A stretch of 64,000 nucleotides of DNA from positions 3,424,001 through 3,488,000 of the forward strand of contig OZ240248.1 of NCBI GenBank assembly GCA_965198235.1, in the 5' to 3' direction. Shown here piece by piece: positions 1-64,000 of this stretch; positions within the stretch are counted from its first letter, which is position 1; each line of letters begins with the position of its first letter. Origin of the DNA: Candidatus Poribacteria bacterium. Lineage in GTDB: Bacteria > Poribacteria > WGA-4E > WGA-3G. Under the pieces are notes generated by a model. It worked only from the letters and a program-made list of their open reading frames with translations. It did not search any database and was not told the origin of the DNA. The position numbers and the translations under genes were made by a program.

Positions 1-505
1 GTAGGTAGGGTGAGTGAGGGTCCATGTGGCGCAGGAATAGGAAAAACGGTTTTTCGTCGTTCTGATCGATCAGTCGATTCAGTTCTGGGATAGTTGTTTT
101 ATTGAGGTTTTCCGCTTTCGGGCTACGTCCAGTGTCATCGGGACCCCATCCAGAGTAGTCGAGATAGGTATCGAACCCACGTGCACTTGGTCCACTGAAT
201 CCGACACAGGTCGTATCGTAGCCTGCGTCCCGAAGGATTTCCGGCAGCGTCTTGACCTCTTCGCGGAGCGGTCCTTGGTGCCGCAACGCGACAACCTGTG
301 TGCTGAACGTATCCAATCCGGTCAGCATGGATGCATAAGCACTCGTTGTCGGGATGTGCGCGCTATAGGTTTTCTCAAAAAGGGTGGCACCCTCCGCAAA
401 GCGGTCAATGTGAGGGGTTGTCAGTAAGTGATACCCGTAACAGCTCATGTGTGTTGCGAGAAGCGAATCAACTCCCATCAGGACGATATTTGGTTGTTTT
501 GCCAT
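1..505 (-). CDS. Sulfatase-like / alkaline phosphatase superfamily hydrolase, N-terminal part (runs off window edge; absent from ORF track)
   Basis: Manual translation from ATG 505 (AGAGGAG upstream): MAKQPNIVLMGVDSLLATHMSCYGY..TTPHIDRFA..HIPTTSAYASMLTG..TLPEILRDAGYDT..KPFFLFLRHMDPHSPYLP, open to the edge. Confidence 0.85.
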   Translation of the reverse strand, partial: MAKQPNIVLMGVDSLLATHMSCYGYHLLTTPHIDRFAEGATLFEKTYSAHIPTTSAYASMLTGLDTFSTQVVALRHQGPLREEVKTLPEILRDAGYDTTCVGFSGPSARGFDTYLDYSGWGPDDTGRSPKAENLNKTTIPELNRLIDQNDEKPFFLFLRHMDPHSPYL

Positions 506-782
506 ATCCATTTCTCCTCTTTTTCAGTTATTGAATCTGGTCACCGTTCCAAATGTAAAGCATTCTGCGCAAGCCTCTATAGGAAACCTGCGGGACACTG
601 CGAAGCAAAATTATGCCATTTAAGGCATAATTTCGTTTCATCGAAGAAACACCCGAGCAAAAACCCCCTCCCCAGTAACGGGTGAGGACCCCGGTTTTCG
701 GTTAATACCAACTATCTCTGAGTTATCAAAGACTTTTTAATAGTTGAAATACTGCAAGGACAACGGACGCAGCAGCTCAGAT

Positions 783-1592
783 TTAATCGTTTAAAAAATC
801 CTTATGCCAAATGAGCGTATTCTGAATATCGTCGTTAAGCACGTCACCAATTTCCAGCGAGTTAAAGTAGGGCTCCGGTAGGATGTTTCGCTTTCCGTTG
901 AAGGTGCATCCATCGGGCATGAAACCACACGTCATCGCTCTACGGTGATGGATCGTCATATTCGCACCGGCACCGTGGGCAACGAGACCGTTATGCCATG
1001 CAATAGAGCCTGCAGGACAAGGGGCACACTGCGGTTCAATCTGTTTCCATTCTGGGTATACGTTAAATAGTTCACCGATATTTATTCCAATGCCGACGTT
1101 ATCAAAGCGTGCGGTTTTATGGGTGCCGGGGAGATACCACATACATCCGTTCGCAAGTGTGGCATCGTCCAGCGCAACCCAGAAGGAGACAGCATCCGGT
1201 GAATCAAAGGACCAGTACGGGACATCGAGGTGCCATGCGGTCGGATTACCGTGAGGCGGTTTAATCAGAGCCTGATCGTGCCAAATTCGCATCCCGTCAA
1301 CCCCGGCTAACTCCGTTGCCATCTTGCCGAGTCTCGGATCATGCACCAGTTTCTGCATCCCAGGGTGCGTGTCTGATAAACGGAGGCACTGCGTGAAAAC
1401 GCGGGCGTAAAACTGCTTCGCGTCCATCTGGTTCGTCATAAATTCGACTGAATTTCCGAGGCGTTCCTCAACAGATTCATCGGTGCATCGTCGCCACTCC
1501 GCCAACTCCTCGGCATCAAAAAAGTTCTCAATGACAAGAAAACCGTTTTCCTGATAAAAATTAATTTGTGATTCGGTGAGTTCGTTCTGCAT
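783..1592 (-). CDS. Phytanoyl-CoA dioxygenase (PhyH) family Fe(II)/2OG oxygenase
   Basis: FYQENGFLVI, WHLD (HxD), ALDDATLANGCMWYLPGTH, distal H and R. Confidence 0.9.
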   Translation of the reverse strand: MQNELTESQINFYQENGFLVIENFFDAEELAEWRRCTDESVEERLGNSVEFMTNQMDAKQFYARVFTQCLRLSDTHPGMQKLVHDPRLGKMATELAGVDGMRIWHDQALIKPPHGNPTAWHLDVPYWSFDSPDAVSFWVALDDATLANGCMWYLPGTHKTARFDNVGIGINIGELFNVYPEWKQIEPQCAPCPAGSIAWHNGLVAHGAGANMTIHHRRAMTCGFMPDGCTFNGKRNILPEPYFNSLEIGDVLNDDIQNTLIWHKDFLND

Positions 1593-1709
1593 TCTCCACC
1601 TTCTCCTTCCAGTTCTTTGGGTTATGGGCTTGCGAGCGACCCATTACAAAATTGTATCACAGAAGCGATAAATAGACAAAAGAAAAAATATCAAACAAGT
1701 GTTTGGGAT

Positions 1710-1810
1710 GTTGGGTTTCGCTATATCTTTGTAGAGGAATCGTTGATTGGGAATCAGAGTTTTCTGTGGAAACAAGAAGAGCTTTGGGTTCGCCGCTCAA
1801 CCCAACCTAC
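1710..1810. repeat. REP-like inverted repeat (GTTGGGTT..AACCCAACCTAC)
   Basis: Arms at 1710 and 1795-1810; CTAC end is the reverse complement of the GTAG typical of REP families. Confidence 0.6.
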
Positions 1811-1860
1811 GATTTTGTCGCCCCGCTGGTGAAAAAAACATTGACAAAAAAGACGCTCAA

Positions 1861-2100
1861 AATCCGCGCAATCTGCGTCATCCGCGTCATCCGCGATTCA
1901 GACGGAAACTTTAATAATCCTGAAAAGATCGAAGAGGTTTCCTGTCCCCTGATAAGGGGGAGTGAGGGGGTTATCCTGATTCAGACAACTTCCAATTTCT
2001 ATGCTTCACAACTTTTAATCACCGACGGAAACCGACCGCTGACCGCAACCTACACCTACTAACAACTCTCACTGTGAGGCAAATCGATAACTGACAACTA
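1861..2100. repeat. Cluster of short repeat-family remnants (ATCCGCGTC x3, ATCCTGATTCAGAC ends, CTGAC heptamers)
   Basis: Related motifs recur at 4370-4390, 18817-18911, 20369-20478 and 14707-14795. Confidence 0.55.
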
Positions 2101-2224
2101 AATAACGCTGCCTAAATTCGCTTTAAATCTGGAATTGTCTTGAAGTGGAACGTCCAATTGTGATATAATTTTAAAAAGTGATAAAATAGAGTAATGTTTG
2201 AAGCTTATCCTGCGAGGAAATCAG

Positions 2225-2857
2225 ATGAATTGCGAAATGAGCGAAACCCGAATGCGAATCCTGCAACTGCTGAAAATGCGTGCCGGTATGACAGTGAGTC
2301 AGTTAAAAGATGCTTTGCATATCAGCCAAATGGGAATCCGTCAACACCTCACCATACTTGAAGCAGAGGGGTTAGTTGAGCACTACCAAGAAAAGCAGGG
2401 ACGTGGCCGTCCGCCTTATATCTATCAATTAACCGATGAGGCAAATAGTCTCTTCCCAACAACTTACGCTAACTTTGCTGTTGGTCTAATGCATGAAGTT
2501 GCCAAATTCAACGGACCCGGTTTCATCAACAAAGTCTTTCGAGGTCGGATGAAATCGCAGTTGCAGACGTATCAACTGCGGCTTCAAGGGAAAAACCTGC
2601 CCGAACGTGTCAAGGAACTTGCTCGTATTCGTGATGAAGAGGGGTACATGGCACGCTTTGACGAGAATGAAAACGACTACGTCTTAACCGAACATAACTG
2701 TCCTATCGCGTTGATCGCGCAAGAGTACCCGCACGTCTGCGAAATTGAAACGGCACTTTTCCGGCAATCCTTGGATGCGAAAGTTGTTCGAGTGGAGCAT
2801 CTCATGCAAGGAAACCATAAATGTTGCTACCGGATTCCTAAAGCCGACGAAGAGTAA
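2225..2857 (+). CDS. Winged-HTH transcriptional regulator, SufR-like (C-terminal Cys ligands)
   Basis: GIRQHLTILEAEGLV, GRGRP, EHNCPI..VCEIE..KCCY; GAGG RBS before ATG 2225; TGATATAAT extended -10 at 2161-2169. Confidence 0.8.
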   Translation: MNCEMSETRMRILQLLKMRAGMTVSQLKDALHISQMGIRQHLTILEAEGLVEHYQEKQGRGRPPYIYQLTDEANSLFPTTYANFAVGLMHEVAKFNGPGFINKVFRGRMKSQLQTYQLRLQGKNLPERVKELARIRDEEGYMARFDENENDYVLTEHNCPIALIAQEYPHVCEIETALFRQSLDAKVVRVEHLMQGNHKCCYRIPKADEE

Positions 2858-2891
2858 GGCTCTGCACGAGAGCGGAGCATGACTTTCAGGG

Positions 2892-3494
2892 ATGGAACGT
2901 GAAATGGCTGATGAAACGGGGAGACGTGGCTTTTTCAAGGAAGCCTTGAACCAACTCATCCAACCGGTCGCTGAGTTTCTTGATGGCCAGGTAGTCGACC
3001 ATCTGATAGCTGAGGAGCCGAGTAACCGTCCGCTTTTCCGCCCTCCGGGGGCGTTGCCCGAAGCGGAATTCTTAGAAAAGTGTCATCGGTGTGGCAACTG
3101 CGTCAAGAACTGTCCCGCAAACGCTATTTTCCCGTTACAGACTACCCAACCCGATATCGCGAATACACCTTATATCGATCCTGAGGAACAGCCGTGCGTC
3201 ATCTGCGATTCATTGGCATGCATGTACGTTTGTCCGAGCGGTGCTTTGCAACCTGTTTATGCCGAAGATATTAAAATCGGTTTGGCAGTTTTCAGTGCTG
3301 AAACCTGTCTTCGGACAAAAGATGTGGATTGTACTTACTGTGTCGATACGTGTCCGATTGGCGAGGATGCGATTCACTTCACGTCAGATGGCGTTGTAGA
3401 GGTTATTGATGCTGGATGCACAGGATGTGGGGTATGTCAATACGCCTGTCCAACTTCACCAAAATCAATAGTTATTGAACCTCTCGCTGAGTGA
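2892..3494 (+). CDS. 4Fe-4S multicluster ferredoxin-type protein (NapF/NapG/MauM-like)
   Basis: RRGFFK, RPPGA, CxxCxxCxxxCP motifs and further Cys clusters. Confidence 0.85.
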   Translation: MEREMADETGRRGFFKEALNQLIQPVAEFLDGQVVDHLIAEEPSNRPLFRPPGALPEAEFLEKCHRCGNCVKNCPANAIFPLQTTQPDIANTPYIDPEEQPCVICDSLACMYVCPSGALQPVYAEDIKIGLAVFSAETCLRTKDVDCTYCVDTCPIGEDAIHFTSDGVVEVIDAGCTGCGVCQYACPTSPKSIVIEPLAE

Positions 3495-3553
3495 GATGTT
3501 ATATATGGGTTTCGGGTATATCCGATTGTATTTCGCACCTTTTCGAAAGAAAT

Positions 3554-4108
3554 ATGTCTGTACTTATACAAATACTTATGCAGCGTACTTTAGGAGGGCA
3601 AAACCTACGCGATATCAAACCACCCTTAGAGGTGCCGCAGAATTTGCTACCTTATTTCATCAGTGGTACAGTGATACTCGGCTTTGTAATTATATTGATA
3701 TGGTACTATCTTCAAAAACGCCGTCAACCGTTACCTGTCCCAGTAACAGATGAGAAGGACACACCGTTGGCGCATGAGGTAGCATACGAAAAACTGGCAG
3801 CAATTGAAGCCTCTGATTGGCTAAAGCGTGGCGACATGGAGACATATCATACCCAAATTGCGTATGTCCTCCGCCAATACATCGATGCACGTTATCATAT
3901 TCCAGCGTTGGAGTTGACAACGACAGGATTGCTGCAGGCGATGCTACGCGCTGAAATAGCCATGCCCTATGTTGAACGGGCGCAGCAATTACTCGCCAAT
4001 TGTGATATGGTGAAATTTGCAACCTATCAGCCGGAATTAACAGAGGCATCTGCACGGATAGCAGACGCTCGCTGGGTTGTTGACGAGACAAAGTCTCTTA
4101 TGCCATAA
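3554..4108 (+). CDS. BatD/DUF4381-like single-pass membrane protein
   Basis: LRDIKPP, one TM helix, LRQYI..ALELTT..CDMVKFA; start codon uncertain. Confidence 0.6.
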   Translation: MSVLIQILMQRTLGGQNLRDIKPPLEVPQNLLPYFISGTVILGFVIILIWYYLQKRRQPLPVPVTDEKDTPLAHEVAYEKLAAIEASDWLKRGDMETYHTQIAYVLRQYIDARYHIPALELTTTGLLQAMLRAEIAMPYVERAQQLLANCDMVKFATYQPELTEASARIADARWVVDETKSLMP

Positions 4109-4136
4109 ACTACCGCTTAAGGTTCCCACCTCCGCT

Positions 4137-4331
4137 GGCGAGGTTTGATGAAGATTAAAAATTTAATTCGGTAATTTCCTAACAATATCCGGGGCGGTGT
4201 TTTTGCTTGGGGTTTTTGATAGGGCATTTCTGCGGATTTCCCTGCGGATTTCCCCTAGGAAACCGCACCTACCGGGCCTGGGAAAACATAGAATTACCGA
4301 AATATTTTCTGAAACTTCATGTAACCTCGCC
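4137..4331. mobile_element. Nested repeat: REP hairpin > MITE-like element > second REP hairpin > modular cassette
   Basis: GGCGAGGTT/AACCTCGCC outer arms; ATGAAG..TTCGGTAATT imperfect IRs 4148-4320; GGGGCGGT/ACCGCACCTAC inner arms; cassette 4197-4258. Confidence 0.75.
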
Positions 4332-4570
4332 CTACAATGTCCAAGTCGCTGTGGACTTTACTGTAGTCCCGTAAACCCCGATTCTGACAACTGATTGCGG
4401 AAAAACTGATTGCCTCTGATAAAAGTCTTGGCATAATTTCAAAAAATATAGTATTATGTTTAATTAAGTTTTTCATAAACCTTTAATTTACGGAAAATGC
4501 CAACTTAGGTGAACGAATTTTATACGCTACTTAATATAAACACAAGCCATAGCAAGGAGGGAAAATTAGC

Positions 4571-5002
4571 GTGTCAGTTGAACACAAAGTACTCCTCACT
4601 ATACCAATGTACCCTGATATGGAACTTGCCGCAGCGAAAACTGGCTCTGTCCTTGCTGAATTGAAGGACTTCAACGAGGAGGCAGTTGAAGAAATTCAAC
4701 TCGCTATCATCGAATCTTGTATCAACGCTTCTGAACATAGCCAAAGCGAGGATAAGGAAGTACATATTCAGTTTTTAGTTACGGACGATCAGTTGGAAGT
4801 CAAAATTACTGATCGAGGGGTTGGTATAACTGCAGATACACTGGACGGCACCCGCTTACTCGGTAGACCGGGTGTACACCCCGATTTACGTAAACGTGGA
4901 AGAGGCTTACAAATTATTAGAGCTTTAATGGATGAAGTGGTTATAGAAAGCAGCCCTAACGGGACTACTGTTAGTTTCACGAAAAAGAAGACCTCCAAAT
5001 AG
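4571..5002 (+). CDS. Anti-sigma factor / Ser kinase, RsbW-like (HATPase_c_2)
   Basis: IQLAIIESCINASEH, ITDRGVG, GRGLQIIRALMDEV; AGGAGG RBS. Confidence 0.88.
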   Translation: MSVEHKVLLTIPMYPDMELAAAKTGSVLAELKDFNEEAVEEIQLAIIESCINASEHSQSEDKEVHIQFLVTDDQLEVKITDRGVGITADTLDGTRLLGRPGVHPDLRKRGRGLQIIRALMDEVVIESSPNGTTVSFTKKKTSK

Positions 5003-5201
5003 ATCGCTGTGTCGCTATTGCGCAAGCCTATAGAGGAAACCTGCGGGACAATATGTCTACAACACAATTTTGAACCTGTCGCAGATAATTGACAAAATTG
5101 TGTTCAAATGTGTTGTTAAACGACGCGTTTTTTTAATACATCACGTTTCTGTTTTGGGGCGGTTCACAAGTCCATATTAAGAACTTAGGGAGGTAAGCGA
5201 T

Positions 5202-5546
5202 TTGTTGGACAAATTCGATATTCAAATTCGAGAGGCGAAAGAGCACGCGGTGATTGAAACAACTGGATACCTGAATGATGCCCTCGGAGAACAACTCTCC
5301 GAGAAAGCACAGGGACTCATTCAGAATGGCTGTACGCAACTCGTAATTAACCTTGAAAAAACAACACTCATTAACAGCATCGGTATATCTATACTTATTG
5401 AGATTATAGAGGCACTTACTGAACACGAAGGCACCCTGAATTTCTGTGGGTTGTCTGCCACACAGGAGCGCACATTCCGCATGATGGCAATTGCCAAATA
5501 CGCAGGTATCTTTCCAGACGAAGAATCTGCTATTGCCAACCTATAA
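5202..5546 (+). CDS. STAS-domain anti-anti-sigma factor, RsbV-like
   Basis: LVINLEKTTLINSIGISILI (phosphoacceptor Ser region); GGAGG RBS. Confidence 0.88.
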   Translation: MLDKFDIQIREAKEHAVIETTGYLNDALGEQLSEKAQGLIQNGCTQLVINLEKTTLINSIGISILIEIIEALTEHEGTLNFCGLSATQERTFRMMAIAKYAGIFPDEESAIANL

Positions 5547-5707
5547 CTTTTTTAGGCATAAATTTTGATCCGGAAATAAATCAAAAATTGTTTTGCTTTA
5601 CATTGGCGAAGGCCTTTTGGGTAGGACATGTTCCGGTGCCTTAGGTATATGCTTGTGGTAACAGATATAAGAAAAAATAAAGACTGACATTATTTGGATG
5701 CAATACT

Positions 5708-7675
5708 ATGAAAGATTCGAGCAAACCTATGTCAGGAGACAGTTTGCAAGCCCATAAAACACCAAATACCGCAGAGCAGACGATGGAGAGGCTTATCTTC
5801 AGCCTGTCCGAGTTGGAACATTTGGGCCAAACATTGATCTCTGGACACACCAACTTTAATCATTCAAGTAAAACCTATCTCCGGATCACCCTCGGCACTT
5901 TGCAAGTCACACGCGGAGCGATACTCCGTTACCACCCGACGCGGCAAAATCTTGAAGTCGTTGCATCATCCCCTGATGAAGTGTTTTCTCCAATCGCTGT
6001 TGAGCCAAACGAAATCGAGAGTTTACTACAGCAGTCATTCATTGAGAGGACCACTGTCCCAGAACACCTTGAACAATTCTTCGCTCGGAGTGCCAAGTTC
6101 GTCGAAACTATTGACATACGTCTTTGGGTGCCTCTGAAGATTCAAGATGAATTTCTCGGAATGATTGGTTTAGGAAGTTTCTTGGGCAGAGGGGCATTGG
6201 AAGCATGGGAGATGGAATTGTTAACAACTTTTGCTCACCAAATTTCAATCGCCATCGCTTATTCCCAAATGGTGGAGGGAGTTCAAAGCGAAAAATTTCG
6301 ATTGTTCATGCTTGCAGAAAGTGCGCCGCAAATCTGTCAACTTCTACAACCTGAAGCCGCCGCAGAACAGGTAGTGCACCAGGCTGTCTCACTCTTAGAC
6401 GCTAACGCTGGGGCACTCATGCTCACGCATCCGGAACGTCAGGAACTTGAGATGCACTACACCTTTCCGGAGACATTGATTGAAGGTCCCACAGCTGATT
6501 CCAGCCCTAACGGGACAGCGCAAGTCTCTATAGACTTGCGGGACAATGTTCCTTATGGTGAAGAGGCACCCGTCTCCTTGGAAACAACGTCCGTAGACAT
6601 GCTGAAATCTGTTGTTAAGGAAGGATTGCCCGGGCACTGTCCACCAAAATCCGACACGCTTTTCGGAGGAAAGAGTTTGATGGCAGTCCCTATTCCCGGA
6701 CGCGACGGTGACATTCTCGGAATCCTCGTTGTTGGTGATAAAGAGGAACGTGGTGGTAGGATCGCACCCTTTACCGATGAGGATGTTATCCTACTTGATT
6801 CTTTTGCGAAACAGGCAGGGGTCGCTATTGAAAACGCACACCTGCATCAGGAAGCGCTGGAGGCACGCCAGTTACAAGCGGAAATGGAGGAAGCTCGCAA
6901 GATACAGGTGAATCTCATTCCGGAGAAGCTACCTGACATTCCCGGATACGAAGTTGCCGGTCATTATGAGCCACGGGGTCCCGTTGGAGGCGACTATTAT
7001 GATTGTATCGCCTTGCCGACCGGACGTTGGGGACTCGCAATTGCAGATGTTTCTGGAAAGGGTATGCAAGCCGCACTGCTCATGGCAACACTACGCGCAG
7101 GACTCATCTCTGAATTGTCTCGTGGAAAAGGCACCGCAGCGGAAGATTCAGTACAAAATGACCTGAGCTCGGTTGCTTTGTACGCTGAACTTATCGATAT
7201 GGCTTTGACGCTGAACTCGCTCCTTTACGCCAGTGGTACAGAAGAGAAGTACGCGACTTTCTTCTACAGTCATCTTAACCCCGATACGGATGTCTTGACG
7301 ACGCTCAATGCAGGGCATAATCCACCGCTACTCGTTAGAAAGGATGGCACTTACAAGTGGTTGGGTGAAGAGGTTGGAGGTATTCCGCTCGGAATGTTTC
7401 CGAACGAAATGGTTCCGAACATCGCTGAGTATGAAGCCGAGAATGTCCAACTCGCAAGTGGTGATGTCGTCGTATATTATACGGACGGTGTTACAGAAAC
7501 CGTCAATGTTGAAGATGAGTATTATGAGGAAGATCGACTCGTAGAGGATTCCAAAGCCTGCAAGGATTCGGATGCTGAGGGTATCCGAAAATATCTTCAC
7601 GACGCAGTCATGGGATTTCAGGGGGAAGCCGATCAGTTTGACGATCTGACCCTACTTATTTTGAGGAAGCAGTAA
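5708..7675 (+). CDS. GAF-GAF-PP2C (SpoIIE/RsbU-like) Ser phosphatase
   Basis: Two GAF-like domains; VGGDYYD, IADVSGKG, NAGHNPP, YTDGVTE, DDLT. Confidence 0.92.
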   Translation: MKDSSKPMSGDSLQAHKTPNTAEQTMERLIFSLSELEHLGQTLISGHTNFNHSSKTYLRITLGTLQVTRGAILRYHPTRQNLEVVASSPDEVFSPIAVEPNEIESLLQQSFIERTTVPEHLEQFFARSAKFVETIDIRLWVPLKIQDEFLGMIGLGSFLGRGALEAWEMELLTTFAHQISIAIAYSQMVEGVQSEKFRLFMLAESAPQICQLLQPEAAAEQVVHQAVSLLDANAGALMLTHPERQELEMHYTFPETLIEGPTADSSPNGTAQVSIDLRDNVPYGEEAPVSLETTSVDMLKSVVKEGLPGHCPPKSDTLFGGKSLMAVPIPGRDGDILGILVVGDKEERGGRIAPFTDEDVILLDSFAKQAGVAIENAHLHQEALEARQLQAEMEEARKIQVNLIPEKLPDIPGYEVAGHYEPRGPVGGDYYDCIALPTGRWGLAIADVSGKGMQAALLMATLRAGLISELSRGKGTAAEDSVQNDLSSVALYAELIDMALTLNSLLYASGTEEKYATFFYSHLNPDTDVLTTLNAGHNPPLLVRKDGTYKWLGEEVGGIPLGMFPNEMVPNIAEYEAENVQLASGDVVVYYTDGVTETVNVEDEYYEEDRLVEDSKACKDSDAEGIRKYLHDAVMGFQGEADQFDDLTLLILRKQ

Positions 7676-7708
7676 GCACGTTGGTACGTCTACAGTAAGA
7701 GAATACGC

Positions 7709-8686
7709 ATGCAACAAAGTCCAGCTATCGGACGCTCATTTTTAGATCCAGCAATCCTTGCTCGAATCGGGAATCTTGAATTGATTGCAAAATTCGTCGT
7801 TGAAGGCTTTATCTCCGGACTCCACAAAAGTCCGTATCATGGGTTCAGTGTCGAGTTCTCGCAATACAGACAATATATGCCCGGAGACGATACCAAACAT
7901 ATAGATTGGAAAGCCTACGCTCGCACTGACCGTTACTATATCAAGCAATTTGAGGAGGAAACTAATCTCAATTGCTACCTCCTTTTGGATGCAAGCGAGT
8001 CTATGTTGCATCCAAGAGATGAGGCGCAGGTGGAGGATCCGACTATAGAGGAGAGTGGAACAGGGCAAAAACTAACAAAGTTGCGATACGCAAGTTTCCT
8101 CATTGCATCCCTCGCCTATTTTATGGCGAAGCAGCGGGATGCTGTTGGGTTTGCGTACTTTGATGATACACTTCGCCAATACCTACCCGCTCGAAGTAGC
8201 ACATCGCACTTGCACTCGATCTTGCTCACGTTGGAGACGCTGCAAACCGCAAAAAGTACACGGATGGGGATGCCCTTGCATCAAATCGCAGAACGTCTAA
8301 CCAAGCGCGGCTTAGTCCTCTTCGTCTCCGACCTCTACGATGAAAATCAGGCAGAAGTTGTTGAGGGTTTAGAGCATCTCAGATATGAGGGACATGAGGT
8401 CATCGTCTTTCATGTTCTTGCACATCAGGAACTTGCATTTGCTGACTTTGAGGCAGGAAGGAGCGCAGAAGCACTTATCCGTTTTATTGATTCAGAAAAT
8501 GATGCTGAGATTATCACAACGCCGCAAGCGATTCAGGAGAGTTATTTGAATAATTTCAACGAATTTCTTGATACTTATAGGCTCGCGCTGCGGCAATCCG
8601 GTATTGATTATAACATGATAACAACAGCAACACCGATTGATTTAGCCCTGGCATCCTATCTCGCTAAGCGTCAAGGAGTCCTTTGA
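7709..8686 (+). CDS. DUF58 domain protein (MoxR/VWA-associated)
   Basis: GLHKSPYHGFSVEFSQYRQYMPGDD..IDWK..YIKQFEEE..LDASESM. Confidence 0.9.
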   Translation: MQQSPAIGRSFLDPAILARIGNLELIAKFVVEGFISGLHKSPYHGFSVEFSQYRQYMPGDDTKHIDWKAYARTDRYYIKQFEEETNLNCYLLLDASESMLHPRDEAQVEDPTIEESGTGQKLTKLRYASFLIASLAYFMAKQRDAVGFAYFDDTLRQYLPARSSTSHLHSILLTLETLQTAKSTRMGMPLHQIAERLTKRGLVLFVSDLYDENQAEVVEGLEHLRYEGHEVIVFHVLAHQELAFADFEAGRSAEALIRFIDSENDAEIITTPQAIQESYLNNFNEFLDTYRLALRQSGIDYNMITTATPIDLALASYLAKRQGVL

Positions 8687-8826
8687 TTTGCTAACGAGAA
8701 ATCGGATGGGTAAGGGCTTGCGGGCCGAAAACTCTTAGGAATTGCACAGGTCCTTGTCTCGGTTGGAATTAATCGAAAACCATCATGGAACGTAGTGGAA
8801 CGATGAGCATTTGCACATAATTAAAA

Positions 8827-10974
8827 ATGTTTGGATTAGGAATTTTAGCTCCTTTATTCGCGGTAGCAGGTATTATAGGTGCCTCAATTCCACTCATCTT
8901 GCATCTGTTGAACCGGGAACGTGCGAGGCGATTGGTGTTCGGCACCATCCGTTTCATCCAGATGTCGCATCAGACAAACGTGAGACGGCATAAGTTGAAA
9001 CGGTTACTGCTTCTGCTAATGCGTATTCTGATATTGGCACTGCTCGGCTTTGCATTTGCGCGACCATTCTTCGCCGAAGCCCCAGTCATTGCACAGAAAA
9101 CAGGTGGAAAACGAAACGCAATTGTTATTCTGGATACCTCCTATAGTATGCAGTATGAGAAGATATTCCAGAACGCAAAAAGGGAGGGTATCAAAATTCT
9201 TGATGGGCTTGATGCAACTGATGCCGCTTGTCTTATTCTTTCTTCGGACAATGCCCGTGTCGTTGCACCACTCGGTTCAGAGTTCTCACACATTAGGGCT
9301 GCTTTGAACGATGCGGAAGCCACTTACGAACCTACAGACTATTTGGATGCACTGCAAACCGCTGACGAAATACTTGAGTCTATTCCTATCGGTGAAAAAC
9401 AGATTTATGTGATTGCGGATATGCAAAAGCGGGGATGGGAAAACTTCATTGAAACAGACAAACTCAACCCTGATGTCCAAATTCAGTTTATTGATGTCCA
9501 TCCTGAGCAACCGCACAATTTCGCGATAACAGATCTCAATGTACCGCCTGTTGTCCTGAAGGAACAGGAAGCGTCATATCTGGTTGCACGCGTCCGTAAT
9601 TTCAGCGATGAGGCGGTTGAGAATCTACCAGTTCGTCTGTTCATAGATGGAAATATGATTCACACTATCCAGCTCGACATTGAGCCGGACGACCTCGCGG
9701 ATACTGTCTTCAGGGTCGACTTTCAAGACGAGGCGACGCATACAGGTTGGGTTGAGCTGCCTGAAGATGCACTTGGGGTTGACAACAAACGCTATTTCAC
9801 TTTACAAAGTCTGCGGTCAATCAAGGTTCATGCGGTCAGTGACAAACCACGGACGCGAAACCGCTATCAGACCATGGAAACGTTTTTCATGAAAATGGCA
9901 TTTACAGCAGGTAGTGATGCGGTGCCTATTGATTTTACGGAATCGAATTCGGTGCCGGGTGCGGCGACACTCAATCGCACTGATGTTCTGGTGCTTGCCG
10001 ATGTAGCACAACTCTCTTCCGACGAAGCTGGACGTGTGGCGGCTTATGTTGCTTCAGGCGGTGGATTGATTGTGACAGTGGGTGATAATATAGACACTGA
10101 TGTCTATGAACAGCGTCTTGGTGGTGAGATAGGTTTGATGCCTTGTAACTTCGTCCGACCCGCTGGCGACGCTTTTGATCGGCAGCAGTTCCGCGTCCTT
10201 GCGACAGTGAAGTACGAACATCCGATTTTCGCTCCGTTCAAGGAACCGAACCATGGCGATTTTGGTAAGGCGCGGTTTTATAGAATTTTTCAGGCGGTTC
10301 CAACGGCAAATGCGACCGTCATTGCTGCTTATGATGATGGCAGTCCTGCCCTCTTTGAAAAGCCTTACGGAAACCTCGGGCGTGTGCTTTGCTTTACCTC
10401 AACGATAGACCGAGAATGGAATGATTTACCGATTCGCGCCGTTTACCTGCCGTTCCTGCATGAATCTATTAAGTATCTTGCACTTAAAGACGTAGAAACC
10501 ATGCCCGATTACCGCGTCGGAGACTATATAGAACTGAAGGTTTCCGAAACTGAGAATGAGAACATAACGGCGAGCAGAGAGATCGCCATCTTCAATCCAA
10601 ACAACGTTGAGACGCGCTTGGGACGAAACAAAGATGTTACGCCTACAGCAGAGGATACTCCACAAAGCAGTGTCTTATATACAGACACGGCAATACCCGG
10701 TATCTATTCAGTTCATAGGTCTGGCACAGAAGTTACGGACTACTTTGTAGTCAACGTTGATACCACTGAGTCCGATCTTGCAGCGCGCGATGTTGAGGAA
10801 CTCGCAAGTATGCTGAAAGGCGCAGCGGATGAATTAGTCGAGGATAAAGCTACGGCTGAACTCGTGGCGCAATACAATGAAGATGTAGAGAGGAATCAAA
10901 ACGTATGGATCTATCTCATGTTAGTCGTTTTTGCTTTAGCAATAACTGAGATGTTCCTCGCTAACCGTGTTTAA
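8827..10974 (+). CDS. BatA-domain / VWA membrane protein
   Basis: PLILHLLNR, FARP, DTSYSM MIDAS motif, C-terminal TM ending EMFLANR. Confidence 0.85.
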   Translation: MFGLGILAPLFAVAGIIGASIPLILHLLNRERARRLVFGTIRFIQMSHQTNVRRHKLKRLLLLLMRILILALLGFAFARPFFAEAPVIAQKTGGKRNAIVILDTSYSMQYEKIFQNAKREGIKILDGLDATDAACLILSSDNARVVAPLGSEFSHIRAALNDAEATYEPTDYLDALQTADEILESIPIGEKQIYVIADMQKRGWENFIETDKLNPDVQIQFIDVHPEQPHNFAITDLNVPPVVLKEQEASYLVARVRNFSDEAVENLPVRLFIDGNMIHTIQLDIEPDDLADTVFRVDFQDEATHTGWVELPEDALGVDNKRYFTLQSLRSIKVHAVSDKPRTRNRYQTMETFFMKMAFTAGSDAVPIDFTESNSVPGAATLNRTDVLVLADVAQLSSDEAGRVAAYVASGGGLIVTVGDNIDTDVYEQRLGGEIGLMPCNFVRPAGDAFDRQQFRVLATVKYEHPIFAPFKEPNHGDFGKARFYRIFQAVPTANATVIAAYDDGSPALFEKPYGNLGRVLCFTSTIDREWNDLPIRAVYLPFLHESIKYLALKDVETMPDYRVGDYIELKVSETENENITASREIAIFNPNNVETRLGRNKDVTPTAEDTPQSSVLYTDTAIPGIYSVHRSGTEVTDYFVVNVDTTESDLAARDVEELASMLKGAADELVEDKATAELVAQYNEDVERNQNVWIYLMLVVFALAITEMFLANRV

Positions 10975-11311
10975 TCCCGACACACCGCTGGTGAGGTTTC
11001 CGAACCTCGCCAACAACGTGTTTAGATTTTTAATTGGTATGCTCCGCGATAAAGCATCGTTGCAGAAAGCCACCTTTAGTTCAGTGGATTGTGGAATCAA
11101 CAAAGGTTGCTTGCTTGGCAAGTCTGACACCTTCTCCGCCAGCAGACAATACCCTGCCTGCAGCACCTTTTCAAGTGATATGAATATTGTAACACACATA
11201 CAAGAAAATGGTAAGTTTTTTCATACCGCAAACCGTAGCGCAAACTTTTAGTTTGCGGCACCGTATGGAAGCCCTTGAGCAAGCGATAACCAGGAGGCCA
11301 TAATTAGAAAA

Positions 11312-12229
11312 ATGAACTTTGAACCGAATGCACCGATTGAAGTGCCACAAATTGTGTCCGATGATCAAATCCAATTTTTTATCGACAATGGGTATCTTGT
11401 TGTCCCAGATTTGCTGTCTCTGGATGAGATAGAGGAGTTGCGGCAGGATACTGTTACGCTTGCCAAAGGTGGGCACCCGTGCGAGAGTCTCCAACCGCTT
11501 TCTGAGGATGTCAGCGATGACGAAGCCATTGGACGTATCCTTTGCATTCATCAACCGCATTTCGTCAGTCCTGTTATTGAGCAGTACGTCAAGCACCCGA
11601 AAATCTGTGGTATTCTGAGCCAGATAGCTGCTGCGCATCTTCCGCATTGGGATGGAAGCGTTAAGTGTATGCAGTCTATGCTCTTCATCAAACCGCCGAA
11701 TTTCCAAGGTCAAGCGTGGCATCAGGACGAGATTTACATTCCTACACGCGATCGTTCCTTGATTGGTGCTTGGATAGCGATGGACGACGCTACGGTTGAA
11801 AATGGGTGTTTGTGGATTCTACCGGGTTCGCATCGCCGAGGCTATCTCTATCCGCAGAGATCTCATGAAAATCCCGATGAGTTTGACTTTGCGGAGGAGA
11901 GTTACGGCTTTGATGACACAGGTGAGGTTCCGGTTGAAGTTAAAACTGGCGCGTTGGTTTTCTTCAACGGGTATCTGCTTCATCGGTCGCGTAAGAACCG
12001 TGGTGATACCTACCGCAGGGTTCTGGTGAACCATTACTGTAATGCTTGGTCGTTGTTGCCTTGGTCAGTTCAAGATGGAGAACGTCCCGCAAGTGCTGAT
12101 CGACGATGCATCATCCCTGTTTCTGGGGTCGATCCTTATGCGTGGAAAGGTTACGATGCACCGCCTAAGAATGTTTCCCTGCGAACTTGCCAAGCTGTTC
12201 GGCAAATGGAGGCATCGGATGCAGACTGA
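11312..12229 (+). CDS. Phytanoyl-CoA dioxygenase (PhyH) family oxygenase
   Basis: FFIDNGYL, GQAWHQD, ENGCLWILPGSH, LLHRS. Confidence 0.9.
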   Translation: MNFEPNAPIEVPQIVSDDQIQFFIDNGYLVVPDLLSLDEIEELRQDTVTLAKGGHPCESLQPLSEDVSDDEAIGRILCIHQPHFVSPVIEQYVKHPKICGILSQIAAAHLPHWDGSVKCMQSMLFIKPPNFQGQAWHQDEIYIPTRDRSLIGAWIAMDDATVENGCLWILPGSHRRGYLYPQRSHENPDEFDFAEESYGFDDTGEVPVEVKTGALVFFNGYLLHRSRKNRGDTYRRVLVNHYCNAWSLLPWSVQDGERPASADRRCIIPVSGVDPYAWKGYDAPPKNVSLRTCQAVRQMEASDAD

Positions 12230-12431
12230 ACTTTTCTCCCAGCTCAGGCAAGCGTTAGAGACGATGCTATCGCGGATCAAGGCTGGCGAAGACATATTGG
12301 AACAGTTGGAACAAATTGACGCGTTGCATCAGGAACTCGCGCCGGCGGAAACCCCCAAAAACTTACTGCACTATCTTGAGCGGAAAAGTTACACAAAAGC
12401 GTTGGCGCTGCTCGAAACCTCTTCTAAATAA
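12219..12431 (+). CDS. Small hypothetical helical protein (70 aa)
   Basis: ATG 12219 with GGAGG upstream; overlaps PhyH end; LHYLERKSYTKAL. Confidence 0.6.
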   Translation: MQTELFSQLRQALETMLSRIKAGEDILEQLEQIDALHQELAPAETPKNLLHYLERKSYTKALALLETSSK

Positions 12432-12488
12432 TTGGTACTTGGAACTGCGCCCAGAGGCCACAATCCATAAAAAATAGGAAAGAGAAAT

Positions 12489-13250
12489 ATGGAAACCAGA
12501 GAGGATGGACGCGGACCAGATGAACTGCGCCCCGTCACAATCAAACGACACTATATCAAACACGCCGAAGGCTCTGTGCTCGTTGCGACAGGGGACACCC
12601 GCGTTATATGCACTGCTTCTGTGATTGACCAACAGCCGCGTTTCATGCGTACCCAGCGTATCAGAGGTAAGGGATGGGTAACGGCGGAGTACTCCATGTT
12701 ACCCCGCTCTACTTCTGAACGGATGCAACGTGAGGCAACCCGTGGTGGTGTCAGTGGGAGAACACAGGAGATCCAACGCCTTATCGGTCGTTCCTTGCGT
12801 GCCGCTGTAGATTTATATGTCTTGGAAGAGCGGACAGTTTGGGTTGATTGCGATGTCATTCAGGCTGATGGTGGGACACGCACCGCATCCATTACAGGTG
12901 CTTTTATTGCACTCTGGGATGCCTGTCAACAGCTCGTTAAAAGCAAGAGAATTAAAAATTTTCCCATTACCGACAACATTGCCGCTACAAGTGTCGGACT
13001 TATCAACGGTCAACCGATGTTAGACCTCTGCTACACGGAAGATTCGTCGGCGGATGTTGATATGAACATTGTTATGACAGGGAGCGGAGAATTTATAGAG
13101 ATACAAGGCACTGCAGAAGAAAAGCCCTTTTCGCGTGCCGACTATGACCAAATGCTGGACCTCGCCGTTGGAGGTATACAGCAACTCATCCGGCTCCAAA
13201 ATCGGATGATGTTGGAGAATTTAGATGAAGCTCGTATTGGCGACGCGTAA
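12489..13250 (+). CDS. rph: Ribonuclease PH
   Basis: [48 protein letters not shown]. Confidence 0.97.
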
Positions 13251-13821
13251 CCAAGGCAAGGTGAGAGAACTCACAAACATGCTCTACGGTGAAGCGAGTT
13301 CCAAGCAACAGATCGAAGTTATCTCTTTGGAAAATTATCCAGATGCCCCAGAGGTGGTTGAGGATGGGAAAACGTATATGGAGAATGCTATTAAGAAGGC
13401 ATCTATTATTGCTAAGTATACGTCCCATCTTACTCTTGCTGACGATGCCGGGTTGGAGGTCGATGCTCTCAACGGTGCACCAGGCATTAACTCCAAACGC
13501 TGGGCAGGTGAAGACGCAACGGATGATATTCGGATTGCGAAACTCCTTCAGGCACTTGAAGGTGTCGTCAATCGGCGGGCACGATTCATCGCTGCGATTG
13601 TGGTGGTACATCCAAATTCCAAACCTGAAGGAGTTCTTGGTGTTTGTGAAGGACACATCAGGCATGATCCTGTGGGAGAGAGCGGCTTCGGTTATGATCC
13701 CGTGTTTATGCCTGACGGCTATAATCAGACTTTCGCAGAATTAGGGGAAGAAATAAAAAACCGGATGAGTCACAGAGCAAAGGCATTGGAACAGGCAATT
13801 GCTTTTTTAAACTACTTTTAA
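13225..13821 (+). CDS. rdgB: XTP/dITP diphosphatase (RdgB/HAM1)
   Basis: [31 protein letters not shown]; usual linkage to rph. Confidence 0.95.
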
Positions 13822-13964
13822 TTTATTGGCACCTGGGCGTTGTTCCACTACGTTCCACAACGGTTCTCGGTTAATTCCGATCCCCTTTGAACAGTGAGAG
13901 GGCATTCAACTTTACCAAAACCACTACGAAATGTAATGGAGCACAGCCCAGGAGGCCATTTAAA

Positions 13965-14135
13965 AAATGGTTTCCGGTTAAGTCCAGCGGGAGTAGGAAG
14001 ATGAGTGATTATCAAGAGAAAAAAAAAGAAGTGATGGCAGCCTGCATTCTCACTGCGAAGCAGGCGCAGGCGGTTCTTCAGCGAAAACTGGTATGGAGCC
14101 AATCGCTGGATTTAACGCTTTGCGAATCATTTAAA
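13965..14135. repeat. MITE-like dispersed repeat, second copy about 26300-26487
   Basis: Shared GGCGCAGGCGnTnCTTnAGCGAA and GATTTAACGCTTTGCGAATC with identical 46-bp offset in both copies. Confidence 0.65.
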
Positions 14136-14145
14136 AGAGGAGAAA

Positions 14146-14703
14146 ATGGCAGCACTTAACGATTTACGCAATGGGTTGGTTATCCGACTCAACGATGCGA
14201 TTTACACCATAGTTAACTGTGAGCATGTCAAGCCAGGGAAAGGTGGTGCCTTCGCACGAACCAAAATCAAACGTGTTTCCGACGGTGCCGTCTTGGATAG
14301 GACGTTTCGTTCCAACGAAAATGTCGAAACCGTCAGAGTCATGGACCACCAGATGCAGTATATGTACCGAGATGGTGAGGCGTTGTGGTTTATGGACAAT
14401 GAAACATTTGAACAACACACACTCCCTGTAGATCTCATTGGAGATGGCTTGAAGTTCCTAAAGGAAGGTGAAACTGTCACCGTCAAAATGGAAGGGGTAA
14501 TCCCACTTACTGTTGAACTTCCAAACTTCGTTGCGCTTCAGATTGTTGAGACCGACCCAGGATTACGGGGTGATACTGTCAGTGGCGGTTCGAAGCGCGC
14601 CACACTTGAAACGGGTGGTGTCGTTAATGTGCCTTTGTTTGTTCAGAACGAAACGCGTATCAAAGTTGACACGCGCACCGGAAAATATGTAGAAAGGATA
14701 TAG
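14146..14703 (+). CDS. efp: Elongation factor P
   Basis: HVKPGKGGAF, TDPGLRGDT, KRATLETG, VDTRTGKY. Confidence 0.97.
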   Translation: MAALNDLRNGLVIRLNDAIYTIVNCEHVKPGKGGAFARTKIKRVSDGAVLDRTFRSNENVETVRVMDHQMQYMYRDGEALWFMDNETFEQHTLPVDLIGDGLKFLKEGETVTVKMEGVIPLTVELPNFVALQIVETDPGLRGDTVSGGSKRATLETGGVVNVPLFVQNETRIKVDTRTGKYVERI

Positions 14704-14706
14704 TCG

Positions 14707-14795
14707 CCAGCGGTTATCGGCTATCGGCTTTTAGCAAGGGGCTTGAGCACATCAGAGTCCTTTTGCTGACGGCTGACGGCTGATTGCTAATAGCC
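14707..14795. repeat. Heptamer-armed inverted repeat (CTGAC/GTCAG family)
   Basis: Left arm GCGGTTATCGGCTATCGGC, right arm GCTGACGGCTGACGGCTGATTGC. Confidence 0.65.
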
Positions 14796-14808
14796 ACTAA
14801 AAAGAGAA

Positions 14809-15327
14809 ATGCGTCAAAACAGGTCCAAGGATAAATCTCAATCTGCTGAACAAAACTACAGTGATGTCTTAGAAATTGTTGAACAGTTGGCGGAAATTCT
14901 TGTCCGCACCGACCTTTCGGAAGTCCGCATCCGGGATAACGAGTTTGAAGTGCAGGTTTCCAGGCATCGTGGGAATCCCGATGGATATGAACAGACTCCA
15001 CTCCGACCGGCAGAGACGAACGTAGCAGTGGGTGCGCCGCAGCTTCCTGTAGAGAACCCTGATACCGAAGGTGGCTCGGAAGCGCATAATGCATTCATCA
15101 GTGCACCTATGCCCTCGCGCTTCTACCGTTCCCCCGCACCTGATGAACCGTCCTTTGTTAAAGTTGGGGATATAGTCGCAATGGGTGAACCCATTGCCGT
15201 CCTTGAAGTCATGAAAACTTACAATCCCGTGGAAGCACCGTTTAACTGTGAGATTTTAGAGATTCTCGCTGAAGATGGCGAAGCGGTTGAATATGCACAA
15301 CCGCTGTTCCGAGTGAGGCAGACATAG
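14809..15327 (+). CDS. accB: Acetyl-CoA carboxylase biotin carboxyl carrier protein
   Basis: FYRSPAP..FVKVGD..EVMKT biotinylation motif; between efp and accC. Confidence 0.92.
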   Translation: MRQNRSKDKSQSAEQNYSDVLEIVEQLAEILVRTDLSEVRIRDNEFEVQVSRHRGNPDGYEQTPLRPAETNVAVGAPQLPVENPDTEGGSEAHNAFISAPMPSRFYRSPAPDEPSFVKVGDIVAMGEPIAVLEVMKTYNPVEAPFNCEILEILAEDGEAVEYAQPLFRVRQT

Positions 15328-15331
15328 GGAA

Positions 15332-15441
15332 TAGCAGTCAGTGGTCAGCAGTCAGCGGTCAGCAAGAGGGCATTGTGGCGGACAAAACGTCTGTAACTGC
15401 CACACGTTCTACTGACAGCCGACGGCTGATAGCCGATAGCC
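15332..15441. repeat. Heptamer-armed inverted repeat (CTGAC/GTCAG family)
   Basis: GCAGTCAGTGGTCAGCAGTCAGCGGTCAGC ... CTGACAGCCGACGGCTGATAGCCGATAGCC. Confidence 0.7.
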
Positions 15442-15451
15442 AATAAAGAAC

Positions 15452-16813
15452 ATGATAAAAAAAATACTGATAGCAAATCGCGGTGAAATCGCTGTCCGCA
15501 TCATCCGTGCCTGCAAAGATATGGGAATTAAAACGGTAGCGATCTATTCAACCGCTGATGAAGATGCACTACACGTTAAATACGCTGACGATGCCTATTG
15601 TATTGGTCCACCGCCTTCAACTGAGAGTTATCTCAAATACTCCAATATTATCACTGTTGCGGATTATGCGAATGTCAACGCAATCCATCCCGGAGCGGGT
15701 TTCCTTGCTGAGGACGCGCAATTTGCGGAAATTTGTGAGGCACATCAGATAAAGTTTATCGGACCCTCCGTCGCAAATATCGCCACGATGGGTGACAAAG
15801 TGAAGGCACGCGAAACTGTGGCAAAAGCGGGACTGAAACTCGTACCCGGCAGTCAGAGCGGTAGACGTAAAAATAGCAAAAAAGGAACAGTTGACACCGC
15901 CGAGGATGCCGCGCAGCTCGCTGAGAAAATCGGGTATCCTATCGGGATCAAAGCCGTGGCAGGTGGTGGCGGTCGCGGCATCCGAATCGCCGAAAATCAG
16001 CCGAGCCTACTTAATCTTTTTCACACTGCGAAGGCAGAGGGTGAGGCGGCTTTTGGTAATGGGGATGTCTACATTGAAAAATGGATTGAAGAAGCACGAC
16101 ATATTGAAGTCCAAATTCTTGGAGATACCCACGGCAACGTTGTTCATTTGGGGGAACGCGAGTGCTCTATCCAGCGGAAACAACAGAAACTCTTGGAAGA
16201 AGCACCTGCCGCCTCGATTCCATCTAAACTTCGCAACGAGATCTGTAAAGCCGCCGCAAAAGCCGCAAAAGCGATCGGCTACATAAATGCTGGGACCATT
16301 GAATTTGTAGTGGATAAAGATGAGAATTTCTATTTCTTAGAAATGAATACACGGATTCAAGTTGAGCATACTGTCACTGAGAGTATAACCGGCATTGATC
16401 TCATCAAAGAACAGATTCGACTCGCCATGGGGGATCAACTCGGATATAACCAATCTGATATTCAGATTCAAGGACATGCGATTGAATGCAGAATTAATGC
16501 CGAAGATCCAGCAAATCAGTTCATGCCTTCACCAGGGCTCGTCACAGTCTACCATCCTCCCGGCGGCATCGGTATTCGGATTGATGGGTATCTCTACACG
16601 GGGTATACTGTCCCCTCGCACTACGATTCACTCGTGGCGAAACTCATCGCGACTGGCAGGGATCGGGAAGAGGCGATTGCACGGTTGAAACGCGCATTGT
16701 CTGAATTCGAAATTGAAGGTATTAAGACCACGATTCCGCTCTTCCAGAATATCCTCAACGATGAACGCTTTCGCAACGGAACCATTTTTACCAATTTCTT
16801 AGAAACGTCATAG
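15452..16813 (+). CDS. accC: Biotin carboxylase
   Basis: KILIANRGEIA, GGGGRG, ERECSIQR, FLEMNTRIQVEH, RINAED. Confidence 0.97.
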   Translation: MIKKILIANRGEIAVRIIRACKDMGIKTVAIYSTADEDALHVKYADDAYCIGPPPSTESYLKYSNIITVADYANVNAIHPGAGFLAEDAQFAEICEAHQIKFIGPSVANIATMGDKVKARETVAKAGLKLVPGSQSGRRKNSKKGTVDTAEDAAQLAEKIGYPIGIKAVAGGGGRGIRIAENQPSLLNLFHTAKAEGEAAFGNGDVYIEKWIEEARHIEVQILGDTHGNVVHLGERECSIQRKQQKLLEEAPAASIPSKLRNEICKAAAKAAKAIGYINAGTIEFVVDKDENFYFLEMNTRIQVEHTVTESITGIDLIKEQIRLAMGDQLGYNQSDIQIQGHAIECRINAEDPANQFMPSPGLVTVYHPPGGIGIRIDGYLYTGYTVPSHYDSLVAKLIATGRDREEAIARLKRALSEFEIEGIKTTIPLFQNILNDERFRNGTIFTNFLETS

Positions 16814-16925
16814 TACCCAAACCCCAAAGGGTTGGGCTCGTGCTTCATCGCAGTCTGCCTTCCGAAGAAGGTCTTACGTCTGCTCCACAACGGGATACTA
16901 AGCAGCCCGCGCTCATAGAGAGCCT
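16807..16925 (-). mobile_element. Orphan IS200/IS605-type right end / TnpB omegaRNA-like scaffold
   Basis: Minus strand TGTGGAG..GTAAGACC..GGCAG..GATGAAGCA..CCCAACCCTTTGGGGTTTGGG-TACTATGAC; resembles the tail of the tnpB remnant at 49957-50007. Confidence 0.55.
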
Positions 16926-17073
16926 TACTATTTTTTCAGAGCGCGTTTTGTCGGATCGGGTGTTTTACTTCCTCGCATCCATTACACGCAAAGCACCCCT
17001 TCTGGACCCTACACTACACAGGTATTCTAACATTTTTGACACTTTTTGTTAAGAAAAAGGAGGGCGGTCTACT

Positions 17074-17118
17074 GAAGGTTTCCGAAGGTTTCCGAAAGTT
17101 TCCGAAGGTTTCCGAAAG
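17074..17118. repeat. Tandem 10-mer GAA(G/A)GTTTCC x4.5
   Basis: Directly visible just upstream of the CRTAC1 gene. Confidence 0.85.
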
Positions 17119-17128
17119 CCAATATCAC

Positions 17129-18802
17129 GTGCATTCCATCATTATAACACTTGTAATCTTTATCCTAACGTCCACGGCTATAGAGGCAGTTACCTTTACT
17201 GATGTCACAAGGGAAGCCGGCATCCGTTTTCAGCATTCAAGCGGAACCCGTTCCAGCCTACTCCCAGAAGACATGGGTTCCGGGGCAGGCTTTGCCGATA
17301 TAGACAACGACGGAGACATCGACCTCTATATTGTTAATATCCCCGGTCCCTTTACACAAGATGGAAATATTGTCCCGCAAGCCTCTATAGGCTTGCGAAA
17401 GGGAAACGCCAATGTCCTCTATCGTAACAACGGGGATGGTACATTTACGGACATCACGCGTGCCGCAGGTGTTGGGCATCAAGGATACGGCATGGGGTGC
17501 GTCTTCGCAGATTATGACGGTGATGCCGACCTCGACCTTTATCTAACCAACTATGGTGAGAATGTTCTCTATCGTAACAACGGGAACGCCACCTTTACCA
17601 ATGTCACAGAAGTTGCCGGTGTCGATTGCGAATTGTGGAGCACAGGTGCCGCCTTCGCAGATGTAGACGGCGACACCGATTTGGACCTCTACGTTTGCAA
17701 CTATGTCACCTACGATTTAGAACAATTGGAACAGATGAAGGAAGAGTCCCTACAATCTGGAAAACCCGTGCCGAGTGCCCTGAATCCGCATGTCTTTGAA
17801 CCACAAGATAACGTCTTCTATCGTAACAACGGGGATGGCACTTTTACCGATGCAACCGATGAAACGGGAATCGCGGCAGTAGGGGGTAGAAGCATGCAAG
17901 CCCTCTTTAGCGACTTTGATAACGATAACGATCTGGATCTCTATGTCGCAAATGATACCTCCACGAACCATATCTATCGCAACGATGGCGGTGGAAGATT
18001 TACTGATGTCAGCACTGAGTCGTGGGCGGCAGATTTTCGCGGTTCTATGGGGCTCACCGCTGGCGATTACGACGCTGATGGTGATATCGATCTCTTTATG
18101 AGCCACTGGGTGGACGAAGAAAACGCCCTCTATAGAAATTTGCTTGAAGAGGATGGCGCAACTGAACAGATCAGGTTCGTAGATGAATCCTATACTGCCA
18201 TGCTTGCTGAAGAGAGCATCAAACAGATCGGATGGGGCACGACCCTCTTTGACTATGACAACGATGGTGATTTGGATATCTTTGTGACGAACGGCAGCAC
18301 CTTCCAGGAGCTTAGACGACCAGAGGTGCTTATCCCCCAGGCTGATATGTTGTTCCGAAACAATGGAGATGAGACATTCACCGATGTTAGTGAAAGTGCT
18401 GGAATTGCAGCACTCCCTATCCGAGTCGGTCGCGGTGCGACATTCGGGGACTATGACAACGATGGTGATGTCGATATTTTCATTGTCAATAACCATGCCC
18501 CACCGACATTGTTGCGTAATGAGGGCGGAAACCGCAGCAATTGGCTGCAGGTCAAACTCGTTGGAACGGACGCGAATCGAGATGCCATCGGCGCGAAAAT
18601 TCAAGTAAAAACGGCAGATCAGACGCAGATACGAGAAATTTACGCAGGTGATAGTTACATGTCTTTTAACAGTCTCATCGCAGAATTTGGCGTAGGGAAC
18701 GCCACACAGATTGAGACGCTACAGGTTACTTGGCAGAACGGCGAAACGCAGAAGCTTCATAATGTCCCAGCAAACCAGCGAATCCGTATAACGCGAGAAT
18801 AG
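17129..18802 (+). CDS. CRTAC1-family protein (FG-GAP/VCBS repeats + ASPIC/UnbV), secreted
   Basis: Repeated DxDxDGDxDL and LYRNNGDGTFTD; NRDAIGA UnbV tail; hydrophobic N-terminus; start uncertain. Confidence 0.9.
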   Translation: MHSIIITLVIFILTSTAIEAVTFTDVTREAGIRFQHSSGTRSSLLPEDMGSGAGFADIDNDGDIDLYIVNIPGPFTQDGNIVPQASIGLRKGNANVLYRNNGDGTFTDITRAAGVGHQGYGMGCVFADYDGDADLDLYLTNYGENVLYRNNGNATFTNVTEVAGVDCELWSTGAAFADVDGDTDLDLYVCNYVTYDLEQLEQMKEESLQSGKPVPSALNPHVFEPQDNVFYRNNGDGTFTDATDETGIAAVGGRSMQALFSDFDNDNDLDLYVANDTSTNHIYRNDGGGRFTDVSTESWAADFRGSMGLTAGDYDADGDIDLFMSHWVDEENALYRNLLEEDGATEQIRFVDESYTAMLAEESIKQIGWGTTLFDYDNDGDLDIFVTNGSTFQELRRPEVLIPQADMLFRNNGDETFTDVSESAGIAALPIRVGRGATFGDYDNDGDVDIFIVNNHAPPTLLRNEGGNRSNWLQVKLVGTDANRDAIGAKIQVKTADQTQIREIYAGDSYMSFNSLIAEFGVGNATQIETLQVTWQNGETQKLHNVPANQRIRITRE

Positions 18803-18825
18803 CGATCAGCAAAGAGGTCTGAACT

Positions 18826-20298
18826 ATGATTGATGAGATTATCAGATGTGCCATGATTAGAGATCCGGTAATCATAGCAAATCTTAAAATCATAAAAATC
18901 CCGGTTCTGACTGCTTCCATAGTCTTAATCCTGCTCTCATGCGGTGGAGATCCCACCATCGAACGCGGCAAGGCGTTTCTGGCAACAGGCGACACTACGG
19001 CTGCCATTCAGCAGTTTCAGGCGGCACTTAAGCAGAATCCTTCCAATGCTGAGGCTTACTATCAGCTCGGTTTGGTGTATGAAGGATTCGTAGATGCTAC
19101 GCAAGCGATCGATGCCTTCAGAAATGCTGCAAGGTTGGCACCGAAACGTGCAGAGATAACACTCGCACTCGGGCGTGTCTATTGGCACAGCGGTAACCGT
19201 TCCCTTGCGCTCACCGAGTTTCAAAATCTGCTGAGCGGTTCCCCAAAAAAGGAAATTCTCCTTCAGTTAGCAGGCCTTACGGGGGATGCTTATCACGTCC
19301 GACGTATTCGCACCGAAGGCAGCGACGACTACGAGCAGACTTTCACTGAAAAAGGGAATATGATGACGTTTACTGCAAAGTATACTGACGATTATAGTCC
19401 CGCAATTTCACCCGATGGAAAATGGCTTGCCTTCGCCTCAAATCGTCTCCAGAACGCTGAGTTGTATCTCATGGATATCGCAACTCGCACCCTACAGCAG
19501 CTCACGCATACCGATGAACTCGACGAATACATGCCTGCTTTTTCACCCGATGGCACGTCTATCGCCTTCGTTTCAGAGCGCACCCGTGGGGGTATGATGC
19601 TCCCGCCTGTCCAAGCGAGTGGTTCTGACCCGAAGACTGCGACTATCTATCTCATGGATATCGACGGGAGAAACCAACGTCCGTTAATCGATATAGAGGG
19701 CGCGCAACGCGCCCCTGTCTTTTCGCCTGACGGGCAAAAAATCGCCTTTGAATCCAAAGTCCCTATGCAGAAAACCGAGAGCGGTATGGGCGAGGTTACC
19801 TCGCCCCTACAGAATAACGCCACATTAGAAATCTACGTCATTCATATTGATGGCACAAACAAGAGGCAACTGACACATAACGATGTAGACGACGGGCATC
19901 CAACGTGGGCACCCAATGGAAAGCAGATCGCCTTCACCGGAATGGTCGATGACATCTACCAAATTTTCAGCGTCAATGCAGGAGGAGGCACGGTAAAGCA
20001 GCTAACGTTTGCGGGTACAGGTTCCCACTACCATCCGACCTTCAGTCCGGATGGCAAACGGATTATCTATGTCTCGAACGCGCACAACCATTATACACTC
20101 TGGATGATGGATGCCAACGGCACAAACAAGACCCAACTCACGAACCACATCGGTGCACATTTTGAACCTAGCCTCTCAAGCGACGGAAAAACGCTTGTAT
20201 TTAGTTCTGACCGTTCGGATCACATGCGAATCTATCTCATGGATATGACAAAACCCCTCCAAAAAGCAGAATTGAAAGCAAGGCTGGCACGGGAATAG
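18826..20298 (+). CDS. TPR + TolB-like PD40 repeat lipoprotein
   Basis: LLSC lipobox, TPR repeats, multiple PxFSPDGKxIAF repeats. Confidence 0.88.
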   Translation: MIDEIIRCAMIRDPVIIANLKIIKIPVLTASIVLILLSCGGDPTIERGKAFLATGDTTAAIQQFQAALKQNPSNAEAYYQLGLVYEGFVDATQAIDAFRNAARLAPKRAEITLALGRVYWHSGNRSLALTEFQNLLSGSPKKEILLQLAGLTGDAYHVRRIRTEGSDDYEQTFTEKGNMMTFTAKYTDDYSPAISPDGKWLAFASNRLQNAELYLMDIATRTLQQLTHTDELDEYMPAFSPDGTSIAFVSERTRGGMMLPPVQASGSDPKTATIYLMDIDGRNQRPLIDIEGAQRAPVFSPDGQKIAFESKVPMQKTESGMGEVTSPLQNNATLEIYVIHIDGTNKRQLTHNDVDDGHPTWAPNGKQIAFTGMVDDIYQIFSVNAGGGTVKQLTFAGTGSHYHPTFSPDGKRIIYVSNAHNHYTLWMMDANGTNKTQLTNHIGAHFEPSLSSDGKTLVFSSDRSDHMRIYLMDMTKPLQKAELKARLARE

Positions 20299-20377
20299 AG
20301 GTCTACAAAAGACTGATGAGATTATCAGATGTGCCATGATTATCGGAGGGCCCATCATCAAGGAAAAAGTCTGAACT

Positions 20378-22813
20378 ATGATTTATCAGATTATCAGATT
20401 TACCATGATTGGGTGTGCTTGTAATCATGGTAAATCACATAAATCACAAAAATCTCGGTCAAAAATCCCGGTTCTGACTGCTTTCATCTTCCTCATTTTC
20501 CTCATTGGTATCGGTTGCAATACAGATGCACCCCGTAGGAGGAATTTGCAATCCCGAATTCCTTCTCCGCGATTCACGGCACATTATCAAAAAGGGGTGG
20601 ACGCGCTGGACATGAATAACTTCGCTGAAGCGGAAAAAGCGTTTCAGGCGTGTCTGCAGATTGATGCCAACGCCCACGATGCACGCATGTTGCTCGCACG
20701 CACCTATATCCGAGAGCAGAAATTTACTCGTGCCGAAGAGACGTTGCAAACACTAATAGAATTGGTTAAACAGGTCCCCGAAGAGAAAGATAAACTCTCA
20801 AGAGCCTACCTAACGTTAGCACAGGTTTTCAGTTATCAACAACGCTTTTCTGATTCTACCACTGCGCTCACCAATGCTTTGGAGGTAAACCCTGACGATA
20901 CCGAGGCACGCATTAGACTCGGCTATTTCTTAGGCGCGCCGCAACAGATGCTCGTCCCGGACCTCTCTGCATCCAAACGGCAGTTTGAAAAGGTACTGGA
21001 ACTCGAACCGAATAATCTTGAGGCGATGCTCCAACTCGGTTTAGCCGAATTCCGACTCGGTGAAGCCGACAAAGCCGCTGAACGGTTTAAAAGTATTATC
21101 CAAAATTACCGTCGTCATTCGGGGGCGTACTATTATCTCGGCGTTTATCATCTCCGACACGGCGCGCCTGAAAAAGCCGTCGAAAATTTCAAAGAATCGC
21201 TCCGTCTCAAACCTCGCGACCCCGAAACCTTGTGGAACTTGTGGACGGCTTATGCAAAACTCGGTGGCTATCCAGAGGAAGTGCCAGCGGAATTTAAAAT
21301 CCAGCCGTGGGAGGGGTTTGTAACCCCGAATTCTGTAGGGCAGGATTCTCTATTTATTGATGTGGCATCTGACTTAAAAATGGACAAAGTCGATGGCGGG
21401 CGCGGCAGTGCCTGGGGCGACTACGATAATGACGGAGATCTGGACATCGTTGCTGTTGGCACGTATCAACCACACGCGCTTTTCCGTAATAACGGCGATG
21501 GCACCTTTACGAACACCGCAGATCAAGCAGGTATCGCTGATCCGAGAGGCGGTTGGGGGTCACTCTTCGCCGATTACGATAACGATGGTTATTTGGATCT
21601 CTACATCACCCGTGGGGGTTGGTCTGGCGCAGCGGAGAACACGCTCTATCATAACAACGGTGATGGCACATTCACCGATGTCACACACACTGCAGGTGTC
21701 GCAGATCCACAGAGCAGTTTCTGTGCCGCGTGGGCGGATTATGACAGCGATGGCCACCTCGATCTCTACATTGCGGACGGAGTTATCGGCGATGGTGCGG
21801 CGAATGTCTTATATCATAACAATGGCGATGGCACTTTCACGAATACAGCGGCGGCAGCCGGTGTCGCGGATACTGGCAACTCTCTCGGAACCGCTTGGGG
21901 TGATTACGATAAGGACGGGTATATCGACTTGCATGTCGTCAATTACGGACAGTCCAATGTGCTTTACCGCAACAACGGCGATGGCACTTTTACAGACGTC
22001 ACCCTGTCAACTGGCATGAATCTCCCCGTTACGGATGCTTTTGTCACCTTCTTTTTAGATGTAGACAACGATGCAGATCTGGACATCTTCATCTCAAACT
22101 CAGGCTCTTTTCAAGCCTTCATCGCCGGTCAAATCACAGGTAGTGCCCCACACGACGGCGATCGGCAGGTACTTTATCGGAATAATGGCGACGGCACTTT
22201 TACGGATGTCACCCGTGAATCGGGACTCTACCACGCTTTCGGCGCGATGGGGGCGAACTTCGGAGACATCAATAGCGACGGTTACCTCGACATCTATCTC
22301 GCCACCGGGGCACCACAGATGGGACGACTCGAACGCGACGCACTCTTCCGCAACAATGGCGATGGCACTTTTACCGATGCGACGGCTGCTCTGGGTTTAG
22401 GGAACATCGGGAAAGGACACGGCGTAACCTTCGGTGATGTCGATACGGATGGTGATGTTGATATCTATGTCCCTGTCGGCGGAGCGTTTATCGGCGACCA
22501 GTGGCACAATCTTTTCTACCGCAACGGTGGAACTGGAAACAACTATCTCACCCTAAAACTGGTCGGGGTCAAAAGTAATCGAGACGGCATCGGTGCCAAA
22601 GTAACCTTGCACATGGGGGATAACATAATTTACCGAGAGGTCAGCGGTGGATGTGGGTTTGGATCGACCAACAGTCTATCGCTTGAAATCGGGCTTGGGA
22701 CACACGCAAAAGTCGATACACTTGAGATCATCTGGCCCTCTGGTCAGGTGGATACGCATCGAAACCTGTCTGTCAATCAGAAACTTGTTGTTACTGAAGG
22801 AGAAGGTCTATGA
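20378..22813 (+). CDS. TPR + CRTAC1-family (FG-GAP, ASPIC/UnbV) probable lipoprotein
   Basis: Hydrophobic stretch ending GIGC, TPRs, DYDNDGxLD repeats, SNRDGIGA. Confidence 0.88.
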   Translation: MIYQIIRFTMIGCACNHGKSHKSQKSRSKIPVLTAFIFLIFLIGIGCNTDAPRRRNLQSRIPSPRFTAHYQKGVDALDMNNFAEAEKAFQACLQIDANAHDARMLLARTYIREQKFTRAEETLQTLIELVKQVPEEKDKLSRAYLTLAQVFSYQQRFSDSTTALTNALEVNPDDTEARIRLGYFLGAPQQMLVPDLSASKRQFEKVLELEPNNLEAMLQLGLAEFRLGEADKAAERFKSIIQNYRRHSGAYYYLGVYHLRHGAPEKAVENFKESLRLKPRDPETLWNLWTAYAKLGGYPEEVPAEFKIQPWEGFVTPNSVGQDSLFIDVASDLKMDKVDGGRGSAWGDYDNDGDLDIVAVGTYQPHALFRNNGDGTFTNTADQAGIADPRGGWGSLFADYDNDGYLDLYITRGGWSGAAENTLYHNNGDGTFTDVTHTAGVADPQSSFCAAWADYDSDGHLDLYIADGVIGDGAANVLYHNNGDGTFTNTAAAAGVADTGNSLGTAWGDYDKDGYIDLHVVNYGQSNVLYRNNGDGTFTDVTLSTGMNLPVTDAFVTFFLDVDNDADLDIFISNSGSFQAFIAGQITGSAPHDGDRQVLYRNNGDGTFTDVTRESGLYHAFGAMGANFGDINSDGYLDIYLATGAPQMGRLERDALFRNNGDGTFTDATAALGLGNIGKGHGVTFGDVDTDGDVDIYVPVGGAFIGDQWHNLFYRNGGTGNNYLTLKLVGVKSNRDGIGAKVTLHMGDNIIYREVSGGCGFGSTNSLSLEIGLGTHAKVDTLEIIWPSGQVDTHRNLSVNQKLVVTEGEGL

Positions 22814-24195
22814 GTGAGAGTATATACAATTCCCCCAGGTCTGCTCTGCTCATAGAAGATGAGATGGCTCTCTTCGTTGATTATTATCAACTCACGATGG
22901 GTCAAGCAGATTTCAATGTTCAGAACGACAAGATTATCACGGCAAACTACTATGTCCGAGAAGTTCCGCAAGGACAGTATCTCATAACGGCTGGATTGGA
23001 ACAGGTTATCCATTACGTCTTAAATTTACGCTTCACTGATGCCGCACTTGACTGGTTGGCACAACGGGGTGACCTAAGCTCTGACTACCTTGCCTCCCTT
23101 AAGGACTTCCGCTTTGATGGCTCCATTTTCGCCGTTCCCGAAGGCACGCTTGTTTTTCCCAATGAACCGATTATCAATGTCACGGGTCGCTCCAGGGATG
23201 TACAACTTTTTGAGACCTATCTGCTCTGCGTCATGAACTTCCAGACGCTGATTGCCACGAAAGCCTCACGAATTGTAGAAGCCGCGCAAGGCAGCCCCGT
23301 ATTTGACTTCGGTGCGAGGCGGGCACACGGCAGAGATGCCGGAATCCTCGCCGCTCGTGCCTCCTTCATCGGTGGTGTGAGTGGGACATCGTTAGTGCTT
23401 GCCGGACACTATTTCGATATTCCTTACGTTGGCACGATGGCGCATAAGTTCATCTCCGAACGTCCTACCGAGTTAGAGGCTTTCCGCGACTATGCGATAG
23501 CCTTTCCGAACAATACCATTCTCCTGATTGATACGTACGATACACTTCAGGGGGCGCGAAATGCTTGCATCGTTGCGAAGGAGATGGAGGCACGCGGTGC
23601 GCGATTACGCGCAGTCCGATTGGACAGCGGCAACCTCTTAATCCTCAGCAAGGAGGTGCGTTGTATCCTTGATGCTGAAGGGCTCAATTATGTCAAAATT
23701 ATCGCAAGTCATGAACTTGATGAATTCCAGATAGACGCTTTGCTCCAAAACGGTGCACCGATCGATAGTTTCGGAGTCGGCACGCGGCTCGCTACAGGTG
23801 CGAACTTCGATTCAATCACCGGTGAGGGTGGTACCTCTGCCCTCGGTGGTGTTTACAAGTTAGTAGAGAGCGATGGCAAACCTGTTGGGAAACGGTCGCT
23901 GGATGAACCGTCTAAAGCGACGATACCGGGCAAAAAGCAAATCTATCGCGTCGCTGACGCAGACGGGAATTATGTCAAGGACTGCGTGACACTCTGGGGT
24001 GAAGTGATCTCCGAGGGGCAGCCTCTCCTAATTCCGATTATCCAAGACGGGGAGTTGGTATATGATTTTCCGGATCTGCATGACATCCAGACACAGACAG
24101 CTGCAGAACTCAAAAGATTACCGGATTCACATAAAAGTTTGACAGAAGCGGAACCTTATCTTGTAGAGTTACATCCGACGTTAAGGAATTTATAG
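22810..24195 (+). CDS. pncB: Nicotinate phosphoribosyltransferase
   Basis: DYYQLTM, DFGARRAH, GTMAH, LIDTYD, VRLDSG, FGVGT; ATGA overlap with upstream gene. Confidence 0.93.
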   Translation: MSESIYNSPRSALLIEDEMALFVDYYQLTMGQADFNVQNDKIITANYYVREVPQGQYLITAGLEQVIHYVLNLRFTDAALDWLAQRGDLSSDYLASLKDFRFDGSIFAVPEGTLVFPNEPIINVTGRSRDVQLFETYLLCVMNFQTLIATKASRIVEAAQGSPVFDFGARRAHGRDAGILAARASFIGGVSGTSLVLAGHYFDIPYVGTMAHKFISERPTELEAFRDYAIAFPNNTILLIDTYDTLQGARNACIVAKEMEARGARLRAVRLDSGNLLILSKEVRCILDAEGLNYVKIIASHELDEFQIDALLQNGAPIDSFGVGTRLATGANFDSITGEGGTSALGGVYKLVESDGKPVGKRSLDEPSKATIPGKKQIYRVADADGNYVKDCVTLWGEVISEGQPLLIPIIQDGELVYDFPDLHDIQTQTAAELKRLPDSHKSLTEAEPYLVELHPTLRNL

Positions 24196-24261
24196 GACCA
24201 TAAGTTGGATTGAACGCAGGGTCTGCGATTCCCGACTTTTTCTGACTGCTGATCGCTGACA

Positions 24262-26253
24262 CTATTGGTTGGATTCTGCTTTTTCTCTGCTAAGACGTTT
24301 TCGATTTTCTTTGATGAACCGCATAACTGTATCTGAATCAGCAGCTTGTAGATTTCCGAGGGTGCTCGCTTCTTCGATGAGCATCGTCATTTGCATAGAG
24401 TTGTCCGTAAGTAGACTTTCCGCCCTTTTATAATAATAGGCTGCCTGTGCGGTTTCACGCTGATTTTCACAGATGGCGGCGAGATAGACGTAAGCAGCAG
24501 CGAGACGTGGTGACTGCGTCCGGTTTTGAATAAACTCCTCAAAAGCGAAACGAGCCTCGTTGTAACGTCTGTCATCGTAATGAACACGTCCAATCCGAAA
24601 CTGTGCCCTATCGGCGAAACTGTCCTTATAGCCCCCCGCGAGGTACCGGTCCCGTTCTGGGTATCCAATCGTCGTTTCGTAGGCTTGCAGTGCCTCATTG
24701 TAACGATGAAGTTTTCTGTAGAGTTCGCCCAACTGAAAATTTGCCATCATCGCTTGCAGGGTGTTCGGATGCGTTTCAATAACCTTTTTGTAGGCTTGAA
24801 TCGCTTCGTTAGGCGTGGAAAGTTGCTCAGCGTAGATGAGTCCGCTGCGGTAGAGTGCTTCGGCGGAATGCGTCAAATCGGCGTGATGCTCCGATACCTC
24901 TTGATATGCCTCAATTGCCTTTGGATAGTCCTGTAACGGTTTCCGTTCGTAGATGGTCCCGATTTGCAACCGCGCACGTGCTACCTCTATAGGTGCCAAG
25001 TTTTGGTCTTGGAGTTTCTCACGCAGGTTTTCGATGGCTGTAAGTTGCTGAAGTGTTGGAAGTCGTTCCGCTGCCTGCTCTGCTTGAGGGGTATGGGGTG
25101 CCCTGGCGATGAGATGTCGGGCGATACTTAATGCTTCAGAAAAGTCTCGATCTGTACTCGCTTTATTCAACCGTTCTAATTCCACTGTTGACATCTGTTC
25201 TGCGAGTTCCTCAATTTTCTTACCAATTTGTGCCTTCACCTCAGACACGCTTTTGTCATGCATTGAGATCTGTCCTAAGTACCCCGGATCGAGTTGTGGC
25301 AAATAGGCATGAAGGAACGTTTCAAAAGCCCCTATCGCTTTCGGATAGTTCAAGGTTTGTTCATAGCAAACGCCTGTCCAATAGAGAACAGCATGCATAT
25401 TCCAGAAGTTCGGGTATCTCTGTTTCAGTTTCTCAAAGATAGGGATTGCTAATGAGTACTTCTCGGCTGTGCGATGGATATTTGCCATTTGAAAGAGTGC
25501 CTCCGCAGCGAAATTGCTGGTCGGGTAATCTTCAATGACTTTTCTGTACGTTGCCATTGCTAAAGCCGATTGATTCAGAATGGTATGCCGTAAATGTGCG
25601 ATGCGCCATCTCGCTTCTGGTGCCATAATCGCATCAGGGTGTGCCTCGAGAAGCGACGTATACTCCTCAATTGCCTTTTCAGGCTGGTTGAGTTGGGAGT
25701 GATTCCGATAGAGTTCAGCGATCTGAAATTGAGCGATGGCGGCAAAGGGTGTCCCTTTATACTGGATCGCAATACGCTGCTGTTCCCTTAGATCAGAGAG
25801 TGCGCTGTTAATATCACGCATCTTCTGCAAGCCAGTTTTATGCACGAAATGCGAGACAGGAGCGAGTTTAATTAATCTGTCGTAAGTTTGGATAGCATCG
25901 TGGTAATTGCCCATACGGCTATGGACATCACCTTTTTTGATAATGGCGAGGAAGAGCTCCTCAGCGGCAAGCCCATTTTTCTCAAGTTTTAGAATTTTGT
26001 CGTAAGCCTCCATCGCTCTGGTGTACTGGTGCGTATAGTTATAGTGGATCTCGCCAATCTGGTAGTAGCACCAACTTTTCACAGCAATGTCTTTGGCAGA
26101 TTCCGCAAGTGCCTCCAGTTTATTATTGGCTTCCGTGTAGCGTCCTGCCTGAATTAAGACGTGGACCTCTTCAAAGTGAGCATAAGCAAACGGGCAGAGG
26201 AGAAAAATCAGCAGCACGTATGAGAGAAGTATAAGTCTACTTCGCGTTTCCAT
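24262..26253 (-). CDS. Secreted TPR repeat protein (BamD/CpoB-like repeats)
   Basis: Signal peptide ending AYA; many AxFQxAxxY...YP repeats. Confidence 0.85.
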   Translation of the reverse strand: METRSRLILLSYVLLIFLLCPFAYAHFEEVHVLIQAGRYTEANNKLEALAESAKDIAVKSWCYYQIGEIHYNYTHQYTRAMEAYDKILKLEKNGLAAEELFLAIIKKGDVHSRMGNYHDAIQTYDRLIKLAPVSHFVHKTGLQKMRDINSALSDLREQQRIAIQYKGTPFAAIAQFQIAELYRNHSQLNQPEKAIEEYTSLLEAHPDAIMAPEARWRIAHLRHTILNQSALAMATYRKVIEDYPTSNFAAEALFQMANIHRTAEKYSLAIPIFEKLKQRYPNFWNMHAVLYWTGVCYEQTLNYPKAIGAFETFLHAYLPQLDPGYLGQISMHDKSVSEVKAQIGKKIEELAEQMSTVELERLNKASTDRDFSEALSIARHLIARAPHTPQAEQAAERLPTLQQLTAIENLREKLQDQNLAPIEVARARLQIGTIYERKPLQDYPKAIEAYQEVSEHHADLTHSAEALYRSGLIYAEQLSTPNEAIQAYKKVIETHPNTLQAMMANFQLGELYRKLHRYNEALQAYETTIGYPERDRYLAGGYKDSFADRAQFRIGRVHYDDRRYNEARFAFEEFIQNRTQSPRLAAAYVYLAAICENQRETAQAAYYYKRAESLLTDNSMQMTMLIEEASTLGNLQAADSDTVMRFIKENRKRLSREKAESNQ

Positions 26254-26648
26254 CTTTTTAACTATGGGGCCTCTGAGCCGCTCTCCATTTCATTACGAGC
26301 GGGTTTCCGGTCAATTCGCGACTGGGATTGAGGATTTGTACCTGGCTTCTTTTGGTTAATATCGCACGCCTCCGCTGAATCCGACGCATTATAATTTTAG
26401 CCACCGCCGCAACGGCGCAGGCGATCCTTAAGCGAAGATCCTTATTAGACCAATTGCCTGATTTAACGCTTTGCGAATCGTTAAAAAGGAGCGGTGCCCA
26501 GGTGTTAATCATTTTTTTACTTATGGTGCCTCCGCGCATCGTTCCACGATGGTTTCTGATTTGAGAGAAGTTGCCTCTGTTGTAAACACTTTGTTTGAAC
26601 ATATCGGAACCCACCGCGTAATGAAATGGAGCGGTGCCCAGGTGTTAA

Positions 26649-27296
26649 TCATTTAAAAATGCTCTTGCTGTTCCGCTGTGGCGTGTTTAAGGTTCCAGAG
26701 TGAAGGTTCTGAAGATGGTCGTCCGCAACCTTCGTCCAATTCGTTCCATGCGCGTGCTCCTTCATTCGATGGAGCCGGCTTTCTGTTTCCCACGCATCGT
26801 TTCGGAGATGATGTGTGATGAGTGCCTCCTCTAAATTGCGTTGGATGTGCTGCTGACGATATTGTTCGATCCGGGCATCAGCGGATTGCATTTCGGTCAA
26901 TCGCAGCACCGGTTCGGGTTGAAACGGATTTCCCATGAGGAGGGCGATCGTAATTAAAGCGATGGCGACAGTACTCGCAGCAGCGGTTCTTTGCCACCGG
27001 AAGAGAGAGCCGAAGTTAACAAGGTACGCACGGACCCGCGAAAGCAGTGTTTGCTCGTGTGCCGCGGCGAGACGTTTGTACACATTCATTTCAATATCTT
27101 GTAAAGCGAGTTCGGGCACGCGCAATTCTGCTTGTGCCTTGTCTGTCAACTGTAGGACAGTGCTAAAAGATTGGACTGCTTCGGTACAATCCGGACAGTT
27201 CTTAAGGTGTTCTTTGAAGGGTTCCTCTTCTTCTGGCGACAGAAGTTTGGAAGCATAATCAATCGCTTGCCCTTCGGATTTTATACATTTAGGCAT
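26649..27296 (-). CDS. Zinc-binding anti-sigma factor (zf-HC2) with TM helix
   Basis: HLKNCPDC (HxxxCxxC); directly downstream of ECF sigma. Confidence 0.85.
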   Translation of the reverse strand: MPKCIKSEGQAIDYASKLLSPEEEEPFKEHLKNCPDCTEAVQSFSTVLQLTDKAQAELRVPELALQDIEMNVYKRLAAAHEQTLLSRVRAYLVNFGSLFRWQRTAAASTVAIALITIALLMGNPFQPEPVLRLTEMQSADARIEQYRQQHIQRNLEEALITHHLRNDAWETESRLHRMKEHAHGTNWTKVADDHLQNLHSGTLNTPQRNSKSIFK

Positions 27297-27313
27297 AAAC
27301 TCTTCTCCTTTCT

Positions 27314-27895
27314 TTAGATTTCATTATTTTCCCAGAGGGGGCGCAACAACGTTTGCAGACGTTTTACCGCACGGTGAAGGTGAATTTTCACGGTCCCTTC
27401 CGCCATATCCAGCGTTTTAGCGACCTCTTTAAGTTGTAAACCTTCATATCGACTTAACATAAAGACTGCTTTCTGTTTCGGGGAGAGCTGATCGACCGCC
27501 TCACGGATGATACGTCCGCGTTCCTGCTCTTCTACTTGCTGTACGGGGTCGCTGTGAAGATCGGTGGCGACGAGGTTCGCTTCAGGGATTTCCATGTCCT
27601 CTAAGGCATAGACAGGATGCCGCCCTTTCGTACGGTGATAATCAATAGCGAGATTGGACGCGATCTTGTAGAGCCATGTTGAAAACTTGGCTTTCGGTTG
27701 CCAATTCTCAAGGGCGCGGTACGCCTTAAAAAAAACTTCGATGGTGATATCCTCAGCATCCTCATAATTTCTGACAGAACGCAGAAGGTACGAGAAAATC
27801 TTGGCTTTGTAGCGTTTCATCAACTCATCAAAAGCATTTTGGCGACCGGATTGAAACTGAGCAACTAACATTTCATCGTCAATCAATTTGTCCAT
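27314..27895 (-). CDS. ECF sigma-70 factor
   Basis: DAED..EVF, FSTWLYKIASN, GTVKIHLHRA; the ORF-track extension to 27964 is repeat DNA. Confidence 0.93.
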   Translation of the reverse strand: MDKLIDDEMLVAQFQSGRQNAFDELMKRYKAKIFSYLLRSVRNYEDAEDITIEVFFKAYRALENWQPKAKFSTWLYKIASNLAIDYHRTKGRHPVYALEDMEIPEANLVATDLHSDPVQQVEEQERGRIIREAVDQLSPKQKAVFMLSRYEGLQLKEVAKTLDMAEGTVKIHLHRAVKRLQTLLRPLWENNEI

Positions 27896-27919
27896 AATTC
27901 CCGCTATACACATGCTGAA

Positions 27920-28033
27920 GAAATCCGCAGAAATCCGCAGAAATCCGCAGAAACACCCTATCAAAAACCCCTATCAAAAACCCCAAGCAATACGCAAAAA
28001 TGCCCAAGCAAAAACACCCCAAGCAAAAACACC
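27920..28033 (-). repeat. Expanded modular cassette (GAAATCCGCA x3, CCCTATCAAAAA x2, CCCAAGCAA x3)
   Basis: Reverse complement of the units at 4197-4258, 28280-28329 and 59783-59845. Confidence 0.85.
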
Positions 28034-28192
28034 CGCTGGGGCTAAAATACGTCCAAACCTACACCACTATTCTCCCCGACTTTTTAAACGAAAGCCATTA
28101 AAATAAGTTTACAAAATTTGTAATCGATTGTCAAGAATCTTTGGTTTTGCTACAGAGGTATTCAATTTTCCTGAAACATTTACGCCTCAATT

Positions 28193-28376
28193 TATAGTAA
28201 AGCCCGAAAATATGTAGACAGTTGTTCAGTGAACGAGGGAAACACCCTATCAAAAACCCCACCACCACCGCTGGCGAGGGTGTTTTTGATAGGGGTTTTT
28301 GCTTGGGTATTTCTGCGGATTTCCCCTAGTATCCTCGCCTCCTCGTAATGTCTAAGTAATTGTGGATTTTACTATA
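28193..28376. mobile_element. MITE-like element (TATAGTAAA..TAGACA / TGTCTA..TTTACTATA) enclosing REP hairpin and cassette
   Basis: Terminal IRs; related ends at 40155-40301, 59005-59131 and 4337-4367. Confidence 0.65.
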
Positions 28377-28599
28377 AGTAAGAAAGGGCGTGTTGAGTTT
28401 CGTTGCAATATCGGGATTTCAAGCAAAATACAACACCGAGAACCTGTCCCGATCTTCGGAATCTAAAGCTTTACTATAAAACACTTGATTTTCGCGCGCA
28501 GTTGGTTTAAAATAGATGCTTCGTAAGGCAAACTGAATTAAATTGATTCGTAGGACGTGGGCTGCGTACCGCTGTCCTATGCTAATGGAGGTATTTTTT

Positions 28600-29631
28600 G
28601 TGGCACACACACATACCCATCCCGAACAAAAGCCTTTGTTTATTCCTGCTTCGGCGACAGCGGAACAGATGGCACAAGCGGCAGGGAACTTTCTGGATAC
28701 ATTAACGCCGGCGTTACATCAAAAGGCAGCACTTCCATTTGATGGAAATGAACGGCTCCGGTGGCACTACATTCCAATCGAAATGTGGGAGCGGGAAGGC
28801 GTTTCTCTCAACGAACTGAATACAAAGCAGCAAGAAACAGCGTTCGCTCTCATGGAAAGTGGCTTGAGTGTGAAGGGTTATCAGAAAGCGCGCGCAATTA
28901 TTAATTTGGAGACAACGCTTGGCGAGATTGAAAAATCCGCTGGGGAAGCAAGATTGGTGCGCGACCCTGGACTCTATTTTTTCACCGTTTTCGGCGATCC
29001 GACCGGCAATGGTGCCTGGGGATGGCGTGCTGAAGGACATCATGTTTCCCTCAATTTTACTGTCGTTAATCGTGAACTCATTTCGCCAAACCCGTCTTTT
29101 TTCGGTTCAAACCCAGCAGAGGTGCCGCAAGGTGAGAAAAAAGGATTAAGAGTTCTCTCTGCCGAGGAAGATATGGCGCGTCAACTCCTTACAAGCCTGA
29201 ACGCCATGCAGAAGCGTGAGACAATCATCAATGCGGATGCACCGTCCGATATTTTGACACGCGACGTACCTAAAGTTGAGTTTGAGGCTGTTGAAGGGTT
29301 AGCCGCAGAATCTATGGAAACATCCCAACGTGAACTCCTGATGAACCTCGTCCATGAATACATTGATCGACTGCCTGACGAGGTCGCCCAAATCGAACTC
29401 CGAAAACTACGCGAAGGGAGCGTCAACGATATCCATTTCGCTTGGGCGGGAGGAGAAACTCCGAAAACACCCCACTACTATAGGCTTCACGGTCCATTTT
29501 TCTTTGTGGAGTATGATAACACGCAGAATAATGCGAACCACATCCACTCCGTGTGGCGGCACATCGCAGACGATTTTGGTGTCGATCTGCTTCGGTTACA
29601 CTATCACAAATCCGACCATCACGATCATTAG
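28600..29631 (+). CDS. DUF3500 domain protein
   Basis: WGWRAEGHHVSLN, YYRLHGP..VEYDN..NHIHSVWR..DFG; GGAGG RBS before GTG 28600. Confidence 0.88.
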   Translation: MAHTHTHPEQKPLFIPASATAEQMAQAAGNFLDTLTPALHQKAALPFDGNERLRWHYIPIEMWEREGVSLNELNTKQQETAFALMESGLSVKGYQKARAIINLETTLGEIEKSAGEARLVRDPGLYFFTVFGDPTGNGAWGWRAEGHHVSLNFTVVNRELISPNPSFFGSNPAEVPQGEKKGLRVLSAEEDMARQLLTSLNAMQKRETIINADAPSDILTRDVPKVEFEAVEGLAAESMETSQRELLMNLVHEYIDRLPDEVAQIELRKLREGSVNDIHFAWAGGETPKTPHYYRLHGPFFFVEYDNTQNNANHIHSVWRHIADDFGVDLLRLHYHKSDHHDH

Positions 29632-29646
29632 ATGTATCAAGTCCAC

Positions 29647-29674
29647 AAAAAAGCCGCCAACCTTGGCGGCTTTT
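29647..29674. terminator. Bidirectional intrinsic terminator
   Basis: AAAAAAGCCGCCAA-CC-TTGGCGGCTTTT between convergent genes. Confidence 0.85.
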
Positions 29675-29696
29675 CCTGTTTTTTTACGGGGTCTCT

Positions 29697-30539
29697 TTAT
29701 CGAACGGATTTTAGAGTGCCCCATATTGTGGCTAACTTATGAGAGGGTTCAACGGCAAGTTGTTCACTGGTAAGGACGACTAAACCCGTATGCTCCGAGT
29801 TCTTTCCGAAAACAATAGAATGGGTATACCAGCCACTCCACCCCTTCTGTCCCTCTTGTCCTGCTTCTCTGTCACCGTCATTGACACAGATACCGAGTCC
29901 GAATTTAAACCCTTCGCTGAATTTCTTGCCTTTTACTTGCAACTCTTCGGCGGTGAATCTGAGTTCATAGTAGGTTTCCTTTTCAGCCTCGTTTCGGACA
30001 ATCGCGATATCTTCATCGGGGGCGATACCTTTACCACCCGGATTCTCGTTGAGTGCCCCTGGAAGAATGTCCTTTGCTTTATCATCTAAACCTACATTGT
30101 AGAGCCACATCGGTAACCCAGCACTCCGTCTGCCGCTCATTTCAAAAGCAAGTTGCGCGCCATCGCCATTCCACGCAGCGGCAGCGGCATGTTCATGTTC
30201 GTCATCATCGACGGCGATCACAATATAGATTGCCTCAGGATCCCAGAGAATCGCGAAACAGGTTTGATGGTCATTGGCTCCTTTCCATTTTCCACCATTG
30301 TGCTCTTGAAACACATTTCCAGCATATTCGACCCCACAAAAAATAGTTCCGTCGGTTCCTTTAACTGTTTCAAAGACCCCTTCCCAGTACTCACTGAAAT
30401 CACCTATCTTAATGTCAACACCCGGCGGGATTGTGAATGCATTGTAAACGTCATGGGTTTTACTACGCCATTGCGCAGATACCATCGTATTTGTGACGAA
30501 AACGAGCAGTGCTATTGCGGTTAAAACATGCTTTTTCAT
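29697..30539 (-). CDS. Secreted protein with CBM9/DOMON-like sugar-binding domain and C-terminal AVEPSHKLATIWGTLK motif
   Basis: Signal peptide MKKH..VSA; WDPEAIYIVIAVDDD, WNGD, GICVNDGD. Confidence 0.7.
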   Translation of the reverse strand: MKKHVLTAIALLVFVTNTMVSAQWRSKTHDVYNAFTIPPGVDIKIGDFSEYWEGVFETVKGTDGTIFCGVEYAGNVFQEHNGGKWKGANDHQTCFAILWDPEAIYIVIAVDDDEHEHAAAAAWNGDGAQLAFEMSGRRSAGLPMWLYNVGLDDKAKDILPGALNENPGGKGIAPDEDIAIVRNEAEKETYYELRFTAEELQVKGKKFSEGFKFGLGICVNDGDREAGQEGQKGWSGWYTHSIVFGKNSEHTGLVVLTSEQLAVEPSHKLATIWGTLKSVR

Positions 30540-30554
30540 TTTTCTTTTCCTCAA

Positions 30555-32282
30555 TTATCTATTACCAATAATTTTACCAACGTCATCGCCACCCAAGCAG
30601 AAAATGTATCGGTCGCTGGAGCCGATGTAAAGCAATTCGTTGGCAATCGCGGGTGATGAATACAATTCTATGTTCCGGTTAATAATTCTCGTATCAAATT
30701 CCCACTGCACCTTCCCATCACCAGAAGAAAGCGCGTAGATGTACCCGTTTTTCGTTGCCGCATAGACGGTATCCATCGTTACAGCCGGTGAAGAAACAAC
30801 CGGTCCACCGAGGTCGGTTTTCCAGTTGAGCGTTCCATCTGTTGACTGGAGAGAATAGACGGACCCATCGCGCGAACCGAAGGTAACGTAACCGTTCTGA
30901 ACGGCGATTGCAGTTAGGACGGCATCTTCTGCCTCATATTCCCATACGATGTCGCCAGTTTCCGCGTCAAGCGCGACAACTTTACCAGCGGGTATCGGAT
31001 CACTATCGGAAAAATTACCCCTTCCAAGCCCAAAATAGACAATATTTTCTTCTGCGCTGGGGCTTCCCCACACCGGATACTGCATCTGTTTCGACCATGC
31101 CTCAGCACCTGTTTGGGCATCGACAGCGTAAATCCGATAATCCCCATAACCTGTACCGAAGTAAACCTTGTCATTATGAACGACTGGCGACATGTCAGCG
31201 TGGACATCTTCATAGTGCCAAATTTGTTGCCCCTCTAACGCATCAATACAGTAGACTCCATCAGCACCTGCTGTAAAATAGAGTTTTCCCTGACTGATGA
31301 ATGGGGTTGATTCAACATGGCTCGCTGTTTGGAATGACCAGATGGATTCACCCGTGTGTGCGTCAAGGCACCGCAGGTGACAATCGCTATCGTGATGATA
31401 ACCTTCACCAATGTAAACCCTGCCGCCGGCAACCGCGGGCGATGAAAATATTGGGATCGGAGAAGTATACTGCCAGAGAATCTTCTGCGATTCCGTATCA
31501 ATACAGTAAGTTGCACCGCCTAACGAAAAGATCGAGCCATGTGCAGAACCGATATAAAGTCGATTCCCAACAACCGCTGGAGACGAGGAGAAATCAACCG
31601 CCATCGGCTCTTCATCTTTGAAAACCCATGTGGGTGTTCCGCTTATTGGTCCTGGGAGGGTATCTACATGTCCCGTTCGACTTTTTCCACCTCGGAAACT
31701 TGACCACGGCTCGCTCGTATGTGTATTCCGTATTCCTGTTCCCTGAACCGTTGCTTCAGGCGATGAGATCATCGGATTTAGCGTCGTCCGAATCAGGGTA
31801 TAGGTCCCCCATCCGAATCCCACAAGAATAATGACACTCAGAATAGAGGTAGAAACCTTATGGACAGCCGCGAAGTCGCGGAACTTGTAGAAGAGCATTC
31901 TGGTCGTGTCCCGTGCAAACACAAGCCCAGTTATCAGGGCAACGCCGACAAAGGCAAGGATCTGTGGAACGATGCTTAGCAATGCCGTGAGCGGTCCCAG
32001 CAACTGCGGAATGACTGCGTGTGCAGTGTTTGCGGTAGCGAAAAAAACAAAGAGGAGACTCAGCAGGAATAGTTGTCGGTTATCAGTTGTCAGTTTTCGG
32101 TTAAGAGGTTTTATGTAACGACCTTTGTCGCTGTTGGAATCAGCCAAGTTTGGGAAGATTGTCATCAGTGCTCTCTTTAACTGAAAACCAGTGAACGAAG
32201 ACCGATAACCATCTTGCTGACTGCTGACTGCTGGTTGCTGACGGCTGTTCTTTATTGGTTGTCTCAATTTCGGTTTTCTCAT
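30555..32282 (-). CDS. PQQ-like beta-propeller (BamB-like) repeat protein with N-terminal membrane segments
   Basis: Repeated SSPAV..VYxG..ALDAxTG..W; GAGGTG RBS at the 32282 start. Confidence 0.85.
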   Translation of the reverse strand: MRKPKLRQPIKNSRQQPAVSSQQDGYRSSFTGFQLKRALMTIFPNLADSNSDKGRYIKPLNRKLTTDNRQLFLLSLLFVFFATANTAHAVIPQLLGPLTALLSIVPQILAFVGVALITGLVFARDTTRMLFYKFRDFAAVHKVSTSILSVIILVGFGWGTYTLIRTTLNPMISSPEATVQGTGIRNTHTSEPWSSFRGGKSRTGHVDTLPGPISGTPTWVFKDEEPMAVDFSSSPAVVGNRLYIGSAHGSIFSLGGATYCIDTESQKILWQYTSPIPIFSSPAVAGGRVYIGEGYHHDSDCHLRCLDAHTGESIWSFQTASHVESTPFISQGKLYFTAGADGVYCIDALEGQQIWHYEDVHADMSPVVHNDKVYFGTGYGDYRIYAVDAQTGAEAWSKQMQYPVWGSPSAEENIVYFGLGRGNFSDSDPIPAGKVVALDAETGDIVWEYEAEDAVLTAIAVQNGYVTFGSRDGSVYSLQSTDGTLNWKTDLGGPVVSSPAVTMDTVYAATKNGYIYALSSGDGKVQWEFDTRIINRNIELYSSPAIANELLYIGSSDRYIFCLGGDDVGKIIGNR

Positions 32283-32300
32283 TTGTAGTCACCTCGTATG

Positions 32301-33488
32301 CTACTTGGAGGTTTCCAAAAATCGGACAGCGAAATGCACCAAATTTTCAAGCATTCGACGGTTCTTAGAGACTTGCGAGTCTCTCTGATTGTGGAGGTTA
32401 GTGACCAGATACATCCCTTTGCCATATTTTAGCTTGGCGACGACGATCTCTTTGCCATCATTGGTTGTCGCGAGAATCTCATATTTCTCATTCCATCCCT
32501 TCCATGAATCATCAAGTGAAAGCTGTCCCGATCGAATACGGTTCGGTGCCTTAAAGAGTTCACCGGCGCGGGAGGTGGGTTGGAAATCATTATGAGATGG
32601 GCTTTCCACACCCATAAGCGGTTCGGGCAGCCAACCGCTACCGCAAGGACGTTCCTTATCGCTGTCCTGTCCAGAAGCGATAACGATACCACCGTTTTTC
32701 ACGAATTCCTTAATCCGATTCTCTTGTTTCTTGTTAAGTCGGTATCTCCCTGCAGAGAGCGAGCGAAAACCGAGCCATAGAATGTCTGCCTCGCGGAGTG
32801 TCGGTAAATTACGGTCAGTCGTCGCATGATAAACAAAACCGAAGTCTGCTACAGCATCAAGTTCGGCGATAGCGCGCGGTTCTGAATCATATCTATCCGT
32901 TTTGAATAGCAGAAGCTCAAGCGCGTCTCCACTGAGTAAATCACGCAATTCTTTTTGAAAATCCGGAGTTGAATCTCGCTTTGAGACCTTGTCTCTGTTG
33001 AGGTATTTCTCAAAGTGTGTAAAGAGCCACCAGCCCCACTCTGTGCGTTCCCTATTTTTCGCCGTGACTTGGGTTTGAAACCATTTCCCTCTTGTATGTG
33101 CGAGACTATCAATTCGTCCGCCCGCTTTCAGGTAGAAGACAATAATAGGTTCGTCTTCTTTCAGGAAATGGATAACCTCTTCTCTGTGATCTGCCTCTCC
33201 CTTGTAGACATCGAACCGAATCCGAATTTCCTCAAATTCGCTGGTGCCTTTAAGGTTCTCTTCCACCTTAACCTTCGCAGTCCGCCGCTTGACGTTAACC
33301 TCGGCGATGGTCCCGAATACGATATTGGTGCTTTCCGCAACGATTTGTCTGATGGTATAGCGTTTTGAGATGTAGCCTTCTACAGGAGATTGGATCAGCA
33401 TCAGGATACTGGCAACAAGCAAGCTGAAAAGGTAACCAAATTTCCGAAGAGTACTTAATTTAAATATAGAAGGGGATATTTTCATCAT
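32301..33488 (-). CDS. Secreted hypothetical protein with C-terminal GATase1-like domain
   Basis: Signal-like N-terminus; IKEFVKNGG, YGKGMYLV, MLENLV; ATGA overlap at 33485-33488. Confidence 0.6.
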   Translation of the reverse strand: MMKISPSIFKLSTLRKFGYLFSLLVASILMLIQSPVEGYISKRYTIRQIVAESTNIVFGTIAEVNVKRRTAKVKVEENLKGTSEFEEIRIRFDVYKGEADHREEVIHFLKEDEPIIVFYLKAGGRIDSLAHTRGKWFQTQVTAKNRERTEWGWWLFTHFEKYLNRDKVSKRDSTPDFQKELRDLLSGDALELLLFKTDRYDSEPRAIAELDAVADFGFVYHATTDRNLPTLREADILWLGFRSLSAGRYRLNKKQENRIKEFVKNGGIVIASGQDSDKERPCGSGWLPEPLMGVESPSHNDFQPTSRAGELFKAPNRIRSGQLSLDDSWKGWNEKYEILATTNDGKEIVVAKLKYGKGMYLVTNLHNQRDSQVSKNRRMLENLVHFAVRFLETSK

Positions 33489-34597
33489 TGTGCTTTTCCT
33501 CTCGCTGCGATGTCCCACACAGATTCGACAATCCCGTTACGAATGCCGTAATATCTGTCGTGAAGGTTTACTGTCGTACAACAGTGTGTTGGTAAAATTT
33601 CAAGTTTATCTCCCGGTGTGAGAGAAACATTGGTATCGGATACTTGCATTTTTCCGTGTTCTTCAGAGAGTCCTGTCATTTCTGCGCCAGTTATACCAAT
33701 CGGTTGTGGAATACCGAACTCTTTTGCAAGCACTTTCAAGCCTGTATCCACTATGACTCGATGTGGATCTGGACGACTCACGACGGTTGCTAAAACGGAC
33801 AACGAGCAGTCGAACTGCTCTCCAACACCTTCTACATTTCGGTAGGTAGAATCCATGAAGACGTAGGAACCCGCCTGCACCTCTGTCATTTCTGGAATAC
33901 CCCCTGTAATGTTAAAGGTGCCTGTGCCACCCCCACTCATGATAGAAATTTCTACACCGTGTTTTTCGACATAGTGTTTCGCGTCAATCAGATGTTGCAT
34001 AGCCTCACGTGCTGCGGCATCCCGTTCCTTTAGGTCCTGCGTCGTAACAGTATGTCCCTCGTAGCCCATCAGTCCCTCAAACTTCAGGTTTGGACTTCGG
34101 CATATTTGCTCTGCCAGTGCTAACGTCGGTTTGCCGGGTTCAACACCACACCGGTCCATGCCGATGTTCACTTCTATTAACATTCTGACGGTTACGCCTT
34201 TGGCAGCTGCCGCCTCGGAGATGTCTTGCACGTTCTGAGGATTGTCGACTGCAACCATGATCTCCGAGTGCTTCGCGAGGTTGATGAGGCGAGCAATCTT
34301 ATGTGAGCCGACAACTTGGTTGGCTATCAACACATCTCGAACGCCAGCGTGAATCACCGCTTCTGCCTCACCAAGTTTCGCACAAGTAACCCCGATGGCA
34401 CCTGCAGCAATCTGTTTATGGGCAATGATAGGCGTTTTATGCGTCTTAACGTGGGGTCTCAGCATCGCGTTTACTGTCGTGAAGTAGTCCGCCATTGTCT
34501 GTATGTTGGCTTCCATTTTATCCAGATCAATCAGCAACGCGGGTGTGTCTAATTCCGTTTTGTGCATGCCGATAAAAGGTTCAGTGCTGATGTTCAT
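33485..34597 (-). CDS. DSD1-family PLP enzyme (D-threonine aldolase / D-serine dehydratase-like)
   Basis: LDTPAL, RPHVKTHK, GYEGH, GGGTGT, EVQAGSY, SEEHG, PTHCCTT. Confidence 0.92.
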   Translation of the reverse strand: MNISTEPFIGMHKTELDTPALLIDLDKMEANIQTMADYFTTVNAMLRPHVKTHKTPIIAHKQIAAGAIGVTCAKLGEAEAVIHAGVRDVLIANQVVGSHKIARLINLAKHSEIMVAVDNPQNVQDISEAAAAKGVTVRMLIEVNIGMDRCGVEPGKPTLALAEQICRSPNLKFEGLMGYEGHTVTTQDLKERDAAAREAMQHLIDAKHYVEKHGVEISIMSGGGTGTFNITGGIPEMTEVQAGSYVFMDSTYRNVEGVGEQFDCSLSVLATVVSRPDPHRVIVDTGLKVLAKEFGIPQPIGITGAEMTGLSEEHGKMQVSDTNVSLTPGDKLEILPTHCCTTVNLHDRYYGIRNGIVESVWDIAARGKAQ

Positions 34598-34608
34598 TAG
34601 CCGTACTC

Positions 34609-35562
34609 CTAAAGTTGCTTAACGGGGTTTGACAGTGTGCCGAACCCATCAATTTCTATCTGGACAGTATCACCTGGGGCAAGGGGCAAATCGTTCGGAA
34701 CGATGATACCAGTGCCTGTTGAAACAACAGTCCCAAACGGAATCGGATTATCCCGCATCAAGAATTCAGTGAGTTCTTCAAACTTCCAGTTAATTTGAGA
34801 CGTATTGACATCGCCTTTATAGATTGTGTCTCCATCACGAAGAACAGTACACTGCATATCGAGATTATAGGGATCGTCCACTTCGGAGGGTGTAACAAAC
34901 ATGGGTCCAAGCGCGCAACATCCATAGAAGACTTTGGATTGTGGGAGATAGAGCGGATTGTCGCGTTCAATGTCCCATGCGGATACGTCGTTACAGAGGG
35001 TGTAACCGACGATTTCACCGTTGCTGCCAAGAACATAGGCAAGTTCTGGTTCGGTCGCTGTCAAGGAAGAATCGCTCCGAATGCCAATAAAACCGTTGGG
35101 TCCAACGCATCGCGAGGGTGTCGCTTTGAAGAATATCTCCGGGCGGTCGGCGAAATAGACACGACTATAGATGTCCTGTTCACTATCGTCATCACGCATG
35201 TCCGCACTCCGTTTATAGGTTACCCCGCATCCCCAAACTTCAGGAGAATCAATCGGGGATAAGAGATGTGGGACATTTTCGTCAGGGGCGATGTCTAATT
35301 TCTTGAGCGTGAGCCCTTCGGGTTCGGTAGGTTGGTTTCCTGCCTCTGGAAGTGAACGGAATTGTATCGGTGCGGGAGTCGCGACTTTCTCTTGGATGTC
35401 GGCAAGTATTACACCGAGGCTTACCTGCTCCCTGTCAGCGAGTTCTAACACCTCTAATACACCGGGTGATTCCTCGCTCGTTACATCGATCACTTCTTCA
35501 TCGCGGGTAACAATCCCAACCCGCTTGCCTAAATTCGGTAGATGAAATTGAATTAGTTTCAT
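34609..35562 (-). CDS. Fumarylacetoacetate hydrolase family protein (2-keto-3-deoxy-pentonate dehydratase-like)
   Basis: EVWGCGVTY, RPEIFFK, EPEL, NDVSAWDIE..NPLYLPQSK, STGTG. Confidence 0.88.
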   Translation of the reverse strand: MKLIQFHLPNLGKRVGIVTRDEEVIDVTSEESPGVLEVLELADREQVSLGVILADIQEKVATPAPIQFRSLPEAGNQPTEPEGLTLKKLDIAPDENVPHLLSPIDSPEVWGCGVTYKRSADMRDDDSEQDIYSRVYFADRPEIFFKATPSRCVGPNGFIGIRSDSSLTATEPELAYVLGSNGEIVGYTLCNDVSAWDIERDNPLYLPQSKVFYGCCALGPMFVTPSEVDDPYNLDMQCTVLRDGDTIYKGDVNTSQINWKFEELTEFLMRDNPIPFGTVVSTGTGIIVPNDLPLAPGDTVQIEIDGFGTLSNPVKQL

Positions 35563-35813
35563 TTCTTTAATTTTACCTTGCGGTTCGGTCAGTAGGGTTA
35601 GATATTTAACGCGCCTCTCCGTAGATCCGTCCTCCACTTCGTTACGGACTACGCACTTGGGTTTCATGATTTCGAGATAAAAGAAGCGTCAGCACCCCAA
35701 TCCCAGTCGTGGATTAACCAAAAACCTGCGCGTAATGGAATGGAGCGCAGCCCAAGCTCCCATAAATTAAAAACTTTCCACTTCGTTCCAAGCTGCGCGC
35801 TCTTGTTTTCAAT

Positions 35814-36632
35814 TTAGGAAAATTCCAGTTGTGCCCACGCTTTTGCGTCCTTAACGACCGCGTCTGGTGTCCTTTGTGAATGGAGTAGATGCCCTTGAGT
35901 CGTCCGAAGCGTCGGTTGTCTGGCATCTTGATAACGGAAGTCTAAACTCCATCGGATGTGTGAAGCGCGGTTCGGTAACCCGCGGTGGAACAGAAGATTA
36001 CTGAAAATGACGACATCCCCCGGCATAATCTCGATACGGACGGCATCCGCCTCCACCGGTTTGATATAGTCATCGTGGATGCGCAGATAGTACTCGTCTT
36101 GTTCGTGTGGAACGACACCCCACTTATGGCTCCCCGGAATGAATTCCATACACCCGTTTTCAACGTTGACCGGCACTAAAGGTGTCCAGACATTCATCAT
36201 CCGCAAGGCATCAGCTTCTTTTGAAGTATAACCAGCATCTTGATGCCATAATACCTCTGTTCGTTTGTTCTCCGGTAGCTTCGGGCGAACCGAATAGTTC
36301 GGGTACAATCGGATCTCTGGACCGAGGATAATACCCGCGAGTTCAAGGAGGATAGGGTGTGCGAACACGTCAAAAAAACCTTCCCGATGGAGTTCCGATC
36401 GAAAAATGGTTGGGTTTTCGTCCGGATAGTTTTCGTAGAGCCGAATTAGGTGGGTTTCAAAAGAGGCATCGGGATAAGTGTCCGTCAGTTTTCCTTCCGC
36501 ATACCGGCGCAACGCCAGTTCGGCGACTAACGCTTCGCATTCGTGTTTGACAGCCTCAAGCGTTACGGGTTCCAAAACACCGCGCAGGATGGCGAACCCG
36601 TTCTCATTGAAGTTACTGATAACTGATCCCAT
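35814..36632 (-). CDS. Phytanoyl-CoA dioxygenase (PhyH) family oxygenase
   Basis: WHQD, ENGCMEFIPGSH, LFHRG..RWSLDFRY. Confidence 0.88.
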   Translation of the reverse strand: MGSVISNFNENGFAILRGVLEPVTLEAVKHECEALVAELALRRYAEGKLTDTYPDASFETHLIRLYENYPDENPTIFRSELHREGFFDVFAHPILLELAGIILGPEIRLYPNYSVRPKLPENKRTEVLWHQDAGYTSKEADALRMMNVWTPLVPVNVENGCMEFIPGSHKWGVVPHEQDEYYLRIHDDYIKPVEADAVRIEIMPGDVVIFSNLLFHRGLPNRASHIRWSLDFRYQDARQPTLRTTQGHLLHSQRTPDAVVKDAKAWAQLEFS

Positions 36633-36689
36633 TTTTATGCCCTCTCTGCGTGGCATTTTTCGTGTTAAGCGAATCTCTCTGTTTCTCGT

Positions 36690-37307
36690 CTAATTTCCAC
36701 TCGGAACTAAGCCGGCTTCCATAAGAGACGAGACGACGACGTGAGCAGATTCTTCAAGCGAGAGTTCCGCTGTATTCACCATGACCTCTGGATCGGCAGG
36801 TGCTTCGTAAGGTGCACTGATGCCGGTAAACTCCTTAATCTCTCCAGCGCGTGCTTTTTGGTATAAGCCTTTCGTATCGCGCTCTTCACAGACCTCAAGC
36901 GGACAGTCGACGAAAACTTCAACGAATCTACCTTCAGCAATCAGTTCTCTTGCCTGATCCCTATCAGCGCGATAGGGCGAAATGAAGGCTGTCATAACGA
37001 TGGTGCCGGCATCTGCAAAAAGTTTCGCCACTTCACCAACGCGCCGGATATTTTCCTCGCGATCTTCAGGTGAGAAACCCAAATTCTTGTTCAGTCCATG
37101 GCGGACGTTGTCGCCGTCCAAGACGTAGGTATGGTGCTGTTGTTGATGTAGTACCTGTTCAACCGCGTTTGCTAACGTCGATTTACCGGAACCGGAGAGA
37201 CCTGTAAACCAAATCACACAGCCTTTCTGATTCAGCAATTTTTCTCTATCTTCTGCCGTGACAACCGCATCGTGCCACGTAATATTGGTTGCTTTCTGTT
37301 GAGCCAA
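36690..37307 (-). CDS. cysC: Adenylyl-sulfate kinase
   Basis: [36 protein letters not shown]; TTG start inferred from RBS. Confidence 0.95.
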
Positions 37308-37435
37308 TCGATTATTCCTCACATATTAGAATTCATAAAATTGAGGCGTTCCGAATTTGCCTCTATCGCCAGATACAATCATTTTACTATTATACGCGCA
37401 GAAATCAATAATGTCAACCTAATTCGCAGAGGCAT

Positions 37436-39154
37436 TCAGTTTCTCTGTAGGACGGAACTCCGATTCTCAGTAATATAGATAATTTGATTTACGGGACTCT
37501 CGGTATTTGAGAAATCAAGCGTTTGCGTGTGCCCGTTTTGCCATTTTACTTTGATCGATTGAATTGTCTTTTGAACACCGATACCGAAAAAGAGCGTTCG
37601 CTCACTACCAGAGGCGTAACTTCCACCACACGTTGCCTCCCTGAACTGTGTTGTTTTATCTGTATGTACCCACACTTTCGCACCGATCCCATCGCGGTTG
37701 CTTTCGGTACCGACGAGCCGAATTTTTACCCAGTTGTGGACTTGGGAATCGTTTCGTAACAAAATAGGGGATTCACCACAACAGGTGACGAGAATATCCG
37801 TCGCGCCATCGTTGTTATAATCACCAACGGCGACACCGCGCGCGACAACAGAACGTTTGAAAAACCGACCCGCTGTCTCAAATAGATCCTTGAATTGTCC
37901 TGTTCCTGTGTTCCCAAAAATCTGGCATTGTTGCCTGTAGGAGAGCGATGGCGTAATCTCTGATACGTTGTCCCACACGTGCCCATTTGCGACGAAAAGT
38001 TCGAGTGTGCCGTTGTTATCTACATCAATGAACTGGGTGCCGAAGCCGAGTTTTGAGAAGCTTGGATCAGCGAGTCCTGCTTCAAAGGTGGTCATCGTAT
38101 AAAAGCCGTCATTATCGTTGCGAAAGAGGCTGTTGATTTCCAGGGAGAAGTTCGTAACGAAGAGATCTTGAACGCCGTCGTTATCGTAGTCCCCGGAAGC
38201 GATACCCATACTCGCTGTTGCACGCCCTTCTGAATTATAGGCAACCCCTGCAGTGATGGCGATGTCTGTGAAAGTTCCATCCTTGTTGTTCTGGTAGAGG
38301 AAATCGGGAACAGCATCGTTAGCAACGAAAATATCAGGATAACCGTCGTTGTTATAGTCTGTAAAGAGCGCGCCTAACCCTTTACCGGTGTTGTGAACCA
38401 TCGCGCGCGTCGTAACGTCTGTGAAGGTGCCATCACCATTGTTCCGATAAAGTGTATCACGCGCACCGGGGTATTCATGCGGACCACAATAAATATGAAC
38501 GCCTTCCAGGAAGCAAGCGTGAGCGGTCTCTAATTGATAATCCAAATAGTTTGCTACATAGAGGTCGAGGTGTCCGTCGAGATTAAAGTCACCGAAGGAC
38601 GCGCTAATACTCCATTTGCCGTCCCCGACACCGGCGTGTGACGTAACGTCTGTGAAGGTGCCGTTCCCATTGTTTCGATAGAGTTGGTTTCTACCGAAGT
38701 TGGTAAGGTAAAGGTCGGCATCACCATCATTGTCGTAGTCTGCCGCGAGACATCCCATGCCGTAACCGTAGTTTCGCTGAAGTTCCGCTTCTGCTGTGGC
38801 ATCAACGAATGTTCCATCACCTTTATTACGATAGAGAACGTTCATGTTATCAAGATGCCTGTGGGATTCGGAAGTGCTGCTGAGAGTGCCGCTATTGACA
38901 AGATAGATGTCGGGGTGTCCATCGTTATTGTAGTCAAAAAAGAGTCCACCGGATCCCATCGTTTCCGGTAGGTATTTCTCTTCAGATGCGCCATTGGTGT
39001 GTTTGAAATGGATACCCGCTTGCTGCCTCTGGTCTGTGAAGAGGCGTGTCGTTTCAGCAACGGACGGTATCACAGCACAGCAGACAAGTATCAGGTAGGC
39101 GAATAAGAGGGTTTCTGTTTTGGCACCGGGCGAGAGATAACAGTCGTTTTTCAA
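37436..39154 (-). CDS. CRTAC1-family protein (FG-GAP + ASPIC/UnbV), secreted
   Basis: PETMGSG, DYNNDG repeats, SNRDGIGA. Confidence 0.9.
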   Translation of the reverse strand: MKNDCYLSPGAKTETLLFAYLILVCCAVIPSVAETTRLFTDQRQQAGIHFKHTNGASEEKYLPETMGSGGLFFDYNNDGHPDIYLVNSGTLSSTSESHRHLDNMNVLYRNKGDGTFVDATAEAELQRNYGYGMGCLAADYDNDGDADLYLTNFGRNQLYRNNGNGTFTDVTSHAGVGDGKWSISASFGDFNLDGHLDLYVANYLDYQLETAHACFLEGVHIYCGPHEYPGARDTLYRNNGDGTFTDVTTRAMVHNTGKGLGALFTDYNNDGYPDIFVANDAVPDFLYQNNKDGTFTDIAITAGVAYNSEGRATASMGIASGDYDNDGVQDLFVTNFSLEINSLFRNDNDGFYTMTTFEAGLADPSFSKLGFGTQFIDVDNNGTLELFVANGHVWDNVSEITPSLSYRQQCQIFGNTGTGQFKDLFETAGRFFKRSVVARGVAVGDYNNDGATDILVTCCGESPILLRNDSQVHNWVKIRLVGTESNRDGIGAKVWVHTDKTTQFREATCGGSYASGSERTLFFGIGVQKTIQSIKVKWQNGHTQTLDFSNTESPVNQIIYITENRSSVLQRN

Positions 39155-39192
39155 TTTTTCCGTATATCCCGCGTTATTGGTAGAATTTTAAA

Positions 39193-39310
39193 TAGGACTT
39201 ACACACTTTGTTGGTTGGTGGGGTTGTAACCGCACCGATCCCGTAGGGGTAAGCGTCTGGGTTCTCCATAACAAGATATGGGTCACGGCTCAATTTTTGC
39301 GTAAGTTCTG
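39193..39310. mobile_element. Non-autonomous MITE with IS701-like ends, TSD TTAAA
   Basis: TAGGACTTACACA..TGCGTAAGTTCTG flanked by TTAAA on both sides; internal REP hairpin GGTGGGGTTGTAACCGCACC. Confidence 0.8.
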
Positions 39311-39318
39311 TTAAAAAT

Positions 39319-39345
39319 AAAAGCACCCAACGAATGGGTGCTTTT
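39319..39345 (-). terminator. Intrinsic terminator
   Basis: AAAAGCACCCA-ACGAA-TGGGTGCTTTT just past the stop of 39361..40071. Confidence 0.85.
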
Positions 39346-39360
39346 AAGTGTTTGTTCTCC

Positions 39361-40071
39361 TTAGAATCCTGCTTTCAGCGAACCCCAAGTCGTAGTAAGT
39401 TTGTTTTGTGCTTCAACAGCAGTCTGTGGATCGGTTTCATTCGGATTGAATTCCACATCTGTTGTCGCGAAAATTTTATCAATGTATGTACCATCTTCGC
39501 GATGGGCGATATGCAATGTGTGATCTCCGTCAGACAGTTCTACCGGAACCGGATCGTCACCGTGCTGGACGAGTTCAGTCCCCTCAAAGGGACCGTCGCG
39601 CGTGTTCAATCGGAACCAGACCCATTCGGTTGTAAAATTAACCCGGAGTGACTCTGCTTCAAAGAAGTCCCAGATGTTCATGGGGCCGTCATTGGTAGAG
39701 GTGACGTCACCATCAGCGGCATCGAATACCCAATAACAGGAATTATCGCCGACTGATGGAGCGATTACACGTCCCCAGAAATGCCAATTGTCTGCATCGA
39801 CTGAGAATTCGTATTTCACCCAGTCACCGCCATCGTTTGTAGCACCGTTAGCTGAACCGATGAAAGCACCGCCGGACGCTTCAGTGATGGTGTAATCGTC
39901 TACGCTTTCGGCTGCGTTTCCTGGTTGATCGGACGGGGCTTCGAAGACTTCAAATTTGGTGCCGTTTGAATCGTTGAAGCTCTCTGCTTCCCAACTAATA
40001 TATTTCTGTGCGAATGCGGGTGAAACAATGAGACTTAGCATCGCCAATAAAATGATAGTTCGCATTAACAA
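39361..40071 (-). CDS. Secreted acidic protein (CBM-like jelly roll, EAE motif) with C-terminal AVEAQNKLTTTWGSLK motif
   Basis: AAGGAGG RBS; signal peptide ending AFA; WEAES, HTLHIAHREDGTYIDKI. Confidence 0.7.
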   Translation of the reverse strand: MLMRTIILLAMLSLIVSPAFAQKYISWEAESFNDSNGTKFEVFEAPSDQPGNAAESVDDYTITEASGGAFIGSANGATNDGGDWVKYEFSVDADNWHFWGRVIAPSVGDNSCYWVFDAADGDVTSTNDGPMNIWDFFEAESLRVNFTTEWVWFRLNTRDGPFEGTELVQHGDDPVPVELSDGDHTLHIAHREDGTYIDKIFATTDVEFNPNETDPQTAVEAQNKLTTTWGSLKAGF

Positions 40072-40154
40072 ACCTCCTTAGAAAAGTGGATTGAAGTTAT
40101 TATAGCACATTAGAAAAAAACATGCTACTTTTTTGAGCATTTTTTTTGAGCATT

Positions 40155-40440
40155 TATGGTGAATTATCAAAACATATAGACAACTCAGTGAATTAGGGGA
40201 CGAGTACACTCTCCCTTGGTAGACGGGTTTCTCAACGTCCCTCCCCGTATTGGGCGGGAACCGCGGTTCGCGCTATACCGTAAATTGTAAAATCAACTAT
40301 AGTTTTGCCTTCTTTAGTCCCATTGGGACGATATGTTTATAGAACACGTTTTTCCATGCCTAAGCCCCGTAGGGGCGGCATGTGTGTAGAAACAGAGGCT
40401 ATCCTTTTCTTGAAGCCCCAGCGAGGCGACATCTGTAGAG
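40155..40440. repeat. MITE-like element (40155-40301) plus three REP-like units (AGCCCC.TAGGGGCG..AT.T.TAG)
   Basis: TATGGTGAATT/AATCAACTATA ends; three degenerate units 40313-40440. Confidence 0.55.
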
Positions 40441-40462
40441 TCATAGTATGCCAAGGTCATCT

Positions 40463-40705
40463 CTACATCAAGGCATCTTCGACTTCTTCAGGGAGTTCGA
40501 CTGTACTTGGGTCAACATCAATGGGATACTCAGTGCCGTACGCTTCAACAAGGTTATCAAAAGTGACGTTATCTACACGCTCAAGATCGTCACCCGGATG
40601 AACAAGCCATACACCATAACAGCCGTCACAACTGACGAGATCTACATCGTTTTTTTCAATTGGAAACTGCGTCAAGGGATTATTACAATCAGGGCAAGGT
40701 AGCAT
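40463..40705 (-). CDS. Small zinc-ribbon protein (zf-TFIIB-like) with acidic tail
   Basis: CPDC-x18-CDGCYGVW; GAGGAGG RBS. Confidence 0.75.
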   Translation of the reverse strand: MLPCPDCNNPLTQFPIEKNDVDLVSCDGCYGVWLVHPGDDLERVDNVTFDNLVEAYGTEYPIDVDPSTVELPEEVEDALM

Positions 40706-40754
40706 ATACGTTCCTCCTCGGAATAGTCTCGATCACACGATCGAGTGCTAAGGG

Positions 40755-41942
40755 TTAATCAGCAGCGGGGGCAAAGGTGTCAGGATTTTCCGCCGCGGCA
40801 TCATAATCGTCAATCAATTGAGTAATGACGGGGTTATCCCCGCAAAGTGGGCAGTTTTCATCTCGGTTGATTTTCAGTTCACGACAGGTCATGCTGAGTG
40901 CTTCGTAGAGGATGAGCCGCCCGATGAGGGGTTCGCCGATACCGATAATGTATTTAATCGCTTCGGTTGCCATCATGACACCAATTACGCCTGGGAGCAC
41001 GCCCAGGACACCTGCCTCACTTCAGCTGGGCACCATGCCCGGAGGGGGTGGTGTTGGGTACATGCATCGGTAGCACGGTCCCTCGTGTGGTTTAAAGAGC
41101 GATACCTGTCCCTCAAATTGGAAAATACTGCCGTGAACTATCGGCTTGTTCATCAACACCGCGGCATCGTTGACGAGAAAACGGGTCGCGAAGTTATCGC
41201 ATCCGTCGACAATCAGGTCGTATTCCGAAAAGATTTCTTCAACGTTATCCGCTGTCAAGCGGAGGTTATACGGTGTGATGTCGATATCTGGGTTCAAGGA
41301 CTTGATTGTCGTTGTCGCTGATTGAACCTTCGGTGTGCCGACCGATTCTGTACGGTGAAGGATCTGACGTTGGAGGTTGCTGAGCTCGACAACATCGGAA
41401 TCGATGATACCGAGGTGTCCAACACCGGCAGCACCGAGGTATACACCCGCGGGTGAACCTAAACCGCCCGCGCCGACGAGCAGCACCTTCGCATCAAGGA
41501 GTTTCGCTTGTCCCTGTTCTCCAACCTCAGTGAGCATAAAGTGGCGACTGTAACGATCCAGTTGCTCATGGGTCATTGGTTTATCTTGTGCAGTCGAGTA
41601 ACCCGCCGCCGTCCAATCGCGATATCCACCCGCAACAGAGACGGTATCGGTGTAACCCATTTCGCGTAGTGATTTCGCAGCGAGGAGGGAACGGAGTCCT
41701 GCTGCACAGTAAATGACGACCTTTTGGTTTCGGTCCGGGATGTAGTTCTCAACCGAAAATTCCAGCATTCCCCGTGTGACGTGCACCGCGTTGGGGATAT
41801 AGCCAGCGCGATATTCATCTTCGTCACGCACATCGAGTAGCACGAAATCGCTTTCTTTGTCCTGTTCGCTTTTTACCTCAGCGACGGTTACCTCCGGGAT
41901 TTCTGTTTTAGCTTCCTCAACGATTTGCCTATAGGATTTCAT
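40755..41942 (-). CDS. moeB: Rhodanese-MoeB/ThiF (MoeZ-like) adenylyltransferase, probable selenoprotein (TGA 41024-41022), 395 aa
   Basis: CAAGLRS rhodanese site; RYSRH, GAGGLG, SNLQRQ, CYRC, PPPPGMVPS-TGA-SEAGVLGVLPG, CPLCG; both ORF-track pieces are in one frame. Confidence 0.88.
40990..41007 (-). promoter_or_regulatory. Candidate bacterial SECIS hairpin
   Basis: CCTGGG-CGTGCT-CCCAGG starting 15 nt after the UGA, with G in the apical loop. Confidence 0.6.
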
Positions 41943-42026
41943 GAGATTTTTCTCCTGCGGAAAAGGAATATGAATATCCGAGTTTCATATTCTTGTTCCT
42001 TATGTTTTGTCTTTTGCACTTGCAAA

Positions 42027-42055
42027 ATTATATCACAACCACGTGATATTGTCAA
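42027..42055 (-). promoter_or_regulatory. Consensus sigma70 promoter of moeB with overlapping palindrome
   Basis: TTGACA-17-TATAAT exact match; ATATCAC-N6-GTGATAT at 42030-42049. Confidence 0.75.
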
Positions 42056-42391
42056 TCTTTTATTTTTTTAGGGCAGAAGGAGGGTAAGGATAGAAAAATG
42101 GCGGTTTCCTGATAGGAGTATCAGCAAGGATAGGCAGGGATCAACAATCAGAGGTCGGTCAAGTCGCGAGTCTGGGGTGCGATTCAGACCTGAGGCACAG
42201 AAAATGGAGAGAATTTCAGAGTATTCAGAGTAAAACGTAAAAAATGGAAAACTAAATAGCCCTGGCCAACAAACAATATTCCCTTGACTTTTTACTTGAA
42301 TATAGGGTAAACTTAAAACAAGTTATATCTGCGGGAAAACCCCATCCCCGAACCACTGTTATCCCAAATAAAATGAAGGTTACTGCCTCCT

Positions 42392-44317
42392 ATGCCGAAA
42401 CAGAATTTCAACGAAAAATTGACCGTACTCCTCAAAACTCATCCCGACTTCCTTGACGATGCAGGCGAACTCATCCTCGCCGCCGTCAGAGACCACGCAT
42501 GGCAACTCAACCACGACCTCATCAAACTATTGCTCACTGACGACGAAATAAAGACAACCTTCTTTGACGAAATTGACGGGCATTGGGTTTTCAACCATAA
42601 CACCTTCATCAATTACATCACCGACAAAAACTTCCTCGCCAACTCCTACACCCAATTCCGCAACAAGATCGGCTTGAACATCGGCGGCAAATTCCTACGC
42701 GAACGCGGCGAGGTGTCCCTCGTTTGGCCCTATAAAGATTGCGTCTTGGAGGGCGGGCAGACGAAAGAAGAGGAAAAGCGTAAAGAGATTTTCTTTAACG
42801 AAACCCTTGCCCAAGACGAAATCAATCGGATGTTCGATCCGAAGGTCCTCACCAACTATAAGCGCCACACTGCTGAAGGTGAACAAGCGGTAACAGAGAT
42901 CCAACGGGACGAGAACGGTATCATTCGCGAAAACCTCATCATCAAAGGCAACAACCTCATCGCGCTCCACACCCTCAAACAGCAATTCCGTGGACAGGTC
43001 AAACTGATTTACATCGACCCGCCGTATAATACCGGAAGTGATAGTTTCAGTTACAACGATAGTTTTAACCATTCCAGTTGGCTGACTTTTATGAGAAATC
43101 GGTTGGAAGTAGCAAGGGAGCTTTTGAAGGATGATGGCGTTATCCTGGTTCACATTGATGATCAGGAAATGCACTATTTGAAACTTGTAGCTGATGATAT
43201 ATTCGGCAGAGATAACTTCATCGCTACTGTTCCGAGGAAAACTCGGAGCGGAAAAAGCGATGTCCCTTACAAACTATCACAGGACTTCGACTGGATGCTG
43301 ATGTACACAAAAGGCACATCGAAAAAAGATAATCTCTTCCAGCGGGACGTTTCACGAAAATATTACAAGACCTCCGATTTTCCTGACGACGAATGGAGAC
43401 TAAGCGACCTTACGACTCAACGGACAATTCACGAACGACCTAATTCCGATTTCACATTGGTAAACCCGAGAAATGGAGAAGGATTTCCGGTAAATCCCAA
43501 TCGCTGCTGGGGTATCACCAAAGATTCAGTAGATGGATATCTCAGAAAGGGAAAAATAGTCTTTCCGGGTGACTATGATTTTCTCAGCATAAAGCGTCCT
43601 GCTATGCGGGTTTTTAAGTCGGAAGATATAGGAAAAATGGCTTATGTGTCTTCGGATTTTCTGAATCAGGTAATGGATGAATTACTGAAAAGTATGGTCA
43701 ACAGGAAGGGCACAGACGAAATTGTGGAGATTTTTGGGAGAAAAGCATTTGCCTATCCAAAGAATGAACTATTGATGCAACGCATTATTGAATACATAAC
43801 AAAAGCAGGAGATATCGTTTTAGATTTCCATTTGGGCTCAGGCACAACCGCCGCCGTTGCTCACAAAATAGGCAGGCAATATATCGGCATCGAGCAAATG
43901 GATTACGCCGAAACTCTCCCCGTTGAACGCTTAAAAAAAGTGATTGCTGGTGAACAAGGTGGCATCTCCGAATCCGTCAATTGGCAGGGCGGTGGTGATT
44001 TTATCTTTTGCGAACTGATGCTATACAATCAAGCCTACATAGACAAAATTCAATCTGCACACTCCTCCGAAGTGCTTGTAGCACTCTGGCGAGACATCGC
44101 CGAAAACGCGTTCTTGAACTGGTACGTCAACCCCGAAGTCCCAGAAGAAGCAATAAACGATTTCATCGCCATCGGTGATCTTGAGAAACAGAAGCATTTG
44201 CTGGTAGAATTGTTGGATAAAAACCAACTCTACGTCAACCTCTCCGAAATAGAGGACGCGGATTTTGAGGTGAGTGCGGAAGATAAAGTGTTGAACAAGA
44301 CTTTTTATGGAAAATAA
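42392..44317 (+). CDS. Type III RM-like adenine DNA methyltransferase (Mod)
   Basis: NLIIKGNNL, IYIDPPYNTG, YPKNE, LDFHLGSGTT, GEQGGIS..WQGGG. Confidence 0.9.
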   Translation: MPKQNFNEKLTVLLKTHPDFLDDAGELILAAVRDHAWQLNHDLIKLLLTDDEIKTTFFDEIDGHWVFNHNTFINYITDKNFLANSYTQFRNKIGLNIGGKFLRERGEVSLVWPYKDCVLEGGQTKEEEKRKEIFFNETLAQDEINRMFDPKVLTNYKRHTAEGEQAVTEIQRDENGIIRENLIIKGNNLIALHTLKQQFRGQVKLIYIDPPYNTGSDSFSYNDSFNHSSWLTFMRNRLEVARELLKDDGVILVHIDDQEMHYLKLVADDIFGRDNFIATVPRKTRSGKSDVPYKLSQDFDWMLMYTKGTSKKDNLFQRDVSRKYYKTSDFPDDEWRLSDLTTQRTIHERPNSDFTLVNPRNGEGFPVNPNRCWGITKDSVDGYLRKGKIVFPGDYDFLSIKRPAMRVFKSEDIGKMAYVSSDFLNQVMDELLKSMVNRKGTDEIVEIFGRKAFAYPKNELLMQRIIEYITKAGDIVLDFHLGSGTTAAVAHKIGRQYIGIEQMDYAETLPVERLKKVIAGEQGGISESVNWQGGGDFIFCELMLYNQAYIDKIQSAHSSEVLVALWRDIAENAFLNWYVNPEVPEEAINDFIAIGDLEKQKHLLVELLDKNQLYVNLSEIEDADFEVSAEDKVLNKTFYGK

Positions 44318-44628
44318 AAAAGCCAGGAATATAGGATTGTGCTGGGCCGTAGCCTTCCAATAATAAGGAGAAAGAATGACTGAGGAAAGAAAAGAGGAAC
44401 TAAGGCAGTTGCTACAGAAAGCAACTGCACCGGAGAATTTGGAAATTGGAGACAGGTTTTCATTTCTGCCTATAAACGTTTATAGAACGTACTTACAGCA
44501 GTACCGGACATCTTATTGGGTACATTTTAATCCCCATATTGTAAATGAAGGAATAAAATTAAAACTGATTAATTTCATCAGAGAAGAGTTCGCTCCATTT
44601 ATCCGTGAAGACCTGATTTTACCTGCTA

Positions 44629-45869
44629 GTAGTCGTTCAATGTTGAGTTTGTAGTAAAGTTTGTTGACTTTTTGGGATGTTCTGTGATATATTCTTGATA
44701 TAATTTGAATCTCATCTCAAAGAGGCCTCCGATGAAAAAACATAAAGTTGAACTGACCTGTGAAGAACGTCAGACGCTACAAACGTTAGTTCGCAAGGGA
44801 CAACACAGTGCACTGAAGCTCATGCGTGCCCACATTTTGCTGAAGGCAGATAGCAATGGCCCCGGCTGGACGGATGCCCAAATCGCCGAGGCGTTCGGGT
44901 GCCATGAGCAAACCGCCTACAATGTTCGCAAACGTTTTGCGAGGCGCGGGTGTCTCTCTGCCTTGGACCGCAAACCCCAAAGTCGACCGTCTCACGTGCG
45001 GAAACTTGATGGTCAAGGCGAGGCGCGTTTGATAGCCTTGGCTTGTAGCAATCCGCCCGAGGGGTTCTCTCAGTGGACGCTGCAACTGCTCGCTGATGAA
45101 CTCGTTGAACTTCAGATTGTTGAAAGTATCTCTATTGAAACTGTTCGACAGACCCTAAAAAAAACGCCTTACGTCCGCATCGGTGGTCCTACTGGGTGAT
45201 CCCACCCGATGAAGATGCAGACTTCGTTGCGGCGATGGAGGCGGTCTTAGAGGTTTACCAGCGCCCTGAAGACGCGCGGTTTCCCGTTGTCGCTATGGAC
45301 GAACGTCCCGTGCAGTTGCTCGAAGACATCCGGTCTCCTGTGCCTGTCAAACCCGGGCGCATCGCACGTATCGATTACGAGTATAAGCGCATTGACGTGG
45401 TTTCTGCTTTCTTGTTTACCAACGCGCTTCAAGGGTGGCGGCGGGTCTCAGTGCGTCAACGCCGCACTGCCATAGATTGGGCAGAGGAAGTCAAGCACCT
45501 TTTAGAGGAAGTCTATCCCGATGCCGAGCGAGTGACATTGGTTTGCGATAATCTCAATACACATAAACTTACCTCTCTCTATAAAGCGTTTGCTGCCGAG
45601 GCGGCACTTGGGTTGTCTTCACGGTTAGAGTTGGTGCATACCCCGAAGCATGGGAGTTGGTTGAACATCGCTGAGATAGAACTCAGTGTCTTCTCAAGAC
45701 AATGTTTGAATCGGCGGATCCCTGACTTAGAGACGCTTCGATCAGAGGCAGAGGCGTGGCAAGAGTATCGCAATAAGACTGCGAACCGGGTCGATTGGCG
45801 GTTTACTACACAAGACGCACGCATCAAACTCAAAAGACTATACCCTAAAACTCAACCTTGATGCACTAC
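44629..45869 (+). mobile_element. IS630-family insertion sequence
   Basis: IRs GTAGTCGTTCAATGTTGAGTTT / AAACTCAACCTTGATGCACTAC; TA duplication within CTAG. Confidence 0.93.
44732..45861 (+). CDS. IS630 transposase, -1 frameshift at A8 run 45157-45164
   Basis: HTH ORF A then DDE ORF B (MDE, DNLNTH, TPKHGSWLNIAEIE); -1 frame reads KNALRPHRWSYWVIPP. Confidence 0.9.
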
Positions 45870-45882
45870 TAGTTATTTTCTA

Positions 45883-46973
45883 TAGGACTTACGCAATAGT
45901 TTAGAAAAGTGTTATACTTAGAGATTATGAAAACCTTATCCCTCTCAGAAAAGAAGCAGCCGTTATTTTCGGATTACTGTCAGTTTCTGTTAGCAAGTTT
46001 CGACAACTTCACACAGACGTATTTTGCGGATCACACCGAGAAGTGGAGTCATGACCCACTCAATCGTCTGCTGCGTGAAGAACGTATCTCTGCTGGCGAC
46101 TTGTGGCGATCGGTGAAAAACGATATAGAGTTTCATCCAGACGGCTACCTCCTCTTTGACGATACCGTTGTGTCAAAACCCTACGGAAACCAAGCGATTC
46201 AACCGGTTCGCAGACAATGGAGCGGTTCTGAGAAGCGCGTCGTTGAAGGTATCGGTATTGTCACATGCGTCTATGTCCATCCAAAGACGCATGCCTATTG
46301 GATCATTGATTATCGTATTTATGACGTTGACCGAGATGCTAAAACCAAGTTGGAGCATCTTCTGGATATGTTGCGGAATGCTCATTTCGTCAAACGTCTA
46401 CCTTTTCGGACGGTGTTGATAGATGCCTGGTATGCTTCAATGAACGTCATGAAAGCGATTGAAGCACTTTCTAAAGTCTACTATGCGCCCCTGAAACGTA
46501 ATCGTCTTGTCAGCACTTCGGTAGAAACGCCTTACCCACGCATTGAGGCACTGACATGGACACCTGCTGAAGCGTCTGAAGGCACACTCGTGCATATCAA
46601 TAAGTTTCCCAAAGGTCATCAAGTGAAGGTGTTTCGGCTCGTGTCCGACTCCGGGCGCACGGAATATATTGCCACCAACGATTTATCTCAATCCGATACC
46701 GAGGCGACGCAACAGAAATGTCGTCTCCGCTGGAAGATTGAGCAACTTCACCGGGAACTGAAACAGACGACAGGGATTGGCGAGTGTCAGTGTCGTCAGC
46801 ATCGTGCCCAACGCAATCACATCGCCTGTTGTCTATGGGTCTGGGTCTCTCTGACGCGTGCTGCTCGGGCAGCCGGTCAAACCATTTATCAACTCAAGGA
46901 AAGTTTACGCCATGACTACATGCGACAACAACTTCAAAAACCTACTATTTCTGTCAATATTGCGTAAGTCCTA
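45883..46973 (+). mobile_element. IS701-family insertion sequence
   Basis: Perfect IRs TAGGACTTACGCAATA / TATTGCGTAAGTCCTA; 5-bp TSD TTCTA. Confidence 0.92.
45927..46967 (+). CDS. IS701-family DDE transposase
   Basis: FDDTVVSKPY, IDAWY, RWKIEQLHRELKQ, QRNH. Confidence 0.9.
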   Translation: MKTLSLSEKKQPLFSDYCQFLLASFDNFTQTYFADHTEKWSHDPLNRLLREERISAGDLWRSVKNDIEFHPDGYLLFDDTVVSKPYGNQAIQPVRRQWSGSEKRVVEGIGIVTCVYVHPKTHAYWIIDYRIYDVDRDAKTKLEHLLDMLRNAHFVKRLPFRTVLIDAWYASMNVMKAIEALSKVYYAPLKRNRLVSTSVETPYPRIEALTWTPAEASEGTLVHINKFPKGHQVKVFRLVSDSGRTEYIATNDLSQSDTEATQQKCRLRWKIEQLHRELKQTTGIGECQCRQHRAQRNHIACCLWVWVSLTRAARAAGQTIYQLKESLRHDYMRQQLQKPTISVNIA

Positions 46974-48138
46974 TTCTATTTGGAGGACCTAGCGAGGGAT
47001 TCTCTCTGGATGACCTACTCACACAACTTCTAAAAATTACCATTGCTCACGGTGTAGAAAGAGTAGTATCAGATTTTGATCGATGCACCACAGATAAGTT
47101 CGGTTCGGTTCAATATATTGCATTACTTGAGGGAATAAGACTAAAAACAGAGATCCAAGTTTTTGATGGAATACGGCTTGTTCCCCTTTCAAATTCAACC
47201 TTAGAACTCCCGCGTTATTTGTCTAATATTAGCATCAGTGGCACATCAGTAGATTTCTTCTTAGAAAAAACATTGCTCATCATTGATTGTTCTGTGTCCC
47301 CCATATTTCACAAACCTTTCGGATCAATAACATTTCAAGAATATGACGAGCGCGAAAAACGGGCATTTCAGATTGAGATGAGTAGCAAAGATTTTCCATA
47401 CCTTAAGGTGGATGATTTTCCTGTAATTCTTCTTTGCCAAGCATTGGCTTTAGCTTGCAATTCGGCAGTTGAAATTTCTCTCGTTACCAGATTTTTGGCG
47501 GAAGATAAACTCTATAATCTTAACTTCGGAATAGGTGGTGGAGTCTCTATGTATCGCGGTCCCTTTGGAACCTTCGCTGAGGCAGGGCAGCCTGAAATAG
47601 ATAAAGCCAAATTCCTGTACAACATCTTGGTCAACCCATCTTCAAACCTTAAGGAAAGACTGCGGATAACGATTGATAGATGGATAAAGTCAAAAGTAAA
47701 TAAGGATCCCGTTGATAGAATCATTGATCTAGGGATAGCCCTTGAATCCCTATACTTATCGGGGACAGAGTCCAAAAATGAAATACGTTTTAGGTTTAGT
47801 CTTCATGCTGCTTGGCACTTGGGAGAAAATAAAGAACATAGGGAAGGGCTAATGAAGAAGTTCAAGGCAATATATGATTGGCGTTCCGCGGTTGTTCACA
47901 CAGGGAAACTGCCCGAGAAAGGAAGGGGAAAAAAGAAAAAATCGTATACTCAAGAAGAGGTTAGAGAGTTTATCCGCAACGCTCAAGACTTATGTCGGGA
48001 CTCAATAATGAAGATTTTGGAAGAAGGGAAATTCCCCGATTGGAACAATTTAATACTCGGTTAAGTTGATATTTAACGCCGAACACTATATAATAAATTG
48101 TCGTGTAACACCAAATTAATTTTCCATGTTCATAGGCG

Positions 48139-49188
48139 ATGCAAAAAGAAACAGAATTACTCACTTTTTTCGATTTTCCAATTGAACAATTTCCAGACCG
48201 GAGCACGCGATGGCTGTTAGAAGACAAGGAAAACGTCCGGGGGTTGTTAGAAATTGTTGCCGAGCATCTGGTTGCGCATCTTGATTTTCGTCGACTCGCG
48301 CATATCAATAGGAGTTTTATCCCTGACAACCTTCGCGAGCAAGAATCCGACATCGTGTATAGGGTGCCGTTCCGTAGTGAATCGAAAACCGATGAACTCT
48401 TAATTTATATACTCATTGAGCATCAGTCGACGATCGACGTAACGATGGGATTTCGACTGCTGTTCTATATGACCCAGATTTGGGATTTCCAACGCCGCGA
48501 GTGGGAATCAAGCAACATTCCTAAAAGCCAGTGGCGTTTCCGTCCCATTATCCCGATTGTGTTTTATACCGGAGAGCAAAGATGGCAAACACCGCTAACG
48601 CTCAGGACTGTGATGGATTTGCCCGATGCGCTTTCCGAGTTCGTTCCGAAATTTGAGACCCTATTTTTCAGCGTAAAGGACACCGATGCAGCAAATCTAA
48701 CGAGAACCGACCATCCATTCGGATGGTTGCTGACCGTCCTACAAAAGGAGCATGCAAACAAAGAAGAGATGCGCACCGCGTTGAGGCAAGCGGTAGCACA
48801 TATTGACACCCTTGATGAAGAGAAAACGCAGCAGTGGCGACGGGCGGTTTTCTATCTGTATCTACTAATCCTCCATCGTCGTCCAACTGAAGAACACGAC
48901 GAATTGAAAACGCTGGTTCAACAGCAAATCCAAGAAACTTCTCGTAGAGAGGAGGGAGAAACAATGGCACAGACAATGGCTGAATACTTGATTGAACAGG
49001 GTGAGAAACGCGGTGAAACACAAGCGAAACGTGAAGCAGTCCTCAAACTGCTGCGATTTCGATTCAATATCGTTCCCGAATCCGTTACTCGCAAGATTTC
49101 CGTAATGCGGAGCCTTTCGCGCCTTGATGCACTCTTTGAGGCAGCCTTGATTGCCCAAACACTCGATGACATTGATTGGGAAGACTAA
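48139..49188 (+). CDS. Rpn/YhgA-like recombination-promoting nuclease (PD-(D/E)xK)
   Basis: ESDIVY, YILIEHQS, FRLLFYM, PIIPIVFYTG, EQGEKRG. Confidence 0.9.
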   Translation: MQKETELLTFFDFPIEQFPDRSTRWLLEDKENVRGLLEIVAEHLVAHLDFRRLAHINRSFIPDNLREQESDIVYRVPFRSESKTDELLIYILIEHQSTIDVTMGFRLLFYMTQIWDFQRREWESSNIPKSQWRFRPIIPIVFYTGEQRWQTPLTLRTVMDLPDALSEFVPKFETLFFSVKDTDAANLTRTDHPFGWLLTVLQKEHANKEEMRTALRQAVAHIDTLDEEKTQQWRRAVFYLYLLILHRRPTEEHDELKTLVQQQIQETSRREEGETMAQTMAEYLIEQGEKRGETQAKREAVLKLLRFRFNIVPESVTRKISVMRSLSRLDALFEAALIAQTLDDIDWED

Positions 49189-49518
49189 GGTTGATGATAC
49201 TTGAGCAATTCCTTCATGAACAACTCGAAATCGCATTCAACTTTGGGATTCCCAATAGCAAATATCGCGTTATTGGTGTTCCTTCATTCTATCACGAGAG
49301 ATACGAGAATCAATTCAAAGACGACCTTAATACGGCGTTGGCAGAAACCGCCCAATCCTTATAAATCCCTTCCTACTAATCATTGATAATTGACAACGAA
49401 AAAATTGACAAACGGACAATAGACATGCTAAAATAGATGTGGATGTCTGAAGTCCGTCCTATAGATTAACGCATCATTCCTAAAGACTGGAACACATCGT
49501 CACGGGATAAGGTTTCTA

Positions 49519-49971
49519 TCTAACAATTGGCACAAGCAAAAACGGAGAGTCGAACGTATCCACTATCGGATTGCGTGTATCCGAGAAGACGCACACCACA
49601 AAGCGACGACTGCGATCGTCAAGAGTGCGAGTGCTATTGGCATCGAAACGCTGAAAGTGTCGAACCTACTAAAGCACCGAAAACTCTCAAAATCCCTGTC
49701 TGATTCAGCTTTGGGTGGATTTTTGAGTAAATTGAAAAGCAAAGCAGAAACACTGTGTGTCAAAGTCGTAGAGGCCCCACAGTTTTTCGCCTCAAGTAAA
49801 ACCTGTAGCAGTTGTGGTCATAAGAAAGAAGCATTGTCGTTAGCAGAGAGGCAGTATTATTGCCAAAGTTGCGGTTTCACCGAAGATCGTGACGTAAACG
49901 CTGCTATCAACCTAAGAACCCTCGCCCGCGGTTCGCTGGGAGAGGTAAAACGCCTTGTGGAGTCCGTGTAA
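49519..49971 (+). pseudogene. 5'-truncated tnpB (IS200/IS605/IS607 OrfB)
   Basis: SNNWHKQK..IGIETL..SSKTCSSCG..CQSCG..DRDVNAAINL; in-frame TAG at 49462 and no N-terminal half. Confidence 0.85.
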
Positions 49972-50069
49972 GACCTCGTTTGGAGGCAGTGGACGTTGAA
50001 GCAGGAACACTAAAACGAGATATATCCGCTTTTGTGTTGATATATCCAGTTTTGAAGGAACAGTTATCA

Positions 50070-50945
50070 ATGTTCAACGCTAATCCTTTCCGCCAGCCAG
50101 GACAATGGTACCGAGGAAATACACATAGTCACAGCACAGAATCCGACGGGCAGCTTCCCATGTCGGACCGGTTCGCAGCATATCGTGAAGCAGGATACGA
50201 TTTCCTTGTGCTAACAGATCACCGTAAGGTTAACGATGTAAGTGCTTACAGTACGTCGGATTTTTTGGCAATATCAGGAAGCGAAGTACATCCATCCAAT
50301 CCTTATGGAGGTGCGACGTATCACTTTGTCGCCATTAATATTCATGAGGCAGTGAATTGCGCAAAGATGCACCCGAACGCAGTGATTGATGAAATTAAAG
50401 CGCAGGGGGGTGAAGCCGTTTTGTGTCATCCCTATTGGTGCGGTCACACGATTACAGATTATTTACCGTTGCGTGGTTATTTCGCGCTTGAAGTCTACAA
50501 CGACACCTGTATGGGCATTGGCAAGGGCTTTTCCGAGCAGGCATGGGATGATTTGCTGGATAGAGGTGGACCCGTTCTCGGTATCGCCTCGGACGATGCA
50601 CACGGCACCGAACACGACTGCTTTCATGGATGGATTATGGTAAAAACGCAAGAGTTGACGATTGAGGGTATCATGGAAGCACTCCGAACGGGCGCGTTTT
50701 ATTCTACACTTGGACCCGAAATTGAGGATATGGCGTTAGAGGGTAAAGAGTTGACGGTTAAGTGTTCGCCAGCGCAGTCGATTGTTTTTAAAGCGGAATG
50801 CAGTCGCGGTCAGCGAATTCTGCCACCAGAGGGTGAACTCTTGACCGAGGCGACATATAGTATTCCGAACAGCGTGAAATACGTTCGGGTTGAAGTAACA
50901 GATGAAACGGGTAAGAAGGCCTGGTCGAACCCGTTCTTTTTCTAA
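50070..50945 (+). CDS. PHP-domain metallohydrolase (CehA/McbA-like)
   Basis: GNTHSHSTESDG, LTDH, CHP, SDDAH, AWSNP. Confidence 0.85.
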   Translation: MFNANPFRQPGQWYRGNTHSHSTESDGQLPMSDRFAAYREAGYDFLVLTDHRKVNDVSAYSTSDFLAISGSEVHPSNPYGGATYHFVAINIHEAVNCAKMHPNAVIDEIKAQGGEAVLCHPYWCGHTITDYLPLRGYFALEVYNDTCMGIGKGFSEQAWDDLLDRGGPVLGIASDDAHGTEHDCFHGWIMVKTQELTIEGIMEALRTGAFYSTLGPEIEDMALEGKELTVKCSPAQSIVFKAECSRGQRILPPEGELLTEATYSIPNSVKYVRVEVTDETGKKAWSNPFFF

Positions 50946-50979
50946 GACAATACGTCTCGGTGTTTTCATTGGTGTTGTG

Positions 50980-51990
50980 ATGCAAAACATTCTGGTGTGC
51001 CAGACAGGTGGCTGGATCGGTGATATGGTGCTGCTAACCCCCGCGTTGCGCGCCCTAAAGCATGCATCCCCTGAATCCCGTCTGGAGCTTCTACTGCGTC
51101 CTCGCGTCGCAGATTTGATGGAATCGCACCCTTATGTTGATGCCTGCATCGTTGATGAAAAAACAGAAGGACGCTGCCGATCGCTCACGAGGTTAGTACG
51201 TCAAATACGAGATAAATTTTTTGACCATGCTGTCGTGTTGCATCCTACCTCATTCCGAAACGCTTTACTGCCGTTCCTCGCGCGAATTCCCATTCGCGTT
51301 GGTACGAACGTCAGTGGACGTGGAATGTTGCTAACGAAGTCTTGTCGGGATGATACAAACGTCCATGAGGTCCATCGCTATCTACGGGTGCTGCAGCTGC
51401 TGGATATTGATACCACATCGGATGATTTGGAGTTTTGGCATACAGATGCTGACCGGCATTTCATTGAAAATCTCTTGCGTACTGAAGGTGTTTCACTCGA
51501 CGATCGACTGATCGCTGTTAACTTAGGCACAACGTGGACGACAAAACGCTGGGACATCGTAAATTTCACCGAGGTTATCCAACAAATTACACGCCTTGTC
51601 CAAGAAGCGAAGATTGTATTGACAGGTTCACGCGCTGAGCAGACACTTACAGAAGCATTACCTGCCTCGTTACCGATAATTAATCTCGTCGGAAAGACAT
51701 CGATTCTGCAGCTTGGTGCGTTGTTAGAAAGGTGTGAAGTGTGTTTAACCTGTGATAGCGGTCCTATGCACATCGCCGCCGCGGTCAGCACACCAACGGT
51801 AGCCCTCTTCGGTCCGACGGATCCGACGCGACATCGTCCTTACGGTATTGGGCATACGGTCATTGAGAAGCCGGTCTCGTGTCGTCCGTGCTACAAGCGG
51901 TCGTGTTATCGACAAGACGCACCACACCTCTGCATGCAAGAAATCGGAACACGTGAAGTCGTAAAAGCGGTAGAGACAAGATTGTATTAG
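50980..51990 (+). CDS. waaF: GT9 glycosyltransferase, LPS heptosyltransferase II-like
   Basis: WIGDMVL, KRW, DSGPMHIAAA, ALFGPT, CRPC. Confidence 0.8.
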   Translation: MQNILVCQTGGWIGDMVLLTPALRALKHASPESRLELLLRPRVADLMESHPYVDACIVDEKTEGRCRSLTRLVRQIRDKFFDHAVVLHPTSFRNALLPFLARIPIRVGTNVSGRGMLLTKSCRDDTNVHEVHRYLRVLQLLDIDTTSDDLEFWHTDADRHFIENLLRTEGVSLDDRLIAVNLGTTWTTKRWDIVNFTEVIQQITRLVQEAKIVLTGSRAEQTLTEALPASLPIINLVGKTSILQLGALLERCEVCLTCDSGPMHIAAAVSTPTVALFGPTDPTRHRPYGIGHTVIEKPVSCRPCYKRSCYRQDAPHLCMQEIGTREVVKAVETRLY

Positions 51991-52037
51991 AAGGATTGTG
52001 TTGTTTAAACATAAAACTAACAAAAAGGGAAGAGTGA

Positions 52038-52787
52038 ATGAAGGACATCCGCGCATTGGTATTCGATTTCGGTGGAACTTTAGATGGAAATGGTGTCCAT
52101 TGGTTGGAACGAACGTATCAGTTTATCCGCGAACGGCATCCTGAGATTACGCGTGAGGCCTTCGACGTAGCGGATAAAGCAGCGGTAACAGCATTTGCAC
52201 TCGATGATACTTCTGTTGAGTGGTCTTACCAAGACGGTTCGATGTTACCCGTCGGTGCGGTCGCAAGTGAAACTGCAGCGCGTTGTTCATTGCGAGAAAC
52301 GGCTGATGCAATTGCAGTGGAAATTTATGAGCGGCTTGGGTTAAGCGAGAGAATGAAAGACGCGTACGTCGCGTGGTTCTGCGAGGGTGCCGCTAAAAGC
52401 CTCGCAGAGAATCGGCGATGGCTTGAGACACTTCATGGCACCTATCAGCTCGCTGTGATTAGTAATAACTTTGGGAACACCCGCGGGTGGTGCGATGAAT
52501 ATGGACTCTCACCGTTGCTTGAGGTGATTATAGATTCGACAGTTTTGGGTATAGCGAAGCCGGACGCTCGCATATTTGAGGCGGCTTTGTCGGAATTGGG
52601 AGTTATGCCGAGTCAAGCTATCTACGTTGGGGATAGTTACGCTGCAGATATGGTTGGTGGTAAGAATGCAGGCATGTGGACTGCGTGGCTTGTTGGAGAT
52701 CAGATGAAAGCGTGTCCAGATCTCTCTATGGTAGATGTTCAGCTCTCTCATCTGCACGAATTGACGGGTTTTCTGGAGGGAAAATAA
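52038..52787 (+). CDS. HAD-family hydrolase
   Basis: FDFGGTLD, ISN, KPDARIF, YVGD..D. Confidence 0.88.
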   Translation: MKDIRALVFDFGGTLDGNGVHWLERTYQFIRERHPEITREAFDVADKAAVTAFALDDTSVEWSYQDGSMLPVGAVASETAARCSLRETADAIAVEIYERLGLSERMKDAYVAWFCEGAAKSLAENRRWLETLHGTYQLAVISNNFGNTRGWCDEYGLSPLLEVIIDSTVLGIAKPDARIFEAALSELGVMPSQAIYVGDSYAADMVGGKNAGMWTAWLVGDQMKACPDLSMVDVQLSHLHELTGFLEGK

Positions 52788-52858
52788 AATTTTCAGAAGG
52801 TAATGGGCAGACACCTCGTTCCGCCCATTAGATTGTGTTGTTCGGATGCGGGACATTG

Positions 52859-53524
52859 CTACATTTCTCGATGAAGACCGATCACTTTACCGAGTATCAT
52901 TACGTTCTTGACATCGAAGATGCTCGGTTCAATCGATGGATTTTCCGGTTGCAACCGGACTTGGTCGCCATCAATAAAGAAGCGTTTCACCGTTGCTTCG
53001 TCTTCAACCAGCGCGACGACAATATCACCCGGATCGGCATTTGATTGTCTTCTAACAATGACAAAATCACCGTCCAGAATTCCCACGCCGATCATGCTCG
53101 ATCCGATGATGCGGAGTGCAAAGCACTCGTAGTCGTTAAGCATGCGCGTCGGCATTGGAAGTGTGCCTTCAATATTCTGTGATGCGAGGAGCGGTTCGCC
53201 TGCTGCTACGCGTCCAAAAATCGGGATCTCTGTAACATTCCGTTGCACTTCCGCCAAAGCCAGATTTGCGTTCTGCCCTTCCAGCCATTTGCTGGTTGCA
53301 AGCTTCGGATCTGCCTCTTTTAAAATGGAGATTGCGCGTGGTTTACCATCTTCCCGGCTGATGTACTTTTTTTTCTCAAGTGCATTGAGATGGTCATGTG
53401 CCGCCTTTTCTGAAAAGCCAAATTGGCTACCTATCTCGCGAATCGTCGGTGGGTAGCCCTCCTTGATACGTGTCTGAATATAGGTGAAAATCTCGCGTTG
53501 TCTACCTGTCAAGGTCTTTGCCAT
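52859..53524 (-). CDS. lexA: LexA repressor
   Basis: LTGRQ, PPTIREI, GRVAAG cleavage site, GSSM, ATVKR; AGGAG RBS. Confidence 0.95.
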   Translation of the reverse strand: MAKTLTGRQREIFTYIQTRIKEGYPPTIREIGSQFGFSEKAAHDHLNALEKKKYISREDGKPRAISILKEADPKLATSKWLEGQNANLALAEVQRNVTEIPIFGRVAAGEPLLASQNIEGTLPMPTRMLNDYECFALRIIGSSMIGVGILDGDFVIVRRQSNADPGDIVVALVEDEATVKRFFIDGDQVRLQPENPSIEPSIFDVKNVMILGKVIGLHREM

Positions 53525-53702
53525 GAGTCTATCTCCTATAGTAAGCATTAGTTTATATTTATATATTATGCTATATTCAGTTTAAAAATGCAAGGAAAAA
53601 ATTAATCTTTTATTTCCCGCATTGAAACTGGCGGGTTATAAGAGAATTGAAACCGAATGGAGCTGTTAACGTCTTAATTGAATTAAAGGAAGAATTTGGA
53701 AA

Positions 53703-54356
53703 ATGCAAAGTCTAAGTTGTTTTGCGCGTTTTTTCGCTAAACACAACCTTGCCGTTTTGATAATTGCTTCGGTTATCGGGGTTATAGGTGTAGGGTTTGC
53801 GAAAGAGAAGGCAGAGAAGGTTGAGCTTGACACCATTGTCAAGGACTTTACGCTCAAGGATGCTGGTGGCACCTCTCATGCTCTGTATAAACTCAGTGAA
53901 GAGAAACCTGCCACAGTTATTCTGTTCCTCGCTACGCAATGCCCAATAGCAACAGACTATGCGGAGCGAATCGTTGCCTTAGTCAAGACTTATGATGAAA
54001 AGAGCGTGCAATTTATCGGAATAAATTCAAATAAACAAGAGAAGGTCGAAGAGATTACGGAATACAGTGAGAAGCACGGCTTTGAATTTCCTGTGCTAAA
54101 AGACCCGGAGAACAAAATTGCTGATTATTTCGGCGCGAGAAGGACACCAGAAGTCTTTCTTCTTGACGCGGAACGTGTCCTGCGCTACGTAGGCGCAATT
54201 GACAATAGTCCGAAGGAGCCTACGAAAAGTTATCTTCAAGACGCTTTGGATTTGGTAATCACCGGGAAAGATATTCCAAAATCATCCAAAAAGACAAGAG
54301 CCGTCGGATGTACGATTAAACGAATTCGGAAAACGGATGTAGATAGAACGCCGTGA
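53703..54356 (+). CDS. Thioredoxin-fold redoxin (AhpC/TSA-like), secreted
   Basis: DFTLKD, QCPI, GINSN, RTPEVF, GAID, GCTIK. Confidence 0.85.
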   Translation: MQSLSCFARFFAKHNLAVLIIASVIGVIGVGFAKEKAEKVELDTIVKDFTLKDAGGTSHALYKLSEEKPATVILFLATQCPIATDYAERIVALVKTYDEKSVQFIGINSNKQEKVEEITEYSEKHGFEFPVLKDPENKIADYFGARRTPEVFLLDAERVLRYVGAIDNSPKEPTKSYLQDALDLVITGKDIPKSSKKTRAVGCTIKRIRKTDVDRTP

Positions 54357-54414
54357 ATTCCAACCGCAACCCTTGATCTCTTCGTTGAGCGTCACGCAGG
54401 GAGCGAAAAGACAA

Positions 54415-56880
54415 ATGCTTCGGTTTTTATATCATCTTTTTCAGGCAGTGTTAACGCTATTTTGGTTTGTAGGTATATGCGTGTTTCTGGCGGTTTTTGC
54501 TGGCATTGGGTTTGCAGGCGGCATGTTGCTCGCGTGTTGGGAAGATGTCCGAGACATCGACCTATATCGACTTGAATACGATGCCGATATCCAGACGTGG
54601 CGGCAGCATCTGGAGGTTTACTCTGCAGTCTGCAAAGTGCAGGAAACTGATAAAATCGCGTTTTTGCTCGATAAATTGGAACGTTTGGAGTACAAGAAAG
54701 TTGCGGAACTCATTCCGAGGTTGAGTGCTCCAGGAGAGTATGCAGTCGCAACGGACGGAACCGTTCGTATCCATCTGCGGGATTTTGAGTATCCGAATCT
54801 TGATGTAAAGGCGGGACACGTTCGGATTTCAGTTAAGGATGGGAAAATTGCCGCCATCCGGAATGCGAATAATTCTGTGCGCCAGAATTTCTATCTTGAA
54901 CCCGAGAAAATCGGCGAGTTTGCTGATGATGAAGGTTCCACGCGTCGTCTCATTCCGCTACTGCAAATGCCTGACAAGCTCACAGGGGCATTCACTGCTA
55001 TTGAGGATCGGCGATTTTCTGAACATTGGGGAATTGATCTGATACGTCTCGCCGGGGCGTTCAAAAACAACCTGTTGCACGGCAGTCGCTTGGCTGGGAC
55101 CAGCACATTGACCCAACAATTGGCACGAAATATCTATCTTTTCGATCAGCGATCGGACAGAAGCGTGATTCGGAAGGCAAGAGAGATACTGCTCGCTGTG
55201 AAAATTGAGAAAGCTTTCTCTAAAGACGAGATTTTTGAACGCTATCTGAACCACGTTGATTTAGGGAGGTCGAGGTATGGCGGAAAAACGTATCATGGCG
55301 TTCAGCAAGCGGCACTCGGATATTTCGGGAAAGAGGTCTCGGAACTGAACTATCACGAGTGTGCATTGCTCGCAGCACTTCCGAAAGGTCCCTACGCTTT
55401 TTCACCGTTTTCCAACCCGGAAAGAGCGCTAAATCGACGGAATATCGTACTCGACCAGATGTTTGAGCAGGCTTATATCACTACTGTACCTGAATGGCGT
55501 ACAAGCCGAGATGCCCCACTCCTCCCGCCAAACCTGCCCAGAAAAGCGACAAGAACAGCACTGAAAGCGGCTGGACACTTTCTTGACTACGTCCATGAAG
55601 AACTCGTTCGACTGCCTGAACTTAAAGATAATTTGTATAGTGGTGGATTAAAAGTTTACACCACGATAGATATGTCCATGCAAGCCGTTGCGGAAAGAGA
55701 GGTCGCCAAGCACCTCCGCGTGATGGATAAAACATACGGTGGTCGGCGTCTACCCGATTACGATACCAATAAGCGGAATCCACACGGCATCGATCCGATT
55801 AATGATTACTTGCAGGCGGCGCTTATTGCTTATGAACCAAAAACGGGACACATTAAAGCGATGGTCGGTGGTAGGAATTACAACATTACAGCGAATAAGA
55901 TAAATTTCTATAATCGAGTTGTTGGCACTGCAAGACGACAACCCGGTTCTGCATTTAAACCGATTGTTTTTGCGGCATTGTTAGAAGAACCTGCGATTGT
56001 GACACCCACGACGATTATTGTTGATGAGGAATGGGGAATACTTCCTTTCCCTGGACAGCCGATGTGGTATCCTCGTAATTATAGTAAATGGTTTAAGGGC
56101 AAAGTTACCGTGCGCGATGTGCTTACGAGTTCAATTAACGTGCCGACAGCTAAAGCCATGTTGGGCACACCGATAGCTGAAAACGGTAAATGGGAAGGGC
56201 TAAATCGTGTTGTGGATTTGAGCAGGAGAATGGGCATTAAAAGTCCATTGGATCCAGTGCCGGCTCTCTCTTTAGGCGCGTCTAGTGTAACAGTCCTTGA
56301 ACTCACCTCCGTGTATGGTATCTTCGCAAACGGTGGTGTCCAGACGAAACCGGTGCATATTCAGTACGTGCTGGACACAGCGGGGAGAACTATTTATACT
56401 TCTGATAACCGTCAGGATAAACGGACCCGTGTCTTAGATGAAAAAGTCGCATATCAGATTACCTCGTTTTTGGGGAGTGTGATTCAGGATGGCACAGGTG
56501 GGCGCGCGAAGCGGATGGGACTGACTCGACCGGCAGCGGGTAAAACAGGGACTACCAATGAAAACGTAGACGCTTGGTTTGTCGGTTATACCGCAGATCT
56601 TGTTGTCGGTGTTTGGGTTGGATTCGATAAGAATCGGTCGACTCGTCGTAACTACAATCAGGAAGGTGCCAAGGCAGCACTGCCGATCTGGGCACAATTT
56701 ATGATTGATGCCGCTCGAGGTCCAAAAAAACCGTTCTCTGTTCCGAAAGGTATTGTTTTTCGAGAGGTAGATAAAAAGAGTGGGCTTCTGAAAAAGATTG
56801 GTAGATGTCCAGAGGAGAACATTAGCACGGAACCCTTCATCGAAGGACAGGAACCTGTCCGACTTTGCACGCTCCATTGA
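54415..56880 (+). CDS. Class A penicillin-binding protein (transglycosylase-transpeptidase, PBP1b-like)
   Basis: EDRRF..H.G, STLTQQLARN, GSAFK, SIN, KTG. Confidence 0.93.
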   Translation: MLRFLYHLFQAVLTLFWFVGICVFLAVFAGIGFAGGMLLACWEDVRDIDLYRLEYDADIQTWRQHLEVYSAVCKVQETDKIAFLLDKLERLEYKKVAELIPRLSAPGEYAVATDGTVRIHLRDFEYPNLDVKAGHVRISVKDGKIAAIRNANNSVRQNFYLEPEKIGEFADDEGSTRRLIPLLQMPDKLTGAFTAIEDRRFSEHWGIDLIRLAGAFKNNLLHGSRLAGTSTLTQQLARNIYLFDQRSDRSVIRKAREILLAVKIEKAFSKDEIFERYLNHVDLGRSRYGGKTYHGVQQAALGYFGKEVSELNYHECALLAALPKGPYAFSPFSNPERALNRRNIVLDQMFEQAYITTVPEWRTSRDAPLLPPNLPRKATRTALKAAGHFLDYVHEELVRLPELKDNLYSGGLKVYTTIDMSMQAVAEREVAKHLRVMDKTYGGRRLPDYDTNKRNPHGIDPINDYLQAALIAYEPKTGHIKAMVGGRNYNITANKINFYNRVVGTARRQPGSAFKPIVFAALLEEPAIVTPTTIIVDEEWGILPFPGQPMWYPRNYSKWFKGKVTVRDVLTSSINVPTAKAMLGTPIAENGKWEGLNRVVDLSRRMGIKSPLDPVPALSLGASSVTVLELTSVYGIFANGGVQTKPVHIQYVLDTAGRTIYTSDNRQDKRTRVLDEKVAYQITSFLGSVIQDGTGGRAKRMGLTRPAAGKTGTTNENVDAWFVGYTADLVVGVWVGFDKNRSTRRNYNQEGAKAALPIWAQFMIDAARGPKKPFSVPKGIVFREVDKKSGLLKKIGRCPEENISTEPFIEGQEPVRLCTLH

Positions 56881-57339
56881 ACAGGCAGAACCTGTCAACG
56901 ACAGCCATCAAAATCTGTCAATGAATGAGAGTGAAACCCAACAGAACCCTTCAGTGAATGGGGAATGACACCCCGAAAATTGTCGCTTTGCTCGAGAATC
57001 AGATCGCCGACGGGACATTAAAATGCGGACACTCGACAGGGCTTTATGGAAGTTTCCTTATACCGAAGAAGGAAAGGTGCTCTTTGCAAAAGAATCGACA
57101 CCCTGAAAAGGTCCCCGCGGCAGCGAAACCAGAATAGACAGATTTGAGATACATGAGCAAAAGCCAACACTACTTCCAAGCCCTGATTTGATAGTCAGAT
57201 ATAGGATTGACCTGCATGGGTAAAATCAAACGCTCTCCTAAATCCGCCCGATTTCCAACCTCCGGAATCGGGCATCACATTTTTTGAGGTTGACACCCAA
57301 GCGCAAATATGATTTACTATCTCCAAAAGGAGACATCCG

Positions 57340-57666
57340 ATGAAAACCATTCTCGCTCTCTCAATACTGTTCTGTACGATCGCCTGGTTTCCAGTTCGTG
57401 CCGAACTAACGAAGACGGATTTAGAGAAGATCCGTCAGATATTTCGAGAGGAATTTCGAGAAGAATTGGGAAAAATCGCCATAGATCCTATAGACACCAG
57501 TCTTGGTGAAATAGAAGCGACCTTTGATGAGATAGACACGCACTTTGATAGCATCAATCGGAACCTCGATCGGATGCAAATTATGCTTTGGATTGCTACG
57601 GTTCTGGTCGTGGTTGCCGGGGTTTTTAATTGGACATATGTTTTCAAATCGTGGCGTTCGCGATAG
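57340..57666 (+). CDS. Small signal peptide + coiled-coil + TM protein (paralog 1)
   Basis: AGGAG RBS; MKTILALSILF..ELTxxDLEKIR shared with 57823. Confidence 0.75.
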   Translation: MKTILALSILFCTIAWFPVRAELTKTDLEKIRQIFREEFREELGKIAIDPIDTSLGEIEATFDEIDTHFDSINRNLDRMQIMLWIATVLVVVAGVFNWTYVFKSWRSR

Positions 57667-57822
57667 GGTTTCCGTTGAATCAAAAAGCGACTTGCCCTTT
57701 TACCCCCGAATGTTGTATAATATGATCCAGTTTTGGGTGGCACTGCAAAGCTTGCTGCAAGACATGTCTGCCACCCTCCCACCTTTGCAGGGGGATAAAT
57801 CAAACTGGAACTGGAACACCCC

Positions 57823-58182
57823 ATGAAAACGATACTCGCGCTCTCGATACTCTTTTCTGTGATCGCTTTACCCGTTTTCGGTGAGTTAACCGCTGAAGAC
57901 CTGGAAAAGATACGTGAGATCGTCAAATCGTCAGAAACCGAGTTAAAGTCAGATATTGAGAAAATTAACTCAAAAATTGATGCCATAGATACGCGCCTTC
58001 GGACTGTGGAAACAGGTGTTGCGGAATTGCGAGGACGCAACATTGGCGTTTCCGTCCTAAAGGATTGGCTTGTCGTCATCTGTGCGGTTGCTGCTATCAT
58101 CATCTCAATCATTTCTTTACGCAAAGCACAAACGGCTATCTCACCAACCGCACAGGACACCCCCAAAACAGTGTCTCAATAA
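57823..58182 (+). CDS. Small signal peptide + coiled-coil + TM protein (paralog 2)
   Basis: Same N-terminus; IDTRLRTVETGVAELRG heptads; TTGCCC-18-TATAAT upstream. Confidence 0.75.
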   Translation: MKTILALSILFSVIALPVFGELTAEDLEKIREIVKSSETELKSDIEKINSKIDAIDTRLRTVETGVAELRGRNIGVSVLKDWLVVICAVAAIIISIISLRKAQTAISPTAQDTPKTVSQ

Positions 58183-58199
58183 AGGCGAGGTATCCAACC

Positions 58200-58940
58200 A
58201 TGAAAGGCACACGTCCCCTCGATAACCACGAAATCCGCAGAGTATCCGCATGTTTCACCGGCACGTTTGAAGCTCGCAATCGCGGGCTTTTCATGCTCGG
58301 CGTTTCAACTGGTGGACGCATCTCTGAACTGCTCAGCCTAACCATCGGCGATGTCTACCAGAACCGTGCCGCGGTCACCGATCTGCTCTACGATAAATTC
58401 ATTGTGAAAGGTGGGGAAGTCTCCAGAGTCGTGCCTGTCAACAAAGACGGCAGACTCGCGATTGACGCGCTCATTGCTTGGCACCGCAAGCAATACGGAA
58501 ACACCAAAGCCAACCGTCCCCTGTTCCCATCGAGAAACGGACACGGAAACCCACAACGGATGTCGCGACGAACCGCACACGATGTCTTGAAAAAGGCGTT
58601 TGAGGCAGCCGGACTCAACGGACACCTCGCCACACACAGCCTACGAAAAAGTTTTGCGCAGCGACTCTACGACCGCACCGGTGATATTTTCGCCGTCCAG
58701 GAAATGTTAGGGCATAAAAACGTCGCGACAACCCAGAAATACTTGAGGGTCAACTACGCCTCCGTTCGGGAAGCACTCGAGGAAATGGCGGTGTCTGGTG
58801 AACTGCACACAATCTACCAAACGCATAACTTGCTGAATACAATTGATGAAGATGCGTCTTTATCGGAGCTGGCATGTCGTGGTCACGACATCTTCAGACT
58901 ACGGGGTGAGGTGACGCCTGCAGAGATTCCCAAGATCTGA
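58200..58940 (+). CDS. Tyrosine recombinase, catalytic domain only
   Basis: TGGRISE, VKG, HSLRK, LGH, TQKY; GAGG RBS before ATG 58200. Confidence 0.9.
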   Translation: MKGTRPLDNHEIRRVSACFTGTFEARNRGLFMLGVSTGGRISELLSLTIGDVYQNRAAVTDLLYDKFIVKGGEVSRVVPVNKDGRLAIDALIAWHRKQYGNTKANRPLFPSRNGHGNPQRMSRRTAHDVLKKAFEAAGLNGHLATHSLRKSFAQRLYDRTGDIFAVQEMLGHKNVATTQKYLRVNYASVREALEEMAVSGELHTIYQTHNLLNTIDEDASLSELACRGHDIFRLRGEVTPAEIPKI

Positions 58941-59004
58941 TAACTTAAGGTGGAAATTGAATTGTTGAACCTAACGTTTGTTCTGTTCTGGCGACGTATT
59001 TTTT

Positions 59005-59131
59005 TATGGTAGATTTTGGAATTAATTAGACACTCTCAAGAGGCGAGGTTACAAACCTCGCCAGCGGCGGTGGGGCGCGTTTCGGGTCTATAATCCACTG
59101 AAGTGTCTATGTGTTTTTAGAATTCACCATA
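59005..59131. mobile_element. MITE-like element enclosing an empty REP hairpin
   Basis: TATGGTAGATT..TAGACACT / AGTGTCTA..AATTCACCATA; internal GGCGAGGTTACAAACCTCGCC. Confidence 0.65.
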
Positions 59132-59525
59132 GTTGCCTTATTTTGGCAGAAACGATTTCGTGTCTCTAACCTGAAAGGAAACCTGGTGAAAAACAATTAT
59201 AGCTCCTGTGTATTTCACAAGCGAAGCGGAGGCACTCGCGTTTAGGAACATGGCATATGAAAGGCTTATAGCGGCATTGGACTACGAAATCGAACGTAAA
59301 AGATTACGTATCAAAGTTGGATGGGGTTTGTCCGGCACACCCAAAGAATATCATGGTGTCGCTTTTCATCTAAGCCTATTCTGCGAGGATGTAGAGGAAT
59401 AGATTTGCGATATTCAGTTATAAATCTCACGATACTCAGTCCCTGCAATATAGTCCTGAGATAGCACCAGAGCCATTCAGTTTTCGGTTTTCTGAGTCCA
59501 TTATCAGGAATAGGGGCGCGATGCT

Positions 59526-59647
59526 ATCCTCAAGAATCGGGGTTACAAACCCCTCCCACAAAAGTAATCCTCAAGAATCGGGGTTACAAACCCCTCCCAC
59601 AAAAGTAATCCTCAAGAATCGGGGTTACAAACCCCTCCCACAAAAGT
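59526..59647. repeat. Tandem 41-bp repeat x3 of a REP-like unit
   Basis: ATCCTCAAGAATCGGGGTTACAAACCCCTCCCACAAAAGTA at 59526, 59567, 59608. Confidence 0.92.
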
Positions 59648-59728
59648 GATTCGTGACAATTGAATGCCTCTGGAGATAACACAAATCTCTCTACACATTT
59701 TTGGCGGAGTATGGTATACTATATAAAA

Positions 59729-59880
59729 TAGGACTTACGCAATTTTTCTATGAGCACCTCCGTATGACGCGCCGCTGGCGAGGTGTTTTTGCTTGGGGTT
59801 TTTGATAGGGTGTTTCCTCTGCGGATTTCTGCGGATTTCCCCTAGAAACCTCGCCAGCAATGGATGTTGCGTAAGTCCTG
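59729..59880. mobile_element. Non-autonomous MITE with IS701 ends, TSD TAAAA, carrying REP + cassette
   Basis: TAGGACTTACGCAA..TTGCGTAAGTCCTG flanked by TAAAA on both sides. Confidence 0.88.
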
Positions 59881-59996
59881 TAAAACCTAAAACGCAACAC
59901 AAACCATACAAATTTCTTGTAGTCTTGATGTAGACCACCGCCGGCAACCCCATATTGCAAGGTGATCGAAAACTTGACAAGGAGCAAGAAGCCAAG

Positions 59997-62045
59997 ATGA
60001 GAGAAAATTGGGAATTGCTGACCAAGATTAATGATCCAGAAGATAACATTCCCGAAGTGGATAACCCGCAATTTGAATTAATCTCAGACTTTTCACCCCA
60101 AGGCGATCAGCCGCAAGCCATTGACAAACTCACGGAAGGGCTCCAACGTGGAAACAAAGCGCAGACGCTCCTTGGCGTGACGGGTTCGGGGAAAACCTAC
60201 ACGATGGCGAATGTAATTCAGAACGTCCAATTGCCCACGCTCGTAATCTCACCCAATAAGACACTCGCCGCACAACTTTACAACGAATTCCGGACATTTT
60301 TCCCAAATAACACTGTCCACTATTTCGTCAGCGATTACGAGTACTATCAACCTGAAGCATACATCCCATCCACGGATACCTTTATTGAAAAGGATGTCCG
60401 CATTAACGAAGAGATTACACGGATGCGGCTTGCCTCGACAACGTCCTTAATATCGCGTCGCGATGTTATCGTGGTCGCGAGTGTTTCCTGCCTCTACGGT
60501 CTTGGTTCACCAGATGAATTTGAAAATCAGAGGGTTCAGGTAGCCGTCGGCGATGTTGTTCGGCGTGACGCACTTCTACGAGCTTTAGTCGATATTCAAT
60601 ATGTCCGCAACGATATTGAGTTCTGGCAAGGTGTGTTCCGCGCTCGCGGTGATGTCGTTGAAGTCTTTCCTGCTTATAGTGAGAACGCTTATCGTATTGA
60701 GCTTTTTGGCGACGAGATTGATCGAATTAACGAAATTGATACAACAACCGGAGAGGTGTTGGCACAACGGGATTTCCTTGAAATCTATCCTGCCAAGCAT
60801 TTCATGACCGATGGTGAAATCTTCGATCAGGCGTTAATTAATATTGAACTTGAACTCCAAGACCACATTCTGACTTTTGAGAAAGAGAATAAATTGCTGG
60901 AAGCGCAACGGATTGAACAACGTACCCGCTTTGATTTAGAAATGTTGCGAGAGGTGGGCTACTGCTCCGGTATTGAAAACTACTCACGGCATCTCTCAGG
61001 ATTGCAACCGGGTGATCCTCCGTATTGCCTGATGCATTACTTTCCCGACGATTTTCTTCTTTTTATTGATGAGTCCCACGTAACGATTCCGCAGTTGCGA
61101 GGTATGTATCGTGGTGACCGGTCCCGAAAGGAGACACTGGTCAAGTATGGTTTCCGTTTGCCTTCCGCACTCGACAATCGTCCGCTCCGGTTCGACGAGG
61201 TTGAAGCACGCGTCAATCAAGTTATCTTTGTCTCCGCGACACCTGGTGCCTATGAAATGGAAAACAACGCGCAAATTGTCGAGCAGATTATCCGTCCTAC
61301 TGGACTCATTGACCCCGAAATTACAATACATCCGGTAAGAGGACAGATAGACCATCTCATCGGTAAGATCCACGAGCGCGTCAGGCGTAAACAACGCGTC
61401 CTCGTCACGACGCTTACCAAACGGATGGCGGAAGACTTAACCGAGTATTTGACGGAGGCGGGTATCCGTGCTGACTATATGCATTCTGAGATCGACGTGT
61501 TCGACCGCGCCCGCATTCTGCGTGAACTTCGCGAAGGGGTTTTTGATGTGCTCGTCGGTATCAACCTACTTCGTGAAGGACTTGACCTCCCTGAAGTTTC
61601 TCTCGTCGCAATTCTTGATGCTGACCGACCCGGTTTCCTCCGTTCTGTCAGATCTCTCGTTCAAACCGCTGGACGTGCAGCACGAAATGTTGATGGTGAA
61701 GTCCTCTTGTATGGGGATAACATCACCGCAGCAATGGGAGAGGCGATCAAGGAAACACATCGACGCCGTGAGATTCAACTTCAATATAACACCGATAACG
61801 ACATCACACCGGCGACGATTGAAAAGGCAATTCAGGAACTCATCGCTGAATCAACTGACGAGTATAAGACTAAAAAATCTGACAAGCCTGCTATTGTTCC
61901 GGAAACCGTTGAACCGCAAGATATTGAAGCGATAATTACGGACTTAACGCGGCGGATGCGAAAAGCGGCGTTGGATCTTGATTATGAAGAAGCCGCCGCC
62001 TTACGTGACCAGATTGCTGAACTGAAAGGGCAATCAGCGGAGTAG
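59997..62045 (+). CDS. uvrB: Excinuclease ABC subunit B
   Basis: GDQPQAI, GVTGSGKT, YYQPEAY, DESH, GFRLPSA, GRAARN, C-terminal UVR domain. Confidence 0.97.
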   Translation: MRENWELLTKINDPEDNIPEVDNPQFELISDFSPQGDQPQAIDKLTEGLQRGNKAQTLLGVTGSGKTYTMANVIQNVQLPTLVISPNKTLAAQLYNEFRTFFPNNTVHYFVSDYEYYQPEAYIPSTDTFIEKDVRINEEITRMRLASTTSLISRRDVIVVASVSCLYGLGSPDEFENQRVQVAVGDVVRRDALLRALVDIQYVRNDIEFWQGVFRARGDVVEVFPAYSENAYRIELFGDEIDRINEIDTTTGEVLAQRDFLEIYPAKHFMTDGEIFDQALINIELELQDHILTFEKENKLLEAQRIEQRTRFDLEMLREVGYCSGIENYSRHLSGLQPGDPPYCLMHYFPDDFLLFIDESHVTIPQLRGMYRGDRSRKETLVKYGFRLPSALDNRPLRFDEVEARVNQVIFVSATPGAYEMENNAQIVEQIIRPTGLIDPEITIHPVRGQIDHLIGKIHERVRRKQRVLVTTLTKRMAEDLTEYLTEAGIRADYMHSEIDVFDRARILRELREGVFDVLVGINLLREGLDLPEVSLVAILDADRPGFLRSVRSLVQTAGRAARNVDGEVLLYGDNITAAMGEAIKETHRRREIQLQYNTDNDITPATIEKAIQELIAESTDEYKTKKSDKPAIVPETVEPQDIEAIITDLTRRMRKAALDLDYEEAAALRDQIAELKGQSAE

Positions 62046-62240
62046 TCAGTTTGATAGCGCACCCAGTGCCTTGAATAGGATCTCGGAATTTAAAACTTGT
62101 ATCTCAAAATGTAATCTGCTAAAATTCAATAGCTGATCGTAATTCTAAAACCTGTAACTTCGATCCCCTGGAGGTTAATGATTTTGGTGTTTTGTTAATA
62201 AAATATTAATCTTCTTGAGGAACAGAGAAAGGACTTTGCA

Positions 62241-62498
62241 ATGTTTGTTTGTACAGCTTGTGGCTATTTGTGGAAGGAAGCAGATAGTCCGCCAGATGAG
62301 TGTCCGGCATGCACGGCACCCAAAGAAAAATACATTCCTTACGATGACAGGGCAGAACGTTGGGTCAAGCGCTCCGTTGCGGCACATGTTATGTACCCGG
62401 ACGCAGAAGGTGCAGACCTTCGCGCAGAGAACTCAGCACTCTCGTCTCATATCAGATTTGCCCTTGTTGGGTTACTCGGTGATCTTGAGAAAGGATAA
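62241..62498 (+). CDS. Rubredoxin-like small protein
   Basis: CTACGY..PDECPAC..K..Y; AAGGA RBS. Confidence 0.75.
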   Translation: MFVCTACGYLWKEADSPPDECPACTAPKEKYIPYDDRAERWVKRSVAAHVMYPDAEGADLRAENSALSSHIRFALVGLLGDLEKG

Positions 62499-62503
62499 GA
62501 CCT

Positions 62504-62539
62504 GAAAGGAGTCTCGGCTCTCTAATTGAGGCTCCTTTC
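62504..62539 (+). terminator. Probable terminator hairpin
   Basis: GAAAGGAGTCTC..GAGGCTCCTTTC immediately after the stop; weak U-tract. Confidence 0.55.
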
Positions 62540-62688
62540 CCTCATTTCTATTGTAATTCCCATTTTTAATTTAAATCTATGTTAAAATGCCAACACCCTT
62601 AGTTTCTGGCTGAGGGTTCTCAACGGAAAGGAAGCGGCATTGCCCAATACCGGGTTCTCTATAGAGTAGAGGTGCCGCAGAATGAAGA

Positions 62689-64000
62689 ATGAAACAGATA
62701 CGTTATCTGCTGATTTTATTTCTCCTTGCTTTGCAGGGGATAGCATCAGCACAGGATCTCTCAGACCGGGTGGTGGAGCACATCTTTCCCAACGGTCTGA
62801 AATTGTTGATGATCAAACGCGACACATCCCCTACCATCGCACCCTATATCCTTTTTAAAGCCGGTTCAGTTGATGAATCTGATGATACGCGCGGTATCGC
62901 GCACATGCTCGAACACATGTTGTTCAAAGGCACTAAAACGATCGGCACAAAAGATTATGAAAAAGAAGAGGTAGTCCTTGCTGAAATCGATCGAATAGGC
63001 GATGCACTCGACATGGAACGTGCAAAAGGTTCCAGAGCAGATGCTGACAAAATAGCCGAATTGGAAGAGGCACTCAAAACGCAACAGGAACTCGCCAAGG
63101 AGTGGATTGTCACCGGCGAATATACCGAAATCTATACGCAGCACGGTAGCACTGGATTCAACGCTGGCACCTCTGTTGACTATACTATTTACACGGTGGA
63201 GTTGCCGTCTAATAAATTAGAGTTGTGGGCAATCCTTGAGTCTGATCGGCTTAAGAACGCTGTCCTACGCGAATTTTATGTCGAACGCGAGGCTGTCAAA
63301 GAGGAACGACGGATGCGTGTTGATACCCGTCCAGGCGGTAAACTCTATGAACAGTTTATCGCTGCTGCCTTTACTGCCCACCCTTACGGTATACCGATTA
63401 TCGGATGGCCCTCGGATATTGCCATGCTAAATCGGCGCAAAGCAGAAGAATTTTTCCGCGTCCACTACGCCCCAAATAACTCTGTCATGGTTATTGTCGG
63501 GAGTATAGACATAGACAACACTATCGCACTTATTGAGAAGTACTTCGGTGATATACCGTCACAGCCACTCCCGCCTGAAGTCACAACTGATGAACTGCCG
63601 CAGGAAGGCGAACGTCGTGTCGAAGTCGAGTTTGATGCCGAACCTCAACTCATGATTGGCTACCATAAACCGACACTCCCACACTTTGACGATTATGTGC
63701 TGGATTTTATCAGTGCGATCCTTTCTGATGGGCGCACCTCTCGGTTTTACAAAAACATCGTTGAGAAGGGGATCGCTATCTCTGCCGATTCACTGAACGG
63801 ATACCCGGGGGCGCGCTACGACAATCTTTTTGTTATAGATGGTGCACCGCGGTCTCCACACACAACCGCCGACGTTGAAGAAGCGATTTACGCCGAGCTC
63901 GAAAAGCTCAAGACGGAACCTGTTGCAGAAAAAGAATTCAAGCGTATCCTCAAGCAGGTGGATGCCAGTTTCATCCGAAATCTCAGCTCGAACGCTGGAA
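62689..64000 (+). CDS. M16 (pitrilysin-family) zinc peptidase, secreted, runs off window edge (absent from ORF track)
   Basis: Manual translation MKQIRYLLILFLLALQGIASA..PNGLK..GSVDE..GIAHMLEHMLFKGT (HxxEH)..NAGT..HPY..YAPNN. Confidence 0.92.
   Translation, partial: MKQIRYLLILFLLALQGIASAQDLSDRVVEHIFPNGLKLLMIKRDTSPTIAPYILFKAGSVDESDDTRGIAHMLEHMLFKGTKTIGTKDYEKEEVVLAEIDRIGDALDMERAKGSRADADKIAELEEALKTQQELAKEWIVTGEYTEIYTQHGSTGFNAGTSVDYTIYTVELPSNKLELWAILESDRLKNAVLREFYVEREAVKEERRMRVDTRPGGKLYEQFIAAAFTAHPYGIPIIGWPSDIAMLNRRKAEEFFRVHYAPNNSVMVIVGSIDIDNTIALIEKYFGDIPSQPLPPEVTTDELPQEGERRVEVEFDAEPQLMIGYHKPTLPHFDDYVLDFISAILSDGRTSRFYKNIVEKGIAISADSLNGYPGARYDNLFVIDGAPRSPHTTADVEEAIYAELEKLKTEPVAEKEFKRILKQVDASFIRNLSSNAG

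Follow-up and report, generated by a model that had tools for sequence, protein, structure and literature searches.

A small palindromic repeat in the place of the native start and signal-peptide front of two consecutive putative lipoprotein genes of Candidatus Poribacteria

Two consecutive genes of a Candidatus Poribacteria genome, here called A and B and encoding putative lipoproteins, have reading frames that begin within copies of a small palindromic repeat element, and every in-frame ATG, GTG, or TTG 5′ of the lipobox cysteine lies inside the element in both genes alike. Comparison with orthologues from the same genus shows that the element replaced the native leaders, and it was probably recruited as translation start and as the front of the signal peptide. 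The original prediction, i.e., repeated exaptation of a mobile palindrome as a start and export module, is thereby supported, and we infer mobility, translation start, and export from the evidence given below. All positions refer to the window, i.e., the whole stretch of 64,000 nucleotides that was analysed (Table 1).

Table 1 Positions of genes A and B, of their start and lipobox codons, and of element copies and related end motifs
Feature	Position	Strand	Remarks
Intergenic end motif, wider repeat family	1895..1903	+	
Intergenic 13-base end motif, wider family	1974..1986	+	One of 42 in the genome
Intergenic diverged end motif	4372..4388	+	Differs from the right end of the element at 3 positions
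Upstream gene, FG-GAP_3 + UnbV_ASPIC	17036..18802	+	Same operon-like row; stop codon 14 bases 5′ of the element
Purine-rich Shine-Dalgarno-like run	18812..18817	+	Ends 8 bases 5′ of ATG1 of gene A
Element copy A	18817..18912	+	96 bases; 8-base terminal inverted repeats and internal palindrome
Gene A, putative lipoprotein, TPR + PD40 (TolB-like beta-propeller)	18826..20298	+	490 aa
ATG1 of gene A	18826..18828	+	Inside the element
ATG2 of gene A	18853..18855	+	In frame, inside the element; Cys is then residue 30
Lipobox Cys codon, gene A	18940..18942	+	Putative
Partial element copy	20299..20367	+	Left two thirds, other subfamily; begins directly 3′ of the gene A stop
Element copy B	20369..20479	+	111 bases
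Gene B, putative lipoprotein, TPR + FG-GAP_3 + UnbV_ASPIC	20378..22813	+	811 aa
ATG1 of gene B	20378..20380	+	Inside the element
ATG2 of gene B	20405..20407	+	In frame, inside the element
Lipobox Cys codon, gene B	20516..20518	+	Putative

Both element copies had been located correctly by the original prediction, except that each had been ended one base too early; the ends in Table 1 are those given by RNA contigs. Independent evidence for the borders was provided by contigs of another copy from three RNA runs, which match 18817-18859 and 18860-18912 exactly and then diverge. Copy B exceeds copy A by 15 bases, and the reading frame is thereby kept. The terminal inverted repeat spans 8 bases in copy A (18817-18824/18904-18911) and about 13 bases in most copies. 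Direct repeats comprised a family D1 with three members (18805-18858 as reference, 20357-20410 at 83% identity, and 20288-20341 at 69%) and a family D3 (18894-18936 and 20461-20503, 81%). The 17-base right-end motif occurs exactly at 18895-18911 and 20462-20478, with a relative at 4372-4388 carrying 3 mismatches; these 3 matches compare to 0.20 expected, and 3 were reached in 0/100 shuffles. For the left-end 15-mer, exact matches were obtained at 18817 and 20369, and its count at 3 mismatches, taken alone, was not above chance. The right half of the element holds a single open frame, and in the peptide encoded there hydrophobic residues follow two basic ones. The partial copy is real as well, with its predicted extent (about 20298-20345) corrected to that in Table 1; it is what is left of a copy that occupied this site before, and the older copy type is carried by a close relative of gene B in database cluster P0004. 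The Shine-Dalgarno-like run probably belongs to the terminal inverted repeat as its outer part, because a similar purine run is found at the same place in most copies and is mirrored at the right end. Its role is uncertain because the native orthologue starts have no Shine-Dalgarno run.

As predicted, both copies are read in frame from ATG1 through a hexapeptide and an uncharged stretch to the cysteine, and no in-frame ATG follows between the element and the hydrophobic region or up to the cysteine; the reading gave no GTG or TTG either, i.e., no canonical start downstream of the element. ATG1 was the choice of the gene callers in all 5 database clusters with an element-derived leader, one of which has no ATG2. 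The frame is left intact by a one-residue indel in cluster P0005 and is still open at locus L049, where an insert of about 117 bases is nested inside the element. By eye, the leaders of A and B consist of basic residues followed by 14-17 uncharged residues and the cysteine, which is residue 39 (from ATG1) or 30 (from ATG2) in gene A and residue 47 or 38, respectively, in gene B. A cysteine at residue 30-47 is farther in than usual for lipoprotein signal peptides. Purifying selection acts on the mature part of gene A (dN/dS 0.098 between two element-bearing genomes). From the stop codon of the upstream ORF to ATG1, the distance is 24 bases for gene A and 80 bases for gene B, and one RNA-library contig of 3940 bases (17455-21394, DNA carry-over in the library being possible) extends across both elements. 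The RNA runs consist of contigs and hence give no 5′ ends, strand, or level, and uncovered stretches in X5, X8, and X9 were left uninterpreted.

The origin of the leaders was settled by the orthologues, whose N-termini were compared as the original prediction had proposed. At gene A, the element was present in 4/61 genus genomes examined (this genome, G000, as well as G017, G007, and G022), and at gene B in 3/62 (G000, G017, and G007). The remaining 57/61 and 59/62 genomes have native, short leaders with their own ATG, and the cysteine of A and B aligns with a cysteine in all orthologues examined. Since native leaders with their own ATG are found in nearly all orthologues, the element replaced the native start in both genes. 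It took the place of native intergenic DNA, of the original ATG, and of the first 3 to 9 codons, and as native DNA was replaced, the event was not a simple insertion. Between G000 and the distant G017, the gene A element is 95% identical, compared to 72-81% for the flanking genes (dS 1.17), which points to conversion or short-tract transfer; differences amounted to 5/96 in the element versus 13/97 in the immediate flanks (p 0.042).

Gene F (C1:1326181, 698 aa, cleavable signal peptide), the third such case in this genome, likewise takes its start and leader from the element. It holds the right half only, which supplies the ATG and a leader of ordinary length; of 30 loci examined, 9 carry the element, 20 are native, and 1 is unclear. 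A loose scan of the genome for further fused genes returned only A, B, and F, and a fused-ORF candidate at an intergenic copy (C1:3044655-3044754) was rejected as a spurious ORF. For an NHL-repeat lipoprotein and the gene next downstream, leaders are native in this genome and element-derived in G004, G012, and G068. The element has thus replaced leaders in A, B, and F and in at least two further families of sister genomes, and, the element/gene junctions differing among A, B, and F, the predicted repetition of the exaptation is borne out. All families with element-derived leaders encode proteins predicted to be exported. One more candidate leader fusion was seen at L104. One position in the right inverted repeat has a Leu codon in 5/7 fused families, versus Gln or stop in 12/15 unfused places (one-sided Fisher p 0.032, with kin not fully independent). 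Among 119 loci outside the genus, no clear leader fusions were detected; several elements there end 0-15 bases 5′ of the native start.

The element might instead form a 5′ untranslated leader, with A and B starting further 3′ at a non-canonical codon, or with unexported alleles drifting to loss. The predicted hairpin would be in keeping with this, as it pairs and would sequester the Shine-Dalgarno-like run and both ATGs, as would the unusual length of the element-derived leaders and the rare in-frame ATA, ATC, and CTG codons present 3′ of the element. With a downstream start, however, the cysteine would be preceded by fewer than 10 residues, and a signal peptide would therefore be missing, whereas all orthologues examined retain one. 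The frame from the element ATGs is moreover open in every allele, through indels and the nested insert, several species retain intact ORFs of 490 and 811 codons, with the low dN/dS given above, and the leader provided by the right half in gene F is not unusually long. On balance, an untranslated leader is considered unlikely.

Still less probable is that the element is kept at 5′ ends mainly as a regulator, i.e., as a hairpin for mRNA stability or coupled translation, with coding use as a by-product. REP and Correia-type elements act as such regulatory hairpins, and the element lies directly 3′ of stop codons in operon-like rows, has a stable predicted hairpin (copy A, −35.4 kcal/mol, z −1.86), and is far less diverged than neighbouring synonymous sites. 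Yet compensatory changes on both sides were found in only 2/27 predicted pairs (covariation term +0.98, i.e., weak covariation support), and nothing supports the hairpin structure beyond sequence conservation. Consensus scans for promoters and terminators gave no matches inside either element and counts for the region equal to those of shuffles (sigma-70-like matches, 3 versus a shuffle mean of 2.9). A search of Rfam at a permissive threshold returned no family, with only sub-threshold hairpin matches to microRNA models (bits 22-26 versus gathering 90). A start codon would be needed all the same, and it is available from the element alone.

Regarding its class, the element is best described as a small non-coding palindromic repeat resembling a MITE or REP. 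As in MITEs, terminal inverted repeats are present, and small size (96-111 bases) is combined with several dispersed copies and no transposase gene. The printed flanks of the copies showed no direct repeat that would represent a target-site duplication, the palindrome extending a few bases further. Regarding an autonomous parent IS, no end pairs at IS-like spacing were found in G000; in G081, which has more copies than any other genome searched (about 300 ends), three end pairs spanning 2.9-4.3 kb were rejected as autonomous elements because they enclose ordinary genes. No long shared unit was detected in the few genomes searched, similarity ending 60-70 bases past the element end. With respect to RAYTs, G000 has six Y1_Tnp genes, with end motifs near only one of them and all on one side, and G081 gave no Y1_Tnp match. 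A REPIN/RAYT system is not supported by these results, as in G000 the element flanks none of the Y1 genes. Because neither a target-site duplication nor a transposase or Y1 partner was found, the element is termed mobile on the basis of its copy distribution, as which it presumably qualifies.

This genome contains about 9 element places, and matches were obtained in 45/65 genus genomes. The further copies in this genome lie in intergenic DNA, and the usual site in the genus is a short intergenic gap directly 3′ of a stop codon in operon-like rows; an acetolactate-synthase-like pair of ORFs encloses one such copy. The related intergenic ends that had been predicted in the window (Table 1) are real and belong to a wider family, for which 42 copies of the 13-base end motif were counted in the genome versus about 1 expected by hand arithmetic. 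Beyond the genus, this architecture was encountered in Bacteroidota, Ignavibacteria, Chloroflexota, Planctomycetota, and others, where a single genome holds up to about 300 ends (control, 0-1), and the element is a low-copy member of a repeat family widespread in bacteria. No published account of it was found in the literature on Poribacteria repeats or by its sequence strings. Gene duplication without intergenic copies, which would have contradicted the original prediction, is ruled out by the intergenic copies in this genome, in the genus, and in other phyla. That the shared leader is an immobile gene segment copied among the 5′ ends of exported genes by duplication or conversion, with intergenic copies as decayed leaders, is very improbable: the element identity between G000 and G017 and the takeover of an older copy's site by copy B of G000 would fit, but all full copies have terminal inverted repeats and an overall palindrome, most are intergenic without any tie to signal peptides, and the architecture recurs across phyla in numbers far above the control.

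For the favoured explanation, i.e., replacement of native leaders and recruitment of the element as start and signal-peptide front, the following course is proposed. Genes A and B would be transcribed in one row with the upstream gene, and the element would bring a Shine-Dalgarno-like run, two in-frame ATGs, and a basic-then-hydrophobic right arm. Ribosomes finishing the upstream ORF might open the hairpin and then start at ATG1 or ATG2; pairing of the run and of both ATGs in the hairpin should hinder initiation and counts against this proposal. The element-encoded residues would form a long n-region and the beginning of the h-region of a lipoprotein signal peptide, and the native remainder would provide the rest of the h-region and the lipobox cysteine for Sec export and processing by Lgt/LspA. 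Insertions may survive in genes for exported proteins only, because only there would a basic-then-hydrophobic N-terminal piece be tolerated. Translation from the element, the choice of start codon, translational coupling, and export and lipidation of the proteins are what we infer here.

A more far-reaching proposal, offered tentatively and with more doubt than confidence, is that the element represents an undescribed cross-phylum family of mobile palindromes whose right arm is pre-adapted as a portable signal-peptide start module, and which overwrote the leaders of at least five exported-protein families in a sponge-associated genus, the alleles being spread by short-tract recombination and tuned by selection (Gln to Leu). 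If true, such elements would find in signal-peptide N-termini a preferred safe harbour and a place of recruitment. Native and element-derived leaders of the same genes stand side by side here in dozens of sister genomes and for several unrelated exported proteins, whereas earlier repeat/ORF fusions have mostly been annotation curiosities without a before-and-after comparison. They form a natural experiment on the tolerance of signal-peptide n-regions and on the origin of new start codons and leaders, and suggest how a selfish repeat can persist in coding DNA when recruited as the front end of exported proteins. Annotation is concerned as well, since repeat DNA may underlie the start codons and signal peptides called in repeat-rich genomes of uncultured symbionts. 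The conservation of the ends across many phyla without a known transposase raises the question of what moves the family.

Several known systems share features with the element. REP/REPIN sequences are intergenic palindromic doublets of about 100 bases that form long hairpins and are mobilised by RAYT Y1 transposases (PMC3116915, PMC3184786). They share with the element a site often 3′ of stop codons in operons and the lack of coding capacity of their own; as described in these sources, REPs are lineage-specific, whereas the end motif of the element is common to many phyla and no element-flanked Y1 gene was found here. Rickettsia palindromic elements (RPE, about 100-150 bases) lie in frame within coding genes and encode a conserved peptide (PMC10969869, citing Ogata et al. 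2000). According to that account, they form internal segments of many cytoplasmic proteins, whereas the element here provides the N-terminus together with its start codon and is restricted to signal peptides. Neisseria REP2 repeats are 120-150 bases long, dispersed, and contain internal stem-loops; IR-A/IR-B sequences of Borrelia plasmids are treated alongside them (Delihas 2011, PMC3184786). Like such start-supplying repeats, the element has a purine run 8 bases 5′ of ATG 18826, and its ORFs run into A, B, and F. As portrayed there, REP2 has a promoter and no terminal inverted repeats, whereas the element here has inverted repeats and no promoter-like site was found in it; the passages on REP2 (PMC3184786) describe no replaced native signal-peptide start, which is shown here directly by orthologues and for exported proteins only. 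MITEAba12 of Acinetobacter is a MITE of 113 bases whose outward-reading end can form the start and first four residues of a neighbouring CDS (PMC6382973). Its parent IS (ISAba12) and target duplications are known, neither of which was found for the element here, and its fusions are presented in that source as possibilities in three records, without the replaced-leader and cross-species evidence available here. Fusion of small repeats with reading frames is thus already known from REP2, RPE, and MITEAba12, and by analogy with these systems the replaced signal-peptide leaders would constitute a new variant.

Three plus-strand genes follow one another head to tail (table), the second and third being neighbouring putative lipoprotein genes (genes A and B) that each begin within a copy of a palindromic element of about 100 bases. 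A run labelled sponge metagenome contains the locus at 99% identity. The repeat of the original prediction is real, its direct repeats and right-end motif having been recovered by computation: the left half occurs at 18805-18858 and, with 83% identity, at 20357-20410, a partial copy at 20288-20341 is 69% identical to 18805-18858, and the right end occurs at 18894-18936 and 20461-20503. The 17-base right-end motif gave three matches against 0.20 expected, and none of 100 shuffles reached three. RNA contigs of another copy (three runs) match 18817-18859 and 18860-18912 exactly and then diverge, which places the borders of copy A at 18817-18912; by analogy, copy B would span 20369-20479. The contigs of this other copy, found in RNA-library runs X5, X8, and X9, carry a different 33-base loop and other flanks, and their depth of 10-35 is above that of the window locus in the same runs.

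Features in the genome under study (G000, 5.17 Mb, 48% G+C). Positions prefixed C1 refer to its main contig, others to the window (G000:C1:3424001-3488000) or to the locus named.
Feature	Position	Strand	Remarks
Upstream gene	17036-18802	+	FG-GAP_3 and UnbV_ASPIC domains
Gene A	18826-20298	+	490 aa; TPR and PD40 beta-propeller domains
Gene B	20378-22813	+	811 aa; TPR, FG-GAP_3, and UnbV_ASPIC domains
Full copy	C1:3097576-3097681	-	BLAST/nhmmer
Full copy	C1:3044655-3044754	+	BLAST/nhmmer
Full copy	C1:4751514-4751619	-	BLAST/nhmmer
Copy without right end	C1:2062189-2062292	-	BLAST/nhmmer
Left end alone	C1 ~4859880		BLAST/nhmmer
Right half alone	C1 ~1326194		BLAST/nhmmer
Y1_Tnp genes	C1:119838, 606918, 1898775, 3853757, 4381488, 4792784		
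Heptamer-like tandem units	window 2020-2100; L004, L008, and L011 upstream of gene A; upstream of C1:1326181		

Each full copy has terminal inverted repeats of 8 bases and an inner palindrome; in most copies the inverted repeats are longer by about 5 bases, the left extension being a purine-rich run. Folded as RNA, copy A forms a long interrupted hairpin (-35.4 kcal/mol, z -1.86; 13 of 200 shuffles equally stable) that pairs the purine run and both in-frame start candidates, ATG1 (18826) and ATG2 (18853), and the fold of region B reaches -61.5 kcal/mol (z -2.08). In the consensus hairpin of 16 copies, changes on both sides were seen in only 2 of 27 pairs (covariation term +0.98); this weak covariation indicates that the palindrome is conserved as sequence but does not prove selection for the fold. 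In the right half a single frame out of three is open, and it encodes two basic residues followed by hydrophobic residues.

Gene A was found in 24 of 24 same-genus genomes of a first draw, and leaders were then compared in 61 genomes for gene A (including G000) and 62 for gene B. The element forms the 5' end of gene A in four genomes (G000, G017, G007, and G022) and that of gene B in three (G000, G017, and G007). The comparison of orthologue N-termini suggested with the original prediction thus revealed element-free native leaders in 57/61 and 59/62 genomes: those of gene A are short, start at an ATG of their own that immediately precedes the h-region, and have the same lipobox Cys, and those of gene B are likewise short. 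It follows that in G000 the element took the place of native intergenic sequence, the ATG start, and the initial codons (about nine of gene A, three of gene B), an event that goes beyond plain insertion. From these alignments, the native 5' ends of both genes have almost certainly been replaced by the element. Upstream of many element-free gene B orthologues (L014, L016, L019, L026, and L028) lie two promoter-like hexamers spaced 17 bases apart, together with a 5' leader of about 75 bases in which a relic of the family end motif precedes the native ATG by 16 bases; an older upstream copy, fused to the gene by a later small deletion, would be a possible path. A third kind of gene B leader occurs at L017, L029, and L289 (G001, G015, and G048); its DNA resembles non-coding sequence upstream of gene B in G002 (L032), and this leader may likewise have incorporated a second repeat family.

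In most genomes gene A adjoins gene B, but the two are separated by about 27 kb in G006 and by about 4 kb in G014, so that the junction holding the element is also a rearrangement point. Throughout the genus, the intergenic stretches that follow stop codons are crowded with heptamer-like short tandem units, and these often precede a purine-rich run. On the small second contig of G000, the start of the ORF at C2:1747 is identical to that at C1:777345 over the 103 residues printed, which may reflect duplication, a plasmid-borne copy, or assembly redundancy.

The gene A junctions are the same in G000 and G017; the copy common to G007 and G022 is a different, more decayed one, with another element ATG in frame. 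Between G000 and G017, 5/96 bases of the gene A element differ against 13/97 in its immediate flanks (p 0.042), and the surrounding genes are 72-81% identical, compared with 85-92% between G000 and its element-free clade mates; G079, the closest relative of G000 examined, has the native leader. The similarity of the element together with native leaders in nearer relatives points either to a short-tract move of the allele between lineages or to two origins at the same site. Turnover of the element is seen at the gene B site of G000, where a full copy from another subfamily lies downstream of an older, truncated one (20299-20367); P0004, a protein-database entry nearly identical to gene B, retains the older type.

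On sequence grounds, the element probably supplies a working start and the n-region of the signal peptide. No in-frame ATG (as originally predicted), GTG, or TTG lies between the element and the Cys in either gene, and a start further downstream would leave no signal peptide, which argues for initiation within the element. The frame from its ATGs is open in all fused alleles (those in which the element forms the gene 5' end) despite length changes of 15 bases (copy B), one residue (an indel in P0005), and about 117 bases (a nested repeat in L049). Within the length range searched, the gene A leader was found in only five clusters among 5.8 billion proteins (two of gene A type, three of gene B type), all with ATG1 called; the absence of ATG2 from one gene A-type cluster speaks for ATG1. 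Purifying selection acts on the mature part of gene A, as judged from a dN/dS ratio of 0.098 (dN 0.115, dS 1.17) between the element-bearing G000 and G017. In one RNA library, a single contig of 3940 bases with 32 differences covers 17455-21394 including both elements and is consistent with co-transcription, DNA carry-over being possible. Counting against translation from the element are the long leaders and the pairing of the starts in the hairpin; as the upstream stop codon precedes ATG1 of gene A by 24 bases and, in G017 and G007, ATG1 of gene B by 11 bases, terminating ribosomes could re-initiate and thereby overcome the hairpin.

Repeated recruitment, as originally proposed, extends to other genes. 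A third fused gene, gene F (C1:1326181, 698 aa), begins within the right half of the element, from which its ATG, two basic residues, and first hydrophobic residues derive, and its leader is of ordinary length. Among 30 orthologous loci, the leader is element-derived in 9, native in 20, and unclear in 1; both kinds are intermixed within the clade closest to G000, and the G079 locus has a full element. For an NHL-repeat lipoprotein and the protein encoded next downstream, the leaders are native in G000 but derive from the element in G004, G012, and G068. A further fused candidate lies at L104, and all affected families are putative exported proteins; a loose scan of G000 returned no other fused genes. 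In G004, the element copy at the 5' end of the NHL-repeat lipoprotein gene contains a second small repeat (L049:1577-1693, about 117 bases) that has inverted ends of its own, is flanked by TA, and leaves the frame open; similar sequence lies upstream of gene F in L091. One right-inverted-repeat position is a Leu codon in 5/7 fused families and Gln, stop, or Leu in 11, 1, and 3 of 15 unfused places (one-sided Fisher p 0.032, related copies being non-independent), an excess that fits selection for a hydrophobic residue.

A shared N-terminus due to gene duplication, with no intergenic copies, is contradicted by the copies found elsewhere on C1 with BLAST and an nhmmer profile: the three further full copies and the lone left end are intergenic, one placement being 3 bases past a stop codon and one between a pair of acetolactate-synthase-like ORFs. 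Genus-wide BLAST gave matches in 45/65 genomes, with 1 to 14 each and nine in G000. A cross-species scan with a 25-base degenerate right-end pattern (19 fixed bases, one genome per species) returned at least 119 stretches (L098-L216). The matches listed include Bacteroidota (Chitinophaga, Spirosoma, Saprospiraceae, Ferruginibacter), Ignavibacteria, Chloroflexota, Planctomycetaceae, Desulfobacteraceae, Patescibacteria, a cyanobacterium, and Candidatus Poribacteria. In 38 of 122 matches listed, an inverted left end, which was outside the query, lay at most 250 bases away, giving units of 73-257 bases. Four such genomes (G081-G084) held 55 to about 300 ends each versus 0-1 for a reversed control, and the 13-base end motif of this wider family has 42 copies in G000. 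No transposase was found between the end pairs examined, and neither a long unit common to the copies nor a consistent Y1 transposase partner was detected. G000 encodes six Y1_Tnp (IS200-like) proteins of 141-171 aa, and family end motifs lie near only the gene at 606918. Rfam holds no family for the element, and a sequence-string literature search, to which figures and supplements are closed, returned no paper; the family may already be named.

Overall, the original observation was confirmed and its interpretation supported. According to excerpts of the published accounts, the palindromic Rickettsia RPE are, like the element here, read in frame inside genes (PMC10969869), and MITEAba12, a MITE, can likewise supply N-terminal residues of an adjoining gene, namely the first four (PMC6382973). 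New here are the direct before/after comparison across dozens of genomes, the confinement to signal peptides in at least five putative exported-protein families, the replacement rather than extension of native leaders, and the membership of the element in a cross-phylum family.

Follow-up and report, generated by a model that had tools for sequence, protein, structure and literature searches.

Two adjacent open reading frames (ORFs) on the minus strand of contig OZ240248.1 of a Candidatus Poribacteria bacterium are very probably a single selenoprotein gene, in which an N-terminal rhodanese domain is fused to a MoeB/ThiF-type E1-like adenylyltransferase. Its in-frame UGA would be decoded as selenocysteine 307 (Sec307) by SelB and tRNA-Sec by means of a downstream hairpin. 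The window, i.e. the whole stretch of DNA that was analysed, has a length of 64,000 nucleotides, and the coordinates below refer to it unless a position in the genome is given. The following features were located in and around the gene:

41952..41956, minus strand: AGGAG ribosome-binding site with a 9-nt spacer to the ATG, read from the sequence
40755..41942, minus strand: predicted rhodanese-MoeB/ThiF-type sulfur-carrier adenylyltransferase with Sec at 307, based on the frame, Pfam and NF006444
41607..41885, minus strand: N-terminal Rhodanese domain, residues 20-112 (Pfam, E 2e-19)
40848..41552, minus strand: ThiF/MoeB adenylation domain, residues 131-365 (Pfam, E 6e-85)
41022..41024, minus strand: UGA, predicted as selenocysteine 307 in the crossover loop, based on the ortholog column and on alignments with Cys forms
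40990..41007, minus strand: SECIS-type hairpin with a 6-bp stem, a 6-nt loop and frozen synonymous sites
40463..40705, minus strand: gene of an 80-residue Zn-ribbon protein (PF13453, Pfam), 50 nt downstream on the same strand

The gene was read as one frame of 395 codons (41942-40758, minus strand), with an ATG start at 41942-41940, a TAA stop at 40757-40755 and a sole in-frame TGA at 41024-41022, where the sequence runs PPPPGMVPS-TGA-SEAGVLG. The ORF listing cuts this gene in two, an ORF of 306 residues at 41022-41942 and one of 81 residues at 40755-41000. The first-pass annotation had taken both for a single frame with the TGA as its only break, and had noted that the downstream part retains the second zinc-binding cysteine pair. 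Both statements were borne out, the first by the sequence and the ORF listing and the second by C364 and C367 (CPLC), which lie 3′ of the TGA; the first pair, C290 and C293 (CYRC), lies 5′ of it.

The read-through protein shows the motifs of both domains. The rhodanese domain, which shares about 50% identity with its counterparts in PDB entry 6mxv, contains the active-site loop C79-AAGLRS, with the Cys79 codon at 41708-41706, and the adenylation domain contains the nucleotide loop GAGGLG. Scored with C substituted for U, the protein reached 535.2 bits against the NCBIfam model NF006444 (cut-off 449) and covered profile positions 4-382 of 387. Two profiles named for selenoproteins, NF041203 and NF045694, stayed below their own cut-offs for the read-through protein. 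Among 67 orthologs fetched from four families, with 60-96% identity to the gene in the window, Cys79, C290 and C293 were invariant, and C364 and C367 were both present in 65.

The small gene that follows encodes a Zn-ribbon protein with the motif CPDC...CDGC and an acidic tail. It was found downstream on the same strand at 45 of 47 loci of the order versus none of 34 distant loci, mostly at a distance of 35-50 nt and in one family at 453-1053 nt; at one locus (L049) it looks degraded. On the other side of the gene, positions 42392-49188 of the plus strand hold a type III restriction-modification methylase (42392-44317) and then three transposase-type genes (helix-turn-helix with DDE_3, DDE_Tnp_1 and Transposase_31). 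This flank looks mobile, since the methylase adjoins the MoeB gene in only 10 of the 47 order loci. An APS kinase about 3.4 kb downstream was considered as a clue to the pathway and set aside, the link being too weak.

The residue replaced by the TGA was assigned by HMMER alignment to solved structures. The TGA column coincides with Cys184 of E. coli ThiF (1zud), Cys187 of E. coli MoeB (1jw9), the ThiF and MoeB residue numbers having been counted by hand along the printed alignments, and with the cysteine of the SCGEAG motif of Chaetomium Uba4 (6yub). Cysteine occupies this column, by a simple motif match, in 109 of the 150 best representatives drawn from 1.84 billion proteins, and the remainder, save three which end early, did not fit the motif pattern. 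The three exceptions (P0008, P0018 and P0029) terminate one residue short of the column, which is what gene callers would leave of TGA-bearing genes. The structure alignments and the representatives agree with the earlier proposal that this column is the conserved cysteine of MoeB and ThiF, and the apparent stop almost certainly encodes selenocysteine at a catalytic cysteine position. In Uba4 the equivalent Cys202 (Cys225 in yeast) is the crossover-loop cysteine, which forms a thioester with Urm1 that is subsequently attacked by the rhodanese persulfide (PMC7527816, PMC6007339).

The distribution of the gene was assessed by six-frame searches of whole genomes with the read-through protein as query. 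A full-length match with exactly one TGA was obtained in 40 of 41 relatives, and the one-TGA form was present in 133 of 137 genomes of the order; in the other genomes of the class the fusion was absent (0/14 at E ≤ 1e-100). When all 176 genomes of the phylum were searched at E ≤ 1e-120, an ortholog was found in 153 of the 159 genomes belonging to the order and in none of the 17 outside it. For the six genomes of the order that gave no match, the completeness is 73-95%. All 150 matches listed of these 153 carry exactly one TGA, at identities down to 57-63%, and no Cys form occurs among them. In each of the 67 fetched orthologs the TGA stands in the identical column. The TGA form is therefore order-wide and, as far as these genomes tell, apparently fixed.

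In a quick tree of Sec and Cys forms, the order's Sec forms grouped as a single clade with support 99; its sister is a pair made up of one Sec form (L120) and one Cys form (L119), so that the Sec or Cys label needs two changes on the tree. Two Planctomycetota loci (L127 and L128) and the loci without the N-terminal rhodanese architecture had been left out of this tree by a length filter.

The element presumed to direct Sec insertion was described from the strand of the gene. A stem of six base pairs is formed by CCUGGG (41007-41002) and CCCAGG (40995-40990), enclosing the loop CGUGCU (41001-40996). The spacer between UGA and stem measures 14 nt (41021-41008), so that the stem begins at the 15th nucleotide; a hairpin of six base pairs 15 nt past the UGA had been reported earlier and is present as described. 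Neither its energy nor its presence was found to be a usable criterion. The folding energy gave z = 0.22, 112 of 200 shuffled sequences folding equally well, and energy was rejected as a measure. At the same codons, a number of Cys-type relatives fold with equal or greater strength, with strong folds in L136 (−20.3 kcal/mol), L178 and L121, and the presence of a hairpin was rejected as a means to tell Sec from Cys forms. The existence of the hairpin alone thus constitutes no evidence, since in any organism the codons for GVLGVLPG are apt to form one.

A different picture emerged from the synonymous sites. Out of 111 conserved four-fold-degenerate columns, only four had zero third-position entropy, and these are the consecutive codons 313-316, which make up the inner stem and the loop; the mean entropy of the four-fold columns was 1.48 bits. 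The seven-column windows of lowest entropy all fall between codons 305 and 326. The apical loop CGUGCU is small, contains a guanosine and shows no change in any of the 67 orthologs. Where the stem varies (C to U, A to G), G-U pairs preserve it in 63 of the 67, the outermost pair being lost in the other four; the wobble-compatible changes are one-sided, and no two-sided compensatory change was found among the 67 orthologs of the order. As a control, the Cys-type paralog was taken from 20 of the same genomes, where an almost identical peptide, SCQEAGVFGVLPG, is encoded with three to five different codons at each position and no common hairpin was found. It is these frozen synonymous sites that constitute the evidence for the element, and in the aligned genes they show selection at the RNA level beyond the protein code.

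Strong hairpins over the same codons are also present in the other TGA lineages (L120, and L127, L128 and L199-L210 of a Planctomycetota class), with the register shifted by one base and a five-base loop starting with GU. A scan of 40500-42200 with Rfam, at E values up to 10, returned matches at chance level only and nothing SECIS-like. Since the GVLGVLPG codons after the catalytic cysteine also fold in Cys forms, including L136, L178 and L121, this site may be predisposed to gaining a SECIS element.

Related genes were found in Planctomycetota. In one lineage of metagenome-assembled genomes (L127, L128, L199-L202), the rhodanese-MoeB gene of four genomes contains two in-frame TGAs, one at the E1 crossover-loop column and the other at the active-site cysteine of the rhodanese domain (U-GGGSRS). 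The TGA at the rhodanese site is followed about 20 nt later by a hairpin of its own, in which a two-sided change from C-G to U-A separates L199 from L202. A tRNA-Sec was detected in both two-TGA source genomes tested (G176 and G177). Eight further genomes of the same Planctomycetota class (L203-L210) have the TGA at the E1 column and an Asp at the rhodanese active site (YD-AGGNRS); in these genes Sec thus persists next to a rhodanese domain that is expected to lack catalytic activity.

The UGA at 41024-41022 would be decoded by SelB together with tRNA-Sec, brought to the site by the hairpin that begins 15 nt downstream. For the enzyme itself, the following reaction sequence is proposed from the example of Uba4. 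It would adenylate the C-terminal glycine of a sulfur carrier of the ThiS, MoaD or CysO type. Sec307 would then attack the acyl-adenylate to give a selenoester, or alternatively resolve an acyl-persulfide formed later, while the persulfide on rhodanese Cys79 would deliver the sulfur and the carrier would be released as a thiocarboxylate. Uba4, from which this carrier chemistry is inferred, is a eukaryotic protein with a C-terminal rhodanese domain. The genome contains four carriers of the ThiS/MoaD type, in these contexts:

Carrier 1: beside MoaE
Carrier 2: in a CysO-like cluster with a JAB protease, a PAPS reductase and a PALP enzyme
Carrier 3: a ThiS, with ThiO and ThiG
Carrier 4: beside a xanthine-dehydrogenase-type molybdoenzyme

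A stand-alone ThiF/MoeB paralog, of the Cys type and with no stop, accompanies the Sec form in almost every genome. None of the four carrier genes lies beside either E1-like gene, and gene neighbourhood was for that reason rejected as a clue to the pathway. The CysO-type cluster lies outside the window (G000:C1:1493644-1496471), and its carrier ends in GG plus two residues; the Sec enzyme may serve the pathway of this cluster.

Sec307 could also be taken to define a selenium-based E1, which passes the carrier C-terminus through a covalent selenoester and in which Sec plays a role apart from the rhodanese relay. To our knowledge, covalent selenoester chemistry has not yet been shown for any E1-like enzyme. 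We consider this reading unlikely, but keep it open because Sec is retained together with an Asp rhodanese site in eight genomes, is paired with a second Sec in four, and has no Cys counterpart among the 150 listed matches of 153.

It is very unlikely that the protein, as a genuine selenoprotein, serves in selenium trafficking instead, a role that the first-pass annotation had suggested beside sulfur transfer; it would then, for example, load a carrier protein as a selenocarboxylate for a seleno-metabolite or a seleno-modified RNA. The position of Sec in the relay would suit such a role, as would the additional Sec at the rhodanese active site of the Planctomycetota lineage. However, no selenium-metabolite genes were seen beside the gene and the neighbourhoods of the four carriers are ordinary, of the Moco, thiamin and CysO types. 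Selenoenzymes known so far mostly have Sec in place of a catalytic Cys and act on an unchanged substrate.

The decoding of UGA as selenocysteine is in agreement with the genome, which consists of 5.17 Mb in two contigs. The search for selA, selB, selC and selD, proposed by the first-pass annotation, recovered all four. The tRNA-Sec (selC) has the anticodon UCA, scored 78.1 bits (gathering score 47) and directly adjoins selB (348 bits); the matches for selA and selD were 592 and 360 bits. A tRNA scan of the 64-kb window itself was negative, the tRNA-Sec being located elsewhere on the contig. In a sample of 61 genomes of the order, every one had a SelA match above the cut-off. The selD gene, outside the window (G000:C1:3115227-3116150, minus strand), has an in-frame UGA of its own at the canonical site KCAG-U-ASK, followed about 15 nt 3′ by a small hairpin, GCUC-CGGGU-GAGC.

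Codon 307 might still be read through as cysteine or another standard residue, by a Cys-charged tRNA-Sec-like tRNA or by near-cognate suppression, which would leave an ordinary enzyme of the Cys type. Recoding of Sec codons to Cys with tRNA-Sec-like tRNAs has been described in some bacteria, and the column is Cys in most relatives. Against this stand the full Sec set of SelA, SelD, SelB and tRNA-Sec and the consideration that for a cysteine TGC or TGT would suffice, yet no listed match has adopted either. Reading as a standard residue was judged highly improbable, and the interpretation as selenocysteine was retained.

The sequence downstream of the TGA was examined for signs of decay. None of the 67 orthologs has a stop within 84 codons 3′ of the TGA. 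In 23 orthologs of the other families, the differences from the gene in the window after the TGA were distributed as 406, 195 and 895 over codon positions 1, 2 and 3, and in two distance classes the protein identity after the TGA was 59% and 72%, versus 63% and 74% before it. The absence of decay claimed earlier for this part was upheld by the open frames and the third-position excess.

These data bear on the possibility that the TGA is a true stop, so that a truncated product of 306 residues is made, with or without a separately started piece of 81 residues, from a pseudogene or a split gene. Standard ORF calling does yield exactly these two pieces, and the proteins P0008, P0018 and P0029 end just before the column. 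But the downstream 88 codons are open in all 67 orthologs and evolve like coding sequence, and they hold the second Zn pair and are required for the full match to NF006444. The GTG ‘start’ of the 81-residue ORF falls inside the hairpin loop, and no ribosome-binding site was seen before it on reading the sequence. In a pseudogene, moreover, a single TGA would not have stayed in the same column through four families with identities as low as 60%. Termination at codon 307 is extremely improbable on these grounds, and the selenoprotein remains the preferred reading.

Ten studies have public sequencing runs with near-identical sequence, and among the runs listed eight are recorded as RNA. Contigs were compared from two RNA libraries labelled sponge metagenome and from two other runs, together representing three studies; such assembled contigs drop rare variants and carry no expression level. 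They bridge the TGA, e.g. over 40980-41124 without differences and over 40980-41357, and none of the differences listed falls at 41022-41024, a further 88 differences lying outside the listing. The first-pass annotation had considered that reads might show TGC or TGT at this codon; no such difference was listed in the contigs of the four runs. The orthologs, for which it had suggested the same comparison, keep the TGA and the hairpin throughout the order, with Cys in none of the matches listed. That TGC or TGT was misread as TGA in sequencing or assembly has a negligible probability, given 153 separately assembled genomes with an ortholog, one TGA in each of the 150 matches listed, and contigs of four runs that bridge the site without a listed difference. 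The summed contig depth peaks over the TGA and the hairpin at 40964-41095 in the runs compared (e.g. 4748 versus about 300 in X7), which fits many related strains sharing the frozen stretch.

The gene belongs to a selenoprotein family that has been in print since 2005 and is not a new kind of system. Under the name ‘Molybdopterin biosynthesis MoeB protein’, a selenoprotein family new at the time was described from 11 Sargasso Sea sequences (Zhang, Fomenko and Gladyshev 2005, PMC1088965), the GOS survey of 2008 counted 19 Sec forms versus 2,262 Cys homologs in the MoeB family (PMC2398784), and reviews from 2022 and 2026 list the family with one Sec (PMC9312934, PMC13188914). As in that family, a COG0476/PF00899 protein is here encoded with an in-frame UGA that is followed by a hairpin, and most homologs have Cys in place of Sec. 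The published family is known from sequence only, and the accessible text of the papers gives neither the Sec column nor the domain architecture. Unlike it, the gene in the window resides in near-complete genomes, is apparently fixed throughout an order and has a SECIS element defined by synonymous constraint. Full-text literature searches, in which titles and abstracts were judged, found no biochemical study of a MoeB selenoprotein. This matches, together with the accessible text of PMC1088965 and PMC2398784, the earlier statement that Sec-containing MoeB forms are known from metagenome surveys and are biochemically uncharacterised.

In architecture the protein agrees with NF006444 (PRK08762, the rhodanese-MoeB ‘molybdopterin-synthase adenylyltransferase MoeB’), which it matches end to end and above the cut-off; it differs in that the crossover-loop Cys is Sec here, and the model is of the kind ‘equivalog’ and not an NCBI ‘exception’. 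With Uba4, MOCS3 and MoeZ the protein shares the combination of an E1-like adenylyltransferase and a rhodanese domain, and its Sec column corresponds to the cysteine described for the Urm1 thioester. Those proteins have a C-terminal rhodanese domain and a Cys, whereas here the rhodanese domain is N-terminal, at residues 20-112, and the residue is Sec, so that the protein does not belong to that group. Uba4 and MOCS3 are eukaryotic and MoeZ is bacterial, and the comparison concerns the way of working and not membership.

The adenylation domain resembles E. coli ThiF and MoeB (1zud, 1jw9), with a match of E ~1e-57, the same Zn motifs and a Sec column equivalent to Cys184 and Cys187, although both E. 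coli proteins lack a rhodanese domain and have Cys instead of Sec. In E. coli, ThiF becomes linked to ThiS through an acyl-disulfide at Cys184, and MoeB can dispense with Cys187, which by analogy counts against a catalytic role. Rhodanese-type selenoproteins with UxxG forms appear in the table of the 2026 review (PMC13188914). Their Sec sits at the sulfur-relay cysteine, as in the two-Sec relatives from Planctomycetota, whereas the rhodanese site of the gene in the window is Cys in 67 of 67 orthologs.

To the published family this analysis adds an order-wide, apparently fixed occurrence and a SECIS element defined by synonymous constraint. The annotation can be corrected accordingly, as standard gene calling splits the enzyme into pieces of 306 and 81 residues, in this genome and in at least 150 related ones. 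Libraries that bear the label sponge metatranscriptome contain near-identical sequence. With a defined gene and SECIS element, four candidate carriers and a Cys paralog for comparison, the enzyme offers a candidate with which the MoeB selenoprotein family could be studied at the bench for the first time. For the bacteria themselves, the predicted decoding would make one of the order's two sulfur-carrier activators selenium-dependent.
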